DNA of 64,000 nt from a virus, in the IMG/VR virus record IMGVR_UViG_3300045988_113168. The stretch is one strand, 5' to 3'. The notes below the pieces were generated by a model. The model saw only the letters and a program-made list of their open reading frames with translations. It had not been told where the DNA came from and made no database searches. The number at the start of each line of letters is the position of its first letter. The first letter of the stretch is position 1. The position numbers and the translations under genes are program-made. Below, in pieces: positions 1 to 64,000 of this stretch.

Positions 1-1557
1 GGTCTAACTTGGAAGGATGTTGACATCAACCATCTCGACCTAAACGATAAGGCAGTCTACGACGCAGTTTATAAGTCTGGACACACAATTGGTATTTTTC
101 AGATGGAGTCTGCTGAAGCTCGAAAGATGTGTGTTGAAGCAAAATGTGACAACGCCGAGGATATCATTGTTGTGAATGCAGCAAACCGCCCTGGTACTAA
201 GGACAGCTTCCCGACGTATTGTTCCAATAAGCTTTACCCAGAAACTATCAAACTACTTCATCCTGATATCAAACAGCTTTTTGCCAAGACTCAGTACATT
301 CTTCTTTATCAGGAACAGGCTCTGGCAGTATTTCGTTATGCAGGATTCCCTGAAACTGAGGTTGACAATGCTCGTCGTGCAATTGGTAAGAAAAAGAAAG
401 ATGTTATGGCATCCTTGGAGGTCCAGTTTAGAGATGGTCTTCACAAAAAAGGATGGAACGATTATCAGATCTCTGAGATGTGGGCATTGATCTTGAAACA
501 GGCTTCTTATTCCTTCAACCGGGGCCACGCAGTTGCTTATGGACTTCTTTCTTACCTGACAGCATACCTGAAGACTCATTATACTGAGTATTTCATGGCT
601 GCGTGTATGATTACTAAAGAAGATGATTCTGGCAAAATGGGTGTGTTCATCAATGAATGTGACCGTCTACATATTCGGGTCCTTCCTCCAAGTGTTAACA
701 AGTCTGATATGGAATTTAAGGCCGATGCAGAAAAGCACACAATTCTGTTTGGCTTGAAAGCCATTAAAGGAATGGGTGAGAGTGTCGCATCAGGGGTGAT
801 TGCAGACCGTCCATATTCTGGATTGGCAGACTTTGTTCAGAGAGCAAACGGTGGCAAGATTGGCACTTCAAACGTTGTCAAGTTGATTAAGGCGGGAGCT
901 ATTCCAACAAAAGACAAGAGAAAAATCTTAATCACTTTTGCAAATATGGTTTTTGAGAACGAGTATAAAGAGAAAGGTTTCCACGAAATGGCATCTCTCC
1001 CCAAGATCTCTATTCTCAAAGATGAATACGGAATTGACACAGATTCTATTAAAGACAAACCTACCAGACTCGCCTTATATAATAAGGTAAGAAGGGAGCG
1101 CTGGGAAGCGGACTCATGGAATCGGAAGAAAGAAAAAGACAAAAAGCGGAATGCCTTTATGCAGGCGTTTGCTGAAAAGTATATGCAAGACGAGCACATG
1201 TGGGAATTTGAAACCCTTTCAATGTTCTTGACTAGCAATCCCATTAAGGATGCTTGCACCTATATTGATGCTGGTCTTGATACTGTAGAGGATGGCGGTA
1301 AGGCAACTGTTATTTGTGTCATCGTAGATATCCAAAAAAAGAAGGATAAACGTGGCAACCAGTTTGCATACTTACATGTTTACACGACAGGTGGTATTGT
1401 CGAAATGATTTGTTGGGCATCTCAGTATGCACGATATTCAAGTCTGATTTCAAAGGGTAGCGATCTTGCAATCCTTTGCAAGAGAAAAGAAAATTCGTAC
1501 ATTGTTGAGAAGATGAAGCCATACAAGCAGTGGCTGCGAGATAGAGAGATAGCGTAA
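1..1557 (+). CDS. dnaE: DNA polymerase III alpha subunit (DnaE-like), C-terminal part; 5' end outside window
   Basis: Frame 1 is open from nt 1. It contains GIFQMES and FNRGHAVAYG motifs typical of Pol III alpha and an OB-like C-terminus. TAA stop at 1555-1557. Confidence 0.85.
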   Translation, partial: GLTWKDVDINHLDLNDKAVYDAVYKSGHTIGIFQMESAEARKMCVEAKCDNAEDIIVVNAANRPGTKDSFPTYCSNKLYPETIKLLHPDIKQLFAKTQYILLYQEQALAVFRYAGFPETEVDNARRAIGKKKKDVMASLEVQFRDGLHKKGWNDYQISEMWALILKQASYSFNRGHAVAYGLLSYLTAYLKTHYTEYFMAACMITKEDDSGKMGVFINECDRLHIRVLPPSVNKSDMEFKADAEKHTILFGLKAIKGMGESVASGVIADRPYSGLADFVQRANGGKIGTSNVVKLIKAGAIPTKDKRKILITFANMVFENEYKEKGFHEMASLPKISILKDEYGIDTDSIKDKPTRLALYNKVRRERWEADSWNRKKEKDKKRNAFMQAFAEKYMQDEHMWEFETLSMFLTSNPIKDACTYIDAGLDTVEDGGKATVICVIVDIQKKKDKRGNQFAYLHVYTTGGIVEMICWASQYARYSSLISKGSDLAILCKRKENSYIVEKMKPYKQWLRDREIA

Positions 1558-1569
1558 GAGGGTTGTAAA

Positions 1570-4500
1570 GTGGCAGATAAGAAATTTAATGAAAATATGA
1601 TCCGTTGTTACATCAGGATAAAACGAGTCTTTTATCCGAAAGATGGGAAGGAGGTGGAGCCCGGCGGCTTCGCCACTTTCTCTGCCGAGGTGGTAAAAGT
1701 CAAGCAGGGGAACCCCATTATGAGCCGATACAGTGACCTCCGACTGAAAGGCAACGTCCCTAGCCTTGATATGGATAAGACTTATTCGTTCTGTGGTGAG
1801 TATGTTCACCATGAAAAGTTTGGGGACCAGTATAAAATCGTCTATATGAACGAGTTCCAAGAGATTACTGACCCAGAAGAACAGAAAAGCTTTCTTCATT
1901 TTATCTTGACAGAACATCAGTTTGAGATGCTTTACGAAGCATTTGATAATCCGTATGAAATCATCAAGAACGGTGATATCAAGTCTCTTTGCACTGTTAG
2001 TGGTATCACAGAAGGTCGAGCACAGAAAATTATCGATGCCTTTGAAAATAACATTGATAACAGCGAAGCATACACGAAGCTGATTGAGTATGGTTTGACT
2101 CCAAGTGCAATCGGAAAACTTGTTCATCAATATCACGGTGCAGACACTCTTGTGAAGAAAATTGAAGAGAATCCTTATGTTCTGATTGACGATGTATATG
2201 GGATTGGATGGAAGAAAGCTGACGCTCTTGCTTTGAATATGGGATTGAAGCCAAACTCTCAGTTCCGAATTGAAGCTTACGTCATGCATTTTCTTGCTGA
2301 TCGTGCCGAAGAAGGCAATTCTATCATCCCGGCAAACCAGACAATCAATAGTTGCATTAAGGAACTTGGCTTGGATGAGGGTGACCAAGAGGTTATCAAG
2401 AGAGCACTTTTCCATCTGCACGATGTCCGTGAAACGCTTTGGTGGAGTGATGATCGTCAGGAATTTGCTTTGACCAGAGTGTGGAATCTGGAAAATGAGA
2501 TTGCAAAGGAAATCAAGCGTCTGGCAGATGCACCTGTCGAGCCGATTGGTCGAAATATGGATGCTGCAATCGACGAGGCGGAACGTGCTCTCGGCATCGA
2601 GTACACTGAGGAGCAGAGAGATGCTATTAAAAAGGTATGCTCTAGTAATGTCTGTATCTTGACAGGCTACGGCGGATGCCTCGATGCAGAGATGGAGTTC
2701 TTTAATGGTGTCCAATGGAAAAAAATAAAAGATTATGTTAAGGGCGACAAAGTTCTTCAATATAATGAAAATGGGACTACAACGCTTGTTGAGCCTGAGA
2801 AATATGTAAAATTCAAATGTGAATATCTATATCACATGAAAAACAAGTCGGGTAGTATCAATCAACTATTGAGTGCAGAGCATAATGTTGTTTACTTGAC
2901 CAGTAAAAACAATTTAGCTAAAATCCCAATGTGGGAGTTGTATCAAAGAAATGTTAAACGAAAGTCTGGGTTTAACGGACATTTTATAACAACGTTCAAT
3001 TATGATGGCCCAGGAATCGATTTGAGCGATGCTGATATTAGACTAATGTGTGCTGTTATTTGCGATGGATCGTTTTTGAAGGATCATAAATCAGCTTGGT
3101 GTAGAGTAAACGTAAAAAAAGAGCGAAAGAAACTTCGCATGAGAAGACTTCTTTCGGAAAGTGGTAGATACTTTGATGAGCATCAGTGGAATCCAAAAGA
3201 CTTGGAATATTCGAACTTTGTCTTTTACGCTCCAAGAAAAGAAAAAAGATTTACTTCGTATTGGTATAACTGTAATCATCATCAGCTAGAGGTGATTTGC
3301 GATGAGATTCTAAATTGGGACGGCCATGTGAAAGAGGGGAGACGGAAAGATTTTAGTACACTGATTAAAGAAACGGCAGATTTTATTCAGTTCGCATTTT
3401 CTTCTTGTGGTTATCGTTCTGTTGTATATGAATCAAATATTGAACGGCACGGTAAAATGGTCAAAGAGTATAATGTTCATATTGTGCAACACTCGAATGG
3501 AAAAGTTTCTCTTATGACAAAAGGCAGTAAAAGCGATATTGATATTGTTCGTTCAAGCGATGGATATAAGTATTGTTTTACTGTTCCGTCTCATATGTTT
3601 CTGACAAGATATAATGGAAGAATTTGTGTCACAGGCAACACTGGTAAAAGTACCGTTGTCGCTGGTGTCCTAAAGGTTCTTCGTGGTAAGTCTTTTGCAC
3701 AGACTGCACTCTCTGGCCGTGCTGCCGCTCGTATGCAGGAGATTACTGGTCAGGATGGAAAGACGATTCATCGACTCCTTGGATATGACATCGAGAACGG
3801 TGGGTTTGTTCACGATAAAGACAATCCTCTGGATGAAGATATCATCATTCTGGATGAGACCTCCATGGTTGGAGCTCAGTTGTTCTATGACTTGATTCAG
3901 GCTATCGAGACCGGAAAGCGATTCATCATGATTGGCGATGACGGACAGCTTGAGAGTATCGGTATGTGCAACATCTTCAAGGATATGCTTGCATCCAAGG
4001 TTGTTCCGGTTGCTCGCTTGACTAAGATTCACCGTCAGGCTGCTAAGTCAGCGATTATCACTGAGAGTATCAAGGTTCGTAATGCCACGCAGTTGGTTCC
4101 TTACGGTTGGGCTGGTAATGAGATTCGTGGCGAGCTGCGTGATTTGGAGCTTGATATCTATAAGGATGCAGGCGAGTCATTTAGCCATATCATCAATCAG
4201 TATCGTACCTTATATAATAAGGTAGGGAACGATAGTGCAAAGATTCAAATCGTACTTCCACAGAAGCTCCGTGGCAGCATCTGCACCTACGAGGTCAATA
4301 ATGCCATTCAAGAAATTGTAAATCCGAGTCGTGGTCAGACCGAAGCGAAGATCTCCATCTATGGTGATGGCAAGGACAGAGTATACACTCTGCGTGAGGG
4401 CGATCAGGTCATTATCAATAAGAATAACTATGAACTTCATACATACAATCTCAAGACAAAGAAAAAGGAAGATAAGTGTCCGGTGTTTAACGGCAACCGT

Positions 4501-4863
4501 GGCATCATTCGAAAGATTGAAGGCAGTTTTATTCTGGTTGATTTTGACCAGTGGGGCACGATCTTCATTCCTCATTATTTTGGTGGGAACAACATCTGGG
4601 CAACACTTGAACTCGCTTATGCTTTGAGTTGTCATAAACTGCAAGGTAGCGAAGCTCCGTATGTGATTGTCGGCATGGATAACTCTGCATACTTGATGTT
4701 GACGAGGGAATGGCTTTATACGGCCATCACTCGTGCTAAGAAGTATTGTGTGATTTGTGCTGAAACTCATGCTCTTGATCGGGCGGTAAAGACTTCGAGA
4801 GTTCCATACAAGCGGACGTTCTTGAAGGAATTTTTACGGAAAGAATTTTCAGAAAAGCATTGA
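1570..4863 (+). CDS. RecD2-like SF1 helicase/exonuclease V alpha-type ATPase, interrupted by an intein
   Basis: GTG start after GAGGG. Helicase motifs present: IILDETSMV (Walker B), IMIGDDGQLESIG, LTKIHRQ, CHKLQGSEAPYVIV, LYTAITRAKK. Walker A is only restored after removing residues 370-690 (GYGG|TGKST). Confidence 0.9.
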   Translation: MADKKFNENMIRCYIRIKRVFYPKDGKEVEPGGFATFSAEVVKVKQGNPIMSRYSDLRLKGNVPSLDMDKTYSFCGEYVHHEKFGDQYKIVYMNEFQEITDPEEQKSFLHFILTEHQFEMLYEAFDNPYEIIKNGDIKSLCTVSGITEGRAQKIIDAFENNIDNSEAYTKLIEYGLTPSAIGKLVHQYHGADTLVKKIEENPYVLIDDVYGIGWKKADALALNMGLKPNSQFRIEAYVMHFLADRAEEGNSIIPANQTINSCIKELGLDEGDQEVIKRALFHLHDVRETLWWSDDRQEFALTRVWNLENEIAKEIKRLADAPVEPIGRNMDAAIDEAERALGIEYTEEQRDAIKKVCSSNVCILTGYGGCLDAEMEFFNGVQWKKIKDYVKGDKVLQYNENGTTTLVEPEKYVKFKCEYLYHMKNKSGSINQLLSAEHNVVYLTSKNNLAKIPMWELYQRNVKRKSGFNGHFITTFNYDGPGIDLSDADIRLMCAVICDGSFLKDHKSAWCRVNVKKERKKLRMRRLLSESGRYFDEHQWNPKDLEYSNFVFYAPRKEKRFTSYWYNCNHHQLEVICDEILNWDGHVKEGRRKDFSTLIKETADFIQFAFSSCGYRSVVYESNIERHGKMVKEYNVHIVQHSNGKVSLMTKGSKSDIDIVRSSDGYKYCFTVPSHMFLTRYNGRICVTGNTGKSTVVAGVLKVLRGKSFAQTALSGRAAARMQEITGQDGKTIHRLLGYDIENGGFVHDKDNPLDEDIIILDETSMVGAQLFYDLIQAIETGKRFIMIGDDGQLESIGMCNIFKDMLASKVVPVARLTKIHRQAAKSAIITESIKVRNATQLVPYGWAGNEIRGELRDLELDIYKDAGESFSHIINQYRTLYNKVGNDSAKIQIVLPQKLRGSICTYEVNNAIQEIVNPSRGQTEAKISIYGDGKDRVYTLREGDQVIINKNNYELHTYNLKTKKKEDKCPVFNGNRGIIRKIEGSFILVDFDQWGTIFIPHYFGGNNIWATLELAYALSCHKLQGSEAPYVIVGMDNSAYLMLTREWLYTAITRAKKYCVICAETHALDRAVKTSRVPYKRTFLKEFLRKEFSEKH
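2677..3639 (+). mobile_element. Intein (321 aa) with LAGLIDADG-like homing-endonuclease region, inserted in the helicase P-loop
   Basis: Starts with Cys (CLDAEMEFF). Block B-like SAEHNVVY. LAGLIDADG-like LMCAVICDGSF. Ends ...RICVTGN followed by Thr. Flanking exteins join to GYGGTGKST. Confidence 0.8.
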
Positions 4864-4888
4864 CAATTATATGAGTATCCTGTATAAT
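4860..4888 (+). promoter_or_regulatory. Consensus sigma-70/sigma-A type promoter
   Basis: TTGACA (4860-4865), 17-nt spacer, TATAAT (4883-4888) with TG just upstream. The -35 overlaps the helicase stop codon. Confidence 0.6.
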
Positions 4889-4895
4889 ATAGCTA
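4875..4895. repeat. Copy A (inverted orientation) of a 21-bp motif, GTATCCTGTATAATATAGCTA
   Basis: 20/21 match to the reverse complement of copy B. Overlaps the -10 of the promoter. Confidence 0.7.
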
Positions 4896-4933
4896 TAAAA
4901 AGTCTCCACCTCGGAGGCTTAAAATTCTCTCTT

Positions 4934-4954
4934 TAGCTATATAATACAGGATAC
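4934..4954. repeat. Copy B of the 21-bp motif, TAGCTATATAATACAGGATAC
   Basis: Inverted partner of copy A, with a 38-bp spacer containing hairpin 4900-4920. Confidence 0.7.
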
Positions 4955-4965
4955 GAGGAAGAAAT

Positions 4966-4997
4966 GGCTTGCTCGTAATGGCAAGCCTTTCTTTATT
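4966..4997 (+). terminator. Rho-independent terminator
   Basis: GGCTTGC / GCAAGCC 7-bp stem followed by TTTCTTTATT. Confidence 0.6.
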
Positions 4998-5002
4998 CAT
5001 TA

Positions 5003-5023
5003 TAACTATATAACACAGGATAC
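5003..5023. repeat. Copy C of the 21-bp motif, TAACTATATAACACAGGATAC
   Basis: 19/21 identical to copy B, in direct orientation, 14 nt upstream of the ligase ATG. Confidence 0.65.
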
Positions 5024-5036
5024 GCAAGGAGGCTTT

Positions 5037-6368
5037 ATGACAGATAAGGAACTCATAGGTAAACTCGATGCGATGGTAAAGGCATTGCAGAGCACGAAGA
5101 AGAAGACAGACAAGACCCGCATTTTGCTGGATGCACGAAAGGATTTTGGTGCTGAAGCTGACGAGCTGATGGCATTCTTCCGATTCTTGCTTGATCCGAC
5201 AATCGTAACTGGCCTGTCGGATACGAAAATCAATAAGCAGGTGAGTACCAAGCCTGAGATTGATATCCAGTATCTCAGCTGTGGATACCTTTATATTATG
5301 GGTGCTGGTCACAATACAGGATCTGACGCATCCATAGCAACAATCCAGAACTATTTACATAAAAATCCTGAGCACAAAGAGTTTCTAAAGCGGCTGTTTA
5401 CCAAGAATCTGCCGATTGGTGTGGAAGCTGCTACTATCAATAAGGTATACGGCGAGGAAATTATTCCTGTCTGGGAAGTTCAGCAGGGATACCCAATTGA
5501 TAAGGTGAAGTTGAAACCCGGCATCTGGTTCAGTCTGAGCCAGAAGATGAACGGCAATAGGGGCACAATGTATCGTGGAGATTTAATTTCTCGTCAAGCG
5601 CAGAAGTTTGAAGGACTCGACCATATTAAGAATGATCTGCTCGCTCTATATGATGGAGGTGTGGAGAGGCGAGATTCTTTGGTGTTTGATGGCGAACTCA
5701 TTTATAAGAACCCTGAAGGAATGTCGGACGGAGAGGCGTTTCGTTTCGGCACTGGCCTACTTAATTCTGACAGCAAGAACAAGACTGGAATTAAATTTGT
5801 GATTTTTGATGTAATTCCTGTTGTAGAGTTTGACTGTGGAAAGTGTGCTGTCCAGTATCAAACCCGCCGGAAATGGCTAAATTGTCTTCGTGCGGAGATT
5901 GCTCGTAAGAATCTTGAAAACATCGAAATTGTTCCAATGGTATACGAAGGTACTGACCAGAGTGTGATTCCGAAGTGGCTTGATTATGCTGTGGCACATG
6001 ATTGGGAGGGTTTGATGTTGAACACCAATGTTCCTTATCAGCGTAAGCGTCATACTGGTTGTCTTAAAATCAAGCGTTTCTACACGGTTGACCTCCGCAT
6101 TACTGCAATCGAGGAAGGACAGAATCGGCTGGCTGGTACGATGGGTGCCCTAGTTGTGGACTACAAGGGCAACGAACTTCGAGTGGGCTCTGGATTTGAT
6201 GACGCAACGAGAGCTGCCGTGTGGGCAAATCCTGATGATTATATCGGAAAAATTGTGGAGTGTAAGTATAAAGAGGTCACGATGGACAAAAAGACCGGCC
6301 TTGAGTCCCTGCAATTCCCGACCTTTGTAAGATTTAGAGATGACAAGAATGAGGTGTCTTATGGCTGA
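5037..6368 (+). CDS. ATP-dependent DNA ligase
   Basis: RBS AAGGAGG. Motif I-like SQKMNGNRG, motif III FDGELI, motif IV EGLMLN, motif V LKIKR. Confidence 0.8.
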   Translation: MTDKELIGKLDAMVKALQSTKKKTDKTRILLDARKDFGAEADELMAFFRFLLDPTIVTGLSDTKINKQVSTKPEIDIQYLSCGYLYIMGAGHNTGSDASIATIQNYLHKNPEHKEFLKRLFTKNLPIGVEAATINKVYGEEIIPVWEVQQGYPIDKVKLKPGIWFSLSQKMNGNRGTMYRGDLISRQAQKFEGLDHIKNDLLALYDGGVERRDSLVFDGELIYKNPEGMSDGEAFRFGTGLLNSDSKNKTGIKFVIFDVIPVVEFDCGKCAVQYQTRRKWLNCLRAEIARKNLENIEIVPMVYEGTDQSVIPKWLDYAVAHDWEGLMLNTNVPYQRKRHTGCLKIKRFYTVDLRITAIEEGQNRLAGTMGALVVDYKGNELRVGSGFDDATRAAVWANPDDYIGKIVECKYKEVTMDKKTGLESLQFPTFVRFRDDKNEVSYG

Positions 6369-6708
6369 TGTTAGATTGATTGACTCAAATAAGGCTGAAA
6401 AGGAATTTGAATCTTGCTTAAATCTTCTTTGTAAAAATCCTATAACAAGTAACACGTATGAAATGAGTTTTAGTAGGCAGATTTGTAACGCAGCTTTACG
6501 AACTTTGCGGAACACTCCAACTATCGACCCGGAAGCGTTGCGGCCGGTGGCACACTGGGAGGAAATTCCAGGCTCCTATGTGAGCTGTGCCGGGAAAAAC
6601 TCATGGTGTGAACCAGCAACTCGTTGCTCGAACCCAGAATGTAGAGAGGTGAATCCGTGTGGCCTCAAAACGCCATTTTGCCCGATGTGTGGAGCAAAGA
6701 TGGAGTGA
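6361..6708 (+). CDS. Hypothetical protein with C-terminal zinc-ribbon-like CxxC pair
   Basis: ATG overlaps the ligase stop (ATGGCTGA). The protein ends ...CSNPECREV...CPMCGAKME. Confidence 0.5.
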   Translation: MADVRLIDSNKAEKEFESCLNLLCKNPITSNTYEMSFSRQICNAALRTLRNTPTIDPEALRPVAHWEEIPGSYVSCAGKNSWCEPATRCSNPECREVNPCGLKTPFCPMCGAKME

Positions 6709-6711
6709 ATC

Positions 6712-7011
6712 ATGCCTAAAAATAAGTTAAAAGATTCCTTTCATTGGATGGGCAAAAATGGGCAAGAATGCAATGTAGATTTGTCATCCAAGCTTATAAG
6801 CCGTTATATCAATGAAGTTAAGAACAATCTCAAGAAGACTCCAAAAGGAGAAGGGAATTTTTGCTATGTTGCTGGCAAAGAGGTACTTGTCATTGGAGTG
6901 GTTAACGAAGAGGGCGAACGGTTCATCTTCGTGGCAAGAGATTACTGGGAAGCGGATTACATTCCGGGATGTGGATGGATGAAAGTGGAGGATGAAGATG
7001 AATCTTTCTAA
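6712..7011 (+). CDS. Hypothetical protein
   Basis: 99-aa ORF, tightly packed in the co-directional early operon. Confidence 0.5.
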   Translation: MPKNKLKDSFHWMGKNGQECNVDLSSKLISRYINEVKNNLKKTPKGEGNFCYVAGKEVLVIGVVNEEGERFIFVARDYWEADYIPGCGWMKVEDEDESF

Positions 7012-7270
7012 AAAGACAATCAAGCACATTCTTCGGATTCTGGATAACAAATGTATCGAGGTGCCTACAAAGGCATTCGCTTATAGCAGTGACGGACGCA
7101 GAATTTTGACTCGTGATTTTGAGCCAAAGGAGTCACACGGAATGAATGACTGGCAACGAATCGTCTATGTACCGTCTGATGGATATTTCTACGGAATTTA
7201 CAACGGAAAATCGGAAGAAGAATGGGACATTCCAGATATCTTGTCTCCTGCCCAGCTTGCTAATTTGTGA
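6992..7270 (+). CDS. Hypothetical protein (paralogue of 7771-8109)
   Basis: Shares the N-terminal SKKT.K...I and C-terminal SPAQL.N signatures with 7771-8109. Confidence 0.5.
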   Translation: MKMNLSKKTIKHILRILDNKCIEVPTKAFAYSSDGRRILTRDFEPKESHGMNDWQRIVYVPSDGYFYGIYNGKSEEEWDIPDILSPAQLANL

Positions 7271-7279
7271 GGTTTTGTA

Positions 7280-7504
7280 ATGTTTATCTTGACGCAGTAT
7301 CAAACCGGAGTTGTTGATACCAGTAAATGTTTTGGAATCCATATTGTAGATGAATCAACAGTAATCAGAGCGTATACCTTTGGTGAAAATGTGTGGATGA
7401 AACTGGGTAAATATAAAACAGTAGAACGAGCAAAAGAAGTAATTCAAAAGATTAACATCGCTCTTTGCGAGAGTCGTGTTGGTTTTGTAATGCCGGAGGA
7501 ATAA
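7280..7504 (+). CDS. Hypothetical protein (tandem paralogue of 7506-7718)
   Basis: M.[IL]LTQ start and ...MP[EK] end are shared with the next ORF. Confidence 0.5.
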   Translation: MFILTQYQTGVVDTSKCFGIHIVDESTVIRAYTFGENVWMKLGKYKTVERAKEVIQKINIALCESRVGFVMPEE

Positions 7505-7505
7505 A

Positions 7506-7718
7506 ATGCTACTTTTAACGCAAGGCGGAGAAATTATAAATCTTGATCGCATGGCAATCATTGATACCGCAAGCCTTAATGTTTATGCAAGGCAGGGCAT
7601 GGGTGAGCGTGGAATTGTTCTTGGCAGCTATAACTCTGAGAGTAAATGCTACGATATTATCGCACGTATTTTTGATTGCTATCGAAAAAATGAGAAAGCA
7701 TACATAATGCCAAAATGA
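7506..7718 (+). CDS. Hypothetical protein (tandem paralogue of 7280-7504)
   Basis: 70-aa ORF starting 1 nt after the previous stop. Confidence 0.5.
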   Translation: MLLLTQGGEIINLDRMAIIDTASLNVYARQGMGERGIVLGSYNSESKCYDIIARIFDCYRKNEKAYIMPK

Positions 7719-7770
7719 ACGACTTCAGAGAGCTAACCGTCTCGAAGAAAGCAAAACAAGAAGGAATCAT

Positions 7771-8109
7771 ATGAGAAACATGTCAAAGAAAACTCGTAAA
7801 AAGGTTATGCAGATCATTAAGGCAAACTGCCATTTTGATAGTAAAGGGTATTGGTGGGGACCATATAAAAGTAGCCGTTTGTGGAAACCATATAAAAGTA
7901 GCCGAATGTCCGCAATTTGGGAGTACATTATAACGGAAGATCGCTTTGGTTTTAGCGAGTTTGCGGCAGTATATGAGGATTTGGAGGAGAAATTTTCTCC
8001 ATATTTCTATATTAACATTGTGTCTCCTGCACAGCTAACAAATCCACGTCTTCCAATCAATGTAAACAAACAGATTGTAAAGAAATTGGAAGAAGGCGGT
8101 TTTATTTGA
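7771..8109 (+). CDS. Hypothetical protein with internal 17-nt tandem repeat
   Basis: CCATATAAAAGTAGCCG occurs at 7861-7877 and 7888-7904, encoding PYKSSR twice. Confidence 0.5.
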   Translation: MRNMSKKTRKKVMQIIKANCHFDSKGYWWGPYKSSRLWKPYKSSRMSAIWEYIITEDRFGFSEFAAVYEDLEEKFSPYFYINIVSPAQLTNPRLPINVNKQIVKKLEEGGFI

Positions 8110-8345
8110 ATGACTTCCGAAAACTAGCCATCCCAAAGAAAGAACGACTTGAAGTTCAACTTACGGATGGCACAGAAGAACACAATATACTCTACATAAT
8201 TACATCTCTAGCCACTATTAAAGGTGCTGAGATTTTTAAAAATTTTCGTTTGTATTCTGTAGGCTCCGCCGGGGAGCTCAACTTATTAGAGAAGCAAGAC
8301 GGCGATCCCTACTTTGATAAGCTGAAAGGAACAGAATATGAGTAA
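8106..8345 (+). CDS. Hypothetical protein
   Basis: TTG start overlapping the previous stop (TTGA). 79 aa. Confidence 0.4.
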   Translation: MNDFRKLAIPKKERLEVQLTDGTEEHNILYIITSLATIKGAEIFKNFRLYSVGSAGELNLLEKQDGDPYFDKLKGTEYE

Positions 8346-8685
8346 TTCAATGAACCGAGAAGACCGGCGCAGAGAGCAGCGTAAAGCACGAATCCTTGCC
8401 CGGCGAATCAAGAAGGCTGGTGGACCCGACTTTCTGGCTGGAATGCCGGTTGAAGAGTGGGAACCCAAGATTGGTGATGTGGTCACTATTAAGGTAAAGA
8501 GGATTCAGGGTAAGAAAGATTTCTTCAAGATGAGTCCGCAATATCAGGACTTTATCAATAGCCTTGAGGACGGAAAGCCTTACAAGATTACCAGTACCGG
8601 CATGAAGGGTCAGGTCTACGGCATTGATGCACATCCTTATTTCCAGATTTGGAAGGGTGATATGGAACCCTACAAGGAGCCCTAA
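8338..8685 (+). CDS. Hypothetical protein, basic N-terminus
   Basis: 115-aa ORF overlapping both neighbours. N-terminus REDRRREQRKARILARRIKK. Confidence 0.5.
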   Translation: MSNSMNREDRRREQRKARILARRIKKAGGPDFLAGMPVEEWEPKIGDVVTIKVKRIQGKKDFFKMSPQYQDFINSLEDGKPYKITSTGMKGQVYGIDAHPYFQIWKGDMEPYKEP

Positions 8686-8945
8686 TGAAGCAGATGTACT
8701 TCAGGACGAACTATCATGCTTGTTATTGTGTGGAGTGCATGAATCAATTCATTTTAATGCAAAAAGGGTATTTTTATGATGTTATATGGGAGACGGATAC
8801 TTATTATCTTGTATGTACAGATAAAGGTGATCCATTTCCACAATTATTTAGCATCGTAAAAATTCTCAAAGAAGATCTCGAAGATGATGTGTATGTCGTG
8901 ACTGGTAAAAGCGAAAAACTTGAGGAAGGAGGTGGGGCGATATGA
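8685..8945 (+). CDS. Hypothetical protein
   Basis: 86-aa ORF. ATG overlaps the previous TAA (TAATG). Confidence 0.5.
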   Translation: MKQMYFRTNYHACYCVECMNQFILMQKGYFYDVIWETDTYYLVCTDKGDPFPQLFSIVKILKEDLEDDVYVVTGKSEKLEEGGGAI

Positions 8946-9145
8946 TTGGTATTGACCATCGTGAGCAGGGTCGTAAGGAACGAGCCCTTGCAGAATATTA
9001 TAGAACTTTGGCTCGATATCCTGTCGAGTGTGGAGAGCCGATTACATATCAGTTGTCAGAAGAGCAACTTAAACAGGTTCTCTGTGGAGAGGTTACTGTT
9101 GATGAGTTGATTGAAAGAGGTGAAGTAAATGAGAGACAGGATTAA
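8942..9145 (+). CDS. Hypothetical protein
   Basis: 67-aa ORF with an ATGA overlap with the previous gene. Confidence 0.5.
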   Translation: MIGIDHREQGRKERALAEYYRTLARYPVECGEPITYQLSEEQLKQVLCGEVTVDELIERGEVNERQD

Positions 9146-9146
9146 G

Positions 9147-9293
9147 ATGTGGATCGCTTTCATTAAGATTTTTAAGGATTATCTTATTGCGGTCGGAATC
9201 ATGATTGTGCTGTGGTTGCTGTTTTGCCTTATCAAATATGGGATTTCAGTATCCAATTTTCCAGATTGGTTTAAATTTGCACTTCTAAAGTGA
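9147..9293 (+). CDS. Small membrane protein (48 aa)
   Basis: Below the ORF-track cutoff. ATG at 9147, hydrophobic core IAVGIMIVLWLLFCLI, TGA at 9291. Confidence 0.4.
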   Translation: MWIAFIKIFKDYLIAVGIMIVLWLLFCLIKYGISVSNFPDWFKFALLK

Positions 9294-9304
9294 AGGAGGA
9301 TTAA

Positions 9305-9529
9305 ATGGTAACCGATATTCTTAATAGAGAGATTCATGTTGGCGATACGGTGCTTAGAGCTAGAACTCGAAAAGGTCGCGGAGTTCTTTGGAGCATTCAT
9401 GAAGTTGTCTCCGTTATGAACGTAATGATTAAAGTTCAAGACGGAAAGTACACAACGAATGTTGCACCCAGGAATTGTATCGTAATTGACGAGAGTGACA
9501 TTCCTGAAAACTGGCAGGACGAATATTAA
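9305..9529 (+). CDS. Hypothetical protein
   Basis: RBS AAGGAGG upstream. 74 aa. Confidence 0.55.
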   Translation: MVTDILNREIHVGDTVLRARTRKGRGVLWSIHEVVSVMNVMIKVQDGKYTTNVAPRNCIVIDESDIPENWQDEY

Positions 9530-9539
9530 GGAGAGTTGA

Positions 9540-10256
9540 ATGACTGTTGATTTGATCGCGTACACACAGCGAGTTGTTCCTACAAGTGATAAGAATCCTT
9601 TAGATATTGTGGAGGAAGCTGCGAGTATTTGTTACGATTCTTCAATGACTGACGATTATAAGATTGCCAAGGGATGTAAGGCAAGCGGTCACTATTCTGT
9701 GCTTGAGCACATCAATTTTACGTTTTACGTCAAAGATGTAAGCCGAGCACTTCTGGCGCAGATTAGTCGTCATCGACATATTAGCATGAGCTGCCGCAGC
9801 CAGCGTTATTGCAACGAGGATGGATTCAAATATGTGAACCCGTTTACCGGTGAAGATGCGGATGTTTTCGATAATATGATGTCGGACATTGATACCGATT
9901 ATCAGATTCTCAAGAAGTATCACAACGCCAAAAACGAAGATGCCCGTGCAGTTCTGCCAAATGCTTGCTGTACAGAGTTTTACATTACGATGAATGCTCG
10001 TGCTTTGATTGAGATGAGTCATCTTCGACTTTGTTCCAGGGCTCAAAAAGAAATCCGCGAGATGTTTACAGAAATGAAGAAGGAAGTTGCACAGGTTTGT
10101 CCTGAAGTAGCAAACTGGATGGTTCCTTCCTGCGAGGCTAATCCGAAGTATCCGTTCTGCCCAGAAGGTCGTGGTTGCTGTGGTCGTCACCCGAAGCTGG
10201 CAGATGTTTATAAGTCTATTGAAAAGAATAAGGAGGTTATTGATGGAAACACTTGA
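9540..10256 (+). CDS. thyX: Flavin-dependent thymidylate synthase ThyX
   Basis: ThyX signature SRHRHISMSCRSQRY (RHRxxSxxxxSQRY). RBS AAGGAG. Confidence 0.9.
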   Translation: MTVDLIAYTQRVVPTSDKNPLDIVEEAASICYDSSMTDDYKIAKGCKASGHYSVLEHINFTFYVKDVSRALLAQISRHRHISMSCRSQRYCNEDGFKYVNPFTGEDADVFDNMMSDIDTDYQILKKYHNAKNEDARAVLPNACCTEFYITMNARALIEMSHLRLCSRAQKEIREMFTEMKKEVAQVCPEVANWMVPSCEANPKYPFCPEGRGCCGRHPKLADVYKSIEKNKEVIDGNT

Positions 10257-10728
10257 CGAAATTAAGAAGAATGTCGAGCACCCGTCCCATTACGGCGGTG
10301 CAGACAATCCCTACGAGGCCATCAAAGTACTGCGAGAGTGGCAACTGGACAAGGATGCTTATCTTTGGAATGTTGGTAAGTATCTGAGCCGTGCAGGGCA
10401 CAAGGATGGCAATTCACTGCTTCAAGATTTGACGAAGGCACGTTGGTATTTGGACTATAAAATCCGACTTTTAGAGGAACAACAGAAGATTGCTGAAAAT
10501 GTCGTAGATACGCTCAAGAAAGTTCCTAGTGAGGTCACTGATAAGCTGACTACGATGCCGAAAAAAGACAGCCAAGGAAATTTTTACGATCCTAGACTTA
10601 ATTGTTTGGTAAACGATTGCGTTTACCGTCCTGATGATTCATTCAAAGAAAAGCTGGCAAAAGCAAAGCCGATGTGCAACATCGAGACTGCCGTGGTTCC
10701 TGATTGTGCTGATGAGGTCAAGTTCTAA
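10243..10728 (+). CDS. DUF3310-like phage protein
   Basis: RBS AAGGAGG before ATG 10243. HPSHYGG...YEAIKV motif as recalled for DUF3310. Confidence 0.6.
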   Translation: METLDEIKKNVEHPSHYGGADNPYEAIKVLREWQLDKDAYLWNVGKYLSRAGHKDGNSLLQDLTKARWYLDYKIRLLEEQQKIAENVVDTLKKVPSEVTDKLTTMPKKDSQGNFYDPRLNCLVNDCVYRPDDSFKEKLAKAKPMCNIETAVVPDCADEVKF

Positions 10729-10741
10729 GAGGTTTACATAA

Positions 10742-10834
10742 ATGAGATACAACTGGGAATATCCGCTGGTAGCGTTGATGCTCCTAGCTATGATAATGAC
10801 ATTTTGGTTTTCTAAGGTCGTCCTTGGAATTTAA
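10742..10834 (+). CDS. Possible small membrane peptide (30 aa)
   Basis: MRYNWEYPLVALMLLAMIMTFWFSKVVLGI. Weak GAGG upstream. Confidence 0.3.
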   Translation: MRYNWEYPLVALMLLAMIMTFWFSKVVLGI

Positions 10835-10846
10835 AGGAGTGATTGC

Positions 10847-13057
10847 ATGGAATATGTGATTAAACGCGATGGAACGAAAGTTCCTTTTGATAAAAGTAAG
10901 ATTGTAAATGCGATTGAGAAGGCGATGAATGATTCTTCAGATCCTGTTGACCACAAGCTGAGTGATAGTATTGCATCGGAAATCGCAGCCATTGACTCTA
11001 CTATGGATGTAGAAGCGATTCAGAATGCAGTTGAGAATCGTCTTATGCAGAGTGGCTATTACGAGACGACTCGTTCTTATATGAATTACCGATATCTGCA
11101 TGGTATTGCTCGCAGCAATTATAAAGAGCTGATGGATGCAGTCGAAGAGAAACTTCTCGGCAAAAAGATTGATAACCAGAATGCCAATGTTGATGAAGCA
11201 TCTTTTGGCGGTCGTATTGGCGAGATGAGCCGGGTGGTTTCAAAGCGATATGCCCTTGACTACTGCATGTCTAAGATGGCTCGTGAAAATCACGAGAACA
11301 ACGAGATTTATATCCACGATCTCGATAGCTACGCAGTTGGTATGCACAATTGCTTGAGTATTCCGTTTGATGATCTGCTTGCGAATGGTTTTAACACTCG
11401 ACAGACTGATGTTCGCCCTGCACAATCCATCAGTACGGCATTCCAGCTTGTCGCAGTCATCTTCCAGATTCAAAGTCTTCAGCAGTTCGGCGGCGTGAGC
11501 GCAACACACCTAGACTGGACTATGGTTCCTTATGTACGGAAGAGCTTTTCGAAGCATTTTAAAGATGGGATTAAATACCTTCAGCCTGAAGATGACCCCA
11601 ATAGAGTACCCAAAGAATTATCTTTTAATGACTTAGAGGCTAATGATCCAAGGAATGCAAAAGTGTATCAGTATGCAATGGACATGACAAAGCGAGAATT
11701 GAATCAAGCCGTTGAAGGCATGTACCATAATCTGAATACACTCCAATCACGTAGCGGAAATCAGCTTCCGTTCACGTCTATCAACTATGGCACATGTACG
11801 TTGCCTGAAGGCCGAATGGTTATCGAAGCATTGCTAAATGCTTCCATTAAGGGTATCGGCAAATTACATAGAACTAGCATTTTCCCTTGTGGTATTTTCC
11901 AGATGGCTAAGGGAATCAATCGTGCTCCCGGGGACCCTAATTACGATATGTATCAGCTGGCACTGCGTTCCACCGCACAGCGTCTTTATCCTAATTATGC
12001 CAATGTCGATTGGAGCGGCAATGAAGGATACGATAAAAATAACGTAAAAACGTATTTTTCTACGATGGGCTGTAGGACTGCAAATGGTTGGGATGTCAAC
12101 GGCTTTGAGCAGTTGAAGGATGGCCGAGGGAATATCTGTCCTGTTACGATTATTCTTCCTACTCTTGCAATGGAAGCGAAGGAGTGCATCATTAAAAACG
12201 CCACTGGAGAAGACCTTGAAGGACAGACTGTAGCCAAGTTTATGTCCATGCTTGACCAGAAGTTGCATGAAGCAAAAGATATGCTGATTGAACGCTTCGA
12301 GTGGATTTGTTCTCAGTCTCCTGAGTCTGCAAAATTCATGTGGGAGAATGGAACCATGGCCGGATATGACGGAAGAGATATTCGTTCTGCTCTGAAACAT
12401 GGCACGTTGGCTGTTGGTCTGCTCGGCATGGCTGAAACTCTTCAGATTTTGATTGGAGAAGATCAAACTTGTGATAATGGCCTTGAGCTTGCAAAGAAAA
12501 TTTGTCAGCTCTACAAAGATCGCTGCGACGAATTCAAGCACAAGTATTCTTTGAATTTTGGCGTGTACTTTACGCCCGCAGAAAACCTTTGTTTTACTGC
12601 CATGCAGAGATTTAAGGCTAAATATGGTGATATCAAAAATGTTTCAGACAAAGAGTTCTTCACTAACAGTGTCCATGTTCCGGTATGGCGAGAAGTGACA
12701 CCGTTTGAAAAGATCGATATTGAGTCTCAGCTTGACGGATATTCAAGCGCAGGCTGCATCGCGTATGTAGAGCTCGACTCGACTGTAAAGAATAATCTCG
12801 GTGCGCTGGAAACAATTGTGAACTATGCAATGGATCATGACATTCCGTATTTTGCAGTGAATGTTCCAAATGATACCTGTATGGAGTGCGGCTATTGCGA
12901 TGAGATTGGTGATACTTGCCCTGAGTGTGGTAGCCACAACATTCGACGTCTTCGTCGTGTGACGGGATATCTCACGGGCGATTATACAACGGCTTTCAAT
13001 CTTGGTAAGCAGCAGGAAGTTGAGCTTCGTGTTAAGCACAATCGAGTGATTCATTAA
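10847..13057 (+). CDS. nrdD: Anaerobic ribonucleoside-triphosphate reductase (class III RNR) NrdD
   Basis: N-terminal ATP-cone (VIKRDGTKVPFDKSKI). C-terminal Zn site CMECGY...CPECGS. Glycyl-radical motif RRVTGYL. Confidence 0.9.
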   Translation: MEYVIKRDGTKVPFDKSKIVNAIEKAMNDSSDPVDHKLSDSIASEIAAIDSTMDVEAIQNAVENRLMQSGYYETTRSYMNYRYLHGIARSNYKELMDAVEEKLLGKKIDNQNANVDEASFGGRIGEMSRVVSKRYALDYCMSKMARENHENNEIYIHDLDSYAVGMHNCLSIPFDDLLANGFNTRQTDVRPAQSISTAFQLVAVIFQIQSLQQFGGVSATHLDWTMVPYVRKSFSKHFKDGIKYLQPEDDPNRVPKELSFNDLEANDPRNAKVYQYAMDMTKRELNQAVEGMYHNLNTLQSRSGNQLPFTSINYGTCTLPEGRMVIEALLNASIKGIGKLHRTSIFPCGIFQMAKGINRAPGDPNYDMYQLALRSTAQRLYPNYANVDWSGNEGYDKNNVKTYFSTMGCRTANGWDVNGFEQLKDGRGNICPVTIILPTLAMEAKECIIKNATGEDLEGQTVAKFMSMLDQKLHEAKDMLIERFEWICSQSPESAKFMWENGTMAGYDGRDIRSALKHGTLAVGLLGMAETLQILIGEDQTCDNGLELAKKICQLYKDRCDEFKHKYSLNFGVYFTPAENLCFTAMQRFKAKYGDIKNVSDKEFFTNSVHVPVWREVTPFEKIDIESQLDGYSSAGCIAYVELDSTVKNNLGALETIVNYAMDHDIPYFAVNVPNDTCMECGYCDEIGDTCPECGSHNIRRLRRVTGYLTGDYTTAFNLGKQQEVELRVKHNRVIH

Positions 13058-13087
13058 CGTGTAAGTGGTGGGTTGGTGGGATTACAT

Positions 13088-13165
13088 ATGAAAGAAATTA
13101 TTGTTTTCTTTGTGATTGTATGGGTTATCGCCTATTACATTTTAAAAGATAACTACAAAGGTTAA
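13088..13165 (+). CDS. Possible small membrane peptide (25 aa)
   Basis: MKEIIVFFVIVWVIAYYILKDNYKG, just upstream of the SPFH gene. Confidence 0.3.
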   Translation: MKEIIVFFVIVWVIAYYILKDNYKG

Positions 13166-13175
13166 GGAGATACTT

Positions 13176-14027
13176 ATGAAGAAATTTATGGCAATTTTTG
13201 TTGCATTTCTCGTTGCAGTTGGCGTAGTGCTTTGTACCGAGCGGGTACATACCGGTTATGTAGGTGTTGTGTATTCTGCCAAGGGTGTTGAGCAGCAGAC
13301 TATTTCTCAGGGCTGGCACTTTATGAGTCCCCTGAAGCATGTGTCTGAGTTCCCGATTACTCAGCAGCGAGTGGTATTTTCTAATGCTCCGTCCGACTAT
13401 GGCGCAAAGGAACACGCAGATTGGCACATTGACGCTCCTGCTAATGGCGGTACGATTGCAATCAATCTGACTGTAAACTATAACTTCCTGCCGGAGCATG
13501 TTGTTGAACTGTACACCAAGTTTGGTGGCATGGATGGTGAGAGCCTGATGGAGAGCAAAATCCAGAATGACATTATTGCTTATGTTAAGGAAGTCACTCC
13601 TCAGTTCAGTGTTATGCAGATTTATTCTGATGACCGTGCAGGTGTTAATACTGCAATCACCAACTATCTGAATGAGAAGTTGACCGCAGAATATGGTATC
13701 AATGTTTCTTCCGCACTGATTGTTGACGCACAGCCTGATGATACCCTGATGCAGAAGATTCGTGCTAAGGAGCAGGCAAAGCAGGACGCAGAGATTGCTG
13801 AGCTGAATAAGCAGACCGCTCTGGCTCAGGCAGAGACTGATAAAGTTAAGGCACAGACGGAAGCTGACGTTAAGATGATTGAAGCACAGGCCGAGGCTGA
13901 TGCAAATAAGGTGCTTTCCGAATCTATCACTCCTGAACTGATTCAGATGAAGGAAGCAGAAGCTCGCCTGAAGCATGGTTGGGTTACCGTACAGGGTGCC
14001 GATACAGTCGTTACCAAGGGTGAGTAA
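13176..14027 (+). CDS. SPFH/band-7 (prohibitin-like) membrane protein
   Basis: N-terminal TM segment, an SPFH-like core, and an Ala/Glu/Gln-rich coiled-coil tail (AKEQAKQDAEIAEL...). Confidence 0.7.
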   Translation: MKKFMAIFVAFLVAVGVVLCTERVHTGYVGVVYSAKGVEQQTISQGWHFMSPLKHVSEFPITQQRVVFSNAPSDYGAKEHADWHIDAPANGGTIAINLTVNYNFLPEHVVELYTKFGGMDGESLMESKIQNDIIAYVKEVTPQFSVMQIYSDDRAGVNTAITNYLNEKLTAEYGINVSSALIVDAQPDDTLMQKIRAKEQAKQDAEIAELNKQTALAQAETDKVKAQTEADVKMIEAQAEADANKVLSESITPELIQMKEAEARLKHGWVTVQGADTVVTKGE

Positions 14028-14042
14028 ACGAGGCTTTATAAA

Positions 14043-14270
14043 ATGAAAATTCTTAAAAATTCTGGTGACACATTCTTCAAACGCATTGGAATTGGCGAAG
14101 CGTTTTATTGGGGTGGAGACCTGTTTATTAAATTGCAACCATGTGAAGATTTAAATGGGATCACTGCTGTTTGCTTAAAAGATGGACACTCGTATCTAAT
14201 GAGTGACCATGATATTGTGCAAGTAGCTCATGTTCATATTGAAGAGGATAAGCCGGAGGTGATGGTTTGA
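14043..14270 (+). CDS. Hypothetical protein
   Basis: 75-aa ORF in the operon. Confidence 0.5.
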   Translation: MKILKNSGDTFFKRIGIGEAFYWGGDLFIKLQPCEDLNGITAVCLKDGHSYLMSDHDIVQVAHVHIEEDKPEVMV

Positions 14271-14461
14271 ACTCATTTAAGAATATTCTAGGAGCAATCC
14301 TTGTGTTTGCAGTAACCTACTTTGTGTCGTGGACAATCTCCACTGCACTCATCTGGGTTATTTATCAGCTATTCAGTTTGAATTTTAATATCAAAGTTGC
14401 GACAGGCATTTGGCTGGTGCTTATTTTGATTGAAGGATTCTTGAAAGGAAGTCGAAAGTAA
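14267..14461 (+). CDS. Small membrane protein
   Basis: TTG start overlapping the stop (TTGA). Two hydrophobic segments. Confidence 0.45.
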   Translation: MNSFKNILGAILVFAVTYFVSWTISTALIWVIYQLFSLNFNIKVATGIWLVLILIEGFLKGSRK

Positions 14462-14739
14462 TGGGGTGGTATCGTAAGAAACCTGTTGTCGTCGAAGCAT
14501 TTCAGCTTGGAATTGATTATATTCCGGACTGGTTTATGAATAAGGTGACAGACAGAACGGTTACTTTGCATGGGTTGAGTAGCGGATTTATTCACGTTCC
14601 AGACACTAACGCAGACATCGAAACGTTGGAAGGTGTGATGCACGCAAACTACGGAGACTATATTATCCGTGGCGTGAACGGAGAGATTTACTCTTGCAAG
14701 CCCGATATCTTTGAAAAGACATACGAGGAAGTAAACTAA
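14461..14739 (+). CDS. Hypothetical protein
   Basis: TAATG overlap with the previous gene. 92 aa. Confidence 0.55.
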   Translation: MGWYRKKPVVVEAFQLGIDYIPDWFMNKVTDRTVTLHGLSSGFIHVPDTNADIETLEGVMHANYGDYIIRGVNGEIYSCKPDIFEKTYEEVN

Positions 14740-14775
14740 CAAGCAGGGTGGGTGTGGTGGCATGAAGGGAGCTAT

Positions 14776-14952
14776 ATGAATTATTGGTCAGTAGAAGTCC
14801 TGTTTTATGAAGATGGAATTCAGGCAACTAATACATATTATGTCCGAGCATACGATCAGAATGAAGCTATGAATAAGGCACGGCATCGTTTTGAAAAATC
14901 TCATCCCGGTATGAGCTGCATGGTTCAGAATGTAGAAAAGGCAGGTGGCTGA
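14776..14952 (+). CDS. Hypothetical protein
   Basis: ATG 14776 after AAGGGA. The ORF track starts it at GTG 14752. Confidence 0.45.
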   Translation: MNYWSVEVLFYEDGIQATNTYYVRAYDQNEAMNKARHRFEKSHPGMSCMVQNVEKAGG

Positions 14953-14953
14953 G

Positions 14954-15304
14954 ATGGACTTCAAATGTAAGTGTGGCAGTAAATCTCTCTTTATCCAGAA
15001 CAAAGGTAGCCAGATTGGTCTGTATTGCTCTGTTTGTGGTAAGTGGCAGAAATGGCTCACCAAGGACGAAGTGAGACAGTTTGAGTACGAGACGAATACG
15101 TTGGACTCAAAAGGAAACAATCCTGATGATGATTTTTATGAAAAATTCGCCTTAACTCCATGGGGCTGCCTACACTGTGCTTTTAGAGATTTTGGACTAG
15201 ATCTTCCTGAAATACCTGGTAAGATGGCCGATACTCTTATGGAAGATTTCTTCGAGATTATGAAAAAGCACGGATTGTGGAGAAAGAGTAAGAATGATTG
15301 CTAA
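14954..15304 (+). CDS. Hypothetical zinc-ribbon protein
   Basis: ATG 14954 after AGGTGG. CKCG...CSVCG motif. Confidence 0.5.
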   Translation: MDFKCKCGSKSLFIQNKGSQIGLYCSVCGKWQKWLTKDEVRQFEYETNTLDSKGNNPDDDFYEKFALTPWGCLHCAFRDFGLDLPEIPGKMADTLMEDFFEIMKKHGLWRKSKNDC

Positions 15305-15449
15305 AATCTTGAAACGTCTACTCCGTTGGTTTCTTCCAGAATGCAGCCGATGTGGTGGTGTGATGCTCTACGATGCAAAACATAGTTGGTATGATAAATG
15401 GCACTTCGTCTGTGACACTTGCGGTAGAGAGAAATGGGGGACTTTATGA
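15294..15449 (+). CDS. Small zinc-ribbon protein (51 aa)
   Basis: Below the track cutoff. CSRCGG...CDTCG. Confidence 0.4.
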   Translation: MIAKILKRLLRWFLPECSRCGGVMLYDAKHSWYDKWHFVCDTCGREKWGTL

Positions 15450-15512
15450 AACTATGGGGGCGTTTTTACAAACTTTTATGACGGCATCACGATTGACGGT
15501 AGAGAAGTTCTT

Positions 15513-15815
15513 GTGTCTGAACATGATACGAAAGATGATGCATTAAAAGAGGCAATTAGATACGGACTTCAAATTCTGAATCATTTCAAAACAGATGACT
15601 TTATGAATGAACGTCTGTATGGAAAACAAGAACCTGACGATAAGTATAAACTGACTGTTGCGTACGAACCTGCTTCCGTTACTCTTTACGAAAAACGAGA
15701 GACCGATATGGTTCCAGTTCGTAAATGGCCTTGTAAAGAAGTTTACGATATGGATTCGGAAGATTTATTTATGTTCTCTATCGAGGGGAATGCGGGGTTG
15801 TTTACAACTTTATAA
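15513..15815 (+). CDS. Hypothetical protein
   Basis: GTG start, 100 aa. The start is uncertain. Confidence 0.4.
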   Translation: MSEHDTKDDALKEAIRYGLQILNHFKTDDFMNERLYGKQEPDDKYKLTVAYEPASVTLYEKRETDMVPVRKWPCKEVYDMDSEDLFMFSIEGNAGLFTTL

Positions 15816-15840
15816 AAGTGCCGTTTTAGGAGGTGCCAAT

Positions 15841-16236
15841 ATGAAAAAGTGGACTAAAGACATTCTTGAAGCTAATGGATATGAGCTGAGAAACGCATAC
15901 ATTAAAAATGTATCTTTTGGAATAAAAGATTACGGATTTCTTTCTCTTGCACTCACTTTAGAAGGTGATGGATGGGGAGTAAATTACATAGGCCCTTCTA
16001 TCGGTAGAAGATTCTACATCAATGGAGAGTTTATTAAAGATGGGAATGCCGCAAATTTTGAAGGTTATGAAGGCGGAGCTGAAGCTATCGTAAGAATTTT
16101 AGATGTTGTTGATTGTTCTGAACTTGAATCACTAAAAGGAAAATATATCCGTGCAGCTATCAAAAGAGGAGAGTCTGTGAAAATCATCGGTAACATCATC
16201 AAAGATCAGTGGTTTGATTTACGGTTCATTCTTTGA
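15841..16236 (+). CDS. Hypothetical protein
   Basis: ATG 15841 after AGGAGGTG. Confidence 0.55.
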   Translation: MKKWTKDILEANGYELRNAYIKNVSFGIKDYGFLSLALTLEGDGWGVNYIGPSIGRRFYINGEFIKDGNAANFEGYEGGAEAIVRILDVVDCSELESLKGKYIRAAIKRGESVKIIGNIIKDQWFDLRFIL

Positions 16237-16284
16237 TGATATGGTAAACGACGCTGACGATAATAAGGGTACTGAGGTAGAGTG

Positions 16285-16464
16285 ATGACAGATGAAGAAA
16301 AACTCAATTTATACCATAGACTTTTCAAAAGAATGAAAGCAAGAGCTTTATTGATGTCTACGGCAGAAAAGCATACCTATATGAGAGCCGTTGGCACGAA
16401 CGAATTAAAATGGATTCTTAAAAAGGAACTTGAATTATCAGATGAGGATTTAAAACATGATTAA
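16285..16464 (+). CDS. Hypothetical protein
   Basis: ATG after GAGGTAGAGTG. Confidence 0.5.
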   Translation: MTDEEKLNLYHRLFKRMKARALLMSTAEKHTYMRAVGTNELKWILKKELELSDEDLKHD

Positions 16465-16618
16465 CAATCCTTTTGTAGAAGATGGTATCATTTCCTGCCA
16501 GTGCTGTGGCAGTGGTGAATATCTCTTTAATGAAGATGGTAACCGTAATGGTTACTGTGGTAACTGCGGGGCTAGAATCGACTGGCCGGAGGACAACGAT
16601 GAAGAAAGTAACACTTGA
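16457..16618 (+). CDS. Small zinc-ribbon protein (53 aa)
   Basis: CQCCGS...CGNCG. Overlaps both neighbours. Confidence 0.4.
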   Translation: MINNPFVEDGIISCQCCGSGEYLFNEDGNRNGYCGNCGARIDWPEDNDEESNT

Positions 16619-16946
16619 ACTTTTGGTTGATGAAAACGGAGACGAAGATATCAACCCAATTAAGAGTGAGATCGAGAGTGCTTTTCAACATTGTTATCAT
16701 AATATAAAGTTGGTTTCATACGAAGAAGAAAGCATCGATGCACGATGGTTTTGCGCGAAAGACGTAACTCCTCCAGTCCCAGAGTACGGAATGTGTTCAG
16801 AGGATGTCATCATAAAATACAAGGACGGAACAGAAAGCGTTGCGTGCATCACATTTAATGGTGAGTGGTATGATACTGATTATTATGAGGTTGCCGATAC
16901 GGTAGTGTATTGGCGATACATGACAGATGATGAGAAAAATTCCTGA
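16599..16946 (+). CDS. Hypothetical acidic protein
   Basis: ATG 16599, in frame with track ORF 16482-16946. Confidence 0.5.
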   Translation: MKKVTLELLVDENGDEDINPIKSEIESAFQHCYHNIKLVSYEEESIDARWFCAKDVTPPVPEYGMCSEDVIIKYKDGTESVACITFNGEWYDTDYYEVADTVVYWRYMTDDEKNS

Positions 16947-17032
16947 TTTTTTGCTAAAATTATTTAACGCATTATCGCAATAAATTCTTGACAAATTTTG
17001 ATAGAATTCCGCTTTTATTAGAAAGGAAAAGT

Positions 17033-17341
17033 ATGTTTAAGACTTTCAAAAATACTGCCGTATGCGTACTTCTAGCAGCTATTATACTGACTGGGTGCAG
17101 TGCAAGTGTGAAAGACTCAGTAGGAAATGTAGCTGTAGGGAATGGCTGGTTCTATCGTATCAGTGATACCCCTATGGTATACGACAAGGATACACGCATT
17201 ATGTATTACTTATTCTCTAAATGTATAGGCAATCAAGGCTACGGTTATATGTCTCCTTATTATAATGAGCACGGTCAGATGTGCTACTACGTTGATGGTC
17301 AGGTTATTCCAATCGAGGAGGTGTTAATTGATGCTGACTGA
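17033..17341 (+). CDS. Putative lipoprotein
   Basis: Signal peptide with lipobox LTGC (MFKTFKNTAVCVLLAAIILTGCS). Confidence 0.6.
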   Translation: MFKTFKNTAVCVLLAAIILTGCSASVKDSVGNVAVGNGWFYRISDTPMVYDKDTRIMYYLFSKCIGNQGYGYMSPYYNEHGQMCYYVDGQVIPIEEVLIDAD

Positions 17342-17531
17342 GATTGTTTGGTTTATGATCAAAGCTTATATTGTTTTAATTTTCATCGCAGCAGCAATTC
17401 GCTCTGAACAGATTCTGTATGATACCTCTACATATATTTTTCGAGGTGACAAAAAGAATGGAATGTATGGCTGTGTCGTGCTGAATGTTTTTATTATCGT
17501 TTGTGTAAGTATGTGGACGGTGATGTTTTAA
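17331..17531 (+). CDS. Small membrane protein
   Basis: ATG after GAGGAGGTG. Two TM segments. Confidence 0.5.
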   Translation: MLTEIVWFMIKAYIVLIFIAAAIRSEQILYDTSTYIFRGDKKNGMYGCVVLNVFIIVCVSMWTVMF

Positions 17532-17810
17532 ATGAACTACATGAAACTAGTTAATGCTGATAGATTAAAGGATTGTCTTTTGCTGGAAGGAAACCTTGGA
17601 CATATCAAAACTCTAAAAGATGTTGAACGAGTTATTGATTTTCAAGTAGATTGCCAGCCAACAACTGTATTTGAGTTCGTAGATAATTGTGAGAACTCGG
17701 CATGGGTGTGTGATTATTGTGGTGGCGGAATTAAAGGGCAAGAGTCACCCGAAAGCCTTGGCTATAATCGCTGCCCGTTCTGTGGTCTTTTAATCGAGGT
17801 GGGAAAATGA
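17532..17810 (+). CDS. Hypothetical zinc-ribbon protein
   Basis: CDYCGG...CPFCG. Confidence 0.5.
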   Translation: MNYMKLVNADRLKDCLLLEGNLGHIKTLKDVERVIDFQVDCQPTTVFEFVDNCENSAWVCDYCGGGIKGQESPESLGYNRCPFCGLLIEVGK

Positions 17811-18352
17811 ACTACATGAAAATTGTTCCCTGTGACATAGCGAATGGCGAAGGTGTGCGCGTAAGTCTTTTCGTTTCGGGGTGTAACCATCATTGTCCTG
17901 GTTGCCATAACCAGCAAACGTGGGATGCAAACGCAGGCCAGCCATTTACAGAAGAAACGCTAGACGAACTAATTGAGTTGCTTCGACCAGATTACATTCA
18001 GGGGCTAACTCTTACTGGTGGAGATCCAATGTATCCAGAAAATCGAGAAATAATCAGTGATATTATTTATAAAGTCTTAGTTGAGTTTGGAGATAAAAAA
18101 GATATCTGGATGTGGACTGGATATACCTATGAAGAATTACTAAGCCAGATAAATCCGCTCAATAAAAATGATGACATCGATATGATTTTAAATCTTATCG
18201 ATGTCATCGTGGATGGCCCATATATTGAATCAAAACGTGACATCTCACTACCTTATATGGGAAGCTCCAATCAGAGAGTTATCGATTGCATGAAAACTAC
18301 TGGATACGACAATATAGTCCTTTGGTGGGCTCCAGAAGAGAAAGGAAAATAA
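17807..18352 (+). CDS. nrdG: Anaerobic RNR activating protein NrdG (radical SAM)
   Basis: Cluster motif GCNHHCPGCHN (CxxxCxxC). ATGA overlap with the previous gene. Confidence 0.85.
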   Translation: MNYMKIVPCDIANGEGVRVSLFVSGCNHHCPGCHNQQTWDANAGQPFTEETLDELIELLRPDYIQGLTLTGGDPMYPENREIISDIIYKVLVEFGDKKDIWMWTGYTYEELLSQINPLNKNDDIDMILNLIDVIVDGPYIESKRDISLPYMGSSNQRVIDCMKTTGYDNIVLWWAPEEKGK

Positions 18353-18353
18353 T

Positions 18354-18887
18354 ATGGATTTAGGAAATTACGAAAAGTTCCCAGATAGCAATGTTTTTAC
18401 CACTATTTATCATCCGAATATTAAGATCAATAAACTACACGATGATGCTCGTCTGCCGACTTATGGTTCTAAAAATGCTGCTTGTGCAGACCTGTACGCC
18501 TATATCGGTTTTGATGACGCAACGATTGTAAACAAGAATGGTGATCGCTGCATTATGATTCAGCCGCATGAGACCGTTAAGGTACATACTGGTTTGCGGA
18601 TGGCTCCGCCGGAAGGTTGGTATGTCGCTATCTATGCTCGCAGTGGTATGGCAACGAAGCAGGGGCTTGCACCTGCGAATAAAACAGGGGTTTGTGATCA
18701 GGATTACCGTGGAGAATATATCGTAGCACTACATAATCATTCCAATATCCCTCAAATGATTACTCATGGCGACCGCATTGCTCAGATGGCAGTTGTTCCG
18801 TTCTGGCAGGCTGATTTTGAAGAGGTTTCCGAATTGGACGAAACGGAGCGTGGAGCGGGCGGTTTTGGTTCTACTGGAAAACAGTAA
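18354..18887 (+). CDS. dut: dUTP diphosphatase
   Basis: ARSGMATKQGL and C-terminal RGAGGFGSTG motifs. Confidence 0.85.
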   Translation: MDLGNYEKFPDSNVFTTIYHPNIKINKLHDDARLPTYGSKNAACADLYAYIGFDDATIVNKNGDRCIMIQPHETVKVHTGLRMAPPEGWYVAIYARSGMATKQGLAPANKTGVCDQDYRGEYIVALHNHSNIPQMITHGDRIAQMAVVPFWQADFEEVSELDETERGAGGFGSTGKQ

Positions 18888-19360
18888 TGGAGAGAATTAT
18901 GGGAAAAACAATTGATACATCCGAGCTTCTGTATCGGATGGGCAAGTACGCAGAAATCGATGTTGGAGAAGAAAAACATGATGCGTTTATGCATTTCATG
19001 CTTCTTTTAACTCGCACAATTGAGAAGATGCCGAATGCTGCGCTAACGCATAAGAATCCAATTGATGATGAGATTATGGAGAATCAGTACAAGCTAGTGA
19101 ACGCAATCTCACTGGTAACCGGTCGCACTCGAAACGATGGCTGGTATCCCACTTGGATTGGCATGGCCATGAAGATTGTGCGTCTGAAGAGTGGAGAATC
19201 AGCTGGTTTCCTGTACATCAAAGATAATGAGGGACACGACTATCCGGGTGCAATGCATACATCTTGTGTTGTTGATTACTACATCTCAAGTGACAAGAAA
19301 AATGTTATTGTCCAGACCGAAAACACAATTTATAAGTTTGAAAAAATTGAGGAGAACTAA
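18887..19360 (+). CDS. Hypothetical protein
   Basis: TAATG overlap. 157 aa. Confidence 0.55.
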   Translation: MERIMGKTIDTSELLYRMGKYAEIDVGEEKHDAFMHFMLLLTRTIEKMPNAALTHKNPIDDEIMENQYKLVNAISLVTGRTRNDGWYPTWIGMAMKIVRLKSGESAGFLYIKDNEGHDYPGAMHTSCVVDYYISSDKKNVIVQTENTIYKFEKIEEN

Positions 19361-19363
19361 ATT

Positions 19364-19669
19364 ATGGCTAAGTATTTTTATGTTTATAATATCGCTGGTG
19401 TCGAGGATTCTATTGTAAAGATGTTCAACACTGATACTGGTGCAATGGGTGAGAAGAGTGTCAAAAAGGATCGCATGGATGGTTTTATTGATGGTATTAA
19501 GACGAGCGGCTTTGTTTTGAATAAGGAGCTGGCAGATGCTGATGTTGCAGAGAGCGAAGCAAAGCGTGTTCTGGCAGAGAAGATGACTGCTTATCAGGCA
19601 GCTCGCGACGATTATCATAATAAGAGCGAGACTCTAAAGAAGGTCAAGGCTAAGTACGGCATTAAGTAA
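19364..19669 (+). CDS. Hypothetical protein
   Basis: RBS GAGGAG. 101 aa. Confidence 0.55.
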   Translation: MAKYFYVYNIAGVEDSIVKMFNTDTGAMGEKSVKKDRMDGFIDGIKTSGFVLNKELADADVAESEAKRVLAEKMTAYQAARDDYHNKSETLKKVKAKYGIK

Positions 19670-19681
19670 GGAGAATACATA

Positions 19682-19993
19682 ATGAAGTATTACGCTATTG
19701 AATCTCATTACGAGAAAGAAGCTCCATTTGGAATTGCATGGCAAATAAAGCTGTTTGATGGGCATACGCTTTTGGAAGAGTACGACCACATCTTTTATAA
19801 CGAGATTGCTGGTTACTGCAAGTGTCTTGAAGATATAGGATTCGTGGATGAGCGATGGACTTTTAAAAGGCCACAGGACGAAGAAGTCCATGACTTTGTT
19901 AAAATGTGCATAAAGAAAAAGGAGAATGCACTTCAGACGGAGTGGTATGAAATGACCGGTAACTGGCCAAATGGCGCAGTGACTCTCGATTAA
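19682..19993 (+). CDS. Hypothetical protein
   Basis: RBS AAGGAG. 103 aa. Confidence 0.55.
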   Translation: MKYYAIESHYEKEAPFGIAWQIKLFDGHTLLEEYDHIFYNEIAGYCKCLEDIGFVDERWTFKRPQDEEVHDFVKMCIKKKENALQTEWYEMTGNWPNGAVTLD

Positions 19994-20022
19994 AAGGTAA
20001 ATTTTACTGAGGAAGTGATTCT

Positions 20023-20355
20023 ATGGCATACGCAGGCAAAAATGGATACGATAAAGACACGGATATTTTATCTCCGATAGCTAGTAATATTATTGGATGG
20101 GTAGGTAAAGCAGATAGAGAAGAGATTCTTGATCTCAGTTTTGAACGAATTTCCCTTTATCAGGTAGGTAAGATTCTTGAAAAACTTGGCTATCAGAATA
20201 TTGATATGAGCGAAAACGGATGGGAAATGGATTACTGGTGGGAGTACGAACTTGCCAATAACGCCAATGATATTCCAAATCTTCCTTGTCGAATTCAAAT
20301 TAAAGGAAGTTGCGCAGAGGGCACAATGATGCTTAATGTTTTAGATAACGAATAA
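20023..20355 (+). CDS. Hypothetical protein
   Basis: RBS GAGGAAG. 110 aa. Confidence 0.55.
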   Translation: MAYAGKNGYDKDTDILSPIASNIIGWVGKADREEILDLSFERISLYQVGKILEKLGYQNIDMSENGWEMDYWWEYELANNANDIPNLPCRIQIKGSCAEGTMMLNVLDNE

Positions 20356-20390
20356 CTTTAATAGTAGTGGTGGGTGGGAGGAATAAATAT

Positions 20391-20663
20391 ATGAATGTTA
20401 TAAAGCATGGAACGCATCGAGCAAAAGATTCTGAAAATTTATATAAAGTGACTTGTAATTCTTGCGGGTGTGTATTTGAAGCTAAAAGATCTGAATTTCA
20501 TGTATGGCCTTTACCAGCACGACCTGTTAGCGAAACGGTAAAAAATTATGATAATACAGGGCGTCCGGCAGAAATACAATGTCCTGAGTGCAAATGCACT
20601 TGTGGAATTAGAATGAGATTGCTTGCAAGAGAATCTGTCTTTTTACACGCATATTGTAGGTGA
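20391..20663 (+). CDS. Zinc-ribbon protein (small paralogue family)
   Basis: CNSCGC...CPECKC. Confidence 0.5.
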   Translation: MNVIKHGTHRAKDSENLYKVTCNSCGCVFEAKRSEFHVWPLPARPVSETVKNYDNTGRPAEIQCPECKCTCGIRMRLLARESVFLHAYCR

Positions 20664-20667
20664 TAGT

Positions 20668-20886
20668 ATGAAAGCACATATTCGAGAAGAAAAGAAAACA
20701 ACTCCATTAAAACTTGGTGAGGGAACATTACTTCAAGAGAAAGACGGCAAACTGTATAAGATTTGTGATACAGTAGAATATGATGATACGCATACCGACG
20801 ATGAAGTTATCAAGGTTGCTTTATCTGAAGAAAATATGATTGTTGGATCGAACTTTTTAATGCATCGTTTGTGTTCACAGATTTAG
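20668..20886 (+). CDS. Hypothetical protein; the only apparent TAG-terminated ORF among those I listed
   Basis: ATG after AGGTGA. Stop TAG at 20884-20886, followed by GTG TAG ... TGA. Confidence 0.5.
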   Translation: MKAHIREEKKTTPLKLGEGTLLQEKDGKLYKICDTVEYDDTHTDDEVIKVALSEENMIVGSNFLMHRLCSQI

Positions 20887-20894
20887 GTGTAGAT

Positions 20895-21125
20895 ATGCAT
20901 AAAACTGATAGTTTGAAAAATCCGGTAATCGTATTTCCATGTAAGAATTGCGGTTGCACAACTAAGATTCGAGTAGCCTCTTTTGAAAATCCTGATTTGG
21001 ATATTCCTGAGAGTAATGTGATTGCGTGCTATAGATGTAGAGCGGAAGTTGCTGGATCTGAGTTTATTTCTTGGAAAGAAGCAACTAAAACTATTTTTAC
21101 CGTGGAGGTGCCAGATGGCAATTAA
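20895..21125 (+). CDS. Zinc-ribbon protein (small paralogue family)
   Basis: CKNCGC...CYRC. Confidence 0.5.
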   Translation: MHKTDSLKNPVIVFPCKNCGCTTKIRVASFENPDLDIPESNVIACYRCRAEVAGSEFISWKEATKTIFTVEVPDGN

Positions 21126-21333
21126 AATTATTCAACATAAACAGACTCCAAAAGAACTTGCATATCATTTTAAATGCAACTGTGGTTGTGAATTTTGGTC
21201 TGATTCGGAAGGTGTTCTGAGTGCGAAGTCATTGGATGTGATTTTATTTTATCAAACACAATGTCCAGAATGCGGCAGTCGTGTAGAGAGCCACGATGAA
21301 CCGGTTCTGCGAGAAGAAATTTTTGACGATTAA
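21115..21333 (+). CDS. Zinc-ribbon protein (small paralogue family)
   Basis: ATG after GGAGGTG. CNCGC...CPECGS. Confidence 0.5.
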   Translation: MAIKIIQHKQTPKELAYHFKCNCGCEFWSDSEGVLSAKSLDVILFYQTQCPECGSRVESHDEPVLREEIFDD

Positions 21334-21362
21334 AATGTATGATTTAAAGTGTGGTGAACGTA

Positions 21363-21761
21363 ATGGAAGTTTGGGAACTAAATCTTCTGCATGATGGGGA
21401 TATAGAACGAATATGTATGTGCTCTGATGAACAACCATTATTCGAAATGGCAGTCGATAGGGCATTTGATTTATTTGCAAAAATAAATGAGTGGCCTCTC
21501 AAACAAGAAAATTGTCATGCTTCCGTAAGTATAAACGACAAGCTTCATTCCATTTTAGTGAAGATTAGCACACAAGACGATAATACAGTTGAACTCTGGG
21601 AGTATAAATGGGAATGCATTTATAAAGAACCTCATGAAGACAAGTCTAGTAACACCTTACTTCAGGAAGTTGTTTCTCGTGTGCAAGACATTCCAAAACT
21701 ATTTTATGATTGGGCGGAGAATTTCTGTTGGAGAGCGAGAAAGAATGGCTATTTGCAGTAA
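21363..21761 (+). CDS. Hypothetical protein
   Basis: ATG 21363, in frame with the track ORF from GTG 21351. Confidence 0.45.
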   Translation: MEVWELNLLHDGDIERICMCSDEQPLFEMAVDRAFDLFAKINEWPLKQENCHASVSINDKLHSILVKISTQDDNTVELWEYKWECIYKEPHEDKSSNTLLQEVVSRVQDIPKLFYDWAENFCWRARKNGYLQ

Positions 21762-22089
21762 ATGTTTGCATAAAGAAGTATGCGCTTTTAGGAAGCAAAC
21801 AAGAGATAGTTGCGCTGAATCTTGCAAAGATTTCCTCGGTTGGGTCAAGGTCATGGGTGAGCGTCCGATTCCTTTAAAAGACAATCTTGTAATAAGCAGT
21901 TATGGTCTGTCGTTTATTGGATATTACGATTACAACAAAAGAGATCGAGAACACTTTTACGATGTAAACGCCCTCGAAAAAATTTATGAATGTCCATCTT
22001 ACTGGCTGAAAGGACTTGATTTGCATGAGCAAGAAAAAATCGCTAACAAAGAATACGAGTGTAGGAAATCCAATATGGGACAAGTATGA
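21745..22089 (+). CDS. Hypothetical Cys-rich protein
   Basis: ATG 21745 (MAICSKCLHKEVCAF...). Confidence 0.45.
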   Translation: MAICSKCLHKEVCAFRKQTRDSCAESCKDFLGWVKVMGERPIPLKDNLVISSYGLSFIGYYDYNKRDREHFYDVNALEKIYECPSYWLKGLDLHEQEKIANKEYECRKSNMGQV

Positions 22090-22384
22090 GATTGTAGGAG
22101 TCTCTTTTGACACATCAAATAATCCAAACAAGAAGTTCTTCAAGCCGGTTTACATAATGCCGGATGGAGATGTCGTAGCTTGCGATGGAACTCACGATTT
22201 CAATTATGATCCTAACAAAGAAATTCAAATTGTTCCAAAGGAATCTATCCCATTTTATGGCAAGCCAACAGAGCCTGCTGTTTATTGTGATGATGATGGC
22301 AACTGTGTGGATGTTGACGGTAATCCTCTCGGTATGAAATGGGACGACTTTATGGAGAAGCAGTTCCGAACGGTAAATAAATAA
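22025..22384 (+). CDS. Hypothetical protein
   Basis: First ATG of the ORF. The start is uncertain and overlaps the previous gene. Confidence 0.4.
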   Translation: MSKKKSLTKNTSVGNPIWDKYEIVGVSFDTSNNPNKKFFKPVYIMPDGDVVACDGTHDFNYDPNKEIQIVPKESIPFYGKPTEPAVYCDDDGNCVDVDGNPLGMKWDDFMEKQFRTVNK

Positions 22385-22448
22385 CGTATCATCGCTATAA
22401 AAATTAGAAAATAATACGGTAAAACTAGACTTTTATGAGGTAGATTGA

Positions 22449-22910
22449 ATGGACGATAGATTTTCAATCGAAAAGAATCACTGGGAAATACAAAATCCAG
22501 AATGGGAAAGCTATTCTCATTTCATCTGCACTAAAGACCATTATTGGACTGGTGTATACGGTATCAGCAACTATTTTCTTCAATATAAGAATTTTAGCAG
22601 AAATAAACCAGTCGAACGATTTTCTGTAGAATGGCCGAACTTCGTAGAGCACATGTGGTTTATCCATTGGCGTGACCCATGGGATTATATTTTTGCTTCA
22701 TATAAATTATCCGAGATCAAACGATTTTTAGAACTTGATATTGAAACCATTAAAAAGAACCATTGGCCGGATGGCCGTTGCACTTGCTACAGTATTTATG
22801 ACTACGTGACGAAAAAATGGTACTATTTTAAAATCGAAAATTTGGGAACATTTTATGGATGCATGTGGCCGTTGGGTGATGATACGTGGGAGGTGATTAG
22901 TTGTGACTAA
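22449..22910 (+). CDS. Hypothetical Trp-rich protein
   Basis: 153 aa, Trp/Tyr-rich. Confidence 0.5.
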   Translation: MDDRFSIEKNHWEIQNPEWESYSHFICTKDHYWTGVYGISNYFLQYKNFSRNKPVERFSVEWPNFVEHMWFIHWRDPWDYIFASYKLSEIKRFLELDIETIKKNHWPDGRCTCYSIYDYVTKKWYYFKIENLGTFYGCMWPLGDDTWEVISCD

Positions 22911-23391
22911 ACAAATAGGCTATTATAAATCCGACTGGTACATTATGGGCATTGATGGAAAATATAACAATGCCTGTATCTCGCATACAGAATCGCAGCT
23001 TCGATATACAGTTCCAAGGTCGCCAGAATGGACCATCAACGGATTGGGTTTTGCTTACCTTAGAGAACATGGATTTGAAGATTATCCTGAACTCTATGGT
23101 ATTGTATTATATGATATGGAGTGGTGGAGACGAAAACGCTATCCGGGTGACTTTTATGTAGAGATACCAATTTGCGATTCGTGTGCGGATACCTTTCATT
23201 TAAAATGGCGTTGTAAGGAATTTCGTGTACATCAGTGGTCTAACTTGAGAAAAGAAACAAAGTGGGTGAAAGGCAGAAGCAACTACACTATTTGTGAGCT
23301 CGCCCATAAATTACCACATGAAGAGTTTATTGAGTATTTGAAAGACAACGGCATCTATATTGTAAACGAAAGTGGTGTTGAACTTGGATGA
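22903..23391 (+). CDS. Hypothetical Trp-rich protein
   Basis: GTG after GGGAGGTGA. Confidence 0.5.
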   Translation: MTKQIGYYKSDWYIMGIDGKYNNACISHTESQLRYTVPRSPEWTINGLGFAYLREHGFEDYPELYGIVLYDMEWWRRKRYPGDFYVEIPICDSCADTFHLKWRCKEFRVHQWSNLRKETKWVKGRSNYTICELAHKLPHEEFIEYLKDNGIYIVNESGVELG

Positions 23392-23830
23392 TAAAATTTG
23401 TTTTGTGAACTACCGACCATACCTTACAATAGTAGATTACGGAGATTGGACTCCAAGATGGAAAATCGCATATTGGATTGATATAGATGGATTTAAGCCT
23501 GGATTTAGAATCTCAAGGAACTTCATTCATCCATATCTAAATAACGTCACGCGCCCATGTTTAAACGTAGTAGCCTATGTCGATATGTATGATCCATTCG
23601 TTAAAACACTTTTGTTGAGTTGTATGACAACAAATAAGTCAAATCTAATTCCGGGTGATTTATATCTTGTGTGGAGATGCCCCGGTAATTTTTCATGGCC
23701 GGACTGCGAGCCACATTTTACATTAAGAAAGTTCAATCAGAAATATTTATTCAAAGATGGCGACGTGAAATGTTGGGTGAACATGAAAAATATCGATTGG
23801 AGCAAACAATGGCTCCTTCATCGTATTTGA
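23372..23830 (+). CDS. Hypothetical Trp-rich protein
   Basis: GTG/TTG start is ambiguous. 152 aa. Confidence 0.45.
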   Translation: MVLNLDDKICFVNYRPYLTIVDYGDWTPRWKIAYWIDIDGFKPGFRISRNFIHPYLNNVTRPCLNVVAYVDMYDPFVKTLLLSCMTTNKSNLIPGDLYLVWRCPGNFSWPDCEPHFTLRKFNQKYLFKDGDVKCWVNMKNIDWSKQWLLHRI

Positions 23831-23912
23831 GGTAATAAATGAGTAAAAATAATAGCGATAATGCGTTAAATAAAAGCGACAAATTTACAGTAGAATTAGG
23901 GTTTTATAAAGG

Positions 23913-24335
23913 ATGGCATATATGAAATTACTTTTACAGTTTAACGGTGGCTTTACTGGTTTTTATAGTAAGTTTCTATTGATTGATACCGATTCACACA
24001 AGATGGTAAAAACGGATGGTATTATGAAGGATGACTTGACCAGTATAAAATATATTTGGGATTATCTTGAAAATGAAAAGATTCCAGATATTGATGACTT
24101 CGATAAATTACTTTGTCAGGATTTTGATTATGATATATCCATACTTGAATGTTTTCTGCCAACTGCTCAAGTGATTACGAATACTTCTATTGTGATTATG
24201 GACGACATCAATTATGATGTTTATCTATCATCTGAAAACGTTCCGTACAGAAAGTTCAGATTGAATTCTTCATCATATCTTGAAAATGACGCTCTCAGCG
24301 CAAAGCTTAGAAAACTATTTCAGACATTCTTATAA
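23913..24335 (+). CDS. Hypothetical protein
   Basis: 140 aa. An alternative ATG lies at 23922. Confidence 0.5.
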   Translation: MAYMKLLLQFNGGFTGFYSKFLLIDTDSHKMVKTDGIMKDDLTSIKYIWDYLENEKIPDIDDFDKLLCQDFDYDISILECFLPTAQVITNTSIVIMDDINYDVYLSSENVPYRKFRLNSSSYLENDALSAKLRKLFQTFL

Positions 24336-24347
24336 AGGAGGTTCGTA

Positions 24348-25175
24348 ATGATTATTGACTGCAAATCTATCGCACAATATATCAAAAATAAAATCAAGAA
24401 TATTATCGCAGAAGATGACTACGCTCCTGTTTTATATATTTATCAAGTGGGGAATAACCCTGCGTCCAATGCTTATATTCGCGGCAAGCTGCGTGACTGT
24501 GAAGAGGTGGGAATCGAAGCAGAGCTTATTAAATTGCCAGAAAATATCAATGAAGACGAATTAAACAATAAAATACTGGAAGATTATAATTGGGAAGATG
24601 TGGACGGTATCATTGTCCAGCTCCCGCTGCCAAAACATATCGATCCCAAAAATATTTGTATTCCAGATGAACTTGATGTTGATGGCTTTAATTCCACATC
24701 CAAATTTCAGCCATGTACTCCACTTGGTGTTATGAAGATTTTCGACTCCATCGGTTACGATCTGGATGGCAAGAATGTGCTTGTATGCGGTCAATCTGAT
24801 ATTGTTGGTCGTCCGCTGGTTGATATGCTGATTAAGCGCCACTGTAATGTGATCTCTGTGAACAGCAGCGGAAGTTTTATGAAATGCACGGCTCTTGCAA
24901 TGGATATGGTCGATGTGATCATCTCTGCAGTCGGAAAACGTAATTTCATCACACCGCTTGGTCTTGATCGAGTAGAGGTCTGCATCGATGTTGGCATCAA
25001 CTATGACGAAAACGGAAAGCAGCACGGTGATTGCGCTGACGCTGTTTATGAGATGGAGAATATCAAAGTTACACCTCGTATCGGCGGTGTTGGGCTTATG
25101 ACACGTGCCATGCTACTTTATAATGTATGTGTGGCAAAGTACGGAGCAGTGAAGATGGAAGAGGTGATTGGATGA
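24348..25175 (+). CDS. folD: Bifunctional methylene-THF dehydrogenase/methenyl-THF cyclohydrolase FolD
   Basis: YIRGKLRDCEEVGI, DGIIVQLPLP, PCTPLGVMK, GQSDIVGRPL and GGVGLMTRAMLL motifs. RBS AAAGGAGG. Confidence 0.85.
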   Translation: MIIDCKSIAQYIKNKIKNIIAEDDYAPVLYIYQVGNNPASNAYIRGKLRDCEEVGIEAELIKLPENINEDELNNKILEDYNWEDVDGIIVQLPLPKHIDPKNICIPDELDVDGFNSTSKFQPCTPLGVMKIFDSIGYDLDGKNVLVCGQSDIVGRPLVDMLIKRHCNVISVNSSGSFMKCTALAMDMVDVIISAVGKRNFITPLGLDRVEVCIDVGINYDENGKQHGDCADAVYEMENIKVTPRIGGVGLMTRAMLLYNVCVAKYGAVKMEEVIG

Positions 25176-25366
25176 AAGAAGTCCCAATTTGGGAAAAGAC
25201 GACTCTGACGTTAGATGAAGCGGCTGCTTACACGGGGATTGGGGTCTGCCGACTAAGAGCGATTACTGATGATGAAAACTGTCCATTGGTACTTTGGGTG
25301 GGGAATAAACGTCTTATCAAACGTAAGGCTCTCGAAAAATATATAGATCAAACGTATTCTGTTTGA
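25172..25366 (+). CDS. xis: Excisionase-type HTH DNA-binding protein
   Basis: LTLDEAAAYTGIGVCRLR helix-turn-helix. ATGA overlap with folD. Lies immediately upstream of the integrase. Confidence 0.65.
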   Translation: MKEVPIWEKTTLTLDEAAAYTGIGVCRLRAITDDENCPLVLWVGNKRLIKRKALEKYIDQTYSV

Positions 25367-25439
25367 AATATAGGCTCTGATGTGGTATACTCATGGTGTC
25401 ACACCAGAGCTTCTTATATAACGTAAGGAGTTCCGCATC

Positions 25440-26606
25440 ATGATAAGACGTAAAGATAATAATGGCAAAGTTTTAAAAGACGGCGAGAGCCAGAGAAAGG
25501 ATGGGAGATACCAATATAGATGGACAAACAAACTTGGAAAACGCTCAATAATATACGCCACTTCACTTAAAGAATTGAGAGAAAAAGAAGCTGAAATCCA
25601 AGAAAAACTTAATTTGGGTACAACGTCTACTTCAAAAATCACAGTGTACCAATTAGCAAAAAGACATCTCGAAGAAACAAAACTTACTATTAGGCCAAGC
25701 AGCTATAAAACAAAATCGCAGAATTTGAAAATCTTTCAGAATCACCTAATTGGGGAAATGAATGCAACTGATATTTTAGTGCGCGATGTAAAACAATTTG
25801 CACGAGAATTGGATAACGAAGGATATTGTTATACAACAATCAGAGATGTCATGTCTTTAGCTAGACCGGCATTTCAAGAAATGTTTGATGAGAATATAAT
25901 TCCTAGAAATCCATTCGTTTTTAAATTAAATACAGTTGTCAAATGTGACTCAAAAGAAAAAGAAATATTAACAGAAGAGCAGTATCAAAATCTGATCAAG
26001 TTCATGAAATCTAGTCGAGTATATAAAAGGCATGTTGGGATGGTGATGCTTTTGCACGAGACAGGACTTCGAGCAGGAGAATTATGCGGGCTAACAAAAA
26101 AGTCATTTGATTTTGATAACAACACTGTTACTATATCTCATCAGATGGTGTACGATGGAAAGAGCGGCGGGCTGTATTTAGCACCTACAAAAACAGAAAG
26201 TGGGATAAGGACTATCCCATTATCTAAAGACGCCATCATTGCTTTTGAAGAAGCGGTAAAACAACGTCCGATTGTAAAAGCAGAGAGAATAATAGATGGG
26301 CAAGCCGACTTCTTGTTTATAGCAAAAACTGGAAGGCCCTATACGAATAAAAACCTTGTTAGAATTTTTGAAGGACTAATCAAAGCATATAATAGTTGCC
26401 ATGATGAACCATTGCCTGAAGTCACTGCCCACAGTATGCGCCACGAATATTGTACACGGCTTGTCAAAGCCAAGATGGATGTTAAATCGGTTCAATACCT
26501 CATGGGGCATTCGTCGCCCGATATAACCTTGAAAGTGTATACTCATATCTTAAAAGAAGAGACCGAAGCAGAGGCAATCAAACAGTTTAATAGGATTGTT
26601 TCCTAA
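25440..26606 (+). CDS. int: Tyrosine recombinase/integrase (Tn916-type with N-terminal arm-binding domain)
   Basis: N-terminus RKDGRYQYRW... Catalytic residues in HETGLRAGEL, AHSMRHEY and LKVYTHI. Confidence 0.85.
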   Translation: MIRRKDNNGKVLKDGESQRKDGRYQYRWTNKLGKRSIIYATSLKELREKEAEIQEKLNLGTTSTSKITVYQLAKRHLEETKLTIRPSSYKTKSQNLKIFQNHLIGEMNATDILVRDVKQFARELDNEGYCYTTIRDVMSLARPAFQEMFDENIIPRNPFVFKLNTVVKCDSKEKEILTEEQYQNLIKFMKSSRVYKRHVGMVMLLHETGLRAGELCGLTKKSFDFDNNTVTISHQMVYDGKSGGLYLAPTKTESGIRTIPLSKDAIIAFEEAVKQRPIVKAERIIDGQADFLFIAKTGRPYTNKNLVRIFEGLIKAYNSCHDEPLPEVTAHSMRHEYCTRLVKAKMDVKSVQYLMGHSSPDITLKVYTHILKEETEAEAIKQFNRIVS

Positions 26607-26990
26607 TTATTTGACACCAATTTTGACACCAAATCTTCAAAAGATATATAGACTTACAGAGATTTGCATAGAGTCCATTTTGGAATGGCAAAAAACGACT
26701 TCGAAATAATGTCGCAATATCGATAAATATAGACTTATAGAGATTTGTATAGACCATCTTGAAAAAAAGTAGAAAGTAAGGTATAATATACCTAATTTTG
26801 CTCAATGGTTGAAAAACATCGATATTACGACTAAAATCATCTATTTCGGAATCGTTTTACACCACTTTGACACCAATTTGAATTTTACACCACTAGCACC
26901 GTAGTCGAATCCGATTTTGAGTCTTAATCGTAAGAGTTCTGATGTGACACAGCAGCCCCGGCGTCCTAGTGACGCCATTACATAAGCAGC
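26607..26990. repeat. attP-like region with arm-type repeats
   Basis: TTGACACCAA x3 (26611, 26623, 26867). TTTTACACCAC x2 (26855, 26883). A 28-bp direct repeat ATATAGACTTAYAGAGATTTGYATAGA at 26646 and 26727. Hairpin at 26960-26976. Confidence 0.55.
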
Positions 26991-27061
26991 GTTAAAATTG
27001 AAAATCGCATTTGAACAACGATATATTCATGATGGGCGTGGGAGTAATCCTGCGCCTTTTC

Positions 27062-27090
27062 TTGAATTCTTGTTATCCGTATGATACAAT
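27062..27090 (+). promoter_or_regulatory. Promoter of the accessory operon
   Basis: TTGAAT, 17-nt spacer, TGaTACAAT (extended -10). Confidence 0.5.
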
Positions 27091-27112
27091 TTATACAAAG
27101 GAGTGGGGCAAT

Positions 27113-27562
27113 ATGGACATTTATGAAGAACTGCATTCGCGCTATATTCAACTTTATGCTAGCGCCATGGATTTGAATAAAGAATATCATATGAAATTTG
27201 ATTTGGTCATGAAAAAATATCAAAAAATATGGGATGATGGATTTAGTGTTTTTCCGGCTACAAATATGATGAATTTTATGGTTCCTTCAAAAAGGAAACC
27301 GGAAGATGAGGAGAAAGAGCTCTCGCTTCTTATGGAGTGGACTGCAGATAAAGTGTTTGATATTGTCGTCGAAAATTGGTTAAGCAAACTTACAAGAGAG
27401 CAAGTCGTTTTTATGTTAAACGCGATATCTGAACTCGATTATAATGCTCAGCTTTCTTTTGAAAAATCCCACTCAATCACTCCGAAACAAATATTGAACG
27501 TTTGGAATAAAACGCACCAAGAAGCTGAAAATATTTACATGATGCCGGAGTTCGAATCATGA
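27113..27562 (+). CDS. Hypothetical protein
   Basis: ATG 27113 after AAGGAG. Confidence 0.55.
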   Translation: MDIYEELHSRYIQLYASAMDLNKEYHMKFDLVMKKYQKIWDDGFSVFPATNMMNFMVPSKRKPEDEEKELSLLMEWTADKVFDIVVENWLSKLTREQVVFMLNAISELDYNAQLSFEKSHSITPKQILNVWNKTHQEAENIYMMPEFES

Positions 27563-28593
27563 AAAAAGAAACGTATCTTCCGCTTGATATTTTGAAAAAA
27601 ATTACGGCGCATTACCCTAAAGCATGGGAGCAGATGGAAATGTTTCATAATGCAAACGGGGAACCAAATCTGGGAACGTGGCCTGAATGGTGCTACGCCC
27701 CTATGAGCGCTGCGTTGGCGGTGGCATCTCAAGGATATGATTTAAACAAGCTCCCTATTGATATAAGAATGGAGATAACATCTATAGCTCAGGCGATATT
27801 TGCGTTGGCCCCGTGGCGACTAAGTAAAGAGGTCTATGTTATTGACGAAGATTTAAAAGACCTTTTGTTTGAGCAGGACGGAGAACTCGATGTCCCTAAC
27901 GAAATATTATTGCAGCTTCCGTATCCGTGCTTTTATGTGGAACTTCCAAACACATATTATAGGGCAGATAAAATACATGGGTTCTTTGTGACATTAGAAT
28001 ATGATGTTATCAATGGAGATAAAGAATTAAAACCGGTTTTTCTTACTGACAACGGAGATATATTCAGCTATTCCATTCATATTGGAGCAAAAACAATAGA
28101 AGAAAGCGTGGATATGCTTGATAAGCAGGCGCTTGAAAATACAAACGGAGATAAAGAACTGAAACGTTTGGCATTAAGAGCGATGCAGGATTCAGCAGAA
28201 ACAAAAATATTTCTAAAACAAATCCTTCAAGTAATATTATATATTCTTGCACAGAACGCAGAAATCACGCCAAGTTCTGAACAGTCTTTTATCACCAAAA
28301 GAGGAAAAACACTCAAGGATAAATATTCTGAAATTCGAAAGTGGGATGTTGGCATTCGTGTTGGAGCTGCGATAAGACAGCAAAAAATACGCGAGCAGTC
28401 TGAGTGGTCGGAACGCAATCAAAGCGGACATAATTCGCCACGTCCTCATATACGTCGCGGTCATTGGCATCATTTTTGGACAGGCCCAAAAACACAGCCC
28501 GAAGAACGAAAACTTATCTTAAAGTGGTTGTCACCCATGACCGTTGCCGCAAATCCAGATGACACACCAATTGTACTTCATAAGGTAAAGTAA
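27559..28593 (+). CDS. Hypothetical protein with C-terminal RPHIRRGHWHHFWTGPK motif
   Basis: ATGA overlap. 344 aa. No family recognised. Confidence 0.6.
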   Translation: MKKETYLPLDILKKITAHYPKAWEQMEMFHNANGEPNLGTWPEWCYAPMSAALAVASQGYDLNKLPIDIRMEITSIAQAIFALAPWRLSKEVYVIDEDLKDLLFEQDGELDVPNEILLQLPYPCFYVELPNTYYRADKIHGFFVTLEYDVINGDKELKPVFLTDNGDIFSYSIHIGAKTIEESVDMLDKQALENTNGDKELKRLALRAMQDSAETKIFLKQILQVILYILAQNAEITPSSEQSFITKRGKTLKDKYSEIRKWDVGIRVGAAIRQQKIREQSEWSERNQSGHNSPRPHIRRGHWHHFWTGPKTQPEERKLILKWLSPMTVAANPDDTPIVLHKVK

Positions 28594-28594
28594 A

Positions 28595-28810
28595 ATGAAC
28601 AATCCAATAATACTTGATATCGCACTCGAATTTATTTTTCACAAGCACAGTGAGGATGAATTCGGTCGCAAAAATAATAAAGCACAGGCTATCCGCGAAA
28701 TGAGCGACGAAGAACTTGCGGCAGCATTGAATGAAATTGTTGCACAACAAGATAACTGTCCCAGAACAATCGAAGGCTGGAAGCAGTGGCTTCAAGAAGA
28801 TATAAAATAA
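28595..28810 (+). CDS. Hypothetical protein
   Basis: 71 aa, starting 1 nt after the previous stop. Confidence 0.5.
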   Translation: MNNPIILDIALEFIFHKHSEDEFGRKNNKAQAIREMSDEELAAALNEIVAQQDNCPRTIEGWKQWLQEDIK

Positions 28811-28824
28811 TCCAACGCTAAAAA

Positions 28825-28860
28825 ATGGGGTACCAGTCCAATTAAGGATTGATACCCCAT
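28825..28860. terminator. Bidirectional terminator between the convergent arms
   Basis: ATGGGGTA / TACCCCAT 8-bp stem, with an A-run before and a T-rich tract after. Confidence 0.55.
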
Positions 28861-28865
28861 TCGTT

Positions 28866-29117
28866 TTATATCAGCTCGATATCGCTTGGCTCAACATAGC
28901 CTGACACATTTACTGAGATTGGATACTTACCAATACGACTTTCAAGATTTGTCACTCGATACCGCCCATTGACGAGTTTTCCATCGTAGATATACCACTC
29001 ACCCCGGCGCTTCATTCCGCAGTGAGTCTGGCTGTTTGAAAATAAAATTCCGTCTAATTTAATTTTATCTCCTGCACGCAATGTCTTCTGGTTGTCCGCC
29101 ATCAAAACGAACCCCAT
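28866..29117 (-). CDS. SH3-like small protein (possible cell-wall-binding module)
   Basis: 83-aa ORF. An alternative ATG at 29102 forms TGATG with the endolysin stop. Confidence 0.45.
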   Translation of the reverse strand: MGFVLMADNQKTLRAGDKIKLDGILFSNSQTHCGMKRRGEWYIYDGKLVNGRYRVTNLESRIGKYPISVNVSGYVEPSDIELI

Positions 29118-29749
29118 GTAGCTGGCCCACAGATACCGTCAGCACTCAAGCCATGCGCCTTTTGCCATTCCATCAGTTTTGTCTTAGTGCCTACTCCAAA
29201 GATACCGTCCGCTTTTACGCCTAGATGTCTCTGCAGCACGGTAACTGTATACGAGATGCCGCCAGTGCAATCTTTCGCGCCCTGACGAATCGTAGGCATG
29301 ATTTTACTCACTGATACATAAGCAGTTCCAGCCTTACTGATCCAGCGAGACTTCCAGCTCCGCACATCAACATGAACAAAGCCTCCTGTTAGCTGTACTC
29401 GACTGTAATAGCCGATGCCGCCCCGCTTCTGGAAATAAGACATGGAGGCCAAATATAGCGCAATCCGAATTGGGTCAACACCTTTGATGGTAACATCCGC
29501 CGCCGTACCCAAACAATGCTGACTGCGAGGACTGCCGCCGATGGAAATATTGTAAGAAGGAGAGCGGTAGCCAGAGTTGATATGGACAGGCTTACCAAAA
29601 TGAGCCCGCACCTGTTCAAGAATGTAGACAAGTTCTGTATCGATTAGAACAGTGTCACTGTGGTCAGAGCAGGCGAACTCATAGACGGAAAAATGAGCTG
29701 ACACCTTTTTGTTCCAATCTTTCTTCATTGAGTATGTATTTACTGCCAT
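29102..29749 (-). CDS. Endolysin: peptidase M15 (VanY-like) plus PG_binding_1 domain
   Basis: ATG 29749 after GAGGTG. SGYRSPSYN...SQHCLGTAADV and GGFVHVD motifs. C-terminal LQRHLGVKADGIFG...GPATW. Confidence 0.8.
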   Translation of the reverse strand: MAVNTYSMKKDWNKKVSAHFSVYEFACSDHSDTVLIDTELVYILEQVRAHFGKPVHINSGYRSPSYNISIGGSPRSQHCLGTAADVTIKGVDPIRIALYLASMSYFQKRGGIGYYSRVQLTGGFVHVDVRSWKSRWISKAGTAYVSVSKIMPTIRQGAKDCTGGISYTVTVLQRHLGVKADGIFGVGTKTKLMEWQKAHGLSADGICGPATWGSF

Positions 29750-29759
29750 GCGGCGCACC

Positions 29760-30080
29760 TCAATTCTTCTTCAACTCATTCTCGATTTTCTCATTCTGAA
29801 TGTCCAGCTCCTTGACGGCAGCCTCGATCATCATGTCGATAGTCGGAGTAATCTTGACGCCCATCTTTTCAAGAGCAGCGATAACATACTTCTTCTTGTC
29901 AGCTTTCTTGATAACACCAGTTGCGCCGACCTTCTCAGCAGCGCGAACGGTCATCCGGACAAGCTTATAGACGCCAATTTTTTTGAGATAGGGGATACCA
30001 TAGACCATAAAAGCAGTACCAGCACCTGCGACGACTAGCTGGGCAATAGTAGCAACAACCTGATTGAAAAAGTCCATCAT
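29760..30080 (-). CDS. Holin, LL-H-like family
   Basis: ATG 30080 after AGGAGG. N-terminal TM segment VVATIAQLVVAGAGTAFMVYGI followed by a charged tail. Confidence 0.65.
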   Translation of the reverse strand: MMDFFNQVVATIAQLVVAGAGTAFMVYGIPYLKKIGVYKLVRMTVRAAEKVGATGVIKKADKKKYVIAALEKMGVKITPTIDMMIEAAVKELDIQNEKIENELKKN

Positions 30081-30145
30081 AATATACCTCCTGATAAAAA
30101 TAAAAGACCCCGAACACATCGTTCGAGGTCATGAATCACGTGATC

Positions 30146-30649
30146 TTATTCTTTTGGTTTCAAAAAACCATTAGTGCGTAGCATTTCGTCATATACGCGC
30201 CCCACGTTCTTGATGGCGAAGGGCATCTTGTTGTTCTTGTAGTTGGAATGAGTCTTACAATAATCTTCATACTTCCCAATGACATCAAGGATATCATCAA
30301 AGTCCTCTTCGGTGTGGCCGAGCCCGCGAACAAGCTCATTATTGAAGCGCAGCACCTGACTACGATAACCGTCAGCTTTGGTTTCTTCACCCTTTTCGAT
30401 GTGGTTATCTAGCTTTTTACGAGTCTCTTCTTGCTCGGAGCGAATATCTTTGAGCTCGGATTTAGTTTCCTTGATCTCGTTCATCACACCGGCATTCAGG
30501 GCGTTTCCAATGTGAGTGGCTACCTAAGACCACGGATTGATCTCGATTTTAGAGACTTGTATCACTGACATAACAACGGCGATCAATCCGCCGCTCCCGG
30601 CCATCACTGAGCCGAGATGATTTAGGAAAAAATTCAATAATTCGTCCAT
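30146..30649 (-). CDS. Lysis-cassette membrane/coiled-coil protein containing one in-frame TAG (30524-30526)
   Basis: ATG 30649 preceded by GAGGTG. The 41-codon TM-containing N-part is in frame with track ORF 30146-30487, separated only by TAG. The downstream ORF has no clear SD of its own. Confidence 0.65.
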
Positions 30650-30680
30650 ACGATTTTAATCACCTCGATTCTTTTTTGTA

Positions 30681-30709
30681 TTGACAAATTTTGCACATCA
30701 TGATATAGT
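30681..30709 (+). promoter_or_regulatory. Strong promoter antisense to the late operon
   Basis: TTGACA, 17-nt spacer, TGaTATAGT. Confidence 0.5.
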
Positions 30710-30715
30710 AGTGCT

Positions 30716-30820
30716 ACAGCATGATTTACTTTCGTCGAGCAAATTATGTGTTACCTACTCTAATATGTATGTGGGGAGGAGGTCCTTAGCCGAAAAGCTG
30801 AGGGCTTCTTCCTTTTTATT
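30716..30820 (+). ncRNA. Candidate ~105-nt antisense sRNA
   Basis: Bounded by the promoter at 30681-30709 and a plus-strand terminator (stem 30784-30790/30797-30803 followed by a T-run). No SD-preceded ORF inside. Confidence 0.4.
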
Positions 30821-30965
30821 CGGACGGTGTGTCTGTTGTACTTTGATTTTGTTTCTGCAGTTCTTCTTTGATGGCGGTCAGTTGTTCATCGATGCCTTGC
30901 AATGCTATTACGATTTGCTGACCAGTCTCATCAAGAAGAAACGGTTTTAATATTTCTTGAGACAT
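30816..30965 (-). CDS. Small coiled-coil protein (49 aa)
   Basis: Below the track cutoff. ATG after AAGGAGGAA. MSQEILKPFLLDETGQQIVIALQGIDEQL... Confidence 0.55.
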   Translation of the reverse strand: MSQEILKPFLLDETGQQIVIALQGIDEQLTAIKEELQKQNQSTTDTPSE

Positions 30966-30979
30966 GGTTCCTCCTTAGC

Positions 30980-31246
30980 TTAAAGATACTGATATCCTTC
31001 AAACCACAATAAGTACCCCTCATTGCGATTGCTTGTAGAAGATAGTTTTAAAGTATTATTTGAATTATAAGATACACTTGAAGAGCCGATATTTGTTGTA
31101 CAGCCTTTGACAATTTTAATTTCATTGATTTTGAAAGAAGGACATTTAATAACTATGTAATTTACATAGGAAGGAATAGTAAGATTTATAGAAATACTAT
31201 TATTAACATAACCATATCCAGTCCATACTAATTTATCTACAATCAT
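30980..31246 (-). CDS. Stand-alone paralogue of the fibre C-terminal tip domain
   Basis: DKLVWTGYGYV...WFEGYQYL resembles the C-terminus of 31262-32770 (GKLVGTGRVTY...YIEAYQYY). Confidence 0.55.
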   Translation of the reverse strand: MIVDKLVWTGYGYVNNSISINLTIPSYVNYIVIKCPSFKINEIKIVKGCTTNIGSSSVSYNSNNTLKLSSTSNRNEGYLLWFEGYQYL

Positions 31247-31261
31247 TTCATCACCTCTTTA

Positions 31262-32770
31262 TCAATAATACTGATAAGCTTCAATATAATAAGTGCAAGT
31301 ATCACTTTTATCGGCGGCATCGTAACCAACACAAGTTATTTTGCCGTTTGTATCAAAAGTTATTCTTCCATAGTACCGACTATCATTAGTATAAAGAATA
31401 GTTCCAATAACCATTTTTGTATTTATGGGAACCGAATAATAACTGTTCCCGGAAACGCCAACTATTTTAATGTAATCGCTTGTGGACGGAACGACTAATG
31501 TGCCATCGCTATTATAATTATAAGTCACTCGACCGGTTCCTACTAGTTTCCCTTCACTGTACATCGCTTTCTTTAACAGCTGGTCAACTTGTGCTTTTGT
31601 GTATAGGTCTGGCCTCCCGCTCACATTATTCCAAGCAACAGAATTAGCTACGTCAGCAATTGGATGATAATTGTCCGTATAAATCCGTTGCCAGCTGAAC
31701 CAATTATCCGTCGTATCTCGTAAAGCCCTTGTCCAAAGTCCACGGCCACCTGTCCATTCTCCACAGAGCTCTACTGTGCCACCTGCTCCACAGCCAAATC
31801 CAATTGTCGAAGTGTAAGTGGTAGGCATCCCATTATGAGCAGAAGCATTTGAATTGTAAGAATAGACATTGCCGTATGCTTGAGTGCGACCAGTTTGAGC
31901 ATTTTTAGCACCAAGAGAATTTATAGAAGTGTGTGTATGCCCAGCTTGCGCAAACTGACTCTTATTTACCGCTCTCAGTTCATAACCGTTCCAAGCAGCC
32001 AGCCACGTATAATCAGTATAGTTCATACCAGATTTGGAATAAGCAAAAGTAGTAGCCTTGGAATTGTTGGAATCGGCAACCTTTTTTGCAGTATCGACCG
32101 TTTGTGCTCCAATCGTTGCCGAAGTGATAATTGTACCAGCTTGTGCTGGAAGGTAGACTTGAATTGCATTGTTCGTACCAGCTTTTTTATCAGTATCTTT
32201 TGTATAGTCAAAAATCAGTCTTTCATCACCGTATGTGCCAATCGTCCACGCACCAGATGGTGTCTTTTGTCCTACAACAGGATGGTAACCAGAACCTGTA
32301 CCACTACTTGGTCCATACACAATGGCACTATCTCTATCGTTAATCCAAGAACAGCCGGCATTTCGTTTGATTTGGCCGCTCATTGTGCCACCACTTAATG
32401 GTAAATAGGCATGTGTATGATTCGCAGCAGCATAACTACCTTTTGGTTGATATACACTGTCTGCTTTTCTTTTAATATAGCTCCAAAGTGCGCTCATTGG
32501 GCGTCTATGGTAAGAGGTAGTCGTGGTGCCGCCACCTACATACTGAGATATATAAAAATCAGCGTCAACAGGAACGGATCCACCAGTTGTAAGCGTGTTT
32601 ATCATTGCACTTAAATCGTGTGTATGCCCTGTATTGCTTTTCCCAGCCAGCTTTCCATCCATTTCGGATTCCGTATAATACCGTTCATCGTGGGTGTGTG
32701 ACTTCGCGGCAAAAATACTTTTTAATCCACTGAAGAAATATTGAAATCCTTCAAAATCTAAAATCGCCAT
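31262..32770 (-). CDS. Tail fibre protein
   Basis: Repeated HTH(D) motifs (SHTHDERYYTESE, GHTHD, NHTHAYLPLSGG, GHTHTS), as in phage fibres. RBS AAAGGAGG. Confidence 0.7.
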   Translation of the reverse strand: MAILDFEGFQYFFSGLKSIFAAKSHTHDERYYTESEMDGKLAGKSNTGHTHDLSAMINTLTTGGSVPVDADFYISQYVGGGTTTTSYHRRPMSALWSYIKRKADSVYQPKGSYAAANHTHAYLPLSGGTMSGQIKRNAGCSWINDRDSAIVYGPSSGTGSGYHPVVGQKTPSGAWTIGTYGDERLIFDYTKDTDKKAGTNNAIQVYLPAQAGTIITSATIGAQTVDTAKKVADSNNSKATTFAYSKSGMNYTDYTWLAAWNGYELRAVNKSQFAQAGHTHTSINSLGAKNAQTGRTQAYGNVYSYNSNASAHNGMPTTYTSTIGFGCGAGGTVELCGEWTGGRGLWTRALRDTTDNWFSWQRIYTDNYHPIADVANSVAWNNVSGRPDLYTKAQVDQLLKKAMYSEGKLVGTGRVTYNYNSDGTLVVPSTSDYIKIVGVSGNSYYSVPINTKMVIGTILYTNDSRYYGRITFDTNGKITCVGYDAADKSDTCTYYIEAYQYY

Positions 32771-32786
32771 TCAATAACCTCCTTTC

Positions 32787-33698
32787 TCAACTAGCCAGAA
32801 TTTTATCTATCTCTTCTTCGGTGATGCGGTCTACAGTAAATCGCTGCCCAAGAGCATCCCATTTAGTGCCATCCCATGCATAATTCATACCATCAGCCAC
32901 ATCGTAAACATCACCAACGATTTGACCCTCAGTAGGAAGGTCCTCAATAGAAGGCACGCTGCCTTTATAACGATAAACAGCAACAATGTCAGCCTTGAGC
33001 GCATAAGAACTAGAATCTGCAAAAGCATCTAATTTCTTTTTATCATCCGCAGTCATAAGTCCAGCATCTCGCTGAGTGACTTCTTCATATTGAGTGTCTT
33101 TTTCTGGAATGCCGAGTGCAGTAATATCTGATTTAATGACCTCATTTATCTCTGATACGTGGCCATTCAAATCGACAGTGATTTTATAAAACCCATTGAC
33201 GTGAGAGGTATACATCGGGTGTTCATAATGATTTGCGTTGTCGTCAATGCCGTCAAGTTTCTCTTTGTCCGTAGCGCTCATCAAACCCGCAATAGTAGAG
33301 GTGGCTTCGTTATACTCATCCCGGGGAGGGACACTCCATGAGCCATCACTTCGAAGGAATCTGTTTGGAGCGCCTTTTTCGGGGGCGGGGACAAGGCCAC
33401 TGTGACCGTCAGAAACACCAGTAGCACCAGTCATGACCGGACACGAGCTGTTCAGTAAAACAAGGTTGCCACCACTGCTCATATAGAGCTTATCTGGCTT
33501 TAAAAAGTAGATTTTATTGGCGAGAGGAGCCAAGGGAAGTTCGCTCACAACCTCCAAATCGCTACCGATTTTTACATGAGCTGCAGTAGAATCTCGATAG
33601 GCGTTTCCGGTGTCAAGACAGACGATAAGTTGTCCATCAATCACTGGAGTCGTGTCGAGCTGAGATTGGTTAATCTCTAAAAGTGATAATTTTGACAT
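32787..33698 (-). CDS. Tail fibre protein
   Basis: ATG 33698 after AAGGAG. GLVPAP...FLRSDGSWSVP and AGLM[ST]A.DK.KLD repeats typical of fibre proteins. Confidence 0.7.
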   Translation of the reverse strand: MSKLSLLEINQSQLDTTPVIDGQLIVCLDTGNAYRDSTAAHVKIGSDLEVVSELPLAPLANKIYFLKPDKLYMSSGGNLVLLNSSCPVMTGATGVSDGHSGLVPAPEKGAPNRFLRSDGSWSVPPRDEYNEATSTIAGLMSATDKEKLDGIDDNANHYEHPMYTSHVNGFYKITVDLNGHVSEINEVIKSDITALGIPEKDTQYEEVTQRDAGLMTADDKKKLDAFADSSSYALKADIVAVYRYKGSVPSIEDLPTEGQIVGDVYDVADGMNYAWDGTKWDALGQRFTVDRITEEEIDKILAS

Positions 33699-33724
33699 CG
33701 TAAGCTCCTTTTCGATAAAAATAA

Positions 33725-33767
33725 CCCTGCCAGCCGTACAGAGCCGTAGCACCATAAGCCAGCAGGG
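33725..33767 (-). terminator. Terminator or attenuator hairpin after 33776-34864
   Basis: 10-bp stem (2 G-U pairs on the minus-strand RNA) followed by TTATTTTTA. Confidence 0.45.
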
Positions 33768-33775
33768 GATATAGA

Positions 33776-34864
33776 TTATTCAGCCAAATTCTTCCAAGTG
33801 AGCGCGCCTTCGACATTTTTCACACGAGTATCCATTGCAGAATTCAGACCATCAGAGTACACCTTAGAATCTGCCAATGCTTGATTTGCCTTTACCGTGG
33901 CGTCCTTTGCAGCCTTCTCTACAGCATCATCATGAGAAGCAGTCAGTTCCGCATGAGTGACTTTTTCATTCCAAGCAGTACGTTCCGCAGCGGTAATATG
34001 TACCGTAGTATCGCTGGTATGATTAGTCAAAGCATCCTGTACAGCTTTAACTTTTGAATCAACCTCAGCCTTGGTATAAGCATCGGGCACAGCCACATAC
34101 AAACCATCCTCTTCAATCACGATAGAATTGTCTGCCTTAGTAGAGACCTTGACGTTGACAGAGATTCGATTATCATCCGAAACAGTAACCTCAGCCGTAG
34201 AAGTAGCAACACCGACATAAATATCAATCAGAGAACCAACGGGAATCTTGATAACCTCACCAGTCGTAATAGTCAGCTCGATATTCTGGGTTGCGTTATT
34301 ATACACGCCACGCTTGACAACCAGATCCTTACCTAGAGCAATAGTTAGCTCGTCACCGCCAAACACGGGCATCTTGATAGTGCGGGTGTCCGGGTCATAA
34401 GTGGGCGCGTGGACAACACCAGTCAGAGTGGTCTTGACAGGCTCATCGTTCTTGGAGACACTGATAACACCATCGCTATAAGTAACGTCACTGACATACA
34501 AGCCCTTCTTGCCCTCGACCTGCTCGATCTTAGCCTGTACATAGTCTGCAACAGCCTTGGTAGTAGGCATATCATCATTGGTAGCACCATCTGCCGGAAT
34601 CTGAGTAACGGTTTTCTTATTCAGCTGCAGAAATTCAGTGCCGTTCCAGATATGCATGGTGTAATCGGTCATGCGGAAATAAATAACACCCTGTACCTGA
34701 TTGGCCTCGGGCAGGACGCTTACAATCTTGGCACTTTTACCATATTCCTGATTGCCTTTATAAAACTGAAGAGTATCAGTCAGAAAATATAGAGTGTCGT
34801 TGTCACGAACATCCAGTGCATCAAACCGGGCTTTCGTGCCATACGCAAATTTTACTTCTGCCAT
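33776..34864 (-). CDS. Tail fibre/structural protein
   Basis: 362 aa. RBS AAGGAGGAAG. The C-terminal HTSDTTVHITAAERTAWN motif resembles fibre proteins. Confidence 0.6.
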   Translation of the reverse strand: MAEVKFAYGTKARFDALDVRDNDTLYFLTDTLQFYKGNQEYGKSAKIVSVLPEANQVQGVIYFRMTDYTMHIWNGTEFLQLNKKTVTQIPADGATNDDMPTTKAVADYVQAKIEQVEGKKGLYVSDVTYSDGVISVSKNDEPVKTTLTGVVHAPTYDPDTRTIKMPVFGGDELTIALGKDLVVKRGVYNNATQNIELTITTGEVIKIPVGSLIDIYVGVATSTAEVTVSDDNRISVNVKVSTKADNSIVIEEDGLYVAVPDAYTKAEVDSKVKAVQDALTNHTSDTTVHITAAERTAWNEKVTHAELTASHDDAVEKAAKDATVKANQALADSKVYSDGLNSAMDTRVKNVEGALTWKNLAE

Positions 34865-34879
34865 TGTCTTCCTCCTTTT

Positions 34880-35245
34880 TTAAAATTCAGTCCATTGAAA
34901 ATTCGTAGGTGCGATGTAAAAAGGCTCAACTAAAAAGCGCCCCGTGGCCGCACTTTTCTGTACAACCCACGGAGCGTATTTGCCCTTCTCATCTTTTATC
35001 ATAACTGTTTGCCCGGCATAAGTGGCCTCGTCATCATTTAAAGCATCGTTTGCCGCAGAGACCGTTTCAAAAATACGAGTGCGCGGAGTAATCGTCTGTA
35101 CCGACAAATCGTCTCGCACGTACATGAATTCCGAAGTGTCCTTTGTAATGACGAGGTCTTTACCGTCCAACAAGCCGAGGGCGATAGCGGCCTCGACATC
35201 TTCGGCATTACCATAGCCGAGTTTTGAATATTTTGCTTGTGCCAT
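34880..35245 (-). CDS. Structural protein, unknown role
   Basis: RBS AAGGAGG. 121 aa. Confidence 0.55.
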   Translation of the reverse strand: MAQAKYSKLGYGNAEDVEAAIALGLLDGKDLVITKDTSEFMYVRDDLSVQTITPRTRIFETVSAANDALNDDEATYAGQTVMIKDEKGKYAPWVVQKSAATGRFLVEPFYIAPTNFQWTEF

Positions 35246-35272
35246 CGTTGCCTCCTTATAGAAGCGGATGGC

Positions 35273-35908
35273 TTAGAACGGAACCACCCGCAGAGAACCG
35301 TCATCCGTCTCGACAGTTTCGGTTGTAATCTTGATAGCATTACCGATCGGCTTGCCATTAGAGGTAAGCTGGATGCGGTGCTCATCATCATAGGTGATAT
35401 TGTCGGCCTTGTTATCCAGACTAGTATTCAGACGGTCAACCATGGCCTTATTCAGAGCCTCAAGAGCGATAATACGCTGGTCAAGCGGGCTCAGTGCTTC
35501 ATCTGGAATCAAATCAGACCACTTACTGATGGGAATAATATGTACAACGCCGGGGCCAGCCTTGCGCACGCGCTGAATCGTCTGTCCTTCAGAGTTCATT
35601 TCGACATGAAGGAAGGTCAGTTGGAACTCAATGTCACCAGCCTCACTGGTCAGGCCCGTATCAAAGGGAAGAAGATACTCCAGTCGGTTCTTATACAGAT
35701 CTTTTGATTTTTGTAGAATTTCAGTTTTATAGCGTTTGCTCACAGGCAAAACATACTCCAGCATAACGATATAATCGCTAATATCTACACCCTTGTAAGT
35801 CTGGTCGGCAAGAAAGTGCAGATTATCCACCAGCTTGCTCCGCTGCATGATACGCTCAGTCAGACTTGCGGTGATAGTGTTATCCTCGTTAATCAAAAAA
35901 GTATACAT
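35273..35908 (-). CDS. Structural (baseplate/fibre-associated) protein
   Basis: RBS AAAGGAGGTG. 211 aa. Confidence 0.55.
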   Translation of the reverse strand: MYTFLINEDNTITASLTERIMQRSKLVDNLHFLADQTYKGVDISDYIVMLEYVLPVSKRYKTEILQKSKDLYKNRLEYLLPFDTGLTSEAGDIEFQLTFLHVEMNSEGQTIQRVRKAGPGVVHIIPISKWSDLIPDEALSPLDQRIIALEALNKAMVDRLNTSLDNKADNITYDDEHRIQLTSNGKPIGNAIKITTETVETDDGSLRVVPF

Positions 35909-35909
35909 A

Positions 35910-36059
35910 TCACACCTCCTTTCCGTTCACGATGTACAGGTAATCATCCAAAGAGATCTTCTTGTCTTCAAGCAGGCCCTCCACAAACTTATCCTGTACC
36001 ATTCCACTCTTATAAAGTCGATGCATACTCTCGACGAACTTAGTGAAAATCTTCTCCAT
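35910..36059 (-). CDS. Small protein (49 aa)
   Basis: Below the track cutoff. TAATG overlap upstream and TGATATG downstream. RBS AAGGAGG. Confidence 0.5.
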   Translation of the reverse strand: MEKIFTKFVESMHRLYKSGMVQDKFVEGLLEDKKISLDDYLYIVNGKEV

Positions 36060-36373
36060 TACAGCAGACCTCCTTGAATTAACGTCAGTGTATAGGCATC
36101 AATAATGGCCTCAGGAGTTGTCCCTCCCAAGACCTTGATTTGGTCATATTCGTATTTATCAATCGGCTCAAGCGTCACGGTGTCATATTCTGGGGAAGGA
36201 ATCAGGTAATAGCCGTCAACGTGCCAGATATACTTACCGTTGCTGCTGATAACGCCCTGTGCTTCATCTTCGGTACAGTTCACCATAATATCGTGCTTGG
36301 GCTGATATTTTACAAAGTGCAGACGGTCAAGAGCATCGATTACTCGACCATTTTTAAGTACCTTATAGTACAC
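36059..36373 (-). CDS. Hypothetical structural-module protein
   Basis: GTG 36373 lies 5 nt after GAGGAGGTGA. The track ORF extends to GTG 36394, which has no SD. Confidence 0.5.
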   Translation of the reverse strand: MYYKVLKNGRVIDALDRLHFVKYQPKHDIMVNCTEDEAQGVISSNGKYIWHVDGYYLIPSPEYDTVTLEPIDKYEYDQIKVLGGTTPEAIIDAYTLTLIQGGLL

Positions 36374-36386
36374 TCTCGTCACCTCC

Positions 36387-39300
36387 TCATACACAGAACA
36401 TCGTAGTTACATTCAAAGCCTCGGACGGATAATGGAATCCATAAACCTCGCCACTTGCTTCGACATCATAGAAATATCCTTCATAAGCGACATTCGGGCT
36501 TCGAGTATAATAAGCAACAGCTTCACCATCGGCGTTATGCTTGATACGGGAAGCGTTGTTAGTCATAAAGCTAATGGTCTGTCCTTCGTATACATACGGC
36601 TCATCAGACATAGAGGAATCCAATTCAATAGCCGAGGGGATAAAGAAGTAACAATCAGATGTAGTGATTTCTTTACTGCGGCCACCGGCAGAACTAGATA
36701 CCTTGACTTGCTTGATAAGCTGACGCCAACCAATGGGAAGCGCCTCTACAAGACGAGAATCAAGATAAGTGCGGAGAGAAGTCTTAGCCCAGCCACCGAT
36801 ATTGTTCATTGAGGTACTCAGAGCCATGGAACGACCAAGAGTCTCTTTCTGAATAAATGTCATACCACAACGGCGATTGGAATTATCACTCAGATAGTAA
36901 TCTTTGAAGTTTGCCACCTGATAGACAATATTCTCATGAGTCCATGCAGCCAACTGTCTACAAGCACCATCGCCAAGGTCTGCGTACCACAGCTTTGCCC
37001 AGTAAACAGTGCCTTTGGCATAACGCTCGTAAGCCCCATCGTCTGCCTTTGCACAGCCAAACACTAGAGTCGCCTTTGTAGAGGTGGTTCGAGTGCGGGC
37101 GACCTTGCTGTACGTAAAGGAAGAGCCATAAATATTAGAGAAATAAACATAAAGCCCATTGTCACCCTTGACATGACGGATGACCATCATATCGCGAGAA
37201 TCAGTGGCAGCTCCGTTGACAGAATCCGTACCCCATGTTGCCTTGACTCCATTCGAATTCCACAGACGGAAGCCGTTCATACCATTTGTTTCGAAACACT
37301 GAGCTAAGACAGTATTGTTAGAGTTTCCAGAGTCCATCTTATAATCGATAGCTAAAACAAAATCCCTGTCTTCATCAAACAGGGAAGTGCCAGTATCAAC
37401 ATATGTTTTCCCATCAAATACAGTGGGCTCACTAATAAATACTTTCTCAACAATATCATCATAATGGAAGTCATGCCCCATCTGAATAGTGACCTCATCC
37501 ATCGGAGTTACGACATTCTGTTCTACGCCAACTTTTTCCATTGCATAGATCTCAACAGGGCGTAAATCCCCGATCTCTTTACCATCGAAATAGCCAGACA
37601 CATACTCGCAGATGTCATAGACCGCGTTGATGTCTTTGTCTCCGGTAACATAACCACCCTTGTCCCAACCACTGAACAGGTAATACTTGAAAGCAGTCTC
37701 CTCAGTGGTGTAGCTAGGAGTATCACCGGTATAGAGGACCATCGTACCATATGGAGCAGTAGTAGTCTGAAGAACAGCACCGCGATTCAGGTAACGAACG
37801 GTGTACTGTCGCACAGATTCGGTGTATTGAGCGGTAACAGTCATATTGTCGAATACAGCTGTCAACTCGGTATCCCAGCCACTAAATGTAAAGACCGTGC
37901 TGATAGTGCTCGGGAAGGTAGGAATTGCGATGGGATTGTCAGAGCGAGTCACAGGATCAACAAACTTCGCACCCTTATCGACATACTGGATATCCAGAAC
38001 TGTCCCGTCCTTATTGACGAACGTGACAGCAAACTGAACAATCATCGTGTTGTAAGTTAGAGATAGATCAGGCCACTGGGCCTCAAACAGCTCCAGCTCC
38101 TTCTGACGAATAATCGGCACATGAACCTTGCCATCGACGACAGAATGGTCAGTATTATAGCCGTTCTCATCAAGGCCGGTCATCTCATACAGACGGTTCA
38201 GAAGGGTAGTATCTTCCAGAGTCCAATTGACACCAGTCAGGCGCACACGATTCAGAGCCGTACACTTCTCAACCATTGCCTTAGCATCAATCGTGGTACA
38301 ATTCTCAATAGTCAGCGTAGTGATATTTGCGTAATCATCAATGGAGAGTTCAGTCAGATAATTCAGATTCTTAGCGCTCAGGCTTGCGATTGCAGGCAGC
38401 TCGGCTTTCTTGACCTTGCCACCCTTAGCGAATGCAACACCAGTAATACCAGAACCACCAGCAAGGAATTCTTCCAGATTGGTGCATCCAGTCAGGCTGA
38501 TAGATTTCTTCAGGTTAGGGACATTCTGCAGATTTAAGTGCTCAAGCAGAGTGTTATTACCGACTGCAAAGTCAGTCATGTTCGTGTTGGCATATCCCTC
38601 AACGGCAGAACCAATCTTTAGGTCAGTCAGTTTTACGCCATGGCTGAAATCAACGTAGCCAGGGTAGAAACCAGAAATGTCACCAATACTCTGGATGATA
38701 GAAGCGTTGTAGACATACACCTCAGTATCGTTCATGGCAGCGATTGGGCATTTAACCTCGTAAGTCTGGCCGCGCTTACCACGCACCTTTACAGGGTTAG
38801 AGCCATAACGCACAGACACATAGGTGTCAGCATACGGAGTAATATGGAATGTACCATCCGGTTTCACACCAGCCCAGTTGGTCGGAGTATAGCCACGAAT
38901 GGTCATGTCGTCCGAAGTACAAGTAGTGCCAGTGTATTTAGAAGACATGTATTTCTCCTGATAACGCTGGAACTGACGACGCTGGTGCCGCTTATTGCCG
39001 TGCATCATAGGCAGATAGCTGGTTGTGCCATTATCTTCGTAGGTGCGGAAATACTTTCGGCGCATATCCATAATCCAGAGCTTTTCAGGCTTCACGTCCT
39101 GATAATCCTCGAACTTCTTCAGGATACGGTTAGCACTCCAAGCCAGAGCATTCTCACGGTTTACAAACATCTGCTGGAGGTCATCTGCAAACAGGTCGCG
39201 AATTTTACACCACAGCTTAGAGTCTGCCGCATTAAACACACTCTTAGTGCCGATGGTGTCTGTGTCCTCATAACCATAAGTCAGAGTCAGGCCGCCCTCG

Positions 39301-42300
39301 TTATCATTGCCCTGTGCGGTATCATTATCGTAATCGAAACAGAAGTCCCAGTGAATCAGGTCAGTGGTGTGTGGGAAGACGTTCTTTGCGCGGTTATCGA
39401 CCATCGTGTGCCGCTCAGTAAACAGGTAATGGAACAGAGCAGAGCTCTTGATGAAATGGTCTTCGAAGTGTGCCTTAAATTCCTCATCGTCTGCATTCAC
39501 GACCCAATTCTGTACAGTAATCCAAGCATTCTTAGCTGCCTGAATCTCTTCCTCGGTGCAGCTCGGGTTAATATAACGGAACTCAAAGCTGTGGTCGCCA
39601 TCCCAGGTCTCCTGTGAGAAATCACCGCTCAGAAAGCGAGTCTGTTCATCAGTGTTGTTATCGATTTCTACGATAACTTCCTTGTGATTCTCTGGATCCA
39701 TGCCCATAGTGTCACTGTTCTTCTTAGAGTTGCCAATATCACCACAAGCATAAAAATGCCACTGACCATCATGGAAGACGGTAGAGTTTGCAATATCAGT
39801 CTCCTGAATGAAAACAACACAAGGGTAGAAAGCCATCGTATCGCGTACTTTCGGATTGTCCTGCCGGGCCTTGCGCAGATACGGGTTGAAGCTATTAAAC
39901 TCATCGGCCAGCAGGGCGTTGTTTGCATTCTCAGACGAAGCAACGTTGACTTTGATATTGAAATACTTCTCAGGGACGCTATTTTCAGTCAATGCATAAG
40001 TGGATCCAGTGTTGTCATCACCAAATGTAAAACCACCCTTGCAGTTGATATCAATGTTACGGGCAGATTCGCCATAGTGGTCAGAGCTAGTACCTTGGCC
40101 CTTATGAGAACCAATAGCAGTCCAGTTATCCTCAATTGCACGACCGTTCTTATAGATCTGCTGAATAGTAGTATCAGAAACCTCATTCTTCTTGCCAGTA
40201 GTAAAGGTAGGAGCAGAGATCTTGATAACACGCAGATTCGGACATTTTTCGGCCAGTAAGTCGGGCTGCAGCTCACCACTCACATTGGTAATGTCGTTTC
40301 GAGTGTAGCGCTCAATCATCTCTTCGGCGTTCTTGGCATCTGCAATAAAGTTGTCCAGAATCTCATCGTCGGTCAAGTTCATCATGTAGGATTTCATACG
40401 GTATACAATGACATCGCAATCGGGAGAACCAATCGTAATACCAGTGGGATTCGGCTGCGTGAAGTTATCAGAGCCATCGTAAAGTTCAACACGGCAGGGA
40501 ATGCCATCGAGCCACAAAACCATTTCCCTGTACTGACTATCAGGCAGAATATTAAACTCAAACTCCATGAAGTCATCTTCACAAGTGGGCAGCTCAATAC
40601 TGTTCTGGGCGCTGGTCAGCGTGACTTTCTGTGCTTGAATATTTACGCCGATACCATTGTTCAGACAGGTAACAGCCTTAGCATCGTAGTTCTTGACATT
40701 AGTGGTCTTAAACACGAGCTTAAAGTTTTTACCCAGCTTCTTAGCATCATCTGCAAACAGCTTGTAGCTGATCGTAGCAGTCGTGCCAGCCTTAACACAG
40801 AAATAGGTATCACCATCTTCATCGATCTGATAGCCACCGTTAGACCAGTCAAAGTTATCCGAAACAGTCATCTTGGTGTTGCCATCACTCCAAAGGCGAT
40901 TAGAGTCAGCGTTGGTTCGGCCAGAGGGATTGAAATCAAAAGCCAGATTGGTCTTAACAGGTTCAATCGTAATGCCAAGGTCTTCGATAACGACAGTAAT
41001 GGTCTTGGTAGTAGCACCACAAGTAATTTCCAGAGTATGAGAACCGATATCAGCCGATTTAAAACTCCAAGTCTGCGCAGTGCGGCCAACGGTCAATGTA
41101 CTGACAACAGAGCCATCAACACTCAGCTTTACGGTAGTGGTAGAACTTGCCGGGTCATACACGGTGTAAACAATACCAATCGTACTGTACTGCTTAGTCG
41201 TATATTTCTGAACGGCGCAGCTGATAATTGGAGTGCTCGTACCCTCAGAGACCCACATAATGTCTTTGTAGATGGTATTGCTTGTGACCTGTTTACCGTT
41301 GATTTCGGCGGTCATAGAGACTTCCAACAGGTGAGCACCATGAGATTGTGCGGGCAGGGTGTATGTCATCTGACGGCCAGTAACGGCAGTAGAAGTAGTA
41401 CCGATACGACGGCCATCCAGTGTGAAAATAATAGTCTTGGAAATGTTACCATACGGGGTAAAACGGAATGTCACATCGCCGCTGTAAGTCAGCGTGTCAT
41501 CAAAAATGCTCTCAAGGTAGAACTCGACGATATTGATAGACCAGTTCTTTGTACCCATGGAACCAACCGAGTCGGTCACCTGAAGCTTGACGGTATTATC
41601 GCCACTATGTAGATACTGGGTAATATCGAAACTGTTCTTGCCCTGAACGATCGTCTGTGTAGCAACCTTTGTATTACCGACGTACCAGACACCAGTAGCA
41701 TTACCAGTATCATCGCCAGAGTTATCTACAGAGGTAAAATTGAAGTTAATGACTGCAGCATCGCCAGAAATAACAGTCAGAGAGGAACCGTCCAGACGCT
41801 CGATGGTAATGGTAGACGTACCACCAGTACCACCGCTGCCGCCTTGAATGATAACAGTGGTTTTAACGCCACCATTCTCCAACAGACTCAGCTTGGAATC
41901 TTCGTAAGTGATATCGTACTCACGGCCAGAATTCTCATCGGGTTTGAAGCTTTTCAGAGTCTCCTGAATCTCTGCGATGTCAGCGTTGGCCGTATCAACG
42001 GTAGACTGGACGGTCTCGATGTTCTTTTTGACAGTGCCCAGCTCATTCGTAAAGCCCTCAATGCTGGTTTTGTCTGCCTTTTTGTCGAGCAGAGCGTCAG
42101 TTGCTTCCTTATTATAATAGTCAGTCTGAAGTGTAGTCGGCAGGTCACCAATCTCAGTCTTCAGGTCAGTTATAGTCTGCTTTGTCTCATCCAGCTCAGC
42201 CTGGATAGGGGAGAGCGCATCACTGATTCGTGCATCGACAGTCTTATTGTAGGAAGTAACCCAGGCAGCACTCGGGTCAGTTGTCAGAGTAATCCGCTTG

Positions 42301-43160
42301 ATCTCAGTCTGGCCGTTCATGAACTGGATGACCTGAGTTTCGGGAGTGTACTTAACATCAAAGTTTGCCAGACCACTTACATCATCAAGCTGATCTTTCA
42401 GCAGATTAACAAAGCCATCGACTTCAGACTTGTTGTAATAATTCTTTGCAATACTTGCTACTGCATCCTGTGCATTCTGAGCGCTCTGTTTTGCGGAATC
42501 AGCAGCGGCCTGAGCTTCGCCAACTTTCTGAGTCATGGTAGCCAGGAAAGAGGTGTACCAGTCATCACCAGTCGGGTCGGTCATCTTCTTGCCAGCCAGA
42601 GACTTAATAACAGTCAGTTTGCCATTGGGCTGAGAACGCCACAAGTAGCTCTTAGTCGTGCCAGAATTCGGAATCGTAACCGCACCACTTGCCATCAACT
42701 CAAAGCTCAGAGTGCCATCTTTTGCGGTGGCATTATCGCTCAGCAGCCAACCAAAGTGGATTTTAGAGTCACTGTAGCTCACATTGATAGGAGCTGCATA
42801 ATTCTCTTCGTTGTCTGCATTGAGATAATGAACTTGAATCGTCATCTGCATCAGGTCAATACCATCATAATAGCGAGGCATCTCAAACGGGACAATCTGA
42901 CCGTTATTTTCCTGAGTGACGTTGGCTTGCGTGCCGCTCACTGTGATATTACGGTTACTATCGATCGTGGAGTAATCTGTATCTTCATAGTTGTCGATCC
43001 AGACGTACTTATCACTTCGAGTAAAACCAGCATCCACAAAAGCGAGTGTGTCAATGCCGTCCACAGCTACCGCCATAGGGGCAATAGGAGTTTCCAGCGT
43101 TTTAATATCGTTTGTCGGTACAGCAGTTTTCTGTATCGATTTTTTAAATGATAATGCCAT
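36387..43160 (-). CDS. Giant (2257 aa) host-recognition/adhesin-like tail protein
   Basis: RBS AAGGAG. N-terminal coiled coil, Ig-like repeats, leucine-rich repeats (…LEHLNLQNVPNLKKSISLTGCTNLEEF…), and a LamG-like block (FVLAIDYKMD…WAKLWYADL). Confidence 0.7.
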   Translation of the reverse strand: MALSFKKSIQKTAVPTNDIKTLETPIAPMAVAVDGIDTLAFVDAGFTRSDKYVWIDNYEDTDYSTIDSNRNITVSGTQANVTQENNGQIVPFEMPRYYDGIDLMQMTIQVHYLNADNEENYAAPINVSYSDSKIHFGWLLSDNATAKDGTLSFELMASGAVTIPNSGTTKSYLWRSQPNGKLTVIKSLAGKKMTDPTGDDWYTSFLATMTQKVGEAQAAADSAKQSAQNAQDAVASIAKNYYNKSEVDGFVNLLKDQLDDVSGLANFDVKYTPETQVIQFMNGQTEIKRITLTTDPSAAWVTSYNKTVDARISDALSPIQAELDETKQTITDLKTEIGDLPTTLQTDYYNKEATDALLDKKADKTSIEGFTNELGTVKKNIETVQSTVDTANADIAEIQETLKSFKPDENSGREYDITYEDSKLSLLENGGVKTTVIIQGGSGGTGGTSTITIERLDGSSLTVISGDAAVINFNFTSVDNSGDDTGNATGVWYVGNTKVATQTIVQGKNSFDITQYLHSGDNTVKLQVTDSVGSMGTKNWSINIVEFYLESIFDDTLTYSGDVTFRFTPYGNISKTIIFTLDGRRIGTTSTAVTGRQMTYTLPAQSHGAHLLEVSMTAEINGKQVTSNTIYKDIMWVSEGTSTPIISCAVQKYTTKQYSTIGIVYTVYDPASSTTTVKLSVDGSVVSTLTVGRTAQTWSFKSADIGSHTLEITCGATTKTITVVIEDLGITIEPVKTNLAFDFNPSGRTNADSNRLWSDGNTKMTVSDNFDWSNGGYQIDEDGDTYFCVKAGTTATISYKLFADDAKKLGKNFKLVFKTTNVKNYDAKAVTCLNNGIGVNIQAQKVTLTSAQNSIELPTCEDDFMEFEFNILPDSQYREMVLWLDGIPCRVELYDGSDNFTQPNPTGITIGSPDCDVIVYRMKSYMMNLTDDEILDNFIADAKNAEEMIERYTRNDITNVSGELQPDLLAEKCPNLRVIKISAPTFTTGKKNEVSDTTIQQIYKNGRAIEDNWTAIGSHKGQGTSSDHYGESARNIDINCKGGFTFGDDNTGSTYALTENSVPEKYFNIKVNVASSENANNALLADEFNSFNPYLRKARQDNPKVRDTMAFYPCVVFIQETDIANSTVFHDGQWHFYACGDIGNSKKNSDTMGMDPENHKEVIVEIDNNTDEQTRFLSGDFSQETWDGDHSFEFRYINPSCTEEEIQAAKNAWITVQNWVVNADDEEFKAHFEDHFIKSSALFHYLFTERHTMVDNRAKNVFPHTTDLIHWDFCFDYDNDTAQGNDNEGGLTLTYGYEDTDTIGTKSVFNAADSKLWCKIRDLFADDLQQMFVNRENALAWSANRILKKFEDYQDVKPEKLWIMDMRRKYFRTYEDNGTTSYLPMMHGNKRHQRRQFQRYQEKYMSSKYTGTTCTSDDMTIRGYTPTNWAGVKPDGTFHITPYADTYVSVRYGSNPVKVRGKRGQTYEVKCPIAAMNDTEVYVYNASIIQSIGDISGFYPGYVDFSHGVKLTDLKIGSAVEGYANTNMTDFAVGNNTLLEHLNLQNVPNLKKSISLTGCTNLEEFLAGGSGITGVAFAKGGKVKKAELPAIASLSAKNLNYLTELSIDDYANITTLTIENCTTIDAKAMVEKCTALNRVRLTGVNWTLEDTTLLNRLYEMTGLDENGYNTDHSVVDGKVHVPIIRQKELELFEAQWPDLSLTYNTMIVQFAVTFVNKDGTVLDIQYVDKGAKFVDPVTRSDNPIAIPTFPSTISTVFTFSGWDTELTAVFDNMTVTAQYTESVRQYTVRYLNRGAVLQTTTAPYGTMVLYTGDTPSYTTEETAFKYYLFSGWDKGGYVTGDKDINAVYDICEYVSGYFDGKEIGDLRPVEIYAMEKVGVEQNVVTPMDEVTIQMGHDFHYDDIVEKVFISEPTVFDGKTYVDTGTSLFDEDRDFVLAIDYKMDSGNSNNTVLAQCFETNGMNGFRLWNSNGVKATWGTDSVNGAATDSRDMMVIRHVKGDNGLYVYFSNIYGSSFTYSKVARTRTTSTKATLVFGCAKADDGAYERYAKGTVYWAKLWYADLGDGACRQLAAWTHENIVYQVANFKDYYLSDNSNRRCGMTFIQKETLGRSMALSTSMNNIGGWAKTSLRTYLDSRLVEALPIGWRQLIKQVKVSSSAGGRSKEITTSDCYFFIPSAIELDSSMSDEPYVYEGQTISFMTNNASRIKHNADGEAVAYYTRSPNVAYEGYFYDVEASGEVYGFHYPSEALNVTTMFCV

Positions 43161-43184
43161 TTACTCACTCCTTTTCTTATATAA

Positions 43185-45698
43185 TCAAGTGGTCGATGGG
43201 TTATTGTTCTTATTCACGTCAGAGCGTAAATCAGGGAAGTATTGGTCAAGCATCCAGTCTTGATAGAGGTTATATTTACTTTCCTCTCCATTGTGGCCTA
43301 CAATATAGGGGTAATAGGGGAAATAGCGGCTCATTGTCAGAGACATTGTGCCCTCTCCAAGATTGATACTAAAGTTCTTAATGATCCAATCGACCGGAGT
43401 TTTACTGTTCAAATATTTTGCTGCATATTGAATTTTTTCGTTTACATCGAGCCACGGAACTAACAAAATAGGCACCACCAACCCATCGGTTAATCGTGCC
43501 TTCTTCCATAATTCATATTTAGCAACTTCCATTGCCTTTTCATCCGTGGTATAGTTGTCATAGTCTCCGCCCGAAAGTATTTCATTGCGACGACCAATTT
43601 TTTCAATTGAGAATTTTGCGTTATACAAATCATCGATATTGTCTGGATCAGTCATGCAGACATATTCAAGATTATCGCAGTTTTCTTCTTTTTTTTCTGC
43701 GGCAAGTTTATCGCCGGTCGGTACAGTATCTACCAATTTGACCATAGCATGAGATTGCTGCTGCCCAATAAAATAGAAGTGCTTTGTATCAGGGAACCAC
43801 TGAATGACATAATACTTTCCCGCTTCCATGATAGAAGGTTCCTGCTCAACGTCGTTACCATCAGCGTTAGGAACAGATTTATAAAGCAGGGAAGTTTTTG
43901 TTGTAGTCTTCTGTTCAGTCCCGCCACCTCCATCGGCCTTAACTTCTGTTGTCACAAAATTAACAATTATATTCAAGGTTTTGCTTGTGATTTTTGCAGG
44001 CATGATAAACGATATATTCGCTTCATCATCAACAGCAAGTTCTTTTACGGTCAGTGTAAGAGAATTCTTTTCGGAAGAATAAGTTGCAGTCGAAGAATAT
44101 GCGTCAGAATCGATTGTAGCACCAAACACTTCAACACAGTTTCGAACCGTAGAATAATCCACTGTGGCCGACTCACCATCTGCCGTCACCAAACTTGCAA
44201 ATAAATCTGGGTCGAGTACAGGCGGGTCATCAAATCCACTCGGAATTTCGTGACATACGAACACGTCATCATCGAAATACATCTCAAATGGATAGTAGAG
44301 GTCGCGCAACTCAGTCAAAATCTGCCACAAAGTTGTACCAGTCTCATATTCCAAATCGTAGGGAACATTACGCGTCCAATAATCAATCACGCATTTGCTA
44401 AACTCGCTCATCGGCTGTTCAGTTAAGACTGTTTTAATAACAGGAGCGATACGTGTTCCTTTGTTGATTTTTGTTTTTAGACCAGTCAACTGTCCAGCCA
44501 AATCGCCATTCAGTCGCGCCACAAGATCTACGCAAGAGCATTGCACTGTATTCGTAGTTGCGTTATATGTAAATCCATTTGACGAGATAGAAAAGCAACC
44601 TTGATTAAACCAGTGAACGTCTTGATTTTTAGAAAATACATTTATACGTTGCACAGATACTTTTTCGAATTCTTTATTGAACGACTCATTAAGCTTCTTC
44701 TTCGCTTGAATAACCTCGTCTTGAACATCGTGCATAGAATAACCAACATAAATGCTAGTAGTACCGTATTCTTCTTGAAGCTCTTTTTCACTCCAACCAG
44801 CAATAGCACTGACATCAGCAGCAGATAACATACTACCGTTTACTGTTTGTCCCTGTATTGCGGCAATCATATTATGAACCTTAACAGATTTTCCCCAAAG
44901 TGTCATAGAAATACCTGTTTTATCTTTGAGTAGAATCGTAGCCGGATCGGTAGATGTACCAATAACTCTAGAAAGGTACTTGGATATTTCTGAATTACAT
45001 AGAGGGATTAAATCACCATCATCAGGTTGAAAAAGAGGAGTGTATGCAATTTGTAGACCATTAAATTTATCGTCGCAACCAAGAACAGTAGAATAATCTC
45101 CTTTATTGATTATGGCTTCCGGGTCTGGTTCAAATGCTTTTTTGAATTCTGAAAAAACTAAAGAACTAAGCCATTTCCCTATGGTATTTACAAAAGTCGT
45201 CTCACCATTCATCTCCTTTACAAATTTAGAATAGTAAGACATATTGTCATCGTTCCATTCAATCACGCCACGATTGATGTTGTCGATATTCCCGTATTTT
45301 GCATGACCTTCTTGAGTGATTTTTGAAACTAAAGCATTATATTCTGCTTTGGCTTTTTTATATCCAGCAGATTCTTTTGTCTTTTTTTCAAGTTCTGGGT
45401 ACGAGAGGGAAGTAGTTTTGGCTCTTCCTTTTAGTCCGATAAAAACACGAACATTTTTGCTTATCCAGTCCTCCTCATCAAAAGCGGAGACAACACTCTT
45501 TTTGCCGAGATACAACGTAGTATTAAAGGTGCGACGAATGTCTGACTCCGAATCAACACTTACAGTTCCATCAATCGCAATGCCTTCCAAAGAATCTACA
45601 GTTGCGAAATCTTTGTCCAATAAATCAATGCGACAATATATATGAGGAGAATGGCTTTTTAAAAGAGCGAGGTCTTCATCTGTAGGTAAGTACTTCAT
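43185..45698 (-). CDS. Tal-like tail tip/baseplate hub protein
   Basis: 837 aa. RBS GGAGGT. ATGA overlap with the upstream Dit-like gene. The call rests on position and size. Confidence 0.55.
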   Translation of the reverse strand: MKYLPTDEDLALLKSHSPHIYCRIDLLDKDFATVDSLEGIAIDGTVSVDSESDIRRTFNTTLYLGKKSVVSAFDEEDWISKNVRVFIGLKGRAKTTSLSYPELEKKTKESAGYKKAKAEYNALVSKITQEGHAKYGNIDNINRGVIEWNDDNMSYYSKFVKEMNGETTFVNTIGKWLSSLVFSEFKKAFEPDPEAIINKGDYSTVLGCDDKFNGLQIAYTPLFQPDDGDLIPLCNSEISKYLSRVIGTSTDPATILLKDKTGISMTLWGKSVKVHNMIAAIQGQTVNGSMLSAADVSAIAGWSEKELQEEYGTTSIYVGYSMHDVQDEVIQAKKKLNESFNKEFEKVSVQRINVFSKNQDVHWFNQGCFSISSNGFTYNATTNTVQCSCVDLVARLNGDLAGQLTGLKTKINKGTRIAPVIKTVLTEQPMSEFSKCVIDYWTRNVPYDLEYETGTTLWQILTELRDLYYPFEMYFDDDVFVCHEIPSGFDDPPVLDPDLFASLVTADGESATVDYSTVRNCVEVFGATIDSDAYSSTATYSSEKNSLTLTVKELAVDDEANISFIMPAKITSKTLNIIVNFVTTEVKADGGGGTEQKTTTKTSLLYKSVPNADGNDVEQEPSIMEAGKYYVIQWFPDTKHFYFIGQQQSHAMVKLVDTVPTGDKLAAEKKEENCDNLEYVCMTDPDNIDDLYNAKFSIEKIGRRNEILSGGDYDNYTTDEKAMEVAKYELWKKARLTDGLVVPILLVPWLDVNEKIQYAAKYLNSKTPVDWIIKNFSINLGEGTMSLTMSRYFPYYPYIVGHNGEESKYNLYQDWMLDQYFPDLRSDVNKNNNPSTT

Positions 45699-46357
45699 GT
45701 TGTACCTCCTACCGGCAAATATTCGCTCAGTCCATTACTGTACATATCATCTTCACTCTCAATAGATCCGATTTCGACAAAGTTGAAACTCAACGTACCT
45801 TTGTCATAATGCTCAGAACAACTTGTAGTAACACTGCCATTTACTCCAATTAGCCACTCACGCCCATCAAACATTTTGAGAACTTTTGCGTCTCCGTTAG
45901 TAAGCCATGCTGAGATTTCTTTACGGTAATCATTTCCACCGTCAACATCAAATTCATCTTGAGCCATATCGAATTCAATACCAACACCCGAAAAATCACC
46001 AGAATAATAGTTCGCTTCATTGCCAAAATACAGATAGGGGTATTTGCTACTCATGGTTTCGACGATAGAAGCAGTGCGTTTTAGCTCAACACTGTCTACC
46101 TTTGGCTCAAGAAGAATGTGATAAGATGTTTCTCCATCTGTAATAATTGCGCCATCAAATTCACTGACTACTATCTTTTTAACATAGCCCTTTTCAATAG
46201 TATTAACAACAGGAGACACAGCATATTCATAAGGCTGTTTGCGCCCAGCCGCATACCAGTCAGTGTGTTCCATTATGACATATCCGGTATTTTCTGAATG
46301 CAATTTTATTCCATGAATAGTATCAGAGAATGGTTTAGTGACGTTCTTTTCGGGCAT
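45695..46357 (-). CDS. Dit-like distal tail protein (possibly the C-terminal part of a TAG-readthrough fusion with 46466-47551)
   Basis: 220 aa. Only a weak AGGA upstream. In frame with the upstream ORF across two TAGs. Confidence 0.55.
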   Translation of the reverse strand: MPEKNVTKPFSDTIHGIKLHSENTGYVIMEHTDWYAAGRKQPYEYAVSPVVNTIEKGYVKKIVVSEFDGAIITDGETSYHILLEPKVDSVELKRTASIVETMSSKYPYLYFGNEANYYSGDFSGVGIEFDMAQDEFDVDGGNDYRKEISAWLTNGDAKVLKMFDGREWLIGVNGSVTTSCSEHYDKGTLSFNFVEIGSIESEDDMYSNGLSEYLPVGGTT

Positions 46358-46465
46358 GACGCTAATCCTAAAATACGCGATAATATTCTTATAATTTACA
46401 TTCCAAGATGATTTATTCTAAGTTCCAACATTTCGTGTCTTGTTAAGCATTGCAGAAATCGATTT

Positions 46466-47551
46466 CTATAGGTTTTTCATAAAAGAACTAAGAGAGGAAA
46501 AACGATCCAATGCTTCATTATAGGTATATTCTTTTCCGTCGGAATAATATTTAATGCTTGTTTCCGTATAGCCTAAGAATTTTTGGTTTTTGTCATATGC
46601 TATAATTCTAGCAATATATCCATCAGCCGATATTTCGACTGACTTTAAATCACTTGCCGGGATTAGATTAGTGCTCATTGAGATGTTATCTGTAGTAAAT
46701 ACTCCACTTTGACTAACATAGCCATTTGACCAGTTGGGCAATAAGAGCAAATCGTTTGATAAATCAACTTGTTTTTCATAAATAGTCATCCATGTGGTAT
46801 CTAAAGGCTTTTTGCGCTTAAACCGAAGATGAGTAATGTCACTCTTCACATTGGCTGGATATTTTGCAAAAAGGTTAATACAACCACGCCATTTATCGTT
46901 TCCTGCATCAAAAATTACTCCATCAATTTGTTCACTATATTTCGTCTTAAACTGTTTGAACCCAGTATCAAGCTGGTAACCTCCAATTGATTCTGCTTTA
47001 GCACGAACATAATAAACGCTATTATTGTCAAGGCCATCAACATAAAAACTCTTCATAGAGTCACGGTGATAAAAACATTGTGACTTTTTGATTTCGTTTT
47101 TATTAGAGTCATAAAGATAATATTCATATCTATTGATAACTTCACCCTCAGCCGTTTTGTAGGTATAATCACAATCAAAAGAGTATGAAGGTGTAAAGAT
47201 AATTTTAGAAGAGGAAATGTCGGAGAATGCCCTGAATTTAATGGAAGGTTTCTCGTGACAATAAAACAGAATCTTGTCACTATATTCGCTGAAAGTGTTC
47301 GTACCAGTTAATCTGCAACGAATCATGATATAATAAGGGTCATGCTGATTTACAAGGACCCCACCTTTAATTACAAATTGTCGAGCTAGGCCAGTTCCAG
47401 TGGGAGCTACTGTGCCAAATTTATAAACAGTGCTATCTTTTGACTTGAAGACGATATAGGCAACTAAGTCAATATCGGCATATGCTCCGAACTGGAATGA
47501 AGCGTCTTCGTTAGCACTAAATACATTGATTTTTGATAGAATTGGTTTCAC
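46466..47551 (-). CDS. Tail structural protein ending at TAG 46466-46468
   Basis: GTG start after GGAGGTGA. 361 aa. Confidence 0.6.
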   Translation of the reverse strand: MKPILSKINVFSANEDASFQFGAYADIDLVAYIVFKSKDSTVYKFGTVAPTGTGLARQFVIKGGVLVNQHDPYYIMIRCRLTGTNTFSEYSDKILFYCHEKPSIKFRAFSDISSSKIIFTPSYSFDCDYTYKTAEGEVINRYEYYLYDSNKNEIKKSQCFYHRDSMKSFYVDGLDNNSVYYVRAKAESIGGYQLDTGFKQFKTKYSEQIDGVIFDAGNDKWRGCINLFAKYPANVKSDITHLRFKRKKPLDTTWMTIYEKQVDLSNDLLLLPNWSNGYVSQSGVFTTDNISMSTNLIPASDLKSVEISADGYIARIIAYDKNQKFLGYTETSIKYYSDGKEYTYNEALDRFSSLSSFMKNL

Positions 47552-47566
47552 TGTATCACCTCCAAG

Positions 47567-48865
47567 TTAATCAGATGTTGTAACATAACAAAGCGCACCC
47601 TCAGAGTTTACTTTCAATCCAAGAGTGCTTAAAACGCTGTCAGCAGTGATTGCTTCGACTTTTTTGGTCAACTCATTATAGTGAGCTTTTTCTGTCCTAC
47701 TTAGACCGCCAAAATTGGCTGCCAAAGCGCTAATGTCATTTTTGTTTGTGGTGACCTGTGTTTTTGTTGTCGCATATTCATCGTTTTTGAATGTACTTAA
47801 ATCAGAAGAAACATCATCAATCCTTTTATTTAAAGAAGCATAATCGTCAGATTCTTTTGTTTGCAAATTATGTATGTCCGCCTCATTGGTAGACACACGG
47901 TCTTGCAATGCGACAAAATCGTTCTTTTTAAAATAGTCAAGATCTATATCTGTAGAACCAACTGATTTTTTTAATTCCGCATAATCTTCCGCTTCTTTTG
48001 TTTCAAGACTTGCCACACGGTCGTTTACGGTATTTGCAGTTGTATCGTCTGTGTATTTTGTGGCTTTCTTCCAATCACTATGAGAATAAGAGCCAGTCGC
48101 TCCCTGTGCAGAAGTACAGATATATAAATCGCCATTACTGCCCAAAAACCATAAGTCACCAACATTATATGGAGGAGCAGGAACGGAACTGAAAACTTGA
48201 CACTTGCTGTCGGCAGTATTTTGTGCAAGAGCGGCAGAAGCGAGCGCATTGATAATACTTGCGTCAATTATCTCATACCACATATATTCTCTTTTTGACT
48301 CAGTACTATTGGCCGCTTCTATCCACCGATAGCATTTTCCAGTATCAATATCATAATAAATCTCGTTTACATGATGCCCTTCCGTATGTCGTTTTACCCA
48401 TTCTACAGCAGGCGCATTCTCTTTCGTCGGGACCCCATGTCCGTAGTTTGTCTTAATGGTGCCGCTGATTTGAGCTTGAGTGTTTTTGTTAGTCGATTCT
48501 GTCTGATTGATTAAATTGGAGAGATTTGTATCAATTTTATCGACGTTATTTGATAAATCACTCAAGTCCGAAGAAATCGTTCGCACCTTGGCAGCTTCCA
48601 GACTTTGATTTCCTTCAGTCAAAATAATATTTCGAAAATTCTTTTGCATTGCGGTGACAACGAGTTTTTGGCCGACTTCATAATCACGATTTGTAATCAC
48701 GACATATTCGCCACCAAATGCGGCAATTTTATAGGTGTATCCATTTTTAGATGTAATAACACCGTAAGAAGAAACATCAAATTGCGCGTTCGCCACTGCA
48801 CTCTTAGCGGCAGAAGAAATGGCCTCAACTAATACATCTGTTGCACTTTTACTTGTGTTTGACAC
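47567..48865 (-). CDS. Tail/fibre-like structural protein with coiled coil
   Basis: GTG after GGAGGTGA. 432 aa. Confidence 0.6.
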   Translation of the reverse strand: MSNTSKSATDVLVEAISSAAKSAVANAQFDVSSYGVITSKNGYTYKIAAFGGEYVVITNRDYEVGQKLVVTAMQKNFRNIILTEGNQSLEAAKVRTISSDLSDLSNNVDKIDTNLSNLINQTESTNKNTQAQISGTIKTNYGHGVPTKENAPAVEWVKRHTEGHHVNEIYYDIDTGKCYRWIEAANSTESKREYMWYEIIDASIINALASAALAQNTADSKCQVFSSVPAPPYNVGDLWFLGSNGDLYICTSAQGATGSYSHSDWKKATKYTDDTTANTVNDRVASLETKEAEDYAELKKSVGSTDIDLDYFKKNDFVALQDRVSTNEADIHNLQTKESDDYASLNKRIDDVSSDLSTFKNDEYATTKTQVTTNKNDISALAANFGGLSRTEKAHYNELTKKVEAITADSVLSTLGLKVNSEGALCYVTTSD

Positions 48866-48949
48866 TTTCTTTCACCTCCAAGAAAAATATAAAAGCCGAC
48901 CCGCTGGGGAAACTCAGTGGTATCGGCATTGTGTTTTTATATCCTCTAT

Positions 48950-51900
48950 TTAATTTCGCTTACTCATTTTTTGAGAAAGTTTGTTGGGAAGATTGCGGAC
49001 AATTTCGTTTGCCAAATCTTCTGCTCCACCAACAGGGTTCTGAATAACAATATCTCCAATGGAAATATCAATATTAGAACCGCCGTTAGAAGATAGTGAA
49101 GCCGTTCCGTACTTAGACATCTGATCCTGGAACCAAGCATCTGGATTGCCACCCATCTCGAAGAGACGAGAAGTAATATCTGCAGGAACGACTCCATCGC
49201 CGGTTTCAAGATAAGTATAACGTCCAGCTTGCGGTTGACGAACCAGAAGCTCAGAACCTTGCTCGTCAACATTATACTTGCCGGATTTTTGAATGCTTCG
49301 AGAACCAGAAGCTTTTTTACCAGTGATTTTTTCTTTAATTTTGTCAACAAAACTCTTTTTCTCAGAAGAACTACTGGAACTATTAGAAGATTTGCTAGAC
49401 GAAGTAGAAGAACTCTTGTCTTTATCCCGAGAACTACTAGAAGAACTACTCTTACCCGTAACTGCATTATAAGCACTCTGAACGCCGTTCTTAATACTAC
49501 TAACAATATTAGAACCAGTCTTCCATGCAGAAGAATTAGTGATTTTATCTTTGGTGGAACTTATAGCATTGTTTACCTTACTTCCTACCGTAGAGTTGTC
49601 CCATTTCTCTTTGACATTAGAAGCAATTTCTTTAGTCGTAGTTACTAATCCACTGACAGCGTTGTTTACTTTGCCGCCGAGCCAAGAATTGTTCCATGCG
49701 TTTTTTGCACTACTAACTGCGTTGCTTCCAACTTCATAGATGTCTTTACCAAGCTCTAACAAGCTCTTACCGCCAGAAACAGTCGTGGGAGTACCACTGC
49801 CGCCACCAGAAGACAAACTACTCGAAGATGTGGAACTATTGCTGGTAGTATTTTTGGTAGTAGGAGTTGTCTGACCTTTATCGTACAGATCGTTTCCAAT
49901 CGTACCAAAACTATCACGAATAGAAGAAATAGTGTTATCGCAACTCTTAGTGATGCTATCATAAGCTTTCCCCATGACCCACGTAATATTTTCACTAAGA
50001 TCGATAGCACCGGGCTCAACATTCTTCCAGGCATTTGCCATTTGGTCAGGGAGAACTTTATTCAAAGTCTCTTCACTCTTGGATTCGATTGTACTATATG
50101 CGCCATTGATTGTGCTTTGAGTATTATCGGCCAAGTCACGGACACCGCTTTCGGCCATGCCCCAGCTGCTATCGAAACAAGCTCGCATATCATAGAGCAT
50201 CTTTTCGGTATCACCGGTGGTATCAGCCCAAGCTTTAGAAATAGTAGACTCCGTTTTAGCACTCAGGTTGCGGATACCACCACCACACTGATTCCAACTA
50301 TTCTTCATCTTACTAGAGATGGAATCCATTGCATTAGAACAGCTATCTTTCATAGAATTGAAAGAGTTCGCCATTTTATTAGCGTTAGACTCACTCATCT
50401 CGTCAGTCATAGATGCCATTTTGTTAAAACCAGCAGTATATGTGTTTTGCATTGACTGGAACAGTTTTTTCGTGATACCCTCGACCTGTTCTGCGTTCAG
50501 TGCGGTATTGTCTCCGATAGCGGCATAGGTATCTTTAACCAGCTTCTGCATATTGCTATACATTTCTTTACTGGTTGCATCAATCTGATCGTCGCTCAAA
50601 CCAACCTCTTTTGCCATATCCTTCCATGTCTTCTCAAACTGAGATTTCATAGAATCAAGCTGGGCAAGTGTGTTGGATTTGGAAGAAGAAATGAGATTGT
50701 CAAGAGGATTACCTGTACTACTATTACCAAAGCCAAAGAATTTACTAATTGAATCCTTTATTAAGCTTCCGCTATTTATTAAGCCTCCGCCGTTTATTAC
50801 GCTTCCGATATTCTTTATCTTATCAAACCATTTCGAAATCGAAGAGTTTTGACCAGAAGAGTTTATAGTGGACTTGGTTTTATCTGCGAATGTAGTAAAC
50901 TTTAAATTCAACCCGCCTAGAGTCTTAACGCTCTTTGAAAGCAGCGTAGGAATAAGGCCGGTCTTATTATCATCACGAATATCGTCAACGGCCTCAACTA
51001 CTTCATCAACTTTAGAGTCAATGGCAGTGTTTTTGCGAGCTTGAGGCGCAGAAGTAATAGTCGTATATCCGCTGGAAGCAGCAGAGTTGCGAGAGCTAGG
51101 TATTTTAGAGGCTACGTTCTTGACCCAGCCGATAGGATTCTTGGCGATTCCCATTAAAGTCGCGGTTTGTTTTGCGGGGATAACTCCGTCACCTTTTTCG
51201 AGTTGAGTCAGGCGTCCCTTCTCGGGGGAGCGAACGATTATCTCTTCGCCTTCCTCATCGACATTATAAGTACCAGCCTTTTCGACTTTCTTAGTACCTT
51301 TAGCAAATCCAAACAGTTTACCAACCCAGCGAATTGGAGCAGTCACAATGTGTCCGATTGTACCAAGTAAGCCGCGTTTCTTTGTACCATCGCTAGATGT
51401 GCCACCAAACAAGAATTTTCCAATGCCACTAACGGCTTTAGTGATCGTTTTGCCAATACTCTTAACTATTTTACCAAGAGTTTTGCCAATACCAGTTACA
51501 GCTTTCCCGATAGTGGAACCGATTTTTGCGAGACCGTTTGTAAATGAGCCGCCACCGATTGCACTGACAGCAAGCGTGCCGCCAAGGAGAATCGTACCGA
51601 TGACAGGAATATGACTGACTGCAGCCGCAATAGTTCCAGCGACACCAGTACCACCTGCAGTACCTACAGCGGCAGTTACCGTTCGACCAATTCCTTTGAA
51701 AATACCAGCAATACCAGAAAACAGCTTGGTTCCACCCAATGTAGTACCGATGCCACCGAAAATTGAGCCAAGCCCACCAACCGCTTTTTGGGCAATAGAT
51801 GCGACTCCACTGAATCCCTTCTGGAAGATTGACATTAGACCGCCACTGCCAGAGAAAATTCCCTGTGCTGCAGAGACTACAGTCGTTTTTACATTGCCAA

Positions 51901-54900
51901 GAGATTTTACAATAGCCTGTCCTAGTTTAGAAATCTAACTAGTGCTCTCTCCAAGGAACCCTTTTGCTGCAGCGTACTTATTAGAGCCTCCAACGCCAAG
52001 GAAGCTCTTTCCTGCGTCCAAGAGGCGTCCCCAGAATCCTTTACCAGAACTCTTATCAGAGAACGTACCAACCGCACGCTGCAGACGATTCTACAGACCC
52101 GTAATTCCACCGTTCTGAGTAGAACCATTCAGATTGCCAAGCACGTCTCCGAGCTTAGTCAGTGTATCAATCAGTGTCTCAAGCTTGGTGATAACATTAG
52201 AAACATTAGTTGCTCGCTGGACCGCCTTCATATTGGAGACAACAGAGGCCATAAATCCATCGTAGTGACCTTCCATCTCTGCAAAAGTCATAGCCTCGAA
52301 CTGAGACGTATATTTCAGTTTCTTCTGATAGTCGTCCCAGCTTGTGCCAATAAGGTTAGTGGCTTCCTGAACCTTATCTTTGAGCTTGTTCAGCCGGTCG
52401 ATTTCTTCCTGTTTCTTATACTCACGGCGTTTGCTGTTGAGGTCACTCTGAGCGTCACGAACTGTACTTGCATCAGCCTCCCACTCGTAACCATTCTCGC
52501 CATAGACGCGAGTGGTCTTATTGGCCTGTGCTTTCGCGAGAGCATCCTCGGCTTTTTGCAGTTCAATCGCACGCTCTTGAGCATCATTCTGCTCATTCAG
52601 CGCGTCGATACGTTTGTCGATAACATCAATCCATGCATCACCCTGAATCTTCAGGTCGTTGGACTTTTTATCATTGAGCTTATTGAAAATATCAAGCAGT
52701 GAAGAGAAAAGGTCTTTAAGGTTAGAGATGACAGACTGTAACTTTTGAGCCTCAGTACCCATCCCCTTCATATGGTCGGTAACATCCCAAGTACCATTTG
52801 CTACCTTTTCAAGAATTTCGGCGTAACGATCTCCGAGGTCAGTACCCTTATATGTTTCTGCAAGGACTTTTAGCTGCTCAATGTAAAGGTCTCTAAAGGC
52901 TTCCTTGTTAAAGACGAGTTTCCCGCCTTCTTCTTTAAGGCAAGCCGCATACTTTGGATTAAGAGACATATACTTCTGGATGGTATCTTGACTTAATTCT
53001 CCATAAGCGTTATACTCATCTACAATATCAAACAAATCGTTGAATGCACTCTGGTAGTCATCCATTGAATTATTGATTTTGCTAAGAGTACTTCCGATTC
53101 CGTTAATATAATCCTCAATGCTGAGTGCATTGCTTGCAATCTTATTCTTTGCATCTTCAAAGCCCTTGGCAAGATATGTTCCAGCGGCTCCGCCAGTCTC
53201 CTTACAAGCTGCAATCATCTTGTCGAGACTATCAAGGAACATATCCTTAAAAGCGTCGCTGTTGTAATCAATATCTCCAGTCTCGGGATTCAATGCCCCA
53301 GCGTACTTGTCATTCGTAAACAAGTCTGTGTTATCATATAGGTCACGAATTGCCTGATACTTTTTCTCAACATCGTCAGAATCTAGCAGTCCAAACGGAT
53401 TGTCAATCTTGTTTTTGCTAACATCGGACAGCCCAGAGAATGCGGATTTTATAGCGTCTGTCTTTTCTTTGGCATCTGCCATCGCGGTGCCGTAGCCCTT
53501 GATGGCATCAGTTAACTGCTCAAAAGAAATGGTTTCGGAATCGACACTAGAGTTCAACCAGTCAAGAATCTTCTTCATCTCGCCAGCAGACTTGCCACCA
53601 TCATTAGCTGCATTCGCTTCCTCAAGCTGCGCTCTGACAAAAGTGCGGAATTTTGCGGTATTAAGTTCAAGTTTTCCATTTTGCTCAGTTAAGCAAGCAG
53701 TAAACTTATCATCAACACCGATTAACGACTTCATGGTGTCTGCACTAATATAGCCATATTGGTTATATTCTTTCATCGCTTTTGTTAAGGTATCAAATGC
53801 GGATGCAATATCAGATACAGACTTCGCGGTAGATTTATTGTTCTTGTTGGTCTTATTTGTCGGGAACCCATTAAGCTGATTTGTTAGTTTTTGTCCACCC
53901 CTTAGAGCAGCGTTCATATTGGTGTACAACAGAGAAAGCTGAGTATTTGTGCGATTCGTGATTTCCTCTAGCTTTGCAGGATCTACACCGCGTTCACCTG
54001 CTTTTTCGACTTCGTTCGCAAACTCTTGAGCCGCGCTATATGTAGCGGTTGCCGCAGTAGCATTTTTCAAAGCGGGGAGAAGATTCTCAAGAGCAGTCTT
54101 TTCGGCCTTGGTTTTCTCTTTTAGGTTATCAGTGCTTTCAGCTGTGTCATCGGCAGTAAGGTTTGCAACCTCATGTTGTGCATTAGAAAGAATTGTGGCG
54201 GCAGCTTCTGCATATTCAGCGGCAAGTAATTCGGCATAGCTCTGTTTATTTATCTGGAGCTTACCATTAACAAGCTCAAGGCAATTCAAATACTCGGTGT
54301 TCATCGACAGTAAAGACTGAAGAGAATCGAGACTCATGTAGCCATACTGATTGTACTCTTCCATTGCACTGGTAGAAGCTTTATACGCAGACTGGATTTC
54401 ATCCATTTTGGAAGAAATATCTTCCATCTTCTGTGCGCCAGCAGCCAATGCGTCAACACCATTTGCAGAAGACTGAGCTACAATACCAACTTGAACAAGT
54501 GCTTGGATAAACGCATTTACACCGTTTGTGTCAGCAGAGAAGTCCATGTCGGCCAAAGCTTTACGAAGATTTGCGAGAGCTTGCGCTTGATCATCGGACA
54601 ATCCTTCGTTTGTACCCCACAAGAGTTCATTCAGCTTACTTGCATCAAATCCATCAATCGTATCTTTCAGAGTTTGAACAGCAGAATTTACCTTATCGAA
54701 AGTAAAACTGACATCCATACTGTTATTATTGTCATTCTGCCAAAAATCAACTGCTTGAAGTTTTCTACGAGCATTCGTGTTATTGTTGATGGCATCCGTT
54801 GAGTCATTGTAAGAATTTACATCATTACGGAGAGCAGATTGTTCATCAAGCAAGAACTGATACAGACTATGATACGTTCCACCGGCAGCTCGCTCGGCTT

Positions 54901-55789
54901 CGGTAGTATTATCAATAACATACTTTAAGGCTTTGCCAACTTCGTTGTAATAGTCAACAATAGAATCCGCATCATTTAACTTGTCAGGTCCGTAACCACC
55001 AAACTTATTAAAGACATCAATACCAGCATTTTTAATCTGGTCACCCATATCCATTTCAGGAGCCGACCAAACAGTAAGATAATGCGTCCGATTATTCTTC
55101 TTGGCTGTATCAACAAGCTTGTCGCTTTGAGCATCTTTGTTTTGTGTCAACTCATAACGAGATGCCTCCAACTGCTCCGCTGTAATATCCTGAAGTAAAC
55201 CAAGCTGCTCTTCATATTTACCATTTTGCAGGTCAATCTTACCAAGTTTGTTTTCATCAAGCGTTCCTTGTTCTTTCGCAAGATCAAGAATCTCTGTCTG
55301 AATATCTTTTGCTTGGTCAAAGTCCTCAGTATCCCAACCAGACTTGTCGCCAAGTTCTTCATACGCACTGACTAAGTCCTTTAAGGAGAAAGTTGTATCC
55401 TGTGCTGCGTCCGCCGCTTCCTTAGACTTCGTTGCGACATTTTGCACTCGTTGTGCCGCTTCCGTAATCTTCTTAGTGCCCCAAGAGATGAGCAGGCCAA
55501 TTCCAACACCCAACGCGGCATTGAGCAATAAAGCTCTTGCGCGAAGGGCAAGTAGTTTAAGGGAAAAACCTTCAGTTGCGTCGCCTGCGGCCTCTGTGTT
55601 AGCTTTACTTTGCTTCAACGATGTGATAAAATCAGAAATAGAAGGCTTAGTTCCATCAAGAGAACGCTGATAGGAGAGAATTGCATTTCTGAGTTGAAGA
55701 ATTTTCGCTTTTACGTCGTTCCAAAACTCATTTTTTACACCATCTTCGTCAGCAGTAAACAAGAAAGATAATATCGAAATTTTAATCAT
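48950..55789 (-). CDS. Tape-measure-like protein, C-terminal portion; 2279 codons including two in-frame TAGs (52091-52093, 51935-51937)
   Basis: Track ORFs 52091-55789 and 48950-51835 share one frame (3954 nt apart). The 85 bridging codons have no TAA/TGA and are Gly-rich like the flanks. Long coiled coils, Gly-zipper hydrophobic blocks, and two G.YNVDE.G.E..V motifs. No SD before ATG 55789. Confidence 0.7.
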
Positions 55790-55802
55790 TGAGGAGAGAA
55801 GA

Positions 55803-56210
55803 ATGAATAAAATTCTATACTGCCCGTGGTGTGAAAAATATGTTAAGGGTGTTTGGTATTCATGCCCATTTTGTAGCGCACAAACTATCTATATAAAAGC
55901 ATGGGATAAAAAATCTGACGAAGAAAAGAAAGAATGGTTAAAGAAATTTCCAAAAGTTGACCCACCAAGACCAATCAAAGACAAATCACTACTTCGTGAG
56001 GCGGAAAAATTCGACAAACAAGCTCGTGCTGAACTTGCTCAAGAGGAAGCTCGCCTTGCTCAATACAAACCAACTTGCCCAGTATGCCATTGTCCTGATT
56101 TGGAGAAAATCTCCGGCTTTGACAAGACTGTGGATATAGCGGTCTGGGGCGTATGGTCGAGAAAGGCGCATAAGCAGTTTAAGTGCAAAGCGTGCGGATA
56201 TGAATTTTAA
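55803..56210 (+). CDS. Double zinc-ribbon protein, copy A
   Basis: RBS GAGGAG. CPWC...CPFC and CPVCHCPDLEKIS...CKACGYEF. Confidence 0.65.
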   Translation: MNKILYCPWCEKYVKGVWYSCPFCSAQTIYIKAWDKKSDEEKKEWLKKFPKVDPPRPIKDKSLLREAEKFDKQARAELAQEEARLAQYKPTCPVCHCPDLEKISGFDKTVDIAVWGVWSRKAHKQFKCKACGYEF

Positions 56211-56222
56211 AGGAGAATAAAA

Positions 56223-56663
56223 ATGCTTCAAAGAACAACAAACGGTGTTCCTCAAAAAGATTTTTGTCTTCATTCTCCTGCAAGTGTAGAATTCAACGGA
56301 AAGGAAGTTCGTGGACTTACAGCTTATTGGGATACTGGAAGCTCCGTATGCTGCATTGCAAGAGAAATTGCCAACAAACTTGGCTTACCCATCATGCCAA
56401 CCCAACAAGAAGTTAAGTCAATCACAAACTCTAAAATGGCTGACATTACTGTCTGCACATTAAAAATTGGATATGGCGATGACATAATCCTTCCTGATAC
56501 ATTGTTTTGCGTTATGGACCCGGAAGATTTTGAATATGAACTTCTTATCGGACAAGATATTATAGGATATGGAGAACTACATACCAAATACAATCCAGCA
56601 ATGGAACGGATTAGACTTGAGTTTGAGATTGACCCTTCTGTAATTCCAGACCCTGAGATTTAA
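56223..56663 (+). CDS. Retropepsin-like (clan AA) aspartic protease, copy A
   Basis: RBS AAAGGAG. Active-site WDTGSS and LLIGQDII motifs. Confidence 0.65.
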   Translation: MLQRTTNGVPQKDFCLHSPASVEFNGKEVRGLTAYWDTGSSVCCIAREIANKLGLPIMPTQQEVKSITNSKMADITVCTLKIGYGDDIILPDTLFCVMDPEDFEYELLIGQDIIGYGELHTKYNPAMERIRLEFEIDPSVIPDPEI

Positions 56664-56760
56664 GTATAGCCTTCCATTGTGAAAAAATTCGTTTCCGTTC
56701 TTCCTGAGTAAACGGAGGCATCTTCCGTACTCTTACGGAAACAATGTTAAAATCGTTCAT
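56611..56760 (-). CDS. Possible small ORF (49 aa)
   Basis: GGAGGT 6 nt before the ATG. Overlaps the 3' end of protease A by 53 nt. May be spurious. Confidence 0.25.
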   Translation of the reverse strand: MNDFNIVSVRVRKMPPFTQEERKRIFSQWKAILKSQGLELQKGQSQTQV

Positions 56761-56786
56761 TCAAATACCTCCGATACAAAAGAGAG

Positions 56787-57209
56787 ATGAAATCTATGGA
56801 AAAATATGTACGGTATTGCCCATTTTGCGACAAATATTACCATAAAAGAGATTTGTTGTGCGCGTTTTGTTTGAGAGATACTATTCTATTGCCTCAATGG
56901 AACGGAATGAGCGAGCAGAAAAAAATCAATTGGAGGTTTACAAACAGACCCAAAAGAGATATTTCAGAATTAGACCCGAATTTTGTTAAAGAGATGCAAG
57001 ATAAAGCCAATGCCTTTGACGCTCAATATAGAGCCGATTTAGAGGAAAAGGAACATCCGAAGTATGTGCCCGCCTGCCCTGTGTGTGGATCGCCAGACTT
57101 ACGCAAGATCAGTACAACCTCAAAGGTTTTGGATGTTGCTTTCTGGGGATTTGCCGCTGGCAAGCCAAAGAAAACATATCATTGCAACAATTGTGACTAT
57201 GAATTTTGA
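56787..57209 (+). CDS. Double zinc-ribbon protein, copy B
   Basis: CPFC...CAFC and CPVCGSPDLRKIS...CNNCDYEF. Paralogue of 55803-56210. Confidence 0.65.
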   Translation: MKSMEKYVRYCPFCDKYYHKRDLLCAFCLRDTILLPQWNGMSEQKKINWRFTNRPKRDISELDPNFVKEMQDKANAFDAQYRADLEEKEHPKYVPACPVCGSPDLRKISTTSKVLDVAFWGFAAGKPKKTYHCNNCDYEF

Positions 57210-57221
57210 ACATAAATAAAG

Positions 57222-57250
57222 CCCCTATCTGGCACATCACCAGATAGGGG
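57222..57250. terminator. Bidirectional terminator
   Basis: CCCCTATCTGG / CCAGATAGGGG 11-bp stem between convergent genes. Confidence 0.65.
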
Positions 57251-57264
57251 ATAATGTGAGCTAT

Positions 57265-57759
57265 TTAGTTTTCGTTCATCTCTTTTGCAACGGCCACAGC
57301 ATCTTGGAATGTATACTCATGAGCAGTAAACTTCGTTTCGCTTAGAGAAGGAAGTCTGTATGTAAATGTGGTCTTGCCATCAAAGTTGCTAACAGCGAAA
57401 TCGCCAGCGGAGATGATGTCCATACCAATCAACAGACCAATCTTTTGATACTGGATCGCCATCTCACAGACGGTGACATTGCTGAGACGGATACCATCAC
57501 AAATAATAATATCCATATTGTAAATATTCGCTCCTTCAACTTCGTTTGAAGCCGAAATAACATTAGTAGTGCCGATAGGTTGGAGTTTTAATTCTTTCGC
57601 AAGGGTAGGAGAGATACAAGTGCATGTTGCACCAGTATCCCAAACAGCCTTCGCTATAGTCATATTCTTGCCGTTCTTTACGACTACTGGCGAGATTAGC
57701 TTACGCTCGATTTCAGCTGATGTAACTACGATTGCGGAAAGATTCTCCATTTTAATCAC
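57265..57759 (-). CDS. Retropepsin-like (clan AA) aspartic protease, copy B
   Basis: WDTGAT and LLIGMDII motifs. ATGA overlap with the upstream gene. Confidence 0.65.
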   Translation of the reverse strand: MIKMENLSAIVVTSAEIERKLISPVVVKNGKNMTIAKAVWDTGATCTCISPTLAKELKLQPIGTTNVISASNEVEGANIYNMDIIICDGIRLSNVTVCEMAIQYQKIGLLIGMDIISAGDFAVSNFDGKTTFTYRLPSLSETKFTAHEYTFQDAVAVAKEMNEN

Positions 57760-57959
57760 CCTACAATTTTCTTGTCTTTATTTTCAGAGAACCACTTGGC
57801 TTCTCTGGCGGCATAATAGGAATTAAGAAATTTTAAATGCTTTTTTGATACAGACAGAAGTGACCTCATGGTGTCTACAGTAATATAACCATGTGCAAAA
57901 AATTCATCAACGGCATTTCTACCAACCTGACGGTCTTTTCTTCTTTTGGAAACGTACAT
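57756..57959 (-). CDS. Hypothetical basic protein (67 aa)
   Basis: ATG 57959 after GAGGTG. Confidence 0.5.
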   Translation of the reverse strand: MYVSKRRKDRQVGRNAVDEFFAHGYITVDTMRSLLSVSKKHLKFLNSYYAAREAKWFSENKDKKIVG

Positions 57960-58014
57960 ATATTTCACCTCGAATGTTATCATGAATTGTATGAGTTGTC
58001 AAGCCGAAAAACCG

Positions 58015-58287
58015 TTACGCTTTCCAGTTTGCATTTTCAACGCACGGCTGAATGTTCACAGAACATCCGTGTTCATCGCAGGTTGTCATAATTTGATTTA
58101 CAATGACATCATCAGACTGCTTAGAGTGATAAGGCTTTTGATACCGAACAAATACTTCATCCATTTTATTTTGAAGATTTTCCATAACGGACTTTGCTAG
58201 GTCATCGGAATTACCAATGGGTTTTCGCTGCTCTCTAATCACATTGATGAGGGTGGCGAGTTCTTTTACGTCAATTTCAATTTTCAA
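58015..58287 (-). CDS. Hypothetical protein (90 aa)
   Basis: TTG 58287 lies 6 nt after GAGGTG. The track ORF extends to TTG 58314. Confidence 0.45.
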   Translation of the reverse strand: MKIEIDVKELATLINVIREQRKPIGNSDDLAKSVMENLQNKMDEVFVRYQKPYHSKQSDDVIVNQIMTTCDEHGCSVNIQPCVENANWKA

Positions 58288-58307
58288 TTTAATCACCTCG
58301 ATTATAA

Positions 58308-58400
58308 AATACAAAGCTTATCGATGTAGCTATTTGGGGCCGGGCAAGCAGAAAGCCCGGCAAACAGTTCAAGTGCAAGAACTGTGGGTACGAATGGTAA
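58308..58400 (+). pseudogene. Truncated third copy of the zinc-ribbon gene (C-terminal 30 codons only)
   Basis: NTKLIDVAIWGRASRKPGKQFKCKNCGYEW* aligns with ...VDIAVWGVWSRKAHKQFKCKACGYEF* of copy A. The downstream CATAAATAAA-CCCCT hairpin is also shared with copy B. Confidence 0.65.
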
Positions 58401-58431
58401 GCTATAACTAACTCAACAGGCATAAATAAAA

Positions 58432-58462
58432 CCCCTGTCGGATGGCATCCGTCCAACAGGGG
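58432..58462. terminator. Bidirectional terminator
   Basis: CCCCTGT / ACAGGGG stem. Confidence 0.55.
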
Positions 58463-58480
58463 AGTTGTATGTTATTTAAC

Positions 58481-59104
58481 TTAGTGTTTTGGCATCTCAA
58501 CTAATCCGCCAATATTGAACTTTTGATACGGGGAATTGTTATCCATGTACATGAGTTCAAATCGCTCAACTTCACTCATCTTGATACAAAGGACAGTCCC
58601 ATCTACACGATGCTCTTTAAGTGCAGTTGGGATATCATCGGCACTATTTGCCGTACAATGATGAATCACCACAATGTAATCATCGTCAGCACTTGAAAGT
58701 TTTCCGTAGATTACCTTCCCATCTTTTGTGAAAACTAGAATCTTTGTGCCACGTTTCGTATCAAAGAATTTAGTCCAAATATTGTCGGCAGTTTCAACAC
58801 TTAGAAAATGGGCAAAGAATTTTCTTGCCGGAAAACTATTCTTTATTAAATAAAATAAGATACCGCAAATAAAACCAATGGCAACATAAAGTAGGGCTGA
58901 CGGAACTACTGTAATTAAACATTGTGGCGCGTAACCATCCACAAAATTCTTGAAAAGATATCCAAGCGAAATACTAATAATAACGTATGCCGCATACTCG
59001 ATTTTTTTCATCGAAAGACGAGTATAAACCCAGACGCAAATTGCTCCTGGAACAAAATAAGAAAATAGTGAGTTAAAGTCACTTATCAGTTCCGTTATTT
59101 TCAC
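58481..59104 (-). CDS. Membrane protein (3-4 TM) with C-terminal Sm/SH3-like beta domain
   Basis: Hydrophobic N-terminal half. C-terminal ILVFTKDGKVIYGKLSSADDDYIVV. Confidence 0.6.
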   Translation of the reverse strand: MKITELISDFNSLFSYFVPGAICVWVYTRLSMKKIEYAAYVIISISLGYLFKNFVDGYAPQCLITVVPSALLYVAIGFICGILFYLIKNSFPARKFFAHFLSVETADNIWTKFFDTKRGTKILVFTKDGKVIYGKLSSADDDYIVVIHHCTANSADDIPTALKEHRVDGTVLCIKMSEVERFELMYMDNNSPYQKFNIGGLVEMPKH

Positions 59105-59261
59105 TTTGACCTCCTTCTTTTGGTTTTACGGTTCGGAGACTTTGGAAAAATTCTACATCCGAATCGACATTGAAATCCTTACCTTTACCATCAACATACG
59201 AGAATTGCATATCGCGACTCGAAATTTCATAATCCGGCACATGCTTCTTATTGTTTTCCAT
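59079..59261 (-). CDS. Hypothetical protein (60 aa)
   Basis: RBS AAAGGAG. First gene of the minus-strand operon. Confidence 0.5.
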   Translation of the reverse strand: MENNKKHVPDYEISSRDMQFSYVDGKGKDFNVDSDVEFFQSLRTVKPKEGGQSENNGTDK

Positions 59262-59284
59262 GATTTAACACTCCTTTTACAAGA

Positions 59285-59313
59285 GTGTATCACGGTTCAG
59301 AGATAGTGTCAAC
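59285..59313 (-). promoter_or_regulatory. Promoter for 59261->58481
   Basis: On the minus strand: TTGACA, 17-nt spacer, TGaTACACT. Confidence 0.5.
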
Positions 59314-59356
59314 TAAACTTTGCTACACAGGGTTCCACAATAATCCAAAACAGAGA

Positions 59357-59386
59357 TTGACAAGATATTACGATATATCCTATAAT
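59357..59386 (+). promoter_or_regulatory. Promoter for 59444-59644
   Basis: TTGACA, 18-nt spacer, TATAAT. Confidence 0.5.
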
Positions 59387-59443
59387 AGATGAGCAATCAC
59401 TATGTACTATGCTAAAATTCCAACTGAAAGGAGGTCGCCAGTT

Positions 59444-59644
59444 ATGACGCATAAAGAATTTAATGAAATCTTAGAGACTGAAACGAACAACGGTATTGAT
59501 CTTTTAATGCAAAAAATGCGAGGACTCGAGGAAAAATCTCAAACTGAGCAGATAGCCAATATGATTTGTTTAAGTATGGGCGCTACAATTAAAATTATAA
59601 TAGCCATACTTAAACAGTGCGGCGTTATCAAATTCGAAGACTAA
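59444..59644 (+). CDS. Hypothetical protein (66 aa)
   Basis: ATG after AAAGGAGG. Confidence 0.55.
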   Translation: MTHKEFNEILETETNNGIDLLMQKMRGLEEKSQTEQIANMICLSMGATIKIIIAILKQCGVIKFED

Positions 59645-59651
59645 ATAGCAA

Positions 59652-59692
59652 AAGCCCGGCCTCCCAGTAGTAGGGAAGTCGGGCTTCGTTTT
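59652..59692. terminator. Bidirectional terminator
   Basis: AAGCCCG / CGGGCTT stem followed by TCGTTTT. Confidence 0.55.
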
Positions 59693-59703
59693 ATGATGAT
59701 ACC

Positions 59704-60036
59704 TTACTTCAAAAGTTCAGCGATATCTTCAGCAGTCATGCCATTGGCCAGTGCGTTGGCAACAATGACTTCTGCCTTTTTGCGATTCAACTCTGCCGCA
59801 ATCTTTTCATCGGCATCAGCCTTTTTCTTTTCGAGTTTTGCAATCTCTTTATTGAGTTTTTTCAGCTCTGCTTTTTTTGCTTTTCTTTCAGTATTCAGTG
59901 CGGCAATATTCGAGCCGAGAGATGCGATTTCTTTAGCAATGGATTCTGCTGCGGCATTTTTCTCAGCGATCTGTGCTGCGTAATCAACGCCGTTAAGAAC
60001 CTTTGTTTTGTTCTTGCTTCCTTTGGGTCTAGCCAT
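59704..60036 (-). CDS. AT-hook-like / coiled-coil DNA-binding protein
   Basis: RBS GGAGGT. N-terminal RPKGSKNK, then a Lys/Ala/Glu coiled coil. Confidence 0.6.
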   Translation of the reverse strand: MARPKGSKNKTKVLNGVDYAAQIAEKNAAAESIAKEIASLGSNIAALNTERKAKKAELKKLNKEIAKLEKKKADADEKIAAELNRKKAEVIVANALANGMTAEDIAELLK

Positions 60037-60145
60037 AATAAAATACCTCCGTATATTTTGGATACGCGATTGTACTTTTATTATAGCCAGAAAATCTCAT
60101 GAAAGCAACCTCTTTTTATGTATTATAAATTACATTATAGTGATA

Positions 60146-60175
60146 TTGACAGGATATGACAGGCGGGTGTATAAT
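60146..60175 (+). promoter_or_regulatory. Promoter of the toxin-like mRNA
   Basis: TTGACA, 18-nt spacer, TATAAT. Confidence 0.5.
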
Positions 60176-60319
60176 AATGGGGCAACCAAGAGTTCACGTT
60201 GAACTTGCCAATCATAGACGTAAAGAATAGGCGGTCACCCTCCCAGTAGCCGGAAGGCGAAAAGGAGCGTGTATTTCTCTAACTGCCTTTCGGCAATCTT
60301 GTCGGAAGGAGGATGTGTA

Positions 60320-60433
60320 ATGGATTTTGGATTCATTTACAACTCACTGATACAAACTGTTGGCGTTATCGCCGCAGTCATCGGTGCTGTTTACACTGTC
60401 CGTTGCTATAACGATAGTCATGGCAATAAGTAA
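60320..60433 (+). CDS. 37-aa hydrophobic peptide, type I toxin-like
   Basis: AAGGAGG 7 nt before the ATG. MDFGFIYNSLIQTVGVIAAVIGAVYTVRCYNDSHGNK has one TM segment plus a polar tail. Confidence 0.5.
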   Translation: MDFGFIYNSLIQTVGVIAAVIGAVYTVRCYNDSHGNK

Positions 60434-60546
60434 AAGAGCCGCCTATAGCCACTAGGCAGCTCTTCATGATTGGGATTAAGATTGTCCAAGTCTTGATTCC
60501 ATGTTTGATTATCTACCGAGGGTTCCGTCTATTGAACTCTTGGTTG
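60433..60546 (-). ncRNA. Candidate ~110-nt antisense RNA (antitoxin-like)
   Basis: Runs from the minus-strand promoter at 60552-60580 to the terminator at 60435-60463. Would be complementary to the 3' UTR of the plus-strand transcript. Confidence 0.4.
60435..60463 (-). terminator. Terminator of the antisense RNA
   Basis: AGAGC-GCCTA / TAGGC-GCTCT stem, followed on the minus strand by TTTTACTTATT. Confidence 0.5.
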
Positions 60547-60551
60547 CTTTT

Positions 60552-60580
60552 ATTATACACATTTTGAAGTACACTGTCAA
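60552..60580 (-). promoter_or_regulatory. Consensus promoter on the minus strand
   Basis: On the minus strand: TTGACA, 17-nt spacer, TATAAT. Embedded in the plus-strand terminator. Confidence 0.55.
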
Positions 60581-60600
60581 CGAACAACAGTGTACTTTTT
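60567..60600 (+). terminator. Rho-independent terminator of the toxin-like mRNA
   Basis: AAGTACACTGT / ACAGTGTACTT stem followed by TTTTT. Confidence 0.6.
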
Positions 60601-61057
60601 CAATTTTGTTCAAAATTGTTCAAAGTTCATTGAATTTTTAGTTCTCTTACTTATTCCACGCCAGAGAACAGCGTGTCTCCTCATTCCACCTACTTCTTTA
60701 AGTCGTCTGGTTACGTCTGAGGTGGACTTCTGAACTTTCGTCCAGAACTGACTATCCTTCCAGTGGTTGCTCACTGACCCTTTTTAGTCGATGAACCTTC
60801 CGCTTTCCTACATTATATAATAGGGAAGTGGATCGGCTGCTGACCGCCCATTGTAAACGCTACTTAGCACTCAATTATTACCATATTTTTACAATACGAT
60901 AAAACCGAGCTTTTATCTCAGCATATAGCATCCATATCCTTGTTTCTATCTTTCGATTCCTACCTTATATAAATATAATAATAGGCGATATGGCTCTTAG
61001 GGTTTCCCAGCACTCTAGGGGCTATTTTATTTTTACATGGTGCCGCATCCTATGTTA

Positions 61058-63493
61058 TCAAACGCAACAAACATAAGAGGGCATATTAACTTTACCCGCA
61101 CCATTCTTGAGCTTTCCGCTTATCTGCATTACGGACAACACGCCAGAGATGGTAGCTGTAATGGCCGGAATAGAACCTGCAAGGTTGACCATTCCGTCTG
61201 CTGCATCAACAATCTTTGTTGCAAGAGTAACAAAGAATTTGATGAGGTCACTGCTCATAACGTCGTTTGAGAATTTCTCAAAGCTGGCGTTAAGCTGCTT
61301 TAAGCGACCCTCAATTGAATCCATCATGCGCTCTTGTTCAGTCATTGCTGAATTAGAGCTGTTAGCGGCATCTTCCATTGATTTTTCAGCAATGGAGAAT
61401 TGCTCGATCACGGAAAGTACCGCATTCGAGTTCCTTTTGCCGCCAAGCATCTCTGTGACGTTAGCTTTACTAACATCAGTAAGTTTATCCCATACGGCAG
61501 AAATCTCTTTCAGGATCTGATATGTACTCTTAAATTCTGTACCGGCGGCATCCTTCATAATGTCTACGCCAGTTAAAGATTTCAATTCACTTCGCAGTTC
61601 AGAAACAGAACTTGCCATATCATCAACTGAAACGCCAAATGCCTCTGCGTCAGTCTTACTGGCTCGCAGATACATTGAAATTGTTTTTAAAGTTGTGCCT
61701 ACGGTATCCGGGTCCTGAAGTACAGAGTTGGCCGCACTAATCAACGAAACGGACTCTTCAAACGAGTTCCCGGCTGCCGATAATGCGCTTGCCGATCTGA
61801 CGAGTGCCTCCGCAATACCACTTTCGGAAATGGGTTCGTTGTTGCCCACTGAGTTAAGAACATTGACGACGTGTTCTACTTCGTCAGCTTCCATTCTAAA
61901 TCCCTTTAGAATAGAGACTAGATAAGAAGCTGCGTCAGATGCACTATCAATTCCATCACCAATGTTACTTAGGACAGTGGACCACTTTGCAAGCTTTTGT
62001 GATTCGTCCAGTGTATAGCCTAGACGAGACCATTCTGCTGTACTGTCAATAACATCAGAGATAGAAGCACCAAGCTCACGCGCTTGACTTGAAGCAGACG
62101 ACAAAAAGCTTGAGTATGCCGATTCAGTCTCATTCGTGACTTTTTTCAAGTTAGTCATAGATGTATCTATATCTACGACGTTATTATAAACTTCTCGTAG
62201 ACCCTGTTTAACCATAGCCACGCCAGCCATAGCGATAGCAGTCTGGAAGTGCTCCTTAAACAGACGAGACAGTTTTTGACCAAGAGTTTCTGTAGTGGCC
62301 CCACATCTGCTGGCCTCAACCTCAAGGTTTGATAGTCTTGCACTAAGATCAGTAACATCGCCTTCACAGCCAGCAGCAGAAGCTTTTATTCCGTTTAAAC
62401 TATCAATTAGCCAAGAATATTTACTTTTATTTGCAATAGAGTCTTCTAACTTCGTTGCACGTTCATAAACACTCTTAAACTTCGTCATGTCAACATTGGC
62501 TTGATTCAAATCTCTAAAATCAAATCCAAGTTCTTTTAAATGTTGACTTGTAGAATCAATAGTTGTATCAAGAATCTTGCATTTTTTATCAAAGTCTTGA
62601 ATTGCTTTCCCTGGTGTAGTGTTCTCAATAGAAGCAAGCTGATCTCGCAATTCTTTTAACTTTCCAGATGTTTTTCCAGTGCCATCTTCTCCATATAAAT
62701 ATTTTTTGATATTATCATTTTTATAGTTGGAGTTATTCTTGGAATAGTTTTCAAGAGACTGAATCTTTTTTTGATACTTTTCATACTCGGATTCTTGAGA
62801 TGTGAGAGCCTTTTTTAAATCATCTGCAATTTCTTGATTTTGTTTTTTTAGTTCTTTTGCAACCGAATCAGCACCTTTTGCAGTATTTCTGTCAGCATTG
62901 AATTTTCCGGTTTTTTCGATATCCTCAAGCTTTAACTTCTGAGATTCCGTAATTACTTCTTTTGTTTTAGTCTTGAGTTTATCCATCTCATCGTTGATTG
63001 CGCTCAATCTAGTCTGTACCGCTTTCAACTCAGATGATTTGTTTCCATTAGCAATTAACGATGCTTCATCCGCTTTTAGCTTTGCTTGACGATTTGCAAG
63101 GCTGAAAAGGCGAGAAATATCACTTTTTGAAGTATCCTGTGTTTTTGTGGAACCAGACTTTCCGGTATCAACCTTAACTGTCTGCTTTGCCGCAGATTGC
63201 ATAGCTTTTTTAAGCTGTGCGGTTACTTTGCTCTGGTCGATCTTAACATCAAGTGTGACCTTTGGAGTTTTTAGTTTTCCACTCTTGACTACCTTATCAA
63301 GCGCATCATTTATATTACGGATAGTGTCGTTTTGATTTACTCCAAAAGCAATTTTTACTGGTTTTTCTTTATAATGCTCCTTAACAGAATTAAATTGCTG
63401 GTCTAATTCTTTTTTATTTGTGTCAATAACAACCTTGACCTTAATGGCTGTTACGGCAGAAGACTCTGTGCCAGTATTTTCTTTTTCATCCAT
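61058..63493 (-). CDS. Tape-measure protein, N-terminal portion (TP901-type core region)
   Basis: ATG 63493 after GAGAGGTGA. N-terminal coiled coil. The core ...AGVAMVKQGLREVYNNVVDIDTSMTNLKKVT...GASISDVIDSTAEWSRLGY...ISESGIAEALVRSASAL... resembles the TMP core family as I recall it. Ends TGA TAA. Confidence 0.75.
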   Translation of the reverse strand: MDEKENTGTESSAVTAIKVKVVIDTNKKELDQQFNSVKEHYKEKPVKIAFGVNQNDTIRNINDALDKVVKSGKLKTPKVTLDVKIDQSKVTAQLKKAMQSAAKQTVKVDTGKSGSTKTQDTSKSDISRLFSLANRQAKLKADEASLIANGNKSSELKAVQTRLSAINDEMDKLKTKTKEVITESQKLKLEDIEKTGKFNADRNTAKGADSVAKELKKQNQEIADDLKKALTSQESEYEKYQKKIQSLENYSKNNSNYKNDNIKKYLYGEDGTGKTSGKLKELRDQLASIENTTPGKAIQDFDKKCKILDTTIDSTSQHLKELGFDFRDLNQANVDMTKFKSVYERATKLEDSIANKSKYSWLIDSLNGIKASAAGCEGDVTDLSARLSNLEVEASRCGATTETLGQKLSRLFKEHFQTAIAMAGVAMVKQGLREVYNNVVDIDTSMTNLKKVTNETESAYSSFLSSASSQARELGASISDVIDSTAEWSRLGYTLDESQKLAKWSTVLSNIGDGIDSASDAASYLVSILKGFRMEADEVEHVVNVLNSVGNNEPISESGIAEALVRSASALSAAGNSFEESVSLISAANSVLQDPDTVGTTLKTISMYLRASKTDAEAFGVSVDDMASSVSELRSELKSLTGVDIMKDAAGTEFKSTYQILKEISAVWDKLTDVSKANVTEMLGGKRNSNAVLSVIEQFSIAEKSMEDAANSSNSAMTEQERMMDSIEGRLKQLNASFEKFSNDVMSSDLIKFFVTLATKIVDAADGMVNLAGSIPAITATISGVLSVMQISGKLKNGAGKVNMPSYVCCV

Positions 63494-63610
63494 ACTGTTG
63501 GTCACCTCTCTTTTCCATTTTCAACAATTCCTTTCAAAATAAAAAAGAGAAGCGGCCAGCTTCTTCAAGCCAGCCTCCTCTCATTCAAATTTTCCAAATA
63601 AATTGTGTGA

Positions 63611-64000
63611 TTACAATTCACGTAATGCGGTTCTTACGAGCATAGCTGCTTCAACTTGGACTTTTGAAATAAATGGACGCGCAGGACGCTTTGGTTTATT
63701 TTCCTTCGGTCGCCCCATTCGATTCCACTCTGCAATATCCATCCATAAGCCATGCTCAATCCAATTAGCAAACATTGTTCCTTCTAAGGCTGCATTATCT
63801 CCTTCTCGGAATGGCGTTTTGCACCATGATGCTTGCGGTCTTGCAATATTCTTTACCGTCATGGTTACAACATTATCGTCAGTAGTAACGCTACTTACGA
63901 TATTTTTTTTGCCTTCGATTCCGTCAGATCGTCCACTCTTCGAGTGTACGTTTTCTACAATGCTCGCTTGTAGTCTCGTTTCAATTTCCGGCGCAACACC
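63611..64000 (-). CDS. Hypothetical protein upstream of the TMP (possible tail assembly chaperone); 5' end outside window
   Basis: The frame is open from nt 64000 down to TAA 63611-63613. The position suggests a G/T-like chaperone, but no motif was recognised. Confidence 0.45.
   Translation of the reverse strand, partial: GVAPEIETRLQASIVENVHSKSGRSDGIEGKKNIVSSVTTDDNVVTMTVKNIARPQASWCKTPFREGDNAALEGTMFANWIEHGLWMDIAEWNRMGRPKENKPKRPARPFISKVQVEAAMLVRTALREL

Follow-up and report, generated by a model that had tools for sequence, protein, structure and literature searches.

Zinc-ribbon and retropepsin-like protease genes at a putative cassette-exchange hotspot among the tail genes of an uncultured, SPbeta-like gut phage

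The window, i.e., the whole 64,000-nucleotide stretch of virus DNA analyzed here, carries at positions 55803-58400 a group of small genes within a tail module. On the left, the group is bordered by a conserved flank, the gene for a giant coiled-coil tail protein of cluster c6 (52091..55789, minus strand, 1232 aa; 700-2100 aa in relatives), which had no match in a Pfam search and whose start codon is 13 nt from that of the first ribbon gene, on the opposite strand. The right anchor, defined by comparison of related loci, is a conserved 110-aa coiled-coil protein of cluster c8 (59704..60036, minus strand), and on the far side of the island lies the tape-measure protein (61058..63505, minus strand), assigned by PhageMin_Tail. 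Between the anchors, the ORF calls gave two zinc-ribbon genes, ribbon A (55803-56210, plus strand, 135 aa) and ribbon B (56787-57209, plus strand, 140 aa); two protease genes, protease A (56223-56663, plus strand, 146 aa) and protease B (57265-57759, minus strand, 164 aa, with ATG 57750 as the probable start); a 75-aa ORF of cluster c85 just upstream of protease B (57756-57983, minus strand), whose probable start at ATG 57959 gives 67 aa (57756-57959); and a 99-aa ORF of cluster c50 (58015..58314, minus strand) that accompanies the c85-protease B cassette in related loci. They are followed by a 207-aa membrane protein of cluster c2 (58481..59104, minus strand), recognized from related loci and Pfam, with weak DUF6338 and LSM matches. 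The relatives of this phage are uncultured gut phages, represented by SPbeta-like contigs of ~75-150 kb, and INPHARED (GenBank phage set) contained no close match to these contigs. In the relatives, a tyrosine recombinase is encoded beyond the tape-measure gene.

The sequence-only reading had described the ribbon genes as paralogues with a zinc ribbon at either end, and this was confirmed: the products are 39% identical (E=5e-29), with the motifs CPWC..CPFC and CPVC..CKACGYEF in ribbon A, and CPFC..CAFC and CPVC..CNNCDYEF in ribbon B. Ribbon B is the resident, canonical copy of a gene conserved in the lineage, and its homologues begin at ATG 56796, the probable start; ribbon A is an added paralogue. 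At least one full ribbon gene was present in 79/79 loci of a set anchored on the ribbon and in 69/69 loci of a set anchored on the unrelated 110-aa c8 gene, in both sets always on the strand opposite to that of the tail genes. In all 69 of the latter, its place was between the genes for the tape measure and for the next giant tail protein. The slot of ribbon B is identical in every relative. Such deep positional conservation is unusual for a moron and counts against reading the locus as one. The gene is usually single and has no protease beside it; in 45 of the 79 ribbon-anchored loci, a lone ribbon without plus-strand cargo was found. The ribbon protein's own conserved function would not depend on any protease.

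Purifying selection on the ribbon was evident, with dN/dS values of 0.15 for the N-part and 0.02 for the C-domain. The latter contains a conserved hydrophobic insert of 25-28 residues (SKVLDVAFWGFAAGKPKK) that AF2 cannot place, the ribbon B model having a pLDDT of 80.8. The family comprises ~3,400 clusters at 50% identity, in which the constant C-terminal zinc ribbon is fused to many different N-termini. In Pfam, no family scored above its gathering score, the best matches lying under the cut-offs; the best Foldseek match in the PDB had an E-value of 0.56, not significant, and BFVD returned a family member alone. Automated names such as 'RNA polymerase-like' and 'TFIIS' in public records stem from the resemblance of the CxxC knuckles.

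The proteases had been proposed to be clan-AA, retropepsin-like enzymes with DTG and LLIGxDII motifs, in agreement with Pfam scores above the gathering thresholds for both. Protease A, the divergent one, gave 31.8 bits with PF13975 (cut-off 28.2) and 27.1 bits with PF13650 (cut-off 24.3), and protease B gave 35.5 and 37.9 bits, respectively. Protease B has the motifs WDTGAT, LLIGMDII and GDFAVSN; protease A has WDTGSS and LLIGQDII and has lost GDFAVSN. The two are 33% identical (E=4e-11), and the catalytic DTG and the LLIGxDII residues are invariant in a 29-sequence alignment. The AF2 model of protease B (pLDDT 88.6) showed the single-lobe retropepsin beta-barrel, and its top Foldseek matches, with E-values from 5e-6 to 1e-3, were APRc (5c9f, E=5e-6, TM 0.69), DDI1 (E=1e-4) and FIV protease; the sequence profile also matched DDI1 (9e-5). 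Both are thus predicted to be retropepsin-like aspartic proteases of clan AA. The dN/dS was 0.09 for both, indicating purifying selection, and the protease B family is present in at least 554 bacterial species genomes. Since public data hold 135 ribbon and 698 protease B homologues and dN/dS is low, neither the ribbon nor the protease genes are chance ORFs.

Each protease has a small gene closely coupled upstream. Protease A starts 12 nt past the ribbon A stop codon, with its own strong ribosome-binding site, and 5 nt separate the c85 stop codon from the protease B ATG. The c85 ORF, missed in the sequence-only reading, is a conserved operon partner of protease B; it has a GAGGTGA ribosome-binding site and is kept together with the protease in relatives L019, L020, L021, L040, L043, L045 and L104. 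In diverse genomes, a co-directional ORF of 77-100 aa ended 0-30 nt upstream of the retropepsin at 71 of 80 loci; these partners are mutually homologous, and 23 of 42 matched Pfam DUF5678. The conserved partner of the retropepsin family across bacteria is, therefore, a small upstream protein, usually DUF5678, and not the ribbon. The c85 ORF had no Pfam match at E<=1, and hhalign found no homology between its profile and that of the DUF5678 partners (probability 1.2%); for protease A, ribbon A occupies the partner position. At least four retropepsin lineages were distinguished in the phage lineage, each with its own small partner: ribbon A, c85, a DUF5678-like protein and the 'MNEEMRKLCE' family. 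Proteases A and B are, somewhat more probably than otherwise, independent cases of a two-gene design consisting of a small upstream partner and a homodimeric retropepsin-like protease. Two small, adjacent, co-transcribed genes also make up the type II toxin-antitoxin arrangement, a likeness of architecture only, and outside the phage hotspot the retropepsin pair has Abi_2, Panacea, Mrr and IS605 genes as neighbors.

As anticipated, no named defense system was matched. The sole match, of protease B to PDC-M08B (PDLC04402, E=1.8e-8), is to an unvalidated PADLOC candidate; 26 of 29 members of the protease family matched the same model, and one DUF5678 partner matched PDC-M08A. The PDC candidates of PADLOC derive from defense-island enrichment. 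No PADLOC model was matched by protease A at E<=0.1, nor PDC-M08A by the c85 ORF, ribbon A or ribbon B, so that no adjacent A component was found. The literature searched contained no mention of PDC-M08 and nothing on the DUF5678-retropepsin pair, the single match to DUF5678 being unrelated.

A SigmaA-type extended -10 promoter-like element, TTTACT-17-TGnTAAAAT, is predicted at 55604..55632 on the plus strand, antisense inside the 5' coding region of c6. Its distance from the first ribbon gene, which lies downstream, is ~170-200 nt, and the same element recurs at the same spacing in most of 51 distinct related loci. A promoter-like site upstream of c85 leaves no space for a leader and is hence doubtful; cassette B may simply be transcribed with the tail operon. 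The expected hairpin with an 11-bp stem was found at 57222-57250, where ribbon B and protease B converge (11-13 bp, dG ~-21 kcal/mol, z = -4). Since its U-run is on the minus-strand side, it likely terminates transcription of protease B, and it may act in both directions. A second hairpin at 58432..58462 (z = -4, minus-strand U-run), the ancestral partner of the remnant ribbon gene, is predicted to be the terminator of the convergent 207-aa gene.

The remnant itself (58311..58400, plus strand) corresponds to the 3'-terminal 30 codons of a ribbon allele of the P0041 type and reads NTKLIDVAIWGRASRKPGKQFKCKNCGYEW*, with no start codon and an in-frame TAA before it. A decayed third copy had been proposed here; the 30-codon remnant and its hairpin stand, and what was taken for decay is instead a recombination joint. 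The block 58368-59292 is 95-96% identical to L057, L105 and L088; there, the ribbon gene is intact, and the block starts within it, 33 nt before the stop codon. The adjacent 55002-58309 is collinear with L040 and L043 at 81-83% identity, and 58310-59640 is missing from both. This mosaic bears out cassette turnover as the origin of the remnant, which, judged from these alignments, marks where an imported cassette was joined on its left side. In 11 of 79 loci, the cargo comes after ribbon 3' fragments of 43-80 aa, and the allele of the ribbon C-domain tracks the downstream cassette (c2, 17/21; protease A, 10/13). An integron-like cassette array was rejected: there is no adjacent integrase, the hairpin sequences differ and the joints are within ribbon coding sequence.

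Across related genomes, gene content varied between the conserved flanking genes, and so the proposed variable island inside the tail module was upheld. The default occupant of the slot adjoining the ribbon gene is c2 (52/79 ribbon-anchored loci); c4, a putative Ntn hydrolase, was found in 27/79, retropepsins in 20/79, a Panacea-domain (SocA-type antitoxin) pair in 13/79 and DUF3800 in 7/79. In the lineage, 31 of 66 loci have a retropepsin and 35 do not, and 26/66 have neither retropepsin nor c4. Retropepsins occupy three sites in the tail module with rapid turnover, and an additional type lies directly upstream of the c8 gene, co-directional with the tail operon, in 16/66.

Taken together, these data make it fairly probable that an uncultured, temperate gut phage of SPbeta-like type has, at 55803-58400 in its tail module, a moron-type hotspot of accessory genes, with cassettes exchanged at the ribbon gene. 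The constant element would be one double zinc-ribbon gene, read antisense to the tail operon from the conserved sigmaA-like promoter and ending at a hairpin, with cargo building up on both sides of it. Plus-strand cargo would be inserted past the ribbon stop codon but ahead of the hairpin, and therefore share the ribbon transcript, and minus-strand cargo would be placed beyond the hairpin. Phages would swap cassettes by recombination with breakpoints inside the ribbon gene, so that the C-terminal segment of the ribbon accompanies each cassette, and duplicates and 3' scars accumulate. The window would thus hold three stacked cassettes: ribbon A with protease A; the 99-aa ORF, the 67-aa ORF and protease B; and the remnant, hairpin and 207-aa membrane protein. 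Two putative protease folds, the retropepsin of protease A and c4, sit directly behind ribbons, which runs counter to this explanation and may indicate a functional link as opposed to hitch-hiking. As a candidate role, the protease pairs, expressed by the prophage, probably act in a toxin-antitoxin-like manner or in abortive infection or exclusion, a reading whose whole basis is architecture, mobility, neighborhood and the unvalidated PADLOC candidate. The small partner would hold or direct the protease until a trigger frees target cleavage.

The sequence-only reading had instead paired the zinc ribbon with the retropepsin as one conserved module. This is unsupported, because most relatives carry the ribbon without a protease, and, on the refuting criterion set in that same reading, the two families do not co-occur outside the phage hotspot: a ribbon was found at 1/80 retropepsin loci in diverse genomes, and a retropepsin at 2/44 ribbon-domain loci. 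Pair A alone is tightly linked, protease A lying directly behind a ribbon ORF (<=20 nt) in 21 of its 22 copies in relatives; protease B pairs with the 67-aa ORF, and it adjoins ribbon B because of the slot. Still, it is conceivable, if unlikely, that a genuine system exists, in which co-transcribed proteases would have the conserved C-terminal ribbon as their adaptor, regulator or substrate and specificity would come from the variable N-part, pair A being one case and the ribbon-then-c4 pairs another. The linkage of pair A speaks for this, as does that of c4, within 30 nt behind the ribbon in 36/47 copies and with an N-terminus (MSLVMAIANKEGIVVSADRR) that shows weak matches (E=0.03) to proteasome beta and connectase. 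Moreover, ribbon A stands where DUF5678-type partners stand in the general pair, a ribbon-domain protein is found together with two retropepsins and c4 once more in the diverged phage L021, and the C-domain is extremely constrained. However, the lone ribbons and the loci with neither retropepsin nor c4 argue against it, together with the absence of co-occurrence outside the lineage; cargo sometimes follows only a ribbon fragment (65, 80 or 52 aa) that is truncated at the 5' end and lacks a start codon, a separate canonical ribbon is kept in every protease A locus, and the C-domain allele also tracks c2, the convergent membrane-protein gene, fitting physical linkage.

Somewhat less probable is that the proteases are counter-defense or host-takeover factors that cleave host immune or regulatory proteins, with the small partners as chaperones or inhibitors until infection. 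Accessory islands of phages commonly mix defense and anti-defense genes, and the enrichment of retropepsins in the lineage (31/66), at three tail-module positions with rapid turnover and under purifying selection, is consistent with this. Against it, the same family and two-gene architecture are widespread in chromosomes of many phyla, often far from tail genes, and the family matches a PADLOC candidate. We give even less credit to the idea that the ribbon family represents a novel kind of conflict system, encoded by phages and coupled to proteases, in which the constant C-domain would dock or regulate proteases that are co-transcribed with it and have at least two different folds (retropepsin and Ntn-hydrolase-like c4), and the ribbon gene would also be the recombination site for effector exchange among gut phages. 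Tail or tape-measure maturation, also raised before, would suit genes flanked by those for the tape-measure protein and the next giant tail protein, and the co-directionality of protease B and the additional retropepsin type with the tail operon, but it is very unlikely, because roughly half of the lineage has no such protease (35/66 relatives with the same tail genes, 26/66 also without c4), protease A runs antisense to the tail operon, most of the family is found outside phages and a small partner always accompanies it, and the PHROG head and tail protease families did not match the window proteases.

The hotspot is previously undescribed and very active, in a large set of uncultured human-gut phages. 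It points to three uncharacterized families, the zinc-ribbon domain family, the small partner-retropepsin pair and the Ntn-hydrolase-like cargo, and for the second, pan-bacterial one, the window provides two natural partner swaps. If the retropepsin pairs are indeed defense or toxin-antitoxin modules, aspartic proteases would join the short list of protease-based phage-conflict effectors.

When compared with known systems, the window ribbons share the CxxC...CxxC knuckles of generic zinc ribbons (TFIIS/Rpb9/TFS-type; FmdB Zn_ribbon_8), but differ in the C-domain insert and in having no significant sequence or structure match. The proteases have the fold and catalytic DTG of Rickettsia APRc, the eukaryotic DDI1 RVP domain, and Pseudomonas RimB and Rlo; however, none of these is phage-borne or has a small upstream partner, and APRc is membrane-anchored. 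The RimB and Rlo proteins sit in different operons (PMC11957791, PMC11957051, PMC4140852). The pair of DUF5678 (PF18929) and retropepsin (PF13650/PF13975) has the same protease family as protease B, with the shared motifs WDTGA(T/S)xxCI, LIGMDIIxxGDFAVSN and FxFRxPS, and relatives L044 and L093 have a pair of this type in this hotspot, but in the window unrelated proteins take the partner position. The architecture of the PDC-M08 candidate, a small upstream gene followed by a ~130-165 aa retropepsin, is like that of protease B; the window differs in that c85 and ribbon A do not match PDC-M08A, nor protease A any PADLOC model. Examples of phage accessory-gene hotspots and morons are those of P2/P4 and the HK97 gp15 moron, in the tail module. 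The window locus resembles them in its conserved flanks with highly variable content, in its richness in toxin-antitoxin, Abi-like and unknown genes, and in its site within late genes with its own promoter-like element and putative terminators. Unlike them, it contains a lineage-universal, strongly constrained ribbon gene, and this gene is duplicated and truncated by exchanges with breakpoints inside it.

Re-reading of the window confirmed that the four ORFs, their motifs, the ribbon remnant and the hairpins had been described exactly right in the sequence-only reading. The paralogous double zinc-ribbon genes, ribbon A (55803-56210) and ribbon B (56787-57209), were recognized by ORF and motifs, and the retropepsin-like genes, protease A (56223-56663) and protease B (57265-57759), also by Pfam; protease B is on the minus strand and the other three are on the plus strand according to the earlier feature list. 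The ribbon proteins shared 39% identity (E=5e-29) and the proteases 33% (E=4e-11). What the earlier inventory had overlooked was a 67/75-aa ORF (protein cluster c85; 57756-57983, minus strand), which stops 5 nt short of the probable start of protease B. The two hairpins showed a stability far above that of shuffled controls (z about -4), and in both of them the U-runs were on the minus-strand side. The 124-nt spacer (56664-56786) gave no signal of a structured RNA (z = -0.9). A -35/-10 match at 58002-57974 was a candidate promoter for cassette B, but it was not relied on because it overlaps the c85 ribosome-binding site.

The source of the window is a large temperate phage, with genes for a Pol III alpha fragment, a RecD2-like helicase, a ligase, NrdD and a Tn916-type integrase, and a minus-strand tail module that includes an 815-aa PhageMin_Tail tape-measure protein. 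Its relatives were human-gut contigs of 75-150 kb, whose tail genes matched the SPbeta YomU and YomW Pfam families. Among 50,697 GenBank phages, no usable match to the locus, ribbon B, protease A or the YomU-like neighbor was found, and protease B matched Leptospira LE1-like phages only; in one record of this type (L235) the protease ORF carried no annotation. Very large coiled-coil tail proteins are encoded on either side of the island (52091-55789 and 61058-63505, both on the minus strand). The former, of 1232 aa and 700-2100 aa in relatives, had no Pfam match, and its ORF lacks a Shine-Dalgarno sequence and starts 13 nt away from the start of ribbon A, which is divergently oriented; together, the 1232-aa and 815-aa proteins give the impression of a tape measure that was split or doubled, the hotspot lying where it was split. 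In six relatives (L012-L015, L019 and L029), a XerC/D-type tyrosine recombinase of about 329 aa was observed within the tail module, two genes past the tape-measure gene, and we take it to be reminiscent of SPbeta yomM. Elsewhere in the window, a gene for a FolD-like bifunctional dehydrogenase/cyclohydrolase adjoins the Tn916-type integrase (24348-26606), near the switch in coding strand and GC skew at about 28 kb, and possibly represents an auxiliary metabolic gene or the prophage edge.

The ribbon gene was the constant element of the island. In the contigs of its 135 close homologues, the typical relative had a single ribbon gene and no protease, placed between the giant minus-strand tail gene and a gene for a membrane protein of roughly 205 aa, beyond which lay a 110-aa gene and then the tape-measure gene. 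Loci found with the ribbon profile had it in that slot in 79 of 79 IMG/VR cases, and in a sample anchored on the 110-aa gene, which is unrelated to the ribbon, at least one full-length ribbon gene was present in 69/69 loci, invariably on the strand opposite to the tail genes. A sigmaA-type extended -10 element, found by sequence match at 55604-55632 (plus strand per the earlier feature list), keeps its position in relatives: most of 51 distinct loci have it 170-200 nt ahead of the first ribbon gene. The N-terminal part had a dN/dS ratio of 0.15 and the C-terminal ribbon one of 0.02, and by this measure the ribbon protein is strongly constrained; no arms-race diversification of the N-terminal part was detected at this divergence, with no pair above 1. 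Recent gene conversion as the origin of the conserved ribbon 3' ends was ruled out, because the window copies differ at about 35% of nucleotides and the C-domain dN/dS was 0.02.

No family in Pfam, PHROGs, NCBIfam or PADLOC matched the ribbon above threshold. Searching 1.84 billion representative proteins with a ribbon profile returned 3,407 clusters, defined at 50% identity, and this ribbon-domain family again had no Pfam family above the gathering score. The matching proteins were 74-330 aa long, always with the match at their very C-terminal end. This domain of about 48 aa was joined to a wide variety of unrelated N-terminal parts, among them generic zinc ribbons, DUF5411, TPR repeats and the L7/L12 C-terminal domain. 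In Clostridia genomes, ribbon-domain genes were found once more with a large minus-strand gene on one side and a tape-measure gene on the other, sometimes in tandem arrays of up to eight copies (eight in L194:557-4501); fusions and arrays were seen among loci L191-L234, such as L194, L198 and L225. The AlphaFold2 model (pLDDT 80.8) was confident for the N-terminal ribbon and the helices, and the conserved hydrophobic insert of the C-domain could not be placed. Foldseek searches with this model returned only generic zinc ribbons from PDB and only one family member from BFVD, with no significantly similar structure, solved or predicted.

The island content was highly variable between conserved flanks in the 79 IMG/VR loci. 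The membrane protein c2 was present in 52/79, the roughly 216-aa protein c4 in 27, retropepsins in 20, a Panacea-domain (SocA-type antitoxin) pair in 13 and DUF3800 in seven; two or more full-length ribbon genes were found in 27/79 loci and ribbon 3' fragments in 11. Plus-strand cargo (protease A, c4) started 6-14 nt past the ribbon stop codon, and minus-strand cargo lay on the far side of the hairpin. In relatives, a Panacea-domain gene and its 198-aa partner, another Panacea protein or a DUF3800 protein took this slot (e.g., L059:7570-8596, L055:5824-6543 and L047:5701-6540); Panacea and DUF3800 genes are typical toxin-antitoxin or defense-island cargo. The c4 proteins, of about 211-219 aa (e.g., L059:5427-6077, L032:5891-6547 and L016:9514-10170), had no Pfam family, and their genes usually started less than 30 nt from the ribbon stop codon. 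They share an invariant N-terminus, MSL(V/I)(M/I)A(I/M)..(K/Q).G(I/V)..S.D.R, whose best matches were weak, to proteasome beta subunits and connectase (E=0.03), and c4 is probably an Ntn-hydrolase with Ser1 as the predicted nucleophile. A single-sequence scan for c4 relatives outside the lineage returned the same loci only. Two perfect TTGACA-18-TATAAT promoter matches were also observed in the window, at 59357-59386 and 60146-60175, both on the plus strand and thus opposite to the tail genes; an 80-aa ORF (59402-59644, cluster c160), found again in relatives, follows the former at a distance of 16 nt, and these are probably further moron-type units.

Comparison with relatives clarified the origin of the remnant (58311-58400, plus strand per the earlier feature list), which encodes the last 30 ribbon residues after an in-frame stop. 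The stretch 55002-58309 was collinear with L040 and L043 at 81-83% identity, and these two contigs carry the same two ribbons, two proteases and c85 and c50 ORFs but lack 58310-59640. Positions 58368-59292 were 95-96% identical to L057, L105 and L088, where the shared block starts inside an intact ribbon gene, 33 nt ahead of its stop, and runs on through the hairpin and the membrane-protein gene. Judging from these blocks, the window is a mosaic, and the remnant, read earlier as a decayed third copy, is therefore the left joint of an imported cassette and did not decay where it lies. N- and C-terminal ribbon alleles were shuffled against one another, and the C-domain allele tracked the downstream cassette (c2 in 17/21, protease A in 10/13), which is consistent with breakpoints within the ribbon gene.

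Both window proteases scored above the Pfam gathering thresholds for gag-asp_proteas and Asp_protease_2 and were under purifying selection (dN/dS 0.09). The protease B family comprised 698 detected homologues in at least 554 species genomes of many phyla. Within a sample of 80 loci from bacterial genomes of many phyla (L111-L190), a co-directional ORF of 77-100 aa ended 0-30 nt upstream of the protease in 71, and a ribbon match was found in only one. The partners were mutually homologous, 23 of 42 matching Pfam DUF5678, and some of these pairs lay amid Abi_2, Panacea, Mrr and IS605 genes. Since 26/29 family members matched PDC-M08B and one partner matched PDC-M08A, the predicted pair is probably the unvalidated PADLOC candidate PDC-M08. 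In the searched literature, neither PDC-M08 nor the function of DUF5678 was the subject of any paper, nor were retropepsins in phage defense or toxin-antitoxin systems, and the pair is apparently undescribed there. In the window, the gene upstream of protease B is c85 in its 67-aa form, which accompanies this protease in seven relatives (L019, L020, L021, L040, L043, L045 and L104); c85 as a diverged DUF5678 was considered and rejected, as the two are unrelated. Protease A, found in 22 copies of 95% mean identity, is a divergent family member without the GDFAVSN motif. The lineage has further retropepsin types, each with a different small partner: a DUF5678-like pair in L044 and L093, and, in 16/66 loci, a type encoded in tail-gene direction in the interval from the tape-measure gene to the 110-aa gene, with partners of 79-104 aa forming their own family ('MNEEMRKLCE'). 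The latter retropepsin lay roughly 80-570 nt ahead of the 110-aa gene (L245-L324; e.g., L260:6427-6939 and L256:6424-6921), and the equivalent stretch of the window, 60037-61057, has small ORFs only. Overall, a retropepsin was present in 31 of 66 distinct loci, and 26 had neither a retropepsin nor c4.

Collectively, these data fit an exchange hotspot, in which the ribbon gene would provide promoter and terminator as well as homology for the exchange, and the proteases would be accessory cargo, because the ribbon is universal and the proteases optional and polyphyletic, the 'small partner + retropepsin' architecture is general, the joints fall inside the ribbon gene, and the co-cargo is of toxin-antitoxin and Abi type. 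From architecture, mobility and neighborhood, we infer that the protease pairs may act as toxin-antitoxin-like or defense modules. Two observations speak for the main rival, a real functional link between ribbon and protease: directly behind ribbon genes lie two different putative protease folds, retropepsin A and c4, and ribbon A fills the partner position of protease A, which directly follows a ribbon ORF in 21/22 copies. However, some of these ORFs are 5'-truncated, with cargo lying behind ribbon fragments, and a canonical ribbon gene is also kept at every protease A locus; moreover, the ribbon is alone in most genomes and the two do not co-occur elsewhere. It is unlikely that the proteases serve in tail maturation, since they are missing from about half of the relatives that share these tail genes.

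The interpretation in the sequence-only reading is thus partly supported: the variable island with cassette turnover stands, but the 'ribbon plus retropepsin' pairing is not conserved as a system. Among known proteins, the AlphaFold2 model of protease B (pLDDT 88.6) matched the Rickettsia retropepsin APRc (E=5e-6, TM 0.69) and also DDI1 protease domains, and the locus itself is a phage accessory-gene hotspot, a known kind of feature, here containing three uncharacterized families worth testing.
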